Source: Bacilli bacterium
GTDB taxonomy: Bacteria; Bacillota_I; Bacilli_A; RFN20; CAG-826
Reading direction: 5' to 3'
Length of the DNA stretch: 35,584 bases
Assembly: GCA_024698065.1 (NCBI GenBank)
Contig: JAILRR010000064.1
Location: 1-35,584 of the forward strand
Part shown: piece after piece, positions 1 to 35,584 of the stretch
How the letters are laid out: each line of letters begins with the position of its first letter
Numbering within the stretch: the stretch's first letter is position 1
Notes under the pieces: model-generated
What the model was told of the DNA's origin: nothing
The model's input: only the letters and a program-made list of their open reading frames with translations
The model's database searches: none
Made by a program: the position numbers and the translations under genes

Positions 1-879
1 CTCAACAAGATCTGGAATGCCTGCCGTTATGTCGAAGGCGTGCTCGGTGAGGATTACACCCCAAGAGCCATCGACAAGAAGAGTTTAGGTGTCCTTGACG
101 CTGCGATCATCGATAAGCTCAATCGCACGATCAAGAGAGTCCGTACCGAAATGGACAAATACCACTTTGGTCAGGCCTCATCGATTCTTTATGACTTCGT
201 CTATGACGATTTCTGCTCCTCATATCTTGAGATGAGCAAGATCTCTTTGTCTTACGAGGGCAAGGAAGCCGATGTCGCCAAAGACGTTCTTTATACCGTC
301 ATGAAGGACATCATCCTCATGATTTATCCATACACTCCATTCGTCACCGAGGAGATGTATCTTTCTCTCCCGGGCCACAAGAAGAGCATCATGGAAGAGC
401 CATATCCTGAATACGACCGTCACCTCATCAACAAGAAAGCGGTTGAGAAAGTCGCTGTTCTCGAAGGCATGATCAAGGATATCCGTAACTACAAGTCCAC
501 GAATGGCATGGCACCTAACGCCAAAGTCAGACTCATCGTCTCGCCAGAGGAACCGTTCGCTGGTTCTGGCGAATACCTCAAGCGCTTTACCTTCGCTTCC
601 TCTTACGAAATCAAGAAAGATAGCCTTGGAGGTTCGAGCTTCCTTTACCCTGGCTACGAGCTCATGGTTGAGGAAGATGTCGATCCAACCATCCTCAAAG
701 AGAAACTCCTCAAAGAAAAAGAGACCCTCGAATTCGAAATCAGTCGTAGCGAGAAGATGCTTGGAAACCCAGGCTTCGTCAACAAGGCTCCGAAAGAGAA
801 AGTCGATCTTGAGAAAGCCAAACTTGAGAAAAACAAAGGAATTCTCGAATCGCTCAAAAACAAGCTGGCATCGTTATAA
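1..879 (+). CDS. valS: Valine--tRNA ligase, C-terminal part (5' truncated by window edge)
   Basis: Frame open from base 1 (LNKIWNACRY). Anticodon-binding domain motifs (DDFCSSYLE, PYTPFVTEE) and the ValRS C-terminal coiled coil (MLGNPGFVNKAP). Confidence 0.96.
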   Translation, partial: LNKIWNACRYVEGVLGEDYTPRAIDKKSLGVLDAAIIDKLNRTIKRVRTEMDKYHFGQASSILYDFVYDDFCSSYLEMSKISLSYEGKEADVAKDVLYTVMKDIILMIYPYTPFVTEEMYLSLPGHKKSIMEEPYPEYDRHLINKKAVEKVAVLEGMIKDIRNYKSTNGMAPNAKVRLIVSPEEPFAGSGEYLKRFTFASSYEIKKDSLGGSSFLYPGYELMVEEDVDPTILKEKLLKEKETLEFEISRSEKMLGNPGFVNKAPKEKVDLEKAKLEKNKGILESLKNKLASL

Positions 880-893
880 ATTAGCAATTGAAT

Positions 894-926
894 AACGCTC
901 TCAAATGAGGGCGTTTTTCTTTTTTT
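894..926 (+). terminator. Intrinsic terminator after valS
   Basis: AACGCTCTCA-AA-TGAGGGCGTT stem followed by TTTCTTTTTTT. Confidence 0.85.
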
Positions 927-977
927 CCCGAAAAACCGCTCGAATCCCTCTATATGAGAAGTGAGGAGGTAACATTC

Positions 978-1175
978 ATGAACGGAAGAGAACTCACACT
1001 TATCGAGAGGCAAAAGATTTGTCCGGGGGAGGCGATGGCTTTAACGGCTGTCATGGCTGTTTTGGCAATCAGCATTGTGGCGGTGGTCGTCTATCGACTT
1101 CTTAAGTCCTCAAAAGGCACCGCGAAAGTACCTGGCGGATGGTCCTTCACTTGGAACATTGGACGCTTAGCCTGA
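978..1175 (+). CDS. 65-aa small protein with double-glycine-like leader and one hydrophobic helix
   Basis: Strong SD GAGGAGGT 7 nt before ATG 978. Sequence MNGRELTLIERQKICPG-EAMALTAVMAVLAISIVAVVVYRLL...PGGWSFTW. Confidence 0.75.
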   Translation: MNGRELTLIERQKICPGEAMALTAVMAVLAISIVAVVVYRLLKSSKGTAKVPGGWSFTWNIGRLA

Positions 1176-1222
1176 TAAGAATCTTTTCAAAGAAACATCT
1201 TTTTACAATTGTTCGAAAATTC

Positions 1223-1251
1223 TTCACTTTTCCTATGTGTGCGTGTATGAT
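1223..1251 (+). promoter_or_regulatory. Sigma-A promoter of rplU operon
   Basis: TTCACT-17 bp-TATGAT. Confidence 0.7.
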
Positions 1252-1257
1252 AATCAC

Positions 1258-1341
1258 GTTGTCGCCCTCCATAGGGGCCTCAACCGCATTTCTACGGTAC
1301 CTAATTAATCACTTGTGATTAAACCGCACGGAGCGAGTCTT
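1258..1341 (+). promoter_or_regulatory. L21 leader-like cis-regulatory RNA
   Basis: Lies between the promoter and rplU. TCGC/CTCC pair with GGAGCGA, there is an internal CCG...CGGTACCT, and it ends GCGAGTCT as in Firmicute L21 leaders. Confidence 0.7.
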
Positions 1342-1363
1342 AAGCTAATAAGGAGGAACAAGC

Positions 1364-1672
1364 ATGTACGCCATTGTTGAAACTGGTGGTAAACAAATCA
1401 AAGTTGAAGTCGGCGATAAGATTTTCGTCGAGAAACTTGATGCCGAAGCCGGAAAAGACGTTACCCTTTCCAAAGTCCTCTTCATCGGCGGCGAAACCAA
1501 CAAGGTTGGCGATCCTTACGTCAAGGGTGCTTCCGTTGTTGCCAAAGTCGAGAAGCAGGGTTTAGGCAAGAAACTCGTCGTTTACCGTTACAAAGCCAAG
1601 GCTAACGTCCGTCGTAAACACGGCCATCGTCAGCCATTCACCTGTTTGGTTGTCAAAGCCATCAACGCCTAA
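1364..1672 (+). CDS. rplU: 50S ribosomal protein L21
   Basis: [11 protein letters not shown]...GHRQPFT; SD AAGGAGG. Confidence 0.98.
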
Positions 1673-1980
1673 TGATAAAAGCTACGTTCGTCTATTGTGA
1701 CAAAGACCTCAAATCCTTGACCGTCAAAGGACACGCCAATAGCGCGCCCTATGGCGAGGACTTAGTCTGTGCCGCCATCAGCGCGATCGTCCTCGGAGGC
1801 CTAAACGCCTTCACAGATGATGCGTCGCTATATGAGGCGAAAGTAGAGGAAGGCAATGTGACGCTACTTGTCAAAGGCAAGCAAAGCGTCCACGACCAGA
1901 TCGTTACTGAAACGATCGAATCCCAGATTAAAGATGTCGCTGCTTCATATCCGAAGCATGTGACTCTAGAAAGGAAGTAG
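1672..1980 (+). CDS. prp: Ribosomal-processing cysteine protease Prp (YsxB)
   Basis: Between rplU and rpmA; catalytic GHA...DLVCAAIS motif. Confidence 0.93.
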
Positions 1981-1985
1981 GAAGA

Positions 1986-2267
1986 ATGAAATTCATCATT
2001 GATCTCCAATTATTCGCCTCCAAGAAAGGCGTTTCGAGCACCAAGAACGGCCGTGATTCCGCTGGCAGAAGACTTGGCGCTAAGGTCGGTGACGGTCAGC
2101 ACGTCCTTGCTGGCAACATCATCTATAGACAAAGAGGAACCCGTATCCATCCTGGCATCAACACCGCCAAAGGTGGAGACGATACCATCTATGCCCTTAT
2201 TGATGGCACCGTTAAGTTCGAGCGCGTTGGCAAGAAGGGAAAGAGAGTTTCCGTCTACGCCAACTAA
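1986..2267 (+). CDS. rpmA: 50S ribosomal protein L27 with Prp-cleaved N-terminal extension
   Basis: [10 protein letters not shown]|[15 protein letters not shown]...RQRGT. Confidence 0.98.
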
Positions 2268-2287
2268 TTCGGCCAAAACTGAACTTT

Positions 2288-2319
2288 AACGGGTCTTTCC
2301 ATAAGGCCCGTTTTTGTTT
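2288..2319 (+). terminator. Intrinsic terminator after rpmA
   Basis: AACGGGTCTT-TCCAT-AAGGCCCGTT followed by TTTGTTT. Confidence 0.85.
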
Positions 2320-2352
2320 CATTAAAACAAAAAATGCTATATTATAGACGCT

Positions 2353-3114
2353 ATGAAGATCAGCATCGTCATTCCATGCAAAAACCAGAGTGAGACCTGT
2401 TTCGAGAACATCGAGAAAATCGGTCTTTCGTATTTCGAATCCTTAGGGGTCGATTTCGAGTTTTTGGTTGTCCTTGATGGGAGCGATGACAAGAATGTGA
2501 GCCTTGCCGAGATGCTTATCGAAAGATTCGATGAGCACGTCAAGATTCTCCCTTGCGAGAACAAGTTTGGCAAAGGCCATAACGTCAAACACGGCTTCCT
2601 TGAGGCCGATGGTGATTACGTCCTTTTCATGGATGCCGATTTCGCGACCGACCTTCATATCATGGAAGACATACTTCCTCATATCGCCGAGCACGATGGC
2701 TTCATTGCCTCTAGACGCTGCAAAGGCGCGAAGATTGCTACCAAACAAACCCTCAAAAGACGTTTTGTCAGCTGGGTCAGCCGCATCATGATCAGAACCC
2801 GTTTCCACCTTGGATACAGCGAGACGCAGTGCGGTTTCAAGCTCTTCAGAAAAGACTTGGCCAAAGCTCTTGCAAAACACCAGATTATCGATGGTTTCGC
2901 TTTTGATGTCGAATATCTCTATTTCTGCCATCTCAATGGCTTTGACATCAAAGAGGTCCCTTGCGTTTGGAACGATGGCGAGAAGTCGACCATCAATAAT
3001 GCGACCAAAGCATCGATGGATTTCATCGGTGATATGAAACGCATCAAGAAGAATAAGAAGAATTACATCCTCTCTGTCGAAGAGAAGGAGTCATTAAAGA
3101 GGAAAGAGGCCTAA
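2353..3114 (+). CDS. GT2 glycosyltransferase, polyprenol-phosphate glycosyltransferase (ALG5/DPM1-like)
   Basis: SIVIP, LDGSDD, GKGHNV, FMDAD (DxD), ETQCGFKLF, FAFDVE. Confidence 0.88.
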   Translation: MKISIVIPCKNQSETCFENIEKIGLSYFESLGVDFEFLVVLDGSDDKNVSLAEMLIERFDEHVKILPCENKFGKGHNVKHGFLEADGDYVLFMDADFATDLHIMEDILPHIAEHDGFIASRRCKGAKIATKQTLKRRFVSWVSRIMIRTRFHLGYSETQCGFKLFRKDLAKALAKHQIIDGFAFDVEYLYFCHLNGFDIKEVPCVWNDGEKSTINNATKASMDFIGDMKRIKKNKKNYILSVEEKESLKRKEA

Positions 3115-3115
3115 T

Positions 3116-4393
3116 ATGCTTATCGACCGTTGCATAATCGAAGTCAGAAGCGGAAAAGGCGGCGACGGCTGCATCTCTTTCCTTCGTGACAAAAACACCG
3201 CGAAAGGCGGACCAGATGGAGGAAACGGCGGCCGTGGTGGCTCCGTCTATTTCCTTGGCAAAGCCAACTTAAACAACCTTTACAATTTCCGTCATTCCAG
3301 AACATTCATCGCCGCTGATGGCGAAAAAGGAATGAAGACGATGAGATATGGCCGTAACGCCGAAGACATCGTCATTGAAGTGCCAGTCGGAACGATAGTT
3401 ACCGAAGAGAGCACCGGACGTGTTTTAGCCGACATCAAAGAAGAAGGTCAGAAGGTCCTTGCCGCCAAAGGGGGACGCGGAGGAAGAGGCAACGCTTGCT
3501 TCAAATCTTCGAGACACAGAATCCCTCGCATTGCCGAAAACGGACATCCTGGCGAAAGAAAACGTCTCATCCTTGAACTCAAGCTTCTTGCGGATGCCGG
3601 ACTAATCGGTTTCCCAAGCGTTGGCAAATCGACTTTCCTCAATGTCGTTAGCAAGGCTAATGTCCCAACCGCGGATTACCCATTCACGACCTTGGTCCCT
3701 AATCTTGGCGTTTGCTATCTCAAAGACGGCAGGAGTTTTGTTCTTGCCGATATGCCAGGTCTCATCAAAGGCGCTCACGAAGGAAAAGGACTTGGTATCC
3801 AATTCCTCCGCCATATCGAAAGAACGAGAATCCTTATCCATCTTGTCTCTATGGCCGATAGCGAAAGAGATCCTTATGAGGACTATCTTGCCATCAACGA
3901 AGAACTCAAAGCCTATAACGCTTTCCTTGAAAAACGCCCGCAAATCGTCGTCGCATCTATGATGGATGCCGAAGGCGCGGAGGAGAGAAAGAAAGAATTC
4001 GACAAGAAACTCGGATTCGAATCGATTGCTTTATCTAGCCTTACCCATGAAGGCGTTGATGCCCTTCTCAAAAAAGCCATCGAACTCATTGAAACCACTC
4101 CAGAATTCCCAATCAAAGGAGTCAACGAGGCTACGAAGATGAAAGTCTATGATGCCCGCGAGATCGAAGGAAAATCCGATTATAAGATCCTTCGTGGCGA
4201 GAATGGCTGGATCATCAAAGGCGAAAAAGTCGAACGCGATGCCGCTCTTATCAACACGACAACCGATGAAGGCATCGTCCGTCTTATTCGCTATCTCGAT
4301 AATATCGGAGTCGAAGAAAGACTCGAAGAAGTCGGCGCCCAAGATGGTGACAAAGTTCAGATTGGCGATTTCGTCTTCGATTACACGACTTGA
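3116..4393 (+). CDS. obgE: GTPase ObgE/CgtA
   Basis: Gly-rich Obg fold (GGPDGGNGGRGG), G1 GFPSVGKS, G2 YPFTT, G3 DMPG, Firmicute C-terminal domain (GAQDGDKVQIGDFVF). Confidence 0.97.
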   Translation: MLIDRCIIEVRSGKGGDGCISFLRDKNTAKGGPDGGNGGRGGSVYFLGKANLNNLYNFRHSRTFIAADGEKGMKTMRYGRNAEDIVIEVPVGTIVTEESTGRVLADIKEEGQKVLAAKGGRGGRGNACFKSSRHRIPRIAENGHPGERKRLILELKLLADAGLIGFPSVGKSTFLNVVSKANVPTADYPFTTLVPNLGVCYLKDGRSFVLADMPGLIKGAHEGKGLGIQFLRHIERTRILIHLVSMADSERDPYEDYLAINEELKAYNAFLEKRPQIVVASMMDAEGAEERKKEFDKKLGFESIALSSLTHEGVDALLKKAIELIETTPEFPIKGVNEATKMKVYDAREIEGKSDYKILRGENGWIIKGEKVERDAALINTTTDEGIVRLIRYLDNIGVEERLEEVGAQDGDKVQIGDFVFDYTT

Positions 4394-4404
4394 TGTATCA
4401 AGTC
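4387..4404. repeat. Perfect 8-bp inverted repeat over the obgE stop and the next -35 region
   Basis: GACTTGAT-GT-ATCAAGTC. Confidence 0.6.
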
Positions 4405-4430
4405 ACCTAACTCTTTTGTATAATTAATCG

Positions 4431-4526
4431 ATGAAAGAAAACAAACTCCTGATTCCGATCCTCTCTTTAGTGGCGGTCGCCATCTGCTTTGGTCTTTTCT
4501 TTCTTTATATTGGGGTATACCGCTAA
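4431..4526 (+). CDS. 31-aa single-pass membrane peptide, leaderless, below ORF-track cutoff
   Basis: MKENKLLIPILSLVAVAICFGLFFLYIGVYR*. TATAAT (4419-4424) lies 6 nt before ATG; the stop is 2 nt before the ruvA ATG. Confidence 0.7.
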   Translation: MKENKLLIPILSLVAVAICFGLFFLYIGVYR

Positions 4527-4528
4527 AC

Positions 4529-5092
4529 ATGTATTACTCATTCACCGGAAAAGTCGTCAACATTGGCAAAGAGAGCATTGCTATTGCTTTGCCTAGTGGA
4601 ATCGCTTACGAGCTTTTGGTTGCCCGTACTTCAGATTTCGCTTACGAAGAAGAAACTACCGTTTATGTCCATGAGGTCTTTAATGAAAACGACCACTATC
4701 TCGTCGGTTTCAAAGACAAACTTGAGAAAGAGGCTTTCGAATCTCTCATCGAAGTCAAAGGCATTGGTCCTAAGACCGCTGTTGTTGCTTTAGGGGCGAC
4801 AAATCCTAACGACCTCATGAAGGCAATCGCCGCCAACAACACGACCTTCCTCAAAAAACTCCCTGGAATCGGCCCAAAAGCGGCTGCCCAAATCATCCTC
4901 GACCTCAAAGGCAGGCTTGCGGATATGGGCGGTGGTGCCAAAGCCAACCCTAATCAATATGACGAAGTCAGGGAAGGACTTAAGGCCCTTGGCTTCAAAG
5001 TCAAAGCCATCGATGATGCTCTCGCTTCCATCAATGAGCCAGGGCTTTCTAACGAAGAGGTTCTTCGTATGGCTCTTAAGAAACTCAAATAA
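4529..5092 (+). CDS. ruvA: Holliday junction branch migration protein RuvA
   Basis: HhH motifs VKGIGPKTA and [17 protein letters not shown]; upstream of ruvB. Confidence 0.96.
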
Positions 5093-5094
5093 CC

Positions 5095-6123
5095 ATGAAA
5101 AAGACCGAAAACAAAGGATCAGAGCGACTTCTTGACGCAAGAAGAGAAAGCGGTGACAGTACCACCGACGTCACTTTGCGTCCGAAGGATCTCAAAGAAT
5201 ATGTAGGGCAAGACGCCCTTAAAAAGAACCTCGGTGTCTTTATCGGCGCCGCTAAGAAAAGAGAAGAATGCCTCGATCACGTTTTACTATATGGCCCGCC
5301 AGGCTTAGGCAAAACAACCTTGGCTTACGTCATTGCCAATGAAATGGGTGGAAACATCCGCGTCGTTAATGGACCTTCCATCGAAAAAAGCGGTGATTTG
5401 GCCGCCATTTTATGCGATTTAGAACCTGGCGATATCCTTTTCATCGATGAAATCCATAGGCTTCCTCGCCATATTGAAGAAGTCCTTTATGGGGCGATGG
5501 AGGATTTCCAGCTTTCGATCATGATCAATAGGGATGGCGCCGCAAAATCCCTCAATATGGCTTTGCCGCCATTCACGCTTGTTGGCGCGACTACGCGTGC
5601 TGGCGACCTATCTTCGCCTTTGCGTGCCCGTTTTGGCATCAGCGCGAAAATCGATTTCTATACTGTCGAAGAGATTGGCAAAATCATTGAAAGGACCTCT
5701 AAAGTCCTTGGAATGCCGATCGATAAAGATGCAGTGGAGCTTTTGGCGAAAAGAAGCCGTGGCACCCCGCGTATCGCCAACCGTATTTATAAGAGGGTAC
5801 GCGATTTTGCCTCCTTCGAAGGACTTAGCAAAATCGATGCCAACCTAGCAAATAGAGCCCTTGATGCCCTAAAAATCGATGACCTCGGTCTTGATGATGT
5901 CGATATCAAGTATCTCAGGGCCATCATCGACCGTTTCCAAGGCGGACCGGTTGGTTTAGAGAGCATCGCTTCCTCAATCGGCGAGGAAATCACAAACTTA
6001 GAAGACGTTTATGAGCCATACCTTTTGATGATTGGCCTTATCAATAGAACGCCTCGTGGCCGCGTAGCGACCACTAAGGCCTACGAACACCTGAAAATCG
6101 CCCACGAATGGTCGCTCTTTTGA
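5095..6123 (+). CDS. ruvB: Holliday junction branch migration helicase RuvB
   Basis: [12 protein letters not shown], Walker A GPPGLGKT, Walker [23 protein letters not shown]. Confidence 0.98.
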
Positions 6124-6152
6124 GACTATTTGACTCAAAAGTGCTTTTTCTC

Positions 6153-6182
6153 TTGTGCGTACGCTCGCGTATGGGGTAGACT
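6153..6182 (+). promoter_or_regulatory. Putative promoter of secDF-recJ
   Basis: TTGTGC-18 bp-TAGACT upstream of SD GGAGG. Confidence 0.45.
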
Positions 6183-6236
6183 TATAAACGCTTGCTAAAC
6201 ACATTTTTTGTGCAGTGCAAAAGTTGGAGGATATTT

Positions 6237-8975
6237 ATGCGGAGAACATTAGGTTATTTGTTCCTTGGCGCCTCTTTGCTCATCGGAGTTGGTGCAACCA
6301 TCACCTCATCATTGAGCAAAATGGATACTGACGTTTCCTACGGAAGCGGTAAGGATTTATATTTCCGTATTTCTGAAAAGCAAACCACCCTTGATGGTGC
6401 TAGTGTTGCTACCTACGTTGAAAACGATAACTACAAAGCTGTCAACGAAGTCGCCAAAGAAATCGAGGATCGTCTCGAATTCTGGGATATCAATGCGACC
6501 GTTGCCAAAGAAGGTTTCAACACCGTTAAGGTCTCTGTCCGTACTCAGGGCAGCGACGAAGTCGAATACAACTACCTTCAGACTTACTTAGCTTATAGCG
6601 GACAGCACGTCACCGTCGAAGCCGGCACAACCGACGAAGATACCATGTCGGAAGCTCCTAACAGCATCGATTTCGCCGATAACGGCTTATTCGAAGAAGG
6701 AACTAACGCCGCGATTGAATACGTCAACACAGTTCCAGTCGTCACCGTTCCTGTCAAAGAAACGTTCCAGGGCGAGAATGGAAAGCTCAACGAGCTCATT
6801 AAGTTCTGCACCGAACACACCGTCAAAGAAGAACAAGATGAGGATGGTCACGTTACCACCCCAGGCAAATCCTGCCTCTTGGTTCTCTGGCATCATAAAC
6901 AAGAAGCCGACAGCTATGCTGCCGTTCAAGACCGTACCGCTGAGGACTATAGCCCAAATATGGCTTCCCGTCTTCTCTTCGGTGAGGATGCAAACAATGC
7001 TTGGTTCGTCGATCAGGCTGATGCTGATAACAACTTCAAGAAACTTCAGCTCATTCCATCGAGTGCCGCTATCAAAGACGGCAACTACGACCCAAACAAA
7101 GCTAATGCCGCTTACAAAGCCGCTAAGTTCTACCGCGATATTCTCAACGCCAAAGAATACAACTACGATGTCAACTTCGCTTACTCGACCATCGTAACCG
7201 CTGGCGTCGATCCTCTTACCGCCGCCGGTGATTGGCATCTTGCCATCAACTTCGGTCCAAGCGCCATCGCTTCCATCGTCGCTTTGGTCATCGGTGTCGC
7301 TCTCATCGCAGTTTTCTACCACATTGGTGCCGTTGCCATTCTTAGCAATGCCGCCGTCGCAGTGGAAGGTGCTATTCTCTTATTCGCTTACTTCAGTGCT
7401 CAATTCGGTATCGGCGCTCTTGCCGGTTTCGGACTTGGCGCGATCGTTACTGCCTTTGGTGGAATCTATTACTTCCACAAAGTCAAACAACAGCTTTATG
7501 AAGGACGTACCCTTAAGAAAGCCCATCAAGAAGCCGCTAAGAAGTCTCTTTGGCCAACCATCGATATCTCCGTTATCTCGATCATCATCGGTGTTTGCCT
7601 CTATGGCTTCGTCCATTCAACCATCGGCAACCTTGGCTTAGCTCTCACTTTGACATCTGCCTTTGGCCTTATCCTTAACATTATCCTTCTTCGCATCGAA
7701 GGGTGGCTCCTTGCTAACGATACTAACACCGAGAAACACCTCAAAGGTCTCTTGGGTGTCGATCCAGCCAAGGTTCCAAATGCCCTCAAAGATGAAAAGC
7801 AGACATATTATGGTGCTTTAGCCGATAAGGATTTCACCAAGCATAAGACTCCATTCATGATTGGCGCGCTCGCTCTTCTCATCGCCGCCATCGCTGGCGT
7901 TTCCGTGATGAGTGCGACAGTTGGCGCCTTCAATTACAGTGGCGCTTATGACAACACGACTTCCATCAACGTTGAATACTGGATCAACAAAGAATCCTAT
8001 TCAACCAAGAAACTCGCTGATAAGCAGCAGATGATGGATGACTTCCTTACCCTCATCCAATATGATGGCAAAACCATCGCTGATCTCACCTCCGAAGAAA
8101 ACATGACCCTTGAAACCAGAGAGGTCTACCTCAACGAAGATGAGACTACTTACACCGTTTACGATTTCGAGATCCCTCTCAGCGTTTACTTCGATGAGAT
8201 GGACACTTCCAAGACATTCACCGTCTCTGGAACCCAGTTTGAAAGACTCTCTGACGCCGTCAAAGAAGCCGTTACCACCTTCACCAGCGATAACAGCGTC
8301 TATGCCAGCGCCAACACCGTTTTCTACCAGGCTGGAACTCCAAACCTTGGTACCGTCTATCTCGGACTTGGCGTCGGTGTTGCTATCGCCTTTGTCTACC
8401 TTATCGCGAGGTTTGGCCTTGCCCGTGGCTTCATGGCTTCAGTCATTGCTCTTGGATCAAGCGTCTTGGTTGTCGGTTTCTTCGCTCTTACGAGAATCGC
8501 CGTCACTCCGCTTGCCTCAATTGGTGCGGCCATCGCTGCTTTAGCTGCCTTATATGCCGCTCTCTTCACCCTCAATAGAGCTAAAGAGATAGTCAAAGAC
8601 TCCCGTGAACGCGATAAGAGTGCTCTTGAATTCAAGAATCAGTGCCTTGTCAAAGCCAATGGCGAGGAAGCTTTGGAAATCATTATCTTCGCTTCGCTCA
8701 TCGCCGGCCTTTGCTTAGCCCTTGCCATCCTTGGACCACGCGAATACGCATTCATCTTCGTCGGTGGACTTATCGGTTTGGCCTTCGCTATCGTTTCAGT
8801 TCTCTTCATTCTTGTTCCAACAAGCAAATTCCTCAGCGTCTACATCAAGAAAGCGACCGATTCCGTTGCTGCTAGCCGCAAGAAAGCTCTCGAAGAGAGA
8901 CGTGCCAACGATAAGAACAACCATCGTAAGAGCAGTGAGCCAGAGGAAGCCATCTTCATCGGTATCAACGATTAA
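6237..8975 (+). CDS. secDF: Divergent fused SecDF-family membrane protein
   Basis: SD GGAGG before ATG 6237. Topology is TM1-large loop-5 TM-TM7-loop-5 TM, with KVKQQLYEGRTLKKA...PTID resembling the SecD TM4-5 linker. Synteny ruvB-secDF-recJ-relA as in Bacilli. Confidence 0.85.
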   Translation: MRRTLGYLFLGASLLIGVGATITSSLSKMDTDVSYGSGKDLYFRISEKQTTLDGASVATYVENDNYKAVNEVAKEIEDRLEFWDINATVAKEGFNTVKVSVRTQGSDEVEYNYLQTYLAYSGQHVTVEAGTTDEDTMSEAPNSIDFADNGLFEEGTNAAIEYVNTVPVVTVPVKETFQGENGKLNELIKFCTEHTVKEEQDEDGHVTTPGKSCLLVLWHHKQEADSYAAVQDRTAEDYSPNMASRLLFGEDANNAWFVDQADADNNFKKLQLIPSSAAIKDGNYDPNKANAAYKAAKFYRDILNAKEYNYDVNFAYSTIVTAGVDPLTAAGDWHLAINFGPSAIASIVALVIGVALIAVFYHIGAVAILSNAAVAVEGAILLFAYFSAQFGIGALAGFGLGAIVTAFGGIYYFHKVKQQLYEGRTLKKAHQEAAKKSLWPTIDISVISIIIGVCLYGFVHSTIGNLGLALTLTSAFGLILNIILLRIEGWLLANDTNTEKHLKGLLGVDPAKVPNALKDEKQTYYGALADKDFTKHKTPFMIGALALLIAAIAGVSVMSATVGAFNYSGAYDNTTSINVEYWINKESYSTKKLADKQQMMDDFLTLIQYDGKTIADLTSEENMTLETREVYLNEDETTYTVYDFEIPLSVYFDEMDTSKTFTVSGTQFERLSDAVKEAVTTFTSDNSVYASANTVFYQAGTPNLGTVYLGLGVGVAIAFVYLIARFGLARGFMASVIALGSSVLVVGFFALTRIAVTPLASIGAAIAALAALYAALFTLNRAKEIVKDSRERDKSALEFKNQCLVKANGEEALEIIIFASLIAGLCLALAILGPREYAFIFVGGLIGLAFAIVSVLFILVPTSKFLSVYIKKATDSVAASRKKALEERRANDKNNHRKSSEPEEAIFIGIND

Positions 8976-10522
8976 TGGAAGGCCTCTTCGAACGTTTACT
9001 CACATATTACGGTCTTTCGAGGGAGGAGTATGAGAAACTCATACTTCCTCCTTCTTTTCGTTCAATCCCTCTCATAGATGATCATCCGATCGTCAAAAAG
9101 GCTATTGAGCGTTTGGAAAAAGCCCGCGATGCCAAAGAGAAGATCCTTATCTATGGCGATTACGATGCCGATGGCGTTTGTAGCGCTTCTATCTTATTAA
9201 GGTCTTTTAAGGAATTTGGCATCGATGCCAGTGGATATCTCCCATCAAGATACCTCGATGGCTATGGACTGACGGTTGAAAACGTCAAAAAGATCGCCGC
9301 TAAAGGGTTCTCTATTATCTTTACCTGTGATAACGGTGTCACAGCCCATGAGGCTCTCAAATGCGCAAAAGAACTTGGTGTTGAGGTCATAATCCTCGAC
9401 CACCATGAATTTGATGACGTTAAGCCTGAGTGCGACATCGTCATACATCCTGAAACTCTCTCCTATGGTGAATATCCAATCAGTGCCGGATATCTTTCCT
9501 TCCTTTTTAGCGAAGCGTTGCTAAAGAAGGTTGATAGTTATCTTCTTGTTTTAGGCGCCATCTCGACTATTAGCGACATGATGCCGATCAGGGGACATAA
9601 CCGTGAGATAGTCCGTCTCATGCTCGAAATCGTTAACAAAGAACCTCCAGAGGTCATCAGCCTTCTGACAGACAAACGCATCTTTGATGTTTCGACCTTC
9701 CAGATGGAGATCTGCCCGAAAATCAATGCGGTCGGAAGATTAGAAAAAGGAACTGAGATTAATAGGCTTTTGCATTACTTCGCCAATGATCTTAGCGACA
9801 AAGTGGCTTTGGCCAGATATCTCAACGAGGTCAATGCCAGAAGAAAAGAAATCACCAAAGAAGCAGAAGAATCCATCGAGATCAATGAGACGGATGCGGC
9901 AATAGTGGTGAAGGCCAATATGCCAGAAGGCTTGAACGGTCTTCTCGCCTCAAAGCTTCTTTCCGTCTATAAGAAACCGGTTTGTGTTTTTTCTGAAATG
10001 AACAAAAACCCCGATGTCCTTGTTGGATCTCTTAGGTCGGAAGAGGGTTTCGATGTTATTGAAGCTCTTGACGATGTAAGGGTTCCTTTGCTTACGAAAG
10101 GCGGACATCCTTTTGCGGCCGGCGTCTCCATTAACAAGAAGGATTTTGAGGCTTTCAAAAAGGATATGCTCTTCTCTGCTTTGAAACATAAGCTCTCACC
10201 AAAGAAACAAAACTATGTTCCACTAGTTTTAGGCGAATGTAGTATGCAAAGTTATCGTTTAATCGAATCTTTTGGTCCATTTGGTTTCTGCTGGGAAACG
10301 CCTAAATTTCTACTAACTAATCTTGACCCAAGTACGTTCACATATATCAAAGACGGTAAATACCTTTCCGTCAAAATATCATCTGATGTTCGTCTCTTCT
10401 CCTTTGAAATCAACGAGAATTCTTTCGATTTGGATTCGAAAGTCGACCTCGCTTGTTCGTTCAAGATAAATGAGTATAAAGGCAGGCGCAGTTTGGACAT
10501 TTTATGTCAAAAGACCTTCTAA
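8975..10522 (+). CDS. recJ: Single-stranded-DNA exonuclease RecJ
   Basis: IYGDYDADG, DGYGL, CDNG, DHH, TISDMM, PKINAVGRL, GSLRS, GGHPFAAG. Confidence 0.95.
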   Translation: MEGLFERLLTYYGLSREEYEKLILPPSFRSIPLIDDHPIVKKAIERLEKARDAKEKILIYGDYDADGVCSASILLRSFKEFGIDASGYLPSRYLDGYGLTVENVKKIAAKGFSIIFTCDNGVTAHEALKCAKELGVEVIILDHHEFDDVKPECDIVIHPETLSYGEYPISAGYLSFLFSEALLKKVDSYLLVLGAISTISDMMPIRGHNREIVRLMLEIVNKEPPEVISLLTDKRIFDVSTFQMEICPKINAVGRLEKGTEINRLLHYFANDLSDKVALARYLNEVNARRKEITKEAEESIEINETDAAIVVKANMPEGLNGLLASKLLSVYKKPVCVFSEMNKNPDVLVGSLRSEEGFDVIEALDDVRVPLLTKGGHPFAAGVSINKKDFEAFKKDMLFSALKHKLSPKKQNYVPLVLGECSMQSYRLIESFGPFGFCWETPKFLLTNLDPSTFTYIKDGKYLSVKISSDVRLFSFEINENSFDLDSKVDLACSFKINEYKGRRSLDILCQKTF

Positions 10523-10564
10523 ACTTGTTTAGAATCGTTTGTTTTAGAGTATAATCAACTTGTT

Positions 10565-12805
10565 ATGGTTAACAAAGTTGAGCCAAAACCAGAGAAAGAT
10601 GGCAAGAAGTTACTGCCTAATGGCGGTTACCCAATGCATTTTTTTGACGATGTCAAAGAGCTTTATTTCACCTACATCAAAAACCCTAAAGATAGGGAAT
10701 TGATCGAGAAGGCCTATCTTTTTGCTGCAAACAAACACGCCGGTGTTTTCCGTAAGAGCGGCGAAGCCTATATCCAGCATCCAATCGAAGTCGCTTATAT
10801 TCTCGCTTCTCTCCAGTGCGGACCAGAAACGATTGCAGCCGGTCTTTTACACGATGTTGTCGAAGACACGGATGCGACGATTCAAGACATCGAACGCGAA
10901 TTCACGCCTGACGTCGCCCTTATTGTCGACTCTCTTACGAAGATTCAACGTATGAAGCTCTCCCATAGGACCGAGCAGGATTTTGAAGCGGAGGATCACC
11001 GCAAAATCTTCCTTGGCATGGCGAAAGATGTTCGCGTTATTATCGTTAAACTTGCTGACCGTCTCCATAATTTGCGTACTCTTGATGCGTTGAAGCCTGA
11101 AAGACAACAGGCCCTTTCTAAAGAAACCCTCGATGTTTTCACACCGATCGCTCACCGTCTTGGTATCTACAAGATGCAAAGCGAGATGGAAGATCTTTCC
11201 CTTAAATACCTTGAGCCAACCAAATACAACGAGATCCTTACTTTGCTCAATGCTAGGGAAGCCGATCGCCAAGGTTCACTCGACGCTCTCCAAAAGCGTA
11301 TAGCCGACCTTCTCTTTGAGAACAAGATCAAGTTCCGTATGGAATCGCGCATTAAATCGATTTATTCGATTTATCGCAAGATGTATCTCAAACACTATAA
11401 CTTCGATGAACTCTACGATATTCTTGCTGTCCGTATCATTACCGACAGCGTTATGAACTGCTATACCATTCTTGGTATCATCCACGCTACATATAAGCCT
11501 GTTCCTGGTCGCCTTAAGGATTACATTGCTATGCCTAAGCCGAACCTTTACCAGTCTTTGCATACGACCATCGTTTCTGGTGATGGAAACATCTATGAGG
11601 TTCAGATAAGAACCGAGGAGATGGACGAAGTCGCTGAAAGCGGTGTTGCCGCACACTGGAGATATAAGGAAGGCGAGCATTATAACGCCAAAGAAGAGCA
11701 ACGCGACATCGAAGAAAAACTCCATTGGTTCCGTGATTTCGTCTCGATGAGCGCTGAAAACGAATCGGGAGACGCAAAGGAATATATTGCCGCTTTGGAA
11801 CACGATGTCTTCAACGCTAATGTTTATGTATTTACACCACTAGGCAAGGTCATAGACCTTCCTGCTGGCTCAACCGTTCTTGATTTCGCTTACCGTATCC
11901 ACACGAAGGTTGCCGAAAGCGCGGTGGGCGCTGTCGTCAATGGTGCCAACGCTGCCTTATCCACGGTTCTTAAAACTGGGGATGTCTGTGAGATCCGAAC
12001 CGCCAAAAACGCGCCAGGTCCTAATGATTCGTGGACCGATATTGCCAAGACTTCATCGGCCAAAGCTCATATCAGGCGCTATTTGCAGAAGAAGAATGAC
12101 TTCTTACGCGAGGATTCGATTAACAAAGGTCGCGAAAGCTGTCTTGAAGCATTTGGACAACAGGATATCGGTCAAGGGGAGATGGAAAAGCTCCTTAGCG
12201 ATCCTAAGACCCTTGAGCATTTCAACGCGAAGACTCTCGAAAATCTCTATGAACTCGTTGCTAATAGGAATCCGGCACCGTTTGCCATCGTCGATTTCCT
12301 CCGTGTTCGTAAGAAAACATCAAAACCAAATCTTGTCTCGGTAGTTCATACCGATTCGAAGACACCGGTTCTCGTTAACGGGGTCGACAATATCGCCATT
12401 TCCTTAGCGAAGTGCTGTACTCCTGTTCCGGGCGATGACATCGTCGGGTACGTCGTAAATGGAAAAGGAATTGTCGTTCATAGGGCATCATGTTCCAATG
12501 TTTCCAAAGGAAAACCGCGTCTAATCGACGTTCATTGGAATCCTGATTTGGGCCTCACTTCCAAATTCCCGGCTCTTATTAGGATTTACGCTAACGATCG
12601 TCCGAATCTGCTTGTCGACATAATGGGCGCTCTATCGACCAGAGGAGTCCTTGTCACCGACTTGAAGATTCATTTGATGGAAAAAACGATGAATGACATA
12701 GTCAACCTCACCATTTATGTCAGCGATAGTGCTACAATCTTACAGGTCTTCCAGACCATACTTGAAATCAAAGGCGTTTACAACGTTGAACGCGTAACGA
12801 AATAG
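10565..12805 (+). CDS. relA: Bifunctional (p)ppGpp synthetase/hydrolase Rel
   Basis: HD motif LLHDVVED, KLADRLHN, RxKD, YQSLHT, EVQIRT, TGS (DFAYRIHT), CC (AKCCTPVPGD) and ACT domains. Confidence 0.97.
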   Translation: MVNKVEPKPEKDGKKLLPNGGYPMHFFDDVKELYFTYIKNPKDRELIEKAYLFAANKHAGVFRKSGEAYIQHPIEVAYILASLQCGPETIAAGLLHDVVEDTDATIQDIEREFTPDVALIVDSLTKIQRMKLSHRTEQDFEAEDHRKIFLGMAKDVRVIIVKLADRLHNLRTLDALKPERQQALSKETLDVFTPIAHRLGIYKMQSEMEDLSLKYLEPTKYNEILTLLNAREADRQGSLDALQKRIADLLFENKIKFRMESRIKSIYSIYRKMYLKHYNFDELYDILAVRIITDSVMNCYTILGIIHATYKPVPGRLKDYIAMPKPNLYQSLHTTIVSGDGNIYEVQIRTEEMDEVAESGVAAHWRYKEGEHYNAKEEQRDIEEKLHWFRDFVSMSAENESGDAKEYIAALEHDVFNANVYVFTPLGKVIDLPAGSTVLDFAYRIHTKVAESAVGAVVNGANAALSTVLKTGDVCEIRTAKNAPGPNDSWTDIAKTSSAKAHIRRYLQKKNDFLREDSINKGRESCLEAFGQQDIGQGEMEKLLSDPKTLEHFNAKTLENLYELVANRNPAPFAIVDFLRVRKKTSKPNLVSVVHTDSKTPVLVNGVDNIAISLAKCCTPVPGDDIVGYVVNGKGIVVHRASCSNVSKGKPRLIDVHWNPDLGLTSKFPALIRIYANDRPNLLVDIMGALSTRGVLVTDLKIHLMEKTMNDIVNLTIYVSDSATILQVFQTILEIKGVYNVERVTK

Positions 12806-12818
12806 AAAGGAAAGTTAC

Positions 12819-14132
12819 ATGCCAAATTACCAGCCAGTCAAAGGTACGCACGATATCTATGGCAAAGAAGCCATCGGTATGCGTTATATCGAAGCCGTCT
12901 TAGGAGCGGCTTGCGAACTCTACGGTTATAAGGAAATAATCGTCCCATCGATGGAATACACCGAAGTCTTTGCTCGTGGAACGGGCGAAGGCAGCGATAT
13001 CGTCCGCAAAGAGATGTACACCTTCCTTGACAAAGGAGACCGCAGCATCACCCTCCGTCCGGAATTCACCGCCGGTGTCATGCGTGCCATCATCTCAAAC
13101 AAGCTTTATGCAGGGGATCTTCCTCTCAAACTTTATTACCAAGGCCCAGCCTTCCGTTATGAAAGGCCGCAGCTTGGTCGTTATCGCCAGTTCCACCAGT
13201 TCGGTGTCGAAGAAGTTGGCTTAGATAGCTCTAGAGCTGATGCCGAGTGCATTTGCTTAGCTGTCAGCGCCCTTCAGATGCTTGGCTTTGAGAACGTCAA
13301 ACTCAAGATCAACTCCCTAGGAGACAACGAAACCAGAGCCGCTTACCGCGAAGCTTTGGTCAAATACTTCGGCGAGCATATCGATGAGATGTGCGACGAT
13401 TGCAAAGAGCGTATCAAACTTAATCCTCTTCGCATCCTCGATTGCAAAGTCGAGCACGACCAGGAAATCGCCAAAGGCGCTCCAAGAATCAAAGATTATC
13501 TCAGCGAAGCGAGTGAGAAGCGTTTCTACGAAACCTTGAACATCATCAACGCCATGGGAATTGATTATGAGATCGACGAGAATCTCGTCCGCGGACTTGA
13601 TTACTACAGCGAAGTCGTCTTCGAAATCCATCTTACGAGCCCAGAAAACAAAGACTACGGCGCGGTTTGCGGCGGTGGCCATTATGGCGGACTCATCAAA
13701 GGCCTTGGCGGACCTGACTTAGCCGGCGTTGGCTTTGCCATGGGTTTAGAGCGCGTCTATAGCCTTATGGAAGACAGCCATCTTCTCGATCATCTTGAAG
13801 AAGGCGTTGACCTCTACGTCATGCCTGTCGGAGACAAAGTCCTTGATTCTGCCTTCGAAATCACGATGGCCTGCCGCTCATTCGGCTATTCAACTGAAAC
13901 CCCATTGGCCGCTCTTAAATTCGGCACCATGTTCAAGAAAGCCGAACACTTAGGCGCTAAGTACGCCCTCATCGTTGGCGAAGAAGAAATGGCCAACGGC
14001 ATCCTTAAGATCAAAAATCTCCAAAGCCAAGAACAGAAGGAGATTTCCTTAGAAAACCTTCAGGAGGAGCTTGACAGCATCTTCCACGAAGGACACGAAG
14101 AACATCATCACTGTCATTGCCACGAAGAGTAA
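12819..14132 (+). CDS. hisS: Histidine--tRNA ligase with His/Cys-rich tail
   Basis: LRPEFTA, FRYERPQLGRYRQFHQFG, LVRGLDYY, GFAMGLER. Confidence 0.98.
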   Translation: MPNYQPVKGTHDIYGKEAIGMRYIEAVLGAACELYGYKEIIVPSMEYTEVFARGTGEGSDIVRKEMYTFLDKGDRSITLRPEFTAGVMRAIISNKLYAGDLPLKLYYQGPAFRYERPQLGRYRQFHQFGVEEVGLDSSRADAECICLAVSALQMLGFENVKLKINSLGDNETRAAYREALVKYFGEHIDEMCDDCKERIKLNPLRILDCKVEHDQEIAKGAPRIKDYLSEASEKRFYETLNIINAMGIDYEIDENLVRGLDYYSEVVFEIHLTSPENKDYGAVCGGGHYGGLIKGLGGPDLAGVGFAMGLERVYSLMEDSHLLDHLEEGVDLYVMPVGDKVLDSAFEITMACRSFGYSTETPLAALKFGTMFKKAEHLGAKYALIVGEEEMANGILKIKNLQSQEQKEISLENLQEELDSIFHEGHEEHHHCHCHEE

Positions 14133-14148
14133 TTGAAAAGGAGAACAA

Positions 14149-15882
14149 ATGGAAAGAACAGATTACAATGGCGAGCTACGTTTATCTGACGTTGGCCGCG
14201 AAGTAAAGCTTGTTGGCTGGGTTTCTACAAGAAGAAGACTCGGCGCCATCGAGTTTATTGACTTACGCGACAACACCGGAATCGTCCAGCTCATGATTAA
14301 AGAAGGAGTTGAAGTCCCTGATGTCAGAAACGAGTTTGTCATTTCTGTCACTGGAACCGTCTCCAAGAAAGAAGTTCCAAACCCAAAGCTTCCTACCGGT
14401 GATATCGAAGTCATCGTCAAAGAGCTTAAAGTGGTCAACAAGGCTGAGAACCCGCCTTTCATAATTGCCGATAAGACCGATGCTTTGGAAGAAACCCGCC
14501 TTCAGTATCGTTACCTTGATCTCCGCCGCCCAGAGATGCAGCGTCGTCTCCGTGTCAGAGCTAAGATCGTCCAGCTTACCCATGAGTATCTCGATAAAAA
14601 CCGTTTCTTAGAAGTGGAAACCCCAATCCTTAATTTGGCCACTCCAGAAGGCGCACGTGACTATATCGTCCCATCCCGTCTTCACCACGGTTCCTTCTAC
14701 GCCCTTCCACAGTCTCCTCAGCTCTTCAAACAGCTCCTTATGATCGGCGGAATCGAGCGTTATTACCAAATTGCAAAGTGTTTCCGTGACGAAGATTTGC
14801 GCGCTGACCGTCAGCCTGAGTTCACTCAGATCGACGTCGAGTGCTCATTCATGGAACAAGATGACATCCTCACCCTTTGCGAAGGGATGCTTCAGCGCTA
14901 TTTCAAAGAAATAGTCAATTACGATGTTAAGCTTCCTCTTCGCCGTATGGATTATTGGGATGCCATGGACACTTATGGCAGCGATAAGCCAGATACCCGT
15001 TATGAGTTAACCCTCAAGGATGTCTATGCCATCATGAAGAAAACCAGCTTTGCTGGATTTGAAGATGCCCAGTACATCCGTGCCATCGTCATTCCTAACC
15101 ATGCTACCGAAACTAGCCGCAAAGTTCTTGATGAACTTCAAGTCGAAGCCAGAAAGTTCGGTCTTAAGGGCGTTATGTCCCTTAAATACAATGGCGGTGC
15201 TTTAAGCGGATCGTTCACCAAATTCATGGATGAAGCCACCCAGAAAGAATTGATTGAGACCTTATCCCTTAAGGAAGACGATCTCGTCTTATTCGCTGGT
15301 TCGCCATATCGCCGTGATGTCGACTTCGGTCTTGGCGCTTTAAGAACCCGCTTCGCCAAAGAAATGGGTCTTATAAAACCTGGAACCTACGACCTCCTTT
15401 GGGTTATCAACTTCCCAATGTTCGATAAAATCGAAGGAACGGAAGATCAGTACACAGCAGAACATCACCCATTCACCCGTCCACGCGACGAGGATCTCAA
15501 ATATCTCGACACCGATCCTGAGAAGGTTTTAGCCTACGCTTACGATATCTGCATCAACGGATACGAAGCCGGTGGTGGAACTTTAAGAATCTATGACCAC
15601 GACACGCAGTGGAAGATCTTCAAACTCTTAGGTCTTAGCGACGAAGACGTCGCCAAGAAGTTTGGTTGGTTCATCGATGCCTTCAAGTATGGAGCCCCGC
15701 CCCATGGTGGATTCGCTCTTGGTCTTGACCGCTTGTCGATGATTCTCTCCGGCACCGATAACATCCGCGATGTTGAGGCATTCCCAAAGAACCTTCAGGC
15801 CGTGGATCCAATGTCCAAAGCCCCGGCTGGAGTCAGCCAAGAGGCTCTCGATACAGTTGGTATCGAATTAAAGAAGGAATAA
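14149..15882 (+). CDS. aspS: Aspartate--tRNA ligase
   Basis: FIDLRD, TPEGARD, LPQSPQLFKQ, FRDEDLRADRQPEFTQ, GAPPHGGFALGLDRL. Confidence 0.98.
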   Translation: MERTDYNGELRLSDVGREVKLVGWVSTRRRLGAIEFIDLRDNTGIVQLMIKEGVEVPDVRNEFVISVTGTVSKKEVPNPKLPTGDIEVIVKELKVVNKAENPPFIIADKTDALEETRLQYRYLDLRRPEMQRRLRVRAKIVQLTHEYLDKNRFLEVETPILNLATPEGARDYIVPSRLHHGSFYALPQSPQLFKQLLMIGGIERYYQIAKCFRDEDLRADRQPEFTQIDVECSFMEQDDILTLCEGMLQRYFKEIVNYDVKLPLRRMDYWDAMDTYGSDKPDTRYELTLKDVYAIMKKTSFAGFEDAQYIRAIVIPNHATETSRKVLDELQVEARKFGLKGVMSLKYNGGALSGSFTKFMDEATQKELIETLSLKEDDLVLFAGSPYRRDVDFGLGALRTRFAKEMGLIKPGTYDLLWVINFPMFDKIEGTEDQYTAEHHPFTRPRDEDLKYLDTDPEKVLAYAYDICINGYEAGGGTLRIYDHDTQWKIFKLLGLSDEDVAKKFGWFIDAFKYGAPPHGGFALGLDRLSMILSGTDNIRDVEAFPKNLQAVDPMSKAPAGVSQEALDTVGIELKKE

Positions 15883-15948
15883 ATAATATTCTAAAAGAAT
15901 ATTAGTTAAACTAAATAATGACTAAAAATCTACTAAGGAGAAAACAGA

Positions 15949-17922
15949 ATGATTAGTCGCTTCAATGAAAAGGATGCGCTCGCAGTCAGCGCCATCCGCG
16001 CTCTCGTTATTGACGAGATCAACAAGGCCAACAGTGGCCACCCAGGCATGGCGCTTGATATCGCACCAGCCCTCTACGTTCTTTATAAGAACCACCTTGT
16101 CGCTGACCCAAAGCACCCAGAATGGATCAATCGCGACCGTTTCGTCCTTTCTAGCGGACACAACAGCGCTCTTCTCTACGCCATGCTTCATGTTGCTGGC
16201 TATGAAGTGAGCCTTGATGATATCAAACAGTTCCGTCAGCTCAACTCCAAGACCCCAGGCCATCCTGAATATGGCTGGACCAAAGGCGTTGATGCTACCG
16301 GTGGACCTTTAGGTCAGGGCGTTGCCCAAGCCGTTGGTATGGCGATGGCCGAAGAAAAAATCCGTGGTTCCTATGCCGAAGGCGAAAAGATCATGGATCA
16401 CTATACCTACTGTCTTTGTGGCGATGGCTGCTTAGAAGAAGGCATTGCCCAGGAAGCTATCTCCCTTGCCGGTATGCAGAAGCTCGGCAAACTCATCCTT
16501 ATCTATGATAAGAACACCTCAACCCTCGATGGTCCAACTTCCAACTCCATGACCGAAGACGAGATTCTTCGCTTCAAAGCTATGGAGTGGAATGTCCTCG
16601 AAGTCAAAGATGGCAACGACCTTGATGAAATCGATGCTGCCTTAACTGAGGCTCACAAGCATTCTGATGCTCCAACCATGATTCTTATCAACACCGTTAT
16701 CGGTTATGGTTCTCCAAAAGCCGGAAGCCACACCACCCACGGATCTCCTTTGGGAGAAGAAGCTGGTGCCGCTACCAAGAAGGCTCTTGGTTTTGACTTC
16801 CCTCCATTCACCGTTCCAGAATCCACCTATGCTGAGTTCAATGAGAACTTTGGCAAGCGTGGTGCGAAAGCTTATGCCGATTATCAGGCTACCTATGCCG
16901 CCTATGGCAAAGCCCATCCAGAGGACTTAAAGGTCTTCGAAGCCGCCTTCAAGCGCGATGTCAAAGCCTTCAAGTTCGCCGATCCATCTGTCGCCGAGAA
17001 ACCAGAGGCTACCCGTAATTCCAGTGGCCGTATGCTTGTTGAAGTTGCCGCCAACATCCCATTCACCTTTGGTGGAAGTGCTGACGTCGCCTCGAGCGTC
17101 AAGACCGCCATCCCAGGCGATCCAGGCTTCGATGCCGAACACCGTGCCGCCAAGAATATCAACTGGGGTATCCGTGAATTCGCCATGGCTGCTGCCCAGA
17201 ACGGTATGTTGCTTCATGGTGGTTTAACCACCTACGTTGGCTGCTTCTTGGTCTTCAGTGACTATATGAAGAACGCCATCCGTATGAGCGCTATTCAGCA
17301 CTTACCAGCCATTTATCTATTCTCCCACGACTCCATCGCCGTTGGCGAAGATGGTCCAACCCACGAACCAATCGAGCAGCTTGTTGCCCTTAGAAGCATC
17401 CCAGGTGTCGAAGTTCTCCGTCCAGCCGATACCAAAGAGTGCTTTGCCGCTTGGCGTTTAGCTCTTGAAACCAAGGATCACCCAGTCTGTCTTATCCTTT
17501 CCCGTCAGAACCTCCGCAACCTCGAGAAATCTTCTCTTGAGACCGTTGCAGATGGTGCTTACGTCGAAAAGAAGGAGGAGAAAGCCGACCTTGAGCTCAT
17601 CGCTACCGGAAGTGAAGTCGGTCTTGCCCTTGATGCTGCCGCCCTTCTCAAAGAGAAAGGCATCAAAGCCAGCGTCATCTCCATGCCAAGCGTTGAGCGT
17701 TTCGAGAAGCTCCCACAGGCTAAGAAAGACGCCATCATCACTCTTCCAAAAGCCAAACGCGTCGCTATCGAGATGTTAAGCGGCCTTTCTTGGTACAAAT
17801 ATGCCGACAACGTCATCTCCCAGGATGAATTCGGTTACAGCGCCCCAGCTGATCAGGTCATGGATGTCTGTGGCTTCACCGCTGAGAAAGTGGCTGCCAA
17901 GATTGCCAAACTTATCGCGTAG
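15949..17922 (+). CDS. tkt: Transketolase
   Basis: SGHPG, GHPEYG, GDGCLEEG, GIREFAM, SHDSIAVGEDGPTHEP; SD AAGGAG. Confidence 0.98.
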   Translation: MISRFNEKDALAVSAIRALVIDEINKANSGHPGMALDIAPALYVLYKNHLVADPKHPEWINRDRFVLSSGHNSALLYAMLHVAGYEVSLDDIKQFRQLNSKTPGHPEYGWTKGVDATGGPLGQGVAQAVGMAMAEEKIRGSYAEGEKIMDHYTYCLCGDGCLEEGIAQEAISLAGMQKLGKLILIYDKNTSTLDGPTSNSMTEDEILRFKAMEWNVLEVKDGNDLDEIDAALTEAHKHSDAPTMILINTVIGYGSPKAGSHTTHGSPLGEEAGAATKKALGFDFPPFTVPESTYAEFNENFGKRGAKAYADYQATYAAYGKAHPEDLKVFEAAFKRDVKAFKFADPSVAEKPEATRNSSGRMLVEVAANIPFTFGGSADVASSVKTAIPGDPGFDAEHRAAKNINWGIREFAMAAAQNGMLLHGGLTTYVGCFLVFSDYMKNAIRMSAIQHLPAIYLFSHDSIAVGEDGPTHEPIEQLVALRSIPGVEVLRPADTKECFAAWRLALETKDHPVCLILSRQNLRNLEKSSLETVADGAYVEKKEEKADLELIATGSEVGLALDAAALLKEKGIKASVISMPSVERFEKLPQAKKDAIITLPKAKRVAIEMLSGLSWYKYADNVISQDEFGYSAPADQVMDVCGFTAEKVAAKIAKLIA

Positions 17923-17960
17923 TACTTTCATTGCTTCGGTATTTTCATTAAAATAAACTC

Positions 17961-18356
17961 ATGAGCGATTTCTACTATCTCAACAATTACCAGCAAGCTG
18001 GGAAGATGGGTATCTCGAGAAAAGCCTTCGAGAATATCGTCACCATCGCGAGTAACAATCTCCAGAATGTCAAAATCAACAACTATGGAGAGACTCTTAC
18101 CCGTCTTGGCAACATCATCTCCGCTGTCCGCCCGGTCAAAGCTTTCTTCAAGAAAGACGGCCGAGTTGATTTGATGCTCGATGTTGTGGTGGGTGGAAAC
18201 GTGACCGCGATTGCCGATCTTTGCACGAGAATCCAGGAAGAGGTTTCCAACAGCATTTCAATGATGTGTGAGACTGTTCCTGTTTCCGTGGAAATCAGGG
18301 TCTCTAAGGAAAAACCTGCAAAGAAGCCTTCAGATAAAAAGGCTAAAAAGGCTTAA
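17961..18356 (+). CDS. Asp23/Gls24 family protein (YqhY-like)
   Basis: G.MGIS..A...IV.IA and IQEEVSNSISMM patterns; directly upstream of nusB as in Bacilli. Leaderless promoter TTTCAT-17-TAAAAT-6-ATG. Confidence 0.8.
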   Translation: MSDFYYLNNYQQAGKMGISRKAFENIVTIASNNLQNVKINNYGETLTRLGNIISAVRPVKAFFKKDGRVDLMLDVVVGGNVTAIADLCTRIQEEVSNSISMMCETVPVSVEIRVSKEKPAKKPSDKKAKKA

Positions 18357-18386
18357 TAGCCGCAAAAGATTACTTTAGTAATGTCT

Positions 18387-18419
18387 GGTGCCATCTAAAA
18401 AAGGTGGCACCTTTTGTTT
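18387..18419 (+). terminator. Intrinsic terminator
   Basis: GGTGCCATCT-AAAAA-AGGTGGCACC followed by TTTTGTTT. Confidence 0.8.
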
Positions 18420-18484
18420 ACCCCTTTTTCTTTCTATTAGATGTGGTAAACTTAGTAGCCTTAATTTCAGGAGGCTTGATCTTT

Positions 18485-18901
18485 ATGGAAAAAACACTAT
18501 CCCGCAACAAAGCCCATGACATCGCACTTTTCGCGATTTATGACGTTCTGACATATTCTGCAGCGAAGCTCCCAGCTCCAATCGAGGATATCGTCAGCGG
18601 CTTAACTGAGCAGTCTTTCGAGGATAGTGATTTTTTTGTTAAGGAAATGGTTTTGGCCATGGTCAAACACTATCAAGAGATCATCCCGATATTTGAGAAG
18701 AACATGAGAAAGTGGACGTTCGACCGTCTTAACCTTCTCGAGCAAGCTTTGCTTTTGCTTGCCTATTGCCAGTCTTATTACAGCGTCGAGAAAACAGATA
18801 AAGCCATCATCATTAACGTTTCTGTTGAGTTGGCTAAGAAATATCTGAGCGATAACGACTATAAATTCGTTAATGCGATTCTGGATAAGGTCTTGGCTTA
18901 A
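18485..18901 (+). CDS. nusB: Transcription antitermination factor NusB
   Basis: WTFDRL, IINVSVELAKKY, FVNAILD. Start moved to ATG 18485 (SD AGGAGG; extended -10 TGGTAAACT at 18444-18452). Confidence 0.93.
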   Translation: MEKTLSRNKAHDIALFAIYDVLTYSAAKLPAPIEDIVSGLTEQSFEDSDFFVKEMVLAMVKHYQEIIPIFEKNMRKWTFDRLNLLEQALLLLAYCQSYYSVEKTDKAIIINVSVELAKKYLSDNDYKFVNAILDKVLA

Positions 18902-20100
18902 TGGAAAGAAATCAATTCTATAGCGTCACAGCGATTAACACCCTCATCAAATCGGTAATCGATGGAGAAGAGGGTCTTCATAACGTCTACGTCAAAGGTG
19001 AAATAAGCAACTGGAAGCGTTATGGCTCCGGTGTTTTCTTTGATTTGGTCGATGAAAAGAAAAGTGTTATATCCTGTGTCTTATGGAATGACAATTACAT
19101 CTATTTGCCATTCGAGCCGAAAGCTGGCGATGAGGTCATCGCATTTGGATCGATCAACGTTTTTGTTGGCAGAGGCCGTTACAACTTTACGGTCAAGACG
19201 CTTGAAAAATATGGCCAGGGCGCCGCTTTGTTGGCTCTTGAAGCGCTTAAAAAGAAGCTTCAAGCCGAAGGACTCTTCGATGTCTCCCATAAGAAACCAA
19301 TCCCGGAATTCCCTAAAAGCATTGGCATCATTGTAGGGGAAAACAGTGCCGCTGAAGCTGATCTCATCAAGAACATCACAAGACGCTGGCCTTTATGTGA
19401 TATTGTCGAGTTCCCGTCCCTTGTCCAAGGCAAGGAAGCCCCAAAAGAACTTTTAAAGGCCCTTCTGAGAGTGGAAACGACCGAAATCGATATTTTGATC
19501 ATTGCTCGTGGCGGCGGCTCAAATGAGGACCTTAGCGCGTTTAATGACGAAGCATTGGCTAGAGAGTTGTACGCTTGTAAGATTCCATGCATCTCTGCCG
19601 TCGGTCATGAAATCGACACTACTTTGATCGATTATGTCTCTGATTTGAGGGTGAGCACACCAACGGGAGCCGCAGAGGCCGCAACGCCTGACCAGGCTGA
19701 AATCCGCGCAGCCCTTATGGGAACTGAAGAATTACTTGATGGTTCAATAGATAATTTGATTTCCAAGAAAAAGGATTTACTGAAACATCTCAGTGAAAGA
19801 CCGTTCTTTAAGAACCCATCTTCGAATTATGCAAAAGCAAAAGAAGAAGTGCAGCAGCTTTCAAAACGACTTGATTTGTCCATTGGGCATTCATTGGAAA
19901 TGGCGAGAAATCAAATCAAGTCTCTCTCATCGAAGTTAGATGCCCTCAGCCCAAGGAATGTAATTAACCGTGGTTATTCGATGACGACGGATCAAAAAGG
20001 AAATGTAGTAACATCTGTAAAACAGATAAGAGAAGGTGACACGCTTAAAAGCGTATTGAAAGATGGTACAATAACGTCTAAAGTCACCTCCAAGGAGTAA
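18901..20100 (+). CDS. xseA: Exodeoxyribonuclease VII large subunit
   Basis: VKGEISN, ARGGGSNEDL.AFN, SAVGHEID, TPTGAAE, LSP..V.NRGYS. Confidence 0.97.
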   Translation: MERNQFYSVTAINTLIKSVIDGEEGLHNVYVKGEISNWKRYGSGVFFDLVDEKKSVISCVLWNDNYIYLPFEPKAGDEVIAFGSINVFVGRGRYNFTVKTLEKYGQGAALLALEALKKKLQAEGLFDVSHKKPIPEFPKSIGIIVGENSAAEADLIKNITRRWPLCDIVEFPSLVQGKEAPKELLKALLRVETTEIDILIIARGGGSNEDLSAFNDEALARELYACKIPCISAVGHEIDTTLIDYVSDLRVSTPTGAAEAATPDQAEIRAALMGTEELLDGSIDNLISKKKDLLKHLSERPFFKNPSSNYAKAKEEVQQLSKRLDLSIGHSLEMARNQIKSLSSKLDALSPRNVINRGYSMTTDQKGNVVTSVKQIREGDTLKSVLKDGTITSKVTSKE

Positions 20101-20103
20101 TCT

Positions 20104-20298
20104 ATGGAAAAGAAAAAGGAACTTAGTTTCGAAGAAAAGCTCGCTCGTTTAAATGAGATCGTTGAAAAAGTCGAGAACACGACTCTTTCCCTAGAAGACG
20201 CCATGAAACTTTATGAAGAGGGTAACGCTCTCATCAAAGATCTTCAAAAGTCTTTAGATGAGGCCGAGGCCAAGATTAAAGTTATCAAAGACAAATAG
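20104..20298 (+). CDS. xseB: Exodeoxyribonuclease VII small subunit
   Basis: SFEEKLARL.EIV...LSLEDAMKLYEEG; follows xseA. Confidence 0.95.
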   Translation: MEKKKELSFEEKLARLNEIVEKVENTTLSLEDAMKLYEEGNALIKDLQKSLDEAEAKIKVIKDK

Positions 20299-20338
20299 AT
20301 AATAGTCAAATATTAGTAGTTTTTAAGTTGATAGTACT

Positions 20339-22195
20339 ATGGCAAAGAAGGTAGAACACATCGACATAAAATGTATAAAAGACCCAAGCATAGTCAAAAA
20401 ACTTGACCGTAAGTCTTTAGCTTTGCTTTGCCAAGACATAAGAGAAGAGATTATTAGGGCTACATCAGAGTATGGCGGCCATTTGAGTTCAAATTTAGGC
20501 GTAGTCGAATTGACTGTGGCTCTCCATCGTAATTTTGATTTCCCAAAGGACAAATTGATCCTCGATGTCTCGCATCAATCGTATACTCACAAGATTCTGA
20601 CCGGCCGAAGCCTAGAGAACCTAAATTCCAAAGATGGCGTCTCAGGTTTTATGCGCATGGATGAATCCGAATATGATTGTTATGAATCGGGTCACTCATC
20701 AACATCGCTTTCTGCCGCTGAAGGATTTGCCGTTGCTCGCGATATCAAAAAAGAAGACTTTTACATTGTTCCAGTAATCGGCGATGGTTCCTTGGTTAAT
20801 GGCCTCTCATTTGAAGCTTTGAATCACATTGCAGGCCGTTTCGGGAAAATGATCATCGTCATCAACGATAACGATATGTCGATCTCTCGTCCTGTTGGTG
20901 GCTTAGGAAAGTTCTTCAGAAGAATCTCGACGGCTAGAGGCTATAACTCTTTCAAAGAAAGATATAGGAACGCTCTTCAGAAAAATGCTGTTGGTCGCTG
21001 GTTTTACAGGTTTAGCTATTCTTTGAAGAATTGCATCAAACGCATTTTGGTCCCTTTGACTTTGTTTGATAACCTCGGTTTTACCTATATGGGTCCTTAT
21101 GATGGACACGATATCAAAATGCTTGATAAGGCTTTCAAGCGGGCGAAAAACGCGACAAAAACTGTAATCATGCATGTCTATACGACAAAAGGAAAAGGAT
21201 ACGAGCCTGCCGAAAAGGATAAAACTGGTTATTGGCATGGCGTAACGCCTTTTGAGATCGAATCTGGCGAACCAAAAAATATGCATCCCGGGGAATGTTC
21301 ATGGCCTCATTTTGTGGGCGATTTAGTGAAATCCGAGATGGAAAAACACGAAGATGCCTTGCTTGTTTGCCCGGGTATGATCAAAGGGAGTCATCTTGAA
21401 GAAAGCTTTGAAGCCTTCCCGGATAGATCGATCGACGTTGGAATCGCCGAAGAACACGCTTTGACCATGGCTGGTGCCAGCAATTTGGCCGGAATGCATC
21501 CGATTGTCTGCGTTTATTCGACATTCCTTCAGAGAGCATATGACGAAATACTCCATGATTGTGCAAGAATGAACGTTGATATGACACTTTTAATCGATCG
21601 CGCTGGACTTGTCGGTAAAGATGGCGAAACACATATGGGAATCTACGACGAAGCTTACTTGAAATCGATTCCAGGAACGAATCTCTACATGCCATCAACG
21701 CCTCAAGAAATGCGTGGTCTTATCGACTATTCAATGGAAAAAGGTCATGGAATTGTTGCGATCAGATATCCGCATACTCTTTTCAAATGTAAAGAAATCA
21801 ACGAAAAGAGTTTTGAGGTTAAGCCTTGGGTAAAATTGGAAAATGTAAAGAATTCGAATGAAGCCGTAATTGCCGTTGGACCTAAAGGAAGACAATTATT
21901 GAATGCTTTGTCAGAAAAAGGATATCAAGGAGAATTAATCGTAGCTCTCAAATTAAATCCTTTACCTGAAGAAATCGATGAAATTGTAAAGAAAGACAAA
22001 ATCTATATTTACGATTCCTATGGAACCGAAGCCGGCTTTGTCGAGAGTCTTAGCGCAGCCTTAATCAAAAAAGGCTTCAAAGGATCTGTTAAAGCGTTTG
22101 CTGTTCCAAATACCTATGTTCAGCATGCGACGATAGCCGAACAAGAAAAAGAATATGGTTTAGACATCGAAACCATGCTTAAACAGATTCTATAA
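20339..22195 (+). CDS. dxs: 1-deoxy-D-xylulose-5-phosphate synthase
   Basis: GGHLSSNLGVVEL, DVSHQSYTHK, GDG...NDN TPP motif, GIAEEH, YSTFLQRAYD, DGETHMG. Confidence 0.96.
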   Translation: MAKKVEHIDIKCIKDPSIVKKLDRKSLALLCQDIREEIIRATSEYGGHLSSNLGVVELTVALHRNFDFPKDKLILDVSHQSYTHKILTGRSLENLNSKDGVSGFMRMDESEYDCYESGHSSTSLSAAEGFAVARDIKKEDFYIVPVIGDGSLVNGLSFEALNHIAGRFGKMIIVINDNDMSISRPVGGLGKFFRRISTARGYNSFKERYRNALQKNAVGRWFYRFSYSLKNCIKRILVPLTLFDNLGFTYMGPYDGHDIKMLDKAFKRAKNATKTVIMHVYTTKGKGYEPAEKDKTGYWHGVTPFEIESGEPKNMHPGECSWPHFVGDLVKSEMEKHEDALLVCPGMIKGSHLEESFEAFPDRSIDVGIAEEHALTMAGASNLAGMHPIVCVYSTFLQRAYDEILHDCARMNVDMTLLIDRAGLVGKDGETHMGIYDEAYLKSIPGTNLYMPSTPQEMRGLIDYSMEKGHGIVAIRYPHTLFKCKEINEKSFEVKPWVKLENVKNSNEAVIAVGPKGRQLLNALSEKGYQGELIVALKLNPLPEEIDEIVKKDKIYIYDSYGTEAGFVESLSAALIKKGFKGSVKAFAVPNTYVQHATIAEQEKEYGLDIETMLKQIL

Positions 22196-22198
22196 AAT

Positions 22199-22229
22199 AG
22201 TTAACATAACGGGAAATCTAAAATAAAAT
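22199..22229 (+). promoter_or_regulatory. Leaderless dinB-xerD promoter overlapped by a XerD-arm half-site
   Basis: TTAACA (22201-06)-17 bp-TAAAAT (22224-29)-6 nt-GTG. AGTTAACATAA (22199-22209) is identical to the dif arm at 24758-24768. Confidence 0.7.
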
Positions 22230-22235
22230 ATCTCC

Positions 22236-23420
22236 GTGGCAAAAATAATCGTTCACGTAGATTTAAACGCTTTCTTCGCGACCGCTGAGCAAATCCGAAG
22301 ACCAGATTACGTAGGAAAACCAGTAATCGTTGGCGGACTTGGTCCTCGCGGCGTTGTTTCAACAGCCTCCTACGAGGCGAGAAAATATGGTGTTCATTCC
22401 GCGATGCCAATCGGCGAAGCTAGGATGCTTTGTCCTAATGGGATATTTCTTCCAGGTGACTATCCTTATTATGAGATGCTTTCGCGTTCCTTTTTCGGTT
22501 ATCTGAAGAATTATTCATCTTTGGTAGAGGAAGCGTCTATTGATGAAGGGTTCGTTGATATGACATCTTTGCTCAGTAAGACAAAGGATCCTTTATCCGT
22601 ATTGGCTTCATTACAGCGTGGTTTGCTAGAACAGATAGGTTTGAGATGCTCTATAGGTGTTGGGCCTACGAAGTTCCTCGCTAAGATGGCATCCGACATG
22701 AAGAAACCTATGGGAATAACCATAATAAGGCGCAAAGACATCAAAAAAATGCTCTATCCGTTGCCGATTGACAACTTCTTTGGCATAGGAAAGAAAACCG
22801 CAGCGCACTTAAGAAGCAAAGGAATCAACACGATTGGCGATTTTGCTTCAGAGACCGTTAACAACGAATTCGAAATGAAGAAGTTTTTCGGAAAACGTTT
22901 CGATTATTACGTAGATAGCATCAATGGATATGGCGATGATGTCGTCAACCCGGAAAGGCCTGATCCTAAGTCGGTTGGCCATAGCAGAACGTTTATGACC
23001 GACACGGATGACTTCGCTGAGATAAAAGCCGTTATTGAAGAATTATCCAAAGAAGTCGGCGAACGCCTCTCTAAAGAAAAGAAGAAATGTAAAAGAATTG
23101 TCGTAAATGTAAAGGACACCAATTTTAAGGTGAGTTCGAAATCTATCAACCTTAATGAGCCGATTATTGAATCGGAAGACATAATAAAGCTGGCCAAAAA
23201 GCTATTTGCTGATAACTACTCAGGCAAAATGATCAGACTTGTCGGTGTTACTGCGGGAAATCTTGTGCCTTTGAAAGATAGGAATGCTCAAATGTCATTA
23301 TTTGACGATGGCGAATACGATGAGGATAAAACTCAGGTGCTCGTTGATTCTTTAAATAGAAAAGCCAACAAGAAGGTTGTCATGATTGCAAGCGAGGCTT
23401 TGAAGAAAAATGGATATTAA
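22236..23420 (+). CDS. dinB: DNA polymerase IV (Y family)
   Basis: HVDLNAFFA, STASYEAR, SIDE, KFLAKMASD, GIGKKT, clamp motif QMSLF. Confidence 0.96.
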   Translation: MAKIIVHVDLNAFFATAEQIRRPDYVGKPVIVGGLGPRGVVSTASYEARKYGVHSAMPIGEARMLCPNGIFLPGDYPYYEMLSRSFFGYLKNYSSLVEEASIDEGFVDMTSLLSKTKDPLSVLASLQRGLLEQIGLRCSIGVGPTKFLAKMASDMKKPMGITIIRRKDIKKMLYPLPIDNFFGIGKKTAAHLRSKGINTIGDFASETVNNEFEMKKFFGKRFDYYVDSINGYGDDVVNPERPDPKSVGHSRTFMTDTDDFAEIKAVIEELSKEVGERLSKEKKKCKRIVVNVKDTNFKVSSKSINLNEPIIESEDIIKLAKKLFADNYSGKMIRLVGVTAGNLVPLKDRNAQMSLFDDGEYDEDKTQVLVDSLNRKANKKVVMIASEALKKNGY

Positions 23421-24291
23421 AGAGGCGGTTTCTTTGTTTTTGCAGCATCTTCAAGTTGAAAAAGGTGTTTCAAAGACGACGATCGATAACTATAAAGAGG
23501 ATTTAAAACTGTTCCTTGGCTATTTTGAAGAGACTAAGACAACAGATGATTTGATGATTCAACAGATTGCTGAGTTCATTCAAAAGGAAGGCGAAGACAA
23601 CAAAGCGGCCTCAACGATACTAAGGCGTTACAGCTGTTTAAAAAATTTCTTTACATTTCTGATTGGAGAAGGGCTCATGGAAGCGGATATCCCGGAATTC
23701 GAAAAACCAAAGAAAGACAAGAAGCTGCCTTTGGTCGTTCCAAACGAAGATGTCGAAGCTTTGCTTGAGGCTCCGGATATGACGAAGGAAAGCGGACAAA
23801 GGGATCGCGCGATGTTGGAAGTTATGTATGCAACCGGCCTTCGTGTTAGCGAATTGATAAGCCTTCAGTTCAAAAACGTAGACTTTCCTGGTCAGATAAT
23901 CACCGTATATGGCAAAGGGAACAAGCAAAGAAGCGTCCCGGTTTCGTCTTTTGCCTTAGATTATCTTCAGAAATACATCAATGGTGTCAGGAAAAGGAAC
24001 CCTGGACACACATCAAATTATCTATTCCTTAATAAACAGGGTCAGCCAGTGTCTAGAGTGTACTTTTTTAAACAAGTTAAAAACTATGCGGCCATGGCTG
24101 GTATCGATGATGGAATATCGCCTCATACGTTAAGGCATTGTTTCGCGACGCATTTATTAGAGAACGGTGCTGAACTAAGGGCCGTTCAAGAAATGTTGGG
24201 ACACAGTAAGATTTCGACAACACAGATTTATACCCAGGTATCAACGAATCGTATTGTTTCAGCATACGATAGATATAGTTCTAGAAAATAA
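23410..24291 (+). CDS. xerD: Site-specific tyrosine recombinase XerD (RipX-like)
   Basis: RDRAMLEVMYATGLRVSEL, GKGNKQR, SPHTLRH.FATHLL, VQEMLGH, TTQIY; overlaps dinB by 11 nt. Confidence 0.92.
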   Translation: MDIKEAVSLFLQHLQVEKGVSKTTIDNYKEDLKLFLGYFEETKTTDDLMIQQIAEFIQKEGEDNKAASTILRRYSCLKNFFTFLIGEGLMEADIPEFEKPKKDKKLPLVVPNEDVEALLEAPDMTKESGQRDRAMLEVMYATGLRVSELISLQFKNVDFPGQIITVYGKGNKQRSVPVSSFALDYLQKYINGVRKRNPGHTSNYLFLNKQGQPVSRVYFFKQVKNYAAMAGIDDGISPHTLRHCFATHLLENGAELRAVQEMLGHSKISTTQIYTQVSTNRIVSAYDRYSSRK

Positions 24292-24344
24292 TAAATATGA
24301 ACGAACATTCATATTAAATAATTAATCATGGATGTATTGGTGAA

Positions 24345-24371
24345 GGGGCAAATGTTGCCTTGGTTCTTTTT
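24345..24371 (+). terminator. Possible weak terminator after xerD
   Basis: GGGGCAA-ATG-TTGCCTT then GGTTCTTTTT. Confidence 0.35.
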
Positions 24372-24592
24372 GGAATGTGGATAGAAAGCTATGAGCAGTC
24401 CCGCCATGTTGCGTAAGAGAGAGTCCGATAAAATCATCATCGTTATTAAACAAATATATGAATGGCAAACACGTTAACATCGTAAACTATGGAGAAAACA
24501 GTCTTTACAAAAGCCTTTGTGTTTTCGTCAATAAAAAAATAGATTAAGGAAAAGTGCTTTTTTGACCGAATTTTCAGGCGTTGGAATTGTAA

Positions 24593-24663
24593 TCAAAAAT
24601 AGGCAAAGAGATTAGTAATTTTAACAAAATTCAAAAAGTAGGCAATTAGTAGTTTTGATAATT
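24593..24663. repeat. Imperfect ~38-bp tandem duplication near dif
   Basis: TCAAAAA-TAGGCAAAGAGATTAGTAATTTTAACAA versus TCAAAAAGTAGGCA-----ATTAGTAGTTTTGATAA. Confidence 0.55.
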
Positions 24664-24757
24664 ATGTTAATAACTTGGAAAATGCGTTGATTACTAACAA
24701 TATAATTCATAAATAACATTATTATAAAGCCATAAAAACGCTATTAATATTCTATTT

Positions 24758-24785
24758 AGTTAACATAAAGGCTATTATGCGAAGT
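24758..24785 (-). other. dif site (chromosome dimer resolution; replication terminus)
   Basis: Minus strand ACTTCGCATAA-TAGCCT-TTATGTTAACT has the 11-6-11 layout of E. coli (GGTGCGCATAA...TTATGTTAAAT) and B. subtilis (ACTTCCTAGAA...TTATGTAAACT) dif. It lies where gene orientation flips. Confidence 0.92.
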
Positions 24786-24971
24786 AATAGTATTTTCTCG
24801 GAGTAGCAGCTGTTTTAGTAGTAGCTGCTTGTAAGAAATGTAAAGCGTTTTTCCCAAATTTTTGACCTTTGTTTTTACTTCTTCCACCGCTCAATTTTTT
24901 GGCAAATAGGCCCTTACTATTTTTAAATTGTAATAGTGTCAATGAAAACGAAATATATGCTTATTTTTATT

Positions 24972-25001
24972 AAAGAAAAACCGGCGGTTTTAACCCGTCG
25001 G
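24972..25001 (-). terminator. Intrinsic terminator after rsfS
   Basis: Minus strand CCGACGG-GTTAAAA-CCGCCGG (one mismatch) followed by TTTTTCTTT. Confidence 0.7.
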
Positions 25002-25025
25002 CTACCTGCTTTTGGAGGATTCGAT

Positions 25026-25349
25026 CTAGCGTCTATTGAACAAGTCTTCTAGATTCATCTCTTGCCGCTTTGGAGCTGAGAAGATGTGGACAACAACCTC
25101 CCCTGCATCTACCAAAACCCATCCTGATTCTGGTTGGCCTTCGCTCTGCCTTAGATCTTCTGATTTGTTTTGGAAGAACTCCTCAAGAGCGTCTGCGTAT
25201 GCGCCAATTGCTCTCATGTTTGGGGCAGTAACCAATATGTAATAATCGGTGAAAGGCGTCCTATCCCTAACATCAATGATTGTTATGTCTTCACCCTTTT
25301 TGTCTTCGAGTAAGTCTTTTGTTTCTTTGATAAGTTTTGGATAAGCCAT
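25026..25349 (-). CDS. rsfS: Ribosome silencing factor RsfS (Iojap)
   Basis: DKKGEDI.IIDV, WVLVDAGEVVVHIF, NLEDLF. Confidence 0.95.
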   Translation of the reverse strand: MAYPKLIKETKDLLEDKKGEDITIIDVRDRTPFTDYYILVTAPNMRAIGAYADALEEFFQNKSEDLRQSEGQPESGWVLVDAGEVVVHIFSAPKRQEMNLEDLFNRR

Positions 25350-26485
25350 TAATTGTTTCCTTCCTTTTTATCTAAAAAATAGATGTAACTTTCTTCTGTA
25401 AGAGGGCAACTGTTGTTATGTGGCGTGTCTTTCGTCTTTTCGGCGAGATAGATTCTATTGGCCGCTAGAACATCTAAGAATCCTTGATGATAGTCTTTTA
25501 AACACGATTGGATAAGTTTTGAAGAATCGTATCCCCTACCGGGCTCGATTTTATCGGCGCTGTAGATGGTTTGTTCTAAAGGTCCCATTTTAGCGCGACC
25601 TGTGCAATGATACTCAATTGATTCAAGTATGTCTTTGTCCTTGATTCCAAATTCCTTCTCGGCTAAATATGCCCCTACCCATTGGTGAAGAGCCCAATAA
25701 GGATATTCTGAATACTCTTTTGAATAAACTTTGCTGACTATGGCTTTTGCTTCGTCATCTGGCACGTATTTGCCGATATCGTGTAGAACGGCAGCTTGGT
25801 ATGTCTTTAATGAATCGAGAGTTTCGTGATTGTTTCTAGCAATATCTAAAGCGACATTAGCAACGCGTAGAGAGTGTTTAAGCCTGCTCTCTTTGAGATA
25901 TTTAGATAAAGCCTTTATGAAATAAAGGTCCTTATCTTCGACATAGTGCCTAATATAGTCAGGATAATCGATTGATTTCATTTCCCTGATGTCTGTGCTT
26001 GAAACCTCATGTTCCTTGAAAGGCATTGGTTTCATATCGAAACGTTTGATGTTTTCCTGGTTCAATGGATAACCATGCCTTGGGACATAATAGATCTTCG
26101 CATTCTTGGCAATAACATCAGGATCCTTCCATTTATCAAAAAGGTTTACCTGATCTGCTCCAATTACGAAATAAAGCGTCTCATACTCTTTTTTGAAATG
26201 AAGAACGGTTTCAACGCTATAGGAAGGGCCATCACCTGGCGCATCTATCTCAAAACATGAGACGGAGAATCGTTGTTTTCCATCTTTGTTTAATTCGTTA
26301 CATGCGAGTTCAAGCATGGCCAATCTGTCTTCTGGAGAGGCTTCATTGTCTTTCCACCTAGCGTTTTTTGCCGGAACAAACAAAAGAGGGCATTCTAAAA
26401 AGCTAGATGCCTTCATGGCGATTTCTACGTGCCCGTTGTGAAGCGGATCAAAACTGCCGCCGTAGATGATTATCTTGTCGTTCAT
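25349..26485 (-). CDS. nadD: Fused nicotinate-nucleotide adenylyltransferase NadD / Ap4A hydrolase YqeK
   Basis: N-terminal GGSFDPLHNGH, IGAD, VSSTDIR; C-terminal HD domain RLKHSLRVA, LHDIGK, YHCTG, ADKIEPGR. Confidence 0.94.
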   Translation of the reverse strand: MNDKIIIYGGSFDPLHNGHVEIAMKASSFLECPLLFVPAKNARWKDNEASPEDRLAMLELACNELNKDGKQRFSVSCFEIDAPGDGPSYSVETVLHFKKEYETLYFVIGADQVNLFDKWKDPDVIAKNAKIYYVPRHGYPLNQENIKRFDMKPMPFKEHEVSSTDIREMKSIDYPDYIRHYVEDKDLYFIKALSKYLKESRLKHSLRVANVALDIARNNHETLDSLKTYQAAVLHDIGKYVPDDEAKAIVSKVYSKEYSEYPYWALHQWVGAYLAEKEFGIKDKDILESIEYHCTGRAKMGPLEQTIYSADKIEPGRGYDSSKLIQSCLKDYHQGFLDVLAANRIYLAEKTKDTPHNNSCPLTEESYIYFLDKKEGNN

Positions 26486-26778
26486 TTATGAGGAAGTGTG
26501 ATTGACTTGTTCTTTTTGCTCTGTCGATAAAGCGTGATGATATGTCCGGCTTTACCGACGAATTGAGCATCAACGCTTTCGCAAAGCGTCTCCGAAATCT
26601 CATCAATCGTCGATGATGCGGTCTCTAAAACGCGAACCTTTACCAGTTCATGGGCTTCTAAAGCGTTGCTGAGGACGTCCAAAAGGCTTTGGTTGATATC
26701 ACCTTTGCCGATATTGAGCGATGGCTTTAAATGGTTAGCCAAACCTTTTAGATATGCACGGTTTTTTGCTGAAAGCAT
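26482..26778 (-). CDS. yhbY: CRM-domain RNA-binding protein YhbY
   Basis: RAYLKGLANHLKP..IGK, ALEAHELVKV, GH..TLYR. Confidence 0.94.
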   Translation of the reverse strand: MLSAKNRAYLKGLANHLKPSLNIGKGDINQSLLDVLSNALEAHELVKVRVLETASSTIDEISETLCESVDAQFVGKAGHIITLYRQSKKNKSITLPHK

Positions 26779-27953
26779 TATTTCTTAGTTCCTTTTTCTT
26801 TAATAATCTTCGCGCGCGAGGCGTACGCACCGATATTCTTTGGGACATAAAGCCTATAGATATCGCCTTTGACGCCATCGAAGGAAACCCAACCAAGGCC
26901 AGCGATGCCAATATCCCTTGGACCGTCTTCTTCTAACTGGAAGTCGAAGACATCAGAGTCGTTTTGACACTTAAACCAATCAACACATGGCTTGAGGGCT
27001 TTGTTCTTGATGTATTTTTGGAAGAGAGCCGTCATGTCGTTCTTCGGAGAAACACTCTTAAGACCGACTTTTGGTGCGAAATAACAAGTGAATGTCGTTT
27101 TCTTCTTTTCGGAAGAAAGGCTGATAGGATCAATTCTCGCAAGTCCTCCGATGAACAAACTGCCGTTAAGCACAACGACTTGTTTCCTTGGGGTGATTCT
27201 GGTCGTGACCAAGATATCTTTAGGATAAGTAGTTTTTCCGAGGAAAGAATTCTTCACGCCTGTACCTGGAGTGTCGTAAATATAAGATGTGTCATCGAGC
27301 GGAATCTGCCAAACTTCGAGCGAAGTGTTCTTGTAAGCTCCGATTGAGATGCCGCGATTCGAGGTGTTTTTGAATTGTCTGAGGAAACTTGTGAGGAAAG
27401 CACTCTTTCCGGCTCCTTTGGCGCCAATGACATAAACGCTCTTGCCGTTGCGCTTTTTCTTAATCATGCCGGAAGCAAGCGTTGCATCGGCTGAATTGTT
27501 GTAGTCTAGGAGGATAACATCTGTGCCTTTGGCTTTTTTAAATCCTTCGGCTCTGAAACGATGAGCGACATATTCTTTTGTACGCTCGACGCTGATATCT
27601 TTAGGCATCAAATCCCATTTGCTTGCGATGATGACGACAGGGAGATCGACAATCAAATCCAGCACCTCTTTGTTGAATGAACATTCAAATGAGATGAGAT
27701 CGACAAGGTAGACAATGGTCGCGCCTTCTTTTTTGGCGTCTTTGAGCATGCTTAAGAACTCGTCTGAGACATCGGCGGCTGCAGGAACTTCGTTTTGGTG
27801 AAGGGCCTCGTGGCACTCCTGGCAAAGAATAAGATCGTTGCTACGAGATGAAATCAAAGCTGTCGGGTTGATATACCCCTCTTTCTTCGGATCTTTGTCC
27901 TGAAGGACTTTGCCACAGTGATAACAGCGGCGAACTGATGTGATGATGCTCAT
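26778..27953 (-). CDS. yqeH: Circularly permuted ribosome biogenesis GTPase YqeH (divergent)
   Basis: CxxC...CxxC Zn finger, G4 SKWD, G1 GAKGAGKS, G3 DTPG, FIGGLARID, DIGIAGLGW. Start at 27953 with SD GGGAGG. Confidence 0.92.
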   Translation of the reverse strand: MSIITSVRRCYHCGKVLQDKDPKKEGYINPTALISSRSNDLILCQECHEALHQNEVPAAADVSDEFLSMLKDAKKEGATIVYLVDLISFECSFNKEVLDLIVDLPVVIIASKWDLMPKDISVERTKEYVAHRFRAEGFKKAKGTDVILLDYNNSADATLASGMIKKKRNGKSVYVIGAKGAGKSAFLTSFLRQFKNTSNRGISIGAYKNTSLEVWQIPLDDTSYIYDTPGTGVKNSFLGKTTYPKDILVTTRITPRKQVVVLNGSLFIGGLARIDPISLSSEKKKTTFTCYFAPKVGLKSVSPKNDMTALFQKYIKNKALKPCVDWFKCQNDSDVFDFQLEEDGPRDIGIAGLGWVSFDGVKGDIYRLYVPKNIGAYASRAKIIKEKGTKK

Positions 27954-27957
27954 ATTT

Positions 27958-28479
27958 CTACCTCCCAATTAAATTATAGTTTTCAGATAGAATCTTTTTG
28001 CGCTTCTTTTTTTCAAGTATTCGGTTGAATCTCGTCCAGATGATGTCACCTTTGCTGATTGGTTCGGTGAGTATGGTCATGATTCCTGCTTTATTGCCTG
28101 CTTTGACGTCAGTCAGGACTTGGTCGCCGATGAGAACGACTTCTTCTTTCTTGAAGCCTTCTTCCTTAATGAGCTTTTTTAACGGTCCGCTTAAAGGCTT
28201 CATCAAACCGGAGAAAACCCTTATTCCTAGGCTTTTTCCATAAAGTGTTACGCGCTTTGAGGTGTTGTTGGAGGCGATATAGAAATCGATTCCGGCCTCT
28301 TTCAGCGTTTTAACAAGTTCTAGCGTCATTTGACTTGGGGTTTGGATTCGATAGTCATCAAGAGTGTTATCCAAATCGGAGAGTATGACCTTGATGCCAT
28401 GTTCGGCGTAGAAAGACACTGGAATCTCGAAGATCGAGTTAGCGCGATATGTCGGGAACCAAATTGGTGTCTTTTTCAT
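27958..28479 (-). CDS. yqeG: HAD family IIIA phosphatase YqeG
   Basis: DLDNTL, SNN, KP, IGDQVLTDV, WTRFNR. Confidence 0.94.
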   Translation of the reverse strand: MKKTPIWFPTYRANSIFEIPVSFYAEHGIKVILSDLDNTLDDYRIQTPSQMTLELVKTLKEAGIDFYIASNNTSKRVTLYGKSLGIRVFSGLMKPLSGPLKKLIKEEGFKKEEVVLIGDQVLTDVKAGNKAGIMTILTEPISKGDIIWTRFNRILEKKKRKKILSENYNLIGR

Positions 28480-31109
28480 TATTCTTTCTTATCGTCCTCA
28501 AAACTTAGGATATCGTCGAAGAGAGAGATTTCCTCATAAACAACTGGTTTCTCTTCTTCTTTTTGGATTGGAGTCTCCTTTTGTTCTTCTTCAATCGGCG
28601 GGAGAGCAGGTTCAAACGACTGAATCGAATCATCGATCAAGAAGGAGTTAGAATTGTCTCTTGAGATATATTCGATGCGGTCTTTTGCTGGGAAGTTATC
28701 TGGGCGTTTTGCATATCTATCTGTTGGTGTGAGATAGAAGTCAGGGAAGATGATGTCATAACGGTTGTCGTCATGGAGAACCGTCTCAATGGTATATGGC
28801 GGAACTTGGCCGTTTGTTCTGGTAATGAAGACAACGCGGTGTGGCTCCTTTTTGAACATGTTGAAGAATGGATTCGCCTTCGCGAGTCTCTTTCCAAGGG
28901 TGATGTGGTTGGTATCGAAGACTCTCGTTGAACCGCGATCTGTGATGACAAGGATCTTGTTTTCTTTCTCTTCTTGATTGAAGGCAAGAACACCTGCTAA
29001 TGGTTTTCCGGAGAAAGAACCGGCTTTCATGCCACGGCTCTTAGGATTGCTGATGTAAATCTCGTTCTCGTTATAGAAGGAAGCACGTCCATCCTCGCTC
29101 GTGATAAAGAGATTGCTGTTACCTGTCGTATAGGTAACGCCGACAAGGGAATCGCCTTTTTCAAGCTTGATGGCTGAAATTGGCTTGCTACGTCTAACAA
29201 CAGGGAAAGAATCGAAGCGGATTCTCTTGATGGAACCGTTTCTCGAAAGAAGAACGACAAATAGGTCGTGTCTGAAATGACGGACTGCGAATGCGGCAAT
29301 CAAGTGGTCGTTTGGAGTGAGGTTCACAAGGTTATTAACGTGATAGCCTTCGTCATTCCATTTGGCTTCTTTGACTTCGTTAACTGGAACATAGAGGTAG
29401 TTTCCTTGCTCAGTGAAGATAAGAAGGAAGTCGGTTGTATCGCATTCCCCATCGAACACAAAGGAGTCGCCGGTCTTAATACCTGCTTTGGCACCGTTTT
29501 GTCCACCGGAGCCTTTCCAGGATTTAATCGAGGAACGCTTAATGTAACCATCTCTTGTGATGACGAGTTTGACGGTTTCTCTGGCAATGAGGTCACGCTT
29601 ATCAAGAGTGGTTGACGTTTCTTCTTCACGAATTTCAGTTAAACGCTCGCCAGAATACTTCTTGGCGATGGTTTTGAGGTTATCGATAATGACATCTTCA
29701 CGTTTGCTTTGATCGCTTAACAAACCATTGAGGTAGTCGATGTCTTGGTTAAGCTTGACGTTCTCATCTTCCAAGACTTTGATGTCGGTGTGGGAAAGCT
29801 TATAAAGCGGCATCATGACGATGGCTTCAGCCTGTGGTTCGGTGAATCCGAACTCCCTTTGGATATTCGCTTTTGAATCCGCCTTGTCTTGGCTGCTACG
29901 AATCACCTCAACAACCTTATCTAAGATACTGATCGCTTTGATAAGACCTTGGACGATTTCTAAACGCGCCGTGTACTTATTCAAAAGGAAATGACTCTTT
30001 CTTGTGATGACGTCGAGCTGGTGCTGGATGTAGCAATCGCAATACGAAAGGAGATCAAGAGTTTTTGGTTTATCATCAACGATAGCAACGACCTGAGCGC
30101 TGATGGAAGTCTTCAGCTGCGTCTTGTTCATGAGATAAGCGAGAACGGCTTCAGGTTTGCAATCGTTCTTCAAGTCGATTGAAATGCGAAGTCCTTCTTT
30201 GTCGCTTTCGTCGCGAACTTCCAAAATGCCTGGGATTGTCTTATCGTGGCAGATCTTGTCGATGGCTTTGACAAGAACGGATTTATTAACGTGGAATGGG
30301 ATTTCAGAAACGATGATTTGGCTAGCGCCTTTATCGTCGGTCACTATTTCCGCTTTGCTGCTAACCGTGACTTTGCCACGTCCTTTTCTATAGATATCTT
30401 CAAGCGAAGACGACTTATAGATGATTCCGCCCGTTGGGAAATCAGGGCCTGGAACAAACCTCATGAGGTCATCGACTGAGCATTCTGGATGCTTGATTCT
30501 ATACACAACTGCTGAAGTGATTTCGCGAAGGTTGTGAGGAGGAATCGAGGTAGAAATACCAACCGCAATACCTTCTGAACCGTTTGCAAGAAGATTTGGG
30601 AACAAAGCCGGAAGAACAGTTGGTTCAAACAAAGTGTCATCGAACGTGAGTTCCATATCCACCGTATCTTTGTCGATATCTGCAATGAGCTCGTTTGAAA
30701 TGGCGCTTAGTCTAGCTTCTGTGTAACGATAGGCGGCAGCACTATCGCCATCCATCGAACCGTTGTTTCCTTGGAAGTCGATTAAAGGATAACGGACGTT
30801 CCAGTCTTGAGACATGTGAACCAAGGCATCATAGACGGAAGAGTCACCGTGTGGGTGGTATTTACCTAAAACGTCGCCAACGATTCTAGCGCACTTCTTC
30901 GTTGGCTTTTCGATGGTGTTTCCGGTATTCCACATATCGTAAACAATCCTGCGCTGAACCGGTTTTAAACCATCCCTAGCATCAGGAATCGCACGATCTT
31001 GGATGACATCTTTGGCGTAGATGGCAAACTTATCGCCCATCAATTGGTCGAGAGGGCCAAAAATGATGTTCTCTTGGATTATTGGTTGTTCAATCTTCTT
31101 CTTGGCCAT
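28479..31109 (-). CDS. parC: DNA topoisomerase IV subunit A
   Basis: [30 protein letters not shown]. No GyrA box seen; follows parE next to plsY. Confidence 0.93.
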
Positions 31110-31111
31110 GA

Positions 31112-33043
31112 TTAGTTCTTCACTTCTTTAATAAACTCGTCTTCTTCGTTGAAGGTGATGTTCTCTTGAATCCAGTTCCAACGTGGAGCGCTGTCTTTGC
31201 CCATGAGGGTTTCGATTCGCTTCTCGGTAACGAGGGAATCATCAATCATAACTCTGCAAAGAACACGAGATTCTTTGTTCATTGTGGTCATGGCTAATTC
31301 ATCTTCGTTCATTTCACCAAGACCTTTGTAACGATTGACACCATAACCGGCACCAATCTTCTGTTTGGCTTTTTCTAATTCTTCATCGTTCCAACAATAG
31401 ATGCGTTTCTTTGGATCGCTCTTTTTGAAGACGCGGTAAAGAGGAGGCTGGGCGATGTAAACCATTCCACGATCTATAAGCGGCTTCATGTAATTGTAGA
31501 AGAAGGTCAGCAAAAGGATCTGGATGTGGGCACCATCGGTATCAGCATCGGTCATAATGATGATCTTGCCATAATGGCTCGCATCTGGATTGAATTCATC
31601 CCCGAAACCGGCACCAATTGTCTGGATAAGGGTTGAGAATTCTAGGTTATCGATTATTTCTTGGTTTGATACGTTGTGCGTATTGAGTGGTTTTCCTCTA
31701 AGAGGAAGGATGGCCTGATGACTCCTATCGCGTCCTTTTTTGGCGGAGCCGCCTGCGGAATCACCCTCAACGATGAAGAGCTCGTTGTTCTTGTAATCTT
31801 TGCTTTGGGCGCTGGCTAATTTGTCGCTGATAATCATCTCAGCAACTTTCTTTTTGGTGCCTCTTGCTGCTTCACGAGCTTTTCTAGCGGCTTCACGTGC
31901 TTCTTTTGCCTGAGCGCACTTCTTAATAAGGGCAACGGCAAAATCTTTATTCTCAGTGAGATAATACGGCATGAAGTTCGATAAGGCGTTGCTTACCACT
32001 GCCGTAGCCTCAGGTGTTCCTAGTTTGCCTTTGGTCTGGCCTTCGTATTCGAGTTTGTTCTCAGGAACTTTGACGGAAAGAACGGCGGTTAAGCCTTCGC
32101 GAATATCGCTTCCGTCAATGGACTGATTTGGTTTAATGAGTTCGTTTTCGGTTGCCCAATCATTGATGATTTTGGTCAAAGCGCCTTTAAAACCGGTTTC
32201 ATGGGTACCACCATCGGCGGTTCTTACGTCGTTAGCATAGCTATAGATGTTCTCACCATAGTCGCCAACACACCATCTCATGGCGATTTCAACCTGAATT
32301 GGATTCGAAGTGTCGTTCAAATCGATGATGTCCGCCATAGGCGTTTTGTCCATGGTCAGGGTTTGGACGTATTCGCGTAAACCATGTTCGGTATAGTAAT
32401 CGTGAGTGTTTCCGCTGATCTGGTCTTTAATAACGAAATGAACACCGGTGAGGAGATAACTCTTTTCCTCAAGTCTCGATGAAATCGTTTCGTAACTGAA
32501 TTTTGTGTTAGGAAAGATTGATGGATCTGGTTTGAAATGAACAGTAGTTCCGTGCTTCGTGGTTGGGCCGAGAACTTCTAATGGAGTCGTCAAATGACCA
32601 CCGTTTGCAAAAGCGATGTGATGGATCTTTCCTTCACGGTAGACGGTAACTTCCAAATATTCGCTTAACGCGTTTGTGACTGTAGCGCCAACGCCGTGAA
32701 GACCGGCGCTTGTTTTATAGTTCTTGCTATTGAACTTACCACCGCTATGGAGGGTCGTGTAAATGAGCTGAACGGCTGGAATGCCGGATTGCTTGTGGAT
32801 GTCTACAGGAACACCACGTCCTTCATCTTCGACGGTAAGAGAACCATCCCTCATCAAGGTGACGGTGATCTTCTTACCAAAACCGTTGACCGCCTCGTCA
32901 ACAGCGTTATCTACTATTTCCCACACAAGGTGGTGTAAACCGTTCAAGTTCGTGGAGCCGATATACATGCCAGGGCGTTTTCTGACACCTTCAAGTTCCG
33001 ATAATAATTCAATGTCGTTAGCTGTGTATTTCTCGTCGGCCAT
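31112..33043 (-). CDS. parE: DNA topoisomerase IV subunit B
   Basis: [52 protein letters not shown]; divergent from plsY as in Bacilli. Confidence 0.94.
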
Positions 33044-33087
33044 AAGTCTAAATAATGCTGGAGTTTGGAATACGTCTGTTGTAGTGT

Positions 33088-33096
33088 ATTATAGCA
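33088..33096 (-). promoter_or_regulatory. Extended -10 promoter of parE operon
   Basis: TGCTATAAT on minus strand ~45 bp upstream of parE ATG. Confidence 0.65.
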
Positions 33097-33161
33097 AACT
33101 TTGTTTGAAAAAAGTAGGGCTATTATCAAAATAATAGGACCATTTTGAGAGAGATTATATT

Positions 33162-33890
33162 GTGGACATTTTACTGAACATCGCCGTTGCCCTTGGCTGT
33201 ATAATTTGGGGCTTTTTGATCGGTAGCATTCCTACTGGTGTTATTGTTGGAAAAGTTTTCTTCGGAAAAGATCCTCGTGACTATGGTTCTCATAACTCCG
33301 GCGGAACTAATTCAGGCCGTGTTTTAGGTAAAAAGGTCGGTATCCTCGTAATGGTTTTAGACATTGCAAAGACCGTCTTCGCTTTCTGGATGGCTTGGAT
33401 TTTCCTTCGCTTCGGACCTGTTGATCGTTCGATTCTCTTCGACGACGGCGTTTTGTACAACTATCTTGTTTGCGCTGCTGCTGCCTTTGGCCACTGCTTC
33501 TCGCCTTTCCTCAAATTCAAAGGCGGCAAAGCCGTTGCCTGCTTCATGGCTATCTTTGGTGGGTCAAGCTGGCTTGGATTCATCATTTCTCTCGCCGTCT
33601 TCTTCACCATATTCCTTGTCGTCTTCAAGAAAGTCATGTCCAAAGCGTCTTTGCTTTCTGGCGCCGTTCTTATTCTTATCAGTGGAATCTTCTGTTTGCT
33701 TAGGTTAATCCCAGGGGCCGACGGCGTCCTCAACATCTTCTTGTGGGACTTCGGTCTTGTTGGAGGTGTTTGCTTCGGTTGGGAAATGATAGCCGTTGAA
33801 GTCGTTGTTTATATCCTTCTTGTTATCAGACATGCATCAAACATCCAACGCATCAGGCAAGGCGAAGAAAAGCCTCTTGAATGGAAGTAA
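33162..33890 (+). CDS. plsY: Glycerol-3-phosphate acyltransferase PlsY
   Basis: GSIP.G, GSHNSGGTNSGR, DIAK, GHCFS.F..FKGGKAVA, RHASNIQRI..GEE. Confidence 0.96.
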   Translation: MDILLNIAVALGCIIWGFLIGSIPTGVIVGKVFFGKDPRDYGSHNSGGTNSGRVLGKKVGILVMVLDIAKTVFAFWMAWIFLRFGPVDRSILFDDGVLYNYLVCAAAAFGHCFSPFLKFKGGKAVACFMAIFGGSSWLGFIISLAVFFTIFLVVFKKVMSKASLLSGAVLILISGIFCLLRLIPGADGVLNIFLWDFGLVGGVCFGWEMIAVEVVVYILLVIRHASNIQRIRQGEEKPLEWK

Positions 33891-33922
33891 TTAATTAGTA
33901 GATATTTAGTTCATTGCATATT

Positions 33923-33957
33923 AAAATGTGCGACAACCAATGCCGCACATTTTTTTT
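33923..33957. terminator. Probably bidirectional terminator between plsY and the convergent gene
   Basis: AAAATGTGCG-11 nt-CGCACATTTT with extended T tract. Confidence 0.8.
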
Positions 33958-33967
33958 CGATTAATAC

Positions 33968-34426
33968 TTACTTATGGAGATTGACCTTCGCGTCTTTTGA
34001 AGCGATAGACTCAACAATACCGTCTAAGAGCAATGATTCCTTTTTTGAGAACACTTGGGCAACGAAAGAGAACTCATTCCTACCGTGTTTTTTATAGACG
34101 AAGCTGATCTTTCCCTTCTTCTCATACTTAAACTCGAGAAGGTCGTCTACGCTGATCGTTATGCGCTCCTTTTTATCTTCGTCATAGAATGTGATTTTAT
34201 CTTTGCTGATATTGAGCCCGTGTCCTTTCCAATAAGAAAGGCAATCTCCGAAAAAGACTATTAAATAATATAGCTCACCTAGAGTAGCTATTACGACATA
34301 GCCCCAAAGAATCGGGGTGCTCGTCAGAAGATCGAGCAAAAACAAGACCACCATACTTGCCGTATATAGAGCAGTCACAATGTAGAAAGAATATGATTGA
34401 GAGGTTCTCCAAGGATTGTATTTCAT
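33968..34426 (-). CDS. Hypothetical membrane protein (2 N-terminal TMs plus small soluble domain), leaderless
   Basis: 152-aa ORF; TGGTATAAT lies 6 nt before ATG; two hydrophobic helices. Confidence 0.75.
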   Translation of the reverse strand: MKYNPWRTSQSYSFYIVTALYTASMVVLFLLDLLTSTPILWGYVVIATLGELYYLIVFFGDCLSYWKGHGLNISKDKITFYDEDKKERITISVDDLLEFKYEKKGKISFVYKKHGRNEFSFVAQVFSKKESLLLDGIVESIASKDAKVNLHK

Positions 34427-34440
34427 GCGGAAATTATACC

Positions 34441-34704
34441 AAGAAGACCAGAGCCACGCACCTCTTCCCTCTTATTTCGACATCTCAGGGCACATCCCTT
34501 TGAAAAGTACGCACGATAACAAGACGGGAAGAGGCTTTATGGCGTAATCAAGCCTAAGAACTAGGAGGTTTCTTCGGCTCAACCGCTTGCAAGCGGATAC
34601 TGACAATAGTGATTGGCTATTGCAGGGAATATTCATCAAGTTGCTTTGTCACCATTTAAATGGCGATACTCGGCCGAGAAAAGCTAACTCGAATCCCCCT
34701 CCAT
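34441..34704 (-). ncRNA. Candidate ~260-nt structured non-coding RNA of unknown family
   Basis: Five contiguous stem domains with G-U pairs favouring the minus strand and no long ORF. Preceded by the yneF terminator and a weak promoter-like TTGCGA-16-CACTAT. Confidence 0.65.
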
Positions 34705-34737
34705 TATCTATATAGTGAGGAAAAAAGAATTTTTCGC

Positions 34738-34775
34738 AAAAAAAAGAAAAGAGCCACATTTTTGTGTGACTCTTT
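34738..34775 (-). terminator. Intrinsic terminator after efp-yneF
   Basis: Minus strand AAAGAGTCACA-CAAAAA-TGTGGCTCTTT followed by TCTTTTTTTT. Confidence 0.85.
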
Positions 34776-34786
34776 AAGATAAATCC

Positions 34787-35008
34787 TTATCTGTTTTTGT
34801 TCATTGAGTGCATGATGCTGCGAACTTGCTTTTCGCTTGGTTTGCGGCCCATTTGCTCATACATCGTGCGAATTTGTTTTTCGGTGATTGGAGGATTCTT
34901 CTCCATTTGCTTTTGAATAAGGTAACGAGCAAGGAAGAAACCGATGACACCACCGACGATGAGAACGCCAATTAAAGAAAGGACAAAAACCCAAACTTCA
35001 ATTTGCAT
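34787..35008 (-). CDS. yneF: YneF/UPF0154 family small membrane protein
   Basis: TM followed by GFFLAR...KNPPITEKQIR.M..QMGRKPSEK. Confidence 0.93.
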   Translation of the reverse strand: MQIEVWVFVLSLIGVLIVGGVIGFFLARYLIQKQMEKNPPITEKQIRTMYEQMGRKPSEKQVRSIMHSMNKNR

Positions 35009-35013
35009 CGATA

Positions 35014-35571
35014 TTAGGCTCTCTTATCGTATTTGCCGGTAACGGTATCAACCATGACCTTTTCGCCCTTCTCGATGAAGAGAGGGACTCTGATCTTAAG
35101 ACCGGTTTCGAGGACGGCATCTTTAGAACCACCATTGGTGACGGTGTCGCCTCTGACGCCTGGCTCACATTCAGTGATCTCAAGAGCGACTTTGGCTGGA
35201 AGTTCGATACCAAGGATTTCTTCTTCGTAAGCGTTGATGGTAACGAAGCCGTTTGGAGCAAGGAAGCCCATTTCGCGTTCAAGACCATTCTTAGGAAGCT
35301 CAACCTGTTCATAGGTATCTGGATCCATAAAGACTAAGGTGGTTCCGCCGTCGTAGAGGTACTGCATCTGCTTCTTGTCGACGCTGACGAGGGTGACATC
35401 GTAACCGGAGTTACGGGCAAGCTCGGTGATAGCACCGGTGCGGACATTTCTAACTTTGACTTTAGCAACCATCTTTCTCATAGCGGTTTTGTTGAGAAGG
35501 ATGTCGATAACTTGATAAAGGGTGTTTTCATCTTCGAAGTAGTTGCCAGGGCGTAATTCTGTAACGTTCAT
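35014..35571 (-). CDS. efp: Translation elongation factor P (non-canonical loop)
   Basis: ELRPG, KNVRTG-like segment (RNVRTG), MQYLY, FMDP.TYEQ, PGVRGDT, K.AVLETG, VPLFI..GE; SD AGGAG. Confidence 0.95.
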   Translation of the reverse strand: MNVTELRPGNYFEDENTLYQVIDILLNKTAMRKMVAKVKVRNVRTGAITELARNSGYDVTLVSVDKKQMQYLYDGGTTLVFMDPDTYEQVELPKNGLEREMGFLAPNGFVTINAYEEEILGIELPAKVALEITECEPGVRGDTVTNGGSKDAVLETGLKIRVPLFIEKGEKVMVDTVTGKYDKRA

Positions 35572-35584
35572 TCTAAAATCTCCT

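Follow-up and report, generated by a model that had tools for sequence, protein, structure and literature searches.

Bacterial RNAs of large size and complex structure have often proved to have sophisticated functions, and the gene of one of them, ole, is adjoined by the gene oapA. The OLE RNA of Gram-positive bacteria is described as large, ornate and noncoding, as acting with a membrane protein and as localised to membranes (PMC12265935, PMC7936274, PMC12286853). As reported in PMC12286853, it forms a symmetric dimer and its loop L9.3 covaries among palindromes, GGCC being switched to GAUC or AGCU; this is presented there in support of a kissing loop that is symmetric and intermolecular, and loop L21a of the GOLLD RNA is the symmetric case named besides OLE L9.3. 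The same source describes ROOL (short for Rumen-Originating, Ornate, Large) as well as GOLLD as self-assembling through kissing loops and raiA as a monomer (PMC12286853).

The locus described here lies in a window of 35,584 nucleotides (the whole stretch of DNA that was analysed) and encodes on its minus strand an RNA that is almost certainly a real, selected and structured element of no catalogued family. The RNA and its parts are:

34441..34704, minus strand: structured RNA of about 264 nt, consisting of a closing helix (P1) and five stem domains (D1 to D5); recognised by its fold, z-score, matches to search model R1, pair counts, composition and lack of a conserved frame
34698..34702, minus strand: 5' strand of P1, GGAGG, pairing with 34446-34442 (minimum free energy fold; helix 1 of the pair counts)
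34442..34446, minus strand: 3' strand of P1, CUUCU, 3 nt before the TATAAT of the downstream ORF
34626..34697, minus strand: D1, a three-segment stem with two hairpins (helices 2-5)
34669..34678, minus strand: D1a, the 10-nt perfect palindrome CUCGGCCGAG, CUC-GGCC-GAG, with a 3-bp stem and a GGCC loop
34666-34649, minus strand: inner hairpin of D1, UCGCCAU-UUAA-AUGGUGA, from the minimum free energy fold (ViennaRNA)
34600..34625, minus strand: D2, a hairpin with the loop CCAAUCA, from the fold
34583..34596, minus strand: D3, the 14-nt perfect palindrome CCGCU-UGCA-AGCGG, from the fold
34548..34582, minus strand: D4, a hairpin with the loop ACCUCCUAG at 34569-34561 (helices 8-9)
34453..34543, minus strand: D5, a rod of about 90 nt tipped by GGG-N5-CCC (helices 10-12)

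The minus strand of 34704-34441 folds with a minimum free energy of -94.4 kcal/mol (ViennaRNA), better than expected by chance: its shuffles reach -73.8 +/- 5.4 (z -3.83) and 0 of 200 are as good. The plus strand reaches -74.7 (z -2.36; 4 of 200 shuffles as good). The initial annotation had described five stem domains and proposed that selection acts on the minus-strand RNA; the predicted fold reproduces all five at the same coordinates, and invariant G-U pairs (for example alignment columns 4-388, 10-115 and 262-372) agree with the proposed strand. Absent from that description was P1, the helix that joins the 5' and 3' ends of the RNA. The D5 rod as first drawn is present, except that its outermost pairing, GAUUA with UGGUC, competes with P1; of these five pairs, the G002 and G012 types retain only about three, as judged by eye in alignment A2.

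In relatives, all cells of the five P1 pairs are paired (100%) and two of the pairs have changed on both sides; P1 of the diverged genome G017 reads AGGGGC/GCCCUU, and a P1 candidate in G015, UGAGGA/UUCUCA, is possible by eye. The helices of D1 (2-5) comprise 26 pairs, 14 of them changed on both sides, with 95-100% of cells paired, and those of D5 (10-12) comprise 35 pairs, 16 changed on both sides, with 99-100% paired. D5 has a pyrimidine-rich 5' strand opposite a purine-rich 3' strand (GGGAAGAGGU) and is the sole part of the G015 RNA that model R1 recognises. D2 is enlarged by 40-50 nt in G017 and G015, and the D4 loop is invariant within nine close relatives only. Conserved pairing of the D4 loop (CCUCC) with the 5' GGAGG, as a pseudoknot, was considered and rejected: the two are complementary in close relatives, and the complementarity was not found in G015.

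Homologues are present in 9 of the 78 genomes of the genus and on a few metagenome contigs. The carriers are uncultured rumen and gut bacteria and form one monophyletic subclade in a tree of efp and yneF, which bears out the lineage specificity suggested by the initial annotation. Each genome has a single copy. Model R1 detects the RNA in 8 of the 78 genomes and the 152-aa ORF downstream of it is likewise detected in eight; the two sets agree apart from G067, whose contig stops within the RNA, and G015, whose RNA is present but too diverged for R1. (Locus L033 was omitted from the R1 search of loci, since its 34,841-nt contig is that of L026 with a second accession.) The homologues divide into three diverged types, 264, 311 and about 350 nt long, which have an identical domain order, to which each folds independently, with hairpin tips enlarged by 40-90 nt in the diverged homologues; the fold of G017 alone is no better than its shuffles (z -1.44, 15 of 100).

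Compensatory changes in relatives, for which the initial annotation had proposed a test, are abundant. In the model-fitted alignment of 13 sequences, standard pairs make up 98.0% of 993 pair cells, and 37 of 89 pairs have changed on both sides versus 7.6 +/- 2.0 in shuffles, none of 500 shuffles reaching 37; these counts are biased, since a single diverged sequence, G017, which was aligned by the model itself, contributes most of the both-side changes. Sliding the partners by 1-3 columns leaves 2-9 both-side-changed pairs, and eight such pairs are found already among four sequences at 84-86% identity. RNAalifold on a MAFFT alignment (72 pairs, 16 both-side-changed) recovers D1b, D3, D4 and the inner part of D5, and pairs the 5' strand of D1 with the purine strand of D5 instead.

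In a sample of 151 genomes of the order, R1 matched just two, G000 and G076; distant relatives could escape so narrow a model, since the same search missed the known carrier G015. The D3 14-mer as a probe matches 3 of 401 genomes of the class: G000, G076 and one unrelated genome, which was rejected as a carrier because only a 16-nt hairpin matches R1, at the chance level of 8.1 bits. Members of the genus without the block have an AT-rich spacer of 80-920 nt at the same site. Relics of the RNA were not found there, neither by R1 (no match at E<=10 in 24 yneF loci) nor by tblastn or blastn (no signal above chance), and the spacers of ten such genomes fold ordinarily, with z-scores from -1.98 to +1.17 versus -4.36 for G000.

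Conservation was compared between G000 and the genomes G012, G076, G002 and G007. Identity is 87-88% for the RNA, 70-72% for the adjacent ORF (third positions 48-50%), 81-83% for yneF (third positions 62-70%) and 91-93% for efp. By this comparison of sequences, the RNA is under strong purifying selection. No conserved reading frame accounts for it: every frame of every type has stops, and the best translated match between types has an E-value of 0.05. The GC content of the RNA is 0.47 versus 0.28-0.29 in the flanking spacers.

The initial annotation could assign the RNA to no family, and Rfam 15 gives the same result: none of its 4227 covariance models, that of OLE included, matches at the gathering threshold in the whole window. 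At E<=10, the region 34300-34850 has four chance-level matches only, none over the body of the RNA, and no match was obtained in 20 related loci, among them the diverged homologues L017 and L025. RNase P and SRP RNAs had been set aside by the initial annotation, and copies of both lie elsewhere in the genome, outside the window: RNase P RNA (RF00011) on contigs C29 (224.8 bits) and C3 (178.4 bits) and the small SRP RNA on contig C27 (60.7 bits; RF00169 and RF01854 tested). It had likewise set aside tmRNA, 6S RNA and the common riboswitches, and no model of these matches; ARAGORN finds no tRNA or tmRNA gene in the window, tmRNA (RF00023) has no Rfam match in the region and none over the cut-off in the genome, which is 81% complete, and 6S RNA (RF00013) has no match in the region or the genome. 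A replacement of 6S RNA by the new RNA was considered and rejected: 6S RNA is above the cut-off in 0 of 53 genomes of the genus, whether they carry the RNA or not, and its absence thus does not track the RNA. A literature search on yneF and noncoding RNA returned only unrelated papers. A search on structured noncoding RNAs of the rumen returned discovery papers, whose supplementary motif lists may hold the motif.

The RNA lies in a constant setting, with these features around it:

34738..34775, minus strand: terminator of the intrinsic type behind yneF (UPF0154), with its stem at 34775-34748 and then a T run, from the terminator scan
34705..34739, minus strand: promoter-like element of the RNA, from conservation of the layout
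34433..34438, minus strand: TATAAT, the putative -10 box of a leaderless mRNA, 6 nt ahead of the ORF's ATG
33968..34426, minus strand: 152-aa ORF that is inherited together with the RNA, with two transmembrane helices and a PH-like domain
33923..33950, minus strand: hairpin with T run (ATGTGCG...CGCACAT TTTT) after the ORF, between the convergent ORF and plsY; read from the sequence and not reported by the terminator scan

The strong terminator that the initial annotation had seen upstream of the RNA was found behind yneF (identified by Pfam PF03672, E 1e-29) as an 11-pair stem and TCTTTTTTTT; a hairpin with a T run follows yneF in all 11 relatives compared. Downstream of it, a -35-like TTGCGA (34739-34734) and a -10-like TATATA (34714-34709) are separated by a 19-nt spacer, and the -10-like box is about 7 nt away from the first paired base of the RNA. 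Both boxes are at a fixed distance from P1 in 11 of 11 sequences, with the variants TTGCGA, TTGTGA, TTCTGA, TTGTTA and TTTCGA for the -35-like and TATATA, TATAAG and TATATG for the -10-like box. From this layout we infer a sigma-70-type promoter of the RNA, which the promoter scan passed over because its spacer has 19 nt and the scan accepted 16-18 nt.

At the other end of the RNA, TATAAT recurs unaltered in all 13 sequences, 6-7 nt ahead of the start codon of the ORF, and is followed by variable bases (TTCCGC, TTCCCC, TTCATTC, TTCATTT, TGTGGGC, AGGACAC). This suggests that the ORF has its own leaderless promoter, as the initial annotation had claimed: the box is conserved, and its role as a promoter is a prediction from that conservation. 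Several other genes of the window also have no Shine-Dalgarno sequence and carry -10-like boxes 7-9 nt before the ATG. Between the RNA and the ORF, the terminator scan reports neither an intrinsic terminator nor any other signal for a 3' end; between 34441 and 34426 there is no terminator-like site, and no Shine-Dalgarno sequence precedes the ATG. Transcripts from the upstream promoter should thus extend through the ORF, the behaviour expected of a leader. Sixteen sequencing runs, seven of them on record as RNA, contain part of a 1201-nt stretch, each with less than half of the words in it, and Logan contigs of four RNA runs, from sheep gut and bovine samples of three studies, were mapped to 33900-35100. 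These contigs cover efp and yneF (34799-35100) at a depth of 3.5-12 and parts of the ORF (33900-34359) at a depth of 2-5, with nothing on 34392-34760; their depth is too low for this gap to count for or against transcription.

The RNA is always directly upstream of the 152-aa ORF family on the same strand and was never seen elsewhere. All carriers form one clade in the efp and yneF tree and the co-occurrence may thus reflect a single inheritance event, which would give a partnership of RNA and protein no independent support. The ORF protein is conserved and starts with MKYNP. Its AF2 model (pLDDT 76) has helices at residues 9-30 and 39-66, followed by five strands and a C-terminal helix (soluble PH-like domain at about residues 68-152), and its best Foldseek matches are PH/PTB folds (E about 1e-3). 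There is no Pfam match over the curated cut-off, only weak ones to EBP (E 0.012) and Raptor_N (E 0.087), and no match in NCBIfam or PADLOC. The fold, with two transmembrane helices, a five-strand sheet and a C-terminal helix, resembles that of the membrane-flanked PH-like proteins of the bPH_2 and YcxB type; neither is among the Pfam matches at E<=0.1, and clusters of both are among the Atlas structure neighbours, with TM values of 0.48-0.55 that make them no more than leads. IMG/VR contains no relative of the ORF, and the RNA has no match in phage or plasmid collections. Public gene calls lengthen the ORF into the RNA (forms of 164-204 aa), which at present hides the RNA by mis-annotation. 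Such an in-frame extension was rejected, as G000 has no in-frame start; moreover, the distance between TATAAT and ATG alternates between 6 and 7 nt and the reading frame is thus not kept upstream.

A conserved fold of many stems that matches no catalogued family, in a small clade and next to a constant neighbour gene, makes the locus look like a new noncoding RNA, and we give a stand-alone, clade-specific structured RNA, rather than a leader, about an even chance. Of the stand-alone RNA proposed by the initial annotation, conservation, structure on the minus strand, restriction to one lineage and lack of a family all hold; the stand-alone transcript is a proposal. The minus strand would be transcribed from the RNA's own sigma-70-type promoter, placed just behind the terminator of yneF, with a start 1-3 nt ahead of helix P1. 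The RNA would be closed by P1 at its 5' and 3' ends, and D1 to D5 would radiate from a compact junction. The folded RNA itself is the selected product, as covariation and purifying selection show. The 152-aa membrane protein would be made apart, from a leaderless mRNA whose TATAAT overlaps the 3' edge of the RNA. The RNA may pair with a second copy of itself via D1a (GGCC or AGCU) and D3 (UGCA or UAGCUA), and it could plausibly act together with the co-inherited, membrane-anchored PH-like protein. This last step is the weakest, and that the ORF product is the partner of the RNA seems doubtful to us.

The RNA could alternatively be a cis-acting 5' leader of the membrane-protein gene, either a riboswitch-like sensor or an element that responds to protein or temperature; this is a serious rival because no terminator precedes the ORF and the RNA is found only upstream of this ORF family, and we consider it possible, if on balance unlikely. 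The RNA would then be the first 264 nt of the ORF mRNA, and opening and closing of P1 would control translation, stability or read-through. A multi-helix junction closed by P1 is the usual layout of riboswitch aptamers. As in riboswitch leaders, the RNA precedes a single gene on the same strand and is more conserved than that gene; the distance between P1 and the start codon is constantly short (16-23 nt), as expected of a cis element, and an internal AUG without Shine-Dalgarno sequence could still serve, as many genes appear to lack this sequence here. Unlike riboswitch leaders, however, the RNA has no detectable expression platform (no terminator or antiterminator and no Shine-Dalgarno sequence to sequester), matches no known riboswitch model and is tied to one narrow gene family only. 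The gene behind it appears leaderless: the exact TATAAT of all 13 sequences, with variable bases after it, argues for a translated mRNA that starts at the AUG and does not include the RNA. A length of 264 to about 350 nt with expansions of 40-90 nt at hairpin tips would also be unusual for the leader of a single gene.

It is very improbable that only the act of transcription matters, with the upstream transcript crossing the ORF promoter and interfering with it and the structure serving to stabilise or pause the transcript. The 3' strands of P1 and D5 do sit where the -35 region and spacer of the putative ORF promoter would be, and no terminator separates the two units, but interference needs no elaborate fold and leaves the compensatory changes over 12 helices, the conservation above that of the neighbour genes and the kept palindromes unexplained.

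Still less credit is due to an element that acts as DNA or is selfish, with protein-binding palindromes or as the remnant of a mobile insertion and with no function as RNA. It would account for the two DNA palindromes, perfect over 10 and 14 bp, and for a block of RNA and ORF that is present in one subclade only, at the site of the AT-rich spacer of the other members of the genus; the invariant G-U pairs and a strand asymmetry of 20 kcal/mol nevertheless indicate RNA, and compensatory changes occur throughout, beyond the palindromes. A mobile element in particular was rejected, given the single copy per genome, the lack of matches in IMG/VR, phages and plasmids and the lack of a PADLOC family for the ORF.

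Finally, a very diverged 6S RNA or tmRNA that the models missed is extremely improbable. In its favour, neither of the two was located in the genome, which is 81% complete. Against it, 6S RNA is below the cut-off in all 53 genus genomes, ARAGORN finds no tmRNA in the window, and the RNA, confined to 9 of 78 genus genomes, is a multi-domain junction and not a single rod with a central bubble.

The preferred reading, a stand-alone structured RNA, includes possible self-pairing. D1a is a perfect 10-mer palindrome in all 12 sequences that cover it, in four variants, and its loop is GGCC in 11 of them and AGCU in G015. The 14-nt palindrome of D3 is identical in 11 of 12 sequences, the exception being G015 with GGCUGC-CUAGCUA-GCGGCU, the loop of which contains the palindrome UAGCUA. 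The change of a loop from one palindrome to another, used as a mark of symmetric kissing-loop RNAs in PMC12286853, is seen in D1a, in a single switching lineage. Nearest-neighbour cofolding predicts a dimer gain of -18.9, -16.1 and -15.9 kcal/mol for the three types versus -11.8 +/- 2.7, -11.2 +/- 2.8 and -11.4 +/- 2.1 kcal/mol for shuffles, with z-scores of only about -1.7 to -2.7. Dimerisation of the RNA is a tentative possibility, with the balance somewhat against it.

The palindromes were noticed post hoc, with one switching lineage among the sequences, and a loop of four bases that a stem closes leaves little room for kissing contacts.

New classes of bacterial RNA as large and complex as this one, with six helical elements in 264 to about 350 nt, are rarely discovered. 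The protein-coding genes beside it evolve faster than the RNA, yet the RNA is confined to a few uncultured species of the rumen and gut, which shows that elaborate RNAs can originate and become fixed inside a single genus. If the palindrome-keeping loop change reflects true RNA-RNA pairing, the formation of symmetric homo-oligomers, a recent discovery in natural RNAs, would be extended to a much smaller RNA, which would be an easy subject in vitro. As a leader, the RNA would instead be a sensor of unusual size, serving a family of membrane proteins that has no assigned role.

ROOL and GOLLD are larger than the RNA described here. To these two and to raiA it has no Rfam match, and it is fixed between yneF and plsY with no link to phages or plasmids. 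It is otherwise like them, in that PMC12286853 describes all three as complex RNAs of elusive biochemical role that came from comparative genomics, partly of rumen samples. The length of OLE is given as about 600 nt in PMC9723947, versus 264 to about 350 nt here; OLE is found in many Bacillota, whereas the RNA of this study is restricted to one subclade of one genus and is not matched by the OLE model. The D1a loop, in contrast, changes in the same way as the OLE loop, from GGCC to AGCU. OLE has OapA as its partner; here the neighbour is a PH-like protein with two transmembrane helices and without detectable family, known from adjacency and co-inheritance. A compact scaffold that dimerises via D1a and D3, with the cytoplasmic PH-like domain as its docking site, would form a ribonucleoprotein in miniature, bound to the membrane. 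As a whole this picture is quite improbable; such a particle would be analogous and unrelated to OLE-OapA, an invention of one small-genome lineage of gut Bacilli.

The element on the minus strand at 34704-34441 is, close to certainly, a selected, structured RNA of a new family. It lies in the window, which is contig C60 of a 1.06-Mb metagenome-assembled genome (MAG) that is 81% complete, in the following order:

35571-35014, minus: efp
35008-34787, minus: yneF/UPF0154 (Pfam PF03672, E 1e-29)
34775-34748, minus: stem of an intrinsic terminator, followed by a T run, between yneF and the RNA (terminator scan)
34704-34441, minus: structured RNA element
34426-33968, minus: 152-aa ORF
3' of the 152-aa ORF, minus: hairpin with T run
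33162-33890, plus: plsY (PF02660), convergent with the ORF
31112-33043, minus: 643-aa ORF beyond plsY, type II topoisomerase B subunit-like (parE/gyrB-like), judged by eye

The strong upstream terminator proposed in the initial annotation is present. Three stretches of the window are free of ORFs other than those <150 aa: 880-2352 (1473 nt, GC 0.47), 17923-18403 (481 nt, GC 0.43) and 24292-25348 (1057 nt, GC 0.35); they have neither an Rfam match nor a tRNA and may be the site of shorter genes or other RNAs.

All stems of the initial annotation (domains D1 to D5, with the inner hairpins D1a and D1b) recur in the MFE fold of the minus strand, and one further helix, P1, joins the two ends (GGAGG at 34702-34698 with CUUCU at 34446-34442). 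This strand folds with -94.4 kcal/mol versus -73.8 +/- 5.4 for 200 dinucleotide shuffles, none of which is as good (z -3.83); the plus strand of the interval reaches -74.7 kcal/mol (z -2.36). G+C is 47% for the RNA and 28-29% for the flanking spacers. When three diverged types of 264, 311 and ~350 nt are each folded alone, they give one domain order (P1 or equivalent, branched D1, D2, D3, D4, long D5 rod), with length variation restricted to hairpin tips; the 311-nt type of genome G017 folds no better than shuffles (z -1.44) and the ~350-nt type of genome G015 folds well (z -3.72). RNAalifold on a MAFFT alignment retained D1b, D3, D4 and the inner part of D5, and paired the 5' strand of D1 instead with the purine-rich 3' strand of D5 (72 pairs, 16 double-changed).

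Covariation supports selection on the fold: among 13 distinct sequences, 37 of 89 pairs have changed on both sides, in an alignment fitted to the structure by the model and with most double changes contributed by G017. Shuffles gave 7.6 +/- 2.0 such pairs (0/500 reached 37), slid partners gave 2-9, and standard pairs make up 98.0% of the 993 pair cells of this model-fitted alignment. Four close sequences alone already have 8 pairs changed on both sides. Conservation of the RNA sequence is independent support for selection, beyond pair counts: between the window's own genome and four relatives, nucleotide identity is 87-88% for the RNA, 70-72% for the adjacent 152-aa ORF (48-50% at third codon positions), 81-83% for yneF (62-70%) and 91-93% for efp (77-80%). 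No reading frame is conserved across the RNA sequences.

BLAST searches of 61 genomes identified full-length copies in three others (84-86% identity) and one extra 29-nt match at chance level. A covariance model, R1, built from four sequences, detected the RNA in 8 of the 78 genomes of the genus, with a score of only 43 bits in G017 and a copy truncated by the contig end in G067. The ORF is present in 8 of the 78 too, and the sets agree except for G067, where it is unobservable, and G015, which has at the same place a ~350-nt intergenic sequence with the same promoter-like boxes, of which R1 recognised the D5 rod alone. The ORF has seven loci besides that of the window's own genome among 185,579 species representatives and five further contigs in JGI metagenomes (one a duplicate); IMG/VR contained no relatives. 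The closest relatives come from rumen, reticulum and horse-faeces MAGs labelled 'Bacilli' or 'Erysipelotrichaceae'. In an efp and yneF tree (FastTree, midpoint-rooted, 32 genus genomes) the eight carriers taken in form one clade, by topology only. The yneF-plsY spacers of non-carriers are AT-rich, 80-920 nt long, and have no R1 match (24 loci), no BLAST relic and no unusual folding (10 genomes). Thus, the RNA and ORF block is clade-specific, as the suspected lineage-specificity had it, and its sequences are kin rather than independent samples. A conserved segment of ~60-70 nt, 3' of yneF, is common to three non-carriers (G086, G095 and G069; loci L056, L058 and L066); it contains a ACUACUAAG...AUUAGUAGU-type hairpin and has the 3' end ...AAAAUUUCCCACUUUUU. 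In G095 and G086 a TATATA-type box lies ahead of a G-rich start, as at the putative RNA promoter of the window. These three spacers show no unusual folding.

As the initial annotation had supposed, the RNA belongs to none of the catalogued families. Rfam 15 gave no match at gathering threshold over the whole window, chance-level matches only at E<=10 in the region, and none in 20 related loci, both diverged homologues included. RNase P RNA is found on contigs C29 and C3 of the same genome and small SRP RNA on C27, ARAGORN found neither tRNA nor tmRNA genes in the window, and no 6S RNA was detected in the genome. The absence of 6S RNA is unrelated to the presence of our RNA, since none of 53 genus genomes has it over cut-off. 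No tmRNA exceeds the Rfam cut-off in the whole genome (81% complete); 6S RNA and tmRNA of the genus are either very diverged or missing from assemblies. The two RNase P RNA matches over cut-off (C29:774-1090, L006, 224.8 bits; C3:3-273, L007, 178.4 bits, at the contig end) could reflect strain mixture, MAG contamination or a duplicated gene. A literature search for noncoding RNA at yneF turned up no relevant paper. The RNA is a new family of a known general kind, the orphan structured bacterial ncRNAs, and its hosts are a narrow range of uncultured organisms.

Directly 3' of the yneF terminator, all 11 aligned sequences have a -35-like hexamer (TTGCGA or a variant of it) and, after a spacer of 19 nt, a -10-like box (TATATA, TATAAG or TATATG) ~7 nt before the first P1 base. 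The leaderless promoter proposed for the ORF is matched by an exact TATAAT 6-7 nt before the start codon in 13/13 sequences, its promoter role being inferred; two of the ORFs begin with GTG and the others with ATG, and the intervening bases vary freely. This layout would be the signature of a leaderless mRNA. With the 3' strand of P1 ending 3-10 nt before this TATAAT, the putative ORF promoter and the RNA gene overlap. Many genes of this organism may use leaderless or Shine-Dalgarno-independent initiation: of the window's 24 long ORFs, only ~9 are preceded by a Shine-Dalgarno-like word (a crude test with naively chosen start codons), and several starts lacking it have -10-like boxes 7-9 nt before ATG (TATAAT and 9 nt at 10565, TATTAT and 7 nt at 2353; the starts surveyed include 2353, 4529, 10565, 20339 and 31112).

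Judged by its sequence relatives, 17 in 5.8 billion sequences and all at least 52% identical, the ORF encodes a genuine, conserved protein, with the conserved start MKYNP. The AlphaFold2 model (pLDDT 76) has two predicted transmembrane helices ahead of a five-strand sheet and a C-terminal helix; in structure it comes closest to PH/PTB-type folds (E about 1e-3), and Atlas structure neighbours include bPH_2 and YcxB-like clusters, as leads only. Pfam gave two weak matches below curated cut-offs (EBP, E 0.012; Raptor_N, E 0.087), NCBIfam and PADLOC gave none, and no protein feature points to a known RNA-binding function. Public gene calls (P0002-P0011) have ORF forms of 164, 171 or 204 aa; the extra N-terminal residues are a translation of the 3' part of the RNA and are not conserved, and the extended calls appear to be an annotation artefact hiding the RNA.

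Two hairpins are palindromic. D1a has a perfect 10-nt palindrome in 12/12 sequences, in four variants, with GGCC as central bases in 11 and AGCU in G015; the 14 nt of D3 are perfectly palindromic in 11 of 12, G015 having a different stem and a 7-nt loop containing UAGCUA. Neighbouring bases of a loop are unable to pair with each other in a single chain, and a palindrome-to-palindrome change therefore suggests pairing between two copies. For loop L9.3 of OLE RNA, a large ncRNA of Bacillota, the same argument has been made from GGCC changing to GAUC or AGCU, and was confirmed by cryo-EM (PMC12286853). A cofold estimate gave a modestly larger dimer gain than for shuffles. Self-pairing through palindromic hairpins is a lead, because there is one switching lineage and the pattern was noticed post hoc. 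The D4 loop (34561-34569, ACCUCCUAG) contains CCUCC, complementary to GGAGG (34702-34698) at the RNA 5' end, and resembles the anti-Shine-Dalgarno core of 16S rRNA; it is invariant in 9 close relatives, of CCUUCUUCU type in G017 and not recognisable in G015.

We favour a stand-alone structured ncRNA, at about even odds, over a leader, because the ORF has its own conserved leaderless-type promoter (inferred), no expression platform was found and P1 closes right from the predicted start of transcription, and because of the size, hairpin-tip expansions and self-pairing signature of the RNA. A leader of the 152-aa ORF, to which the strict adjacency of the two and the lack of a terminator between them in the terminator scan would point, is less probable but a serious rival. 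The odds are lower still for transcriptional interference, a DNA-level element or a housekeeping RNA that has diverged.

For the RNA and the predicted membrane protein next to it, each testable feature of OLE membership came out differently from OLE; the closest functional analogy, and an analogy only, is OLE RNA working with its membrane protein OapA.
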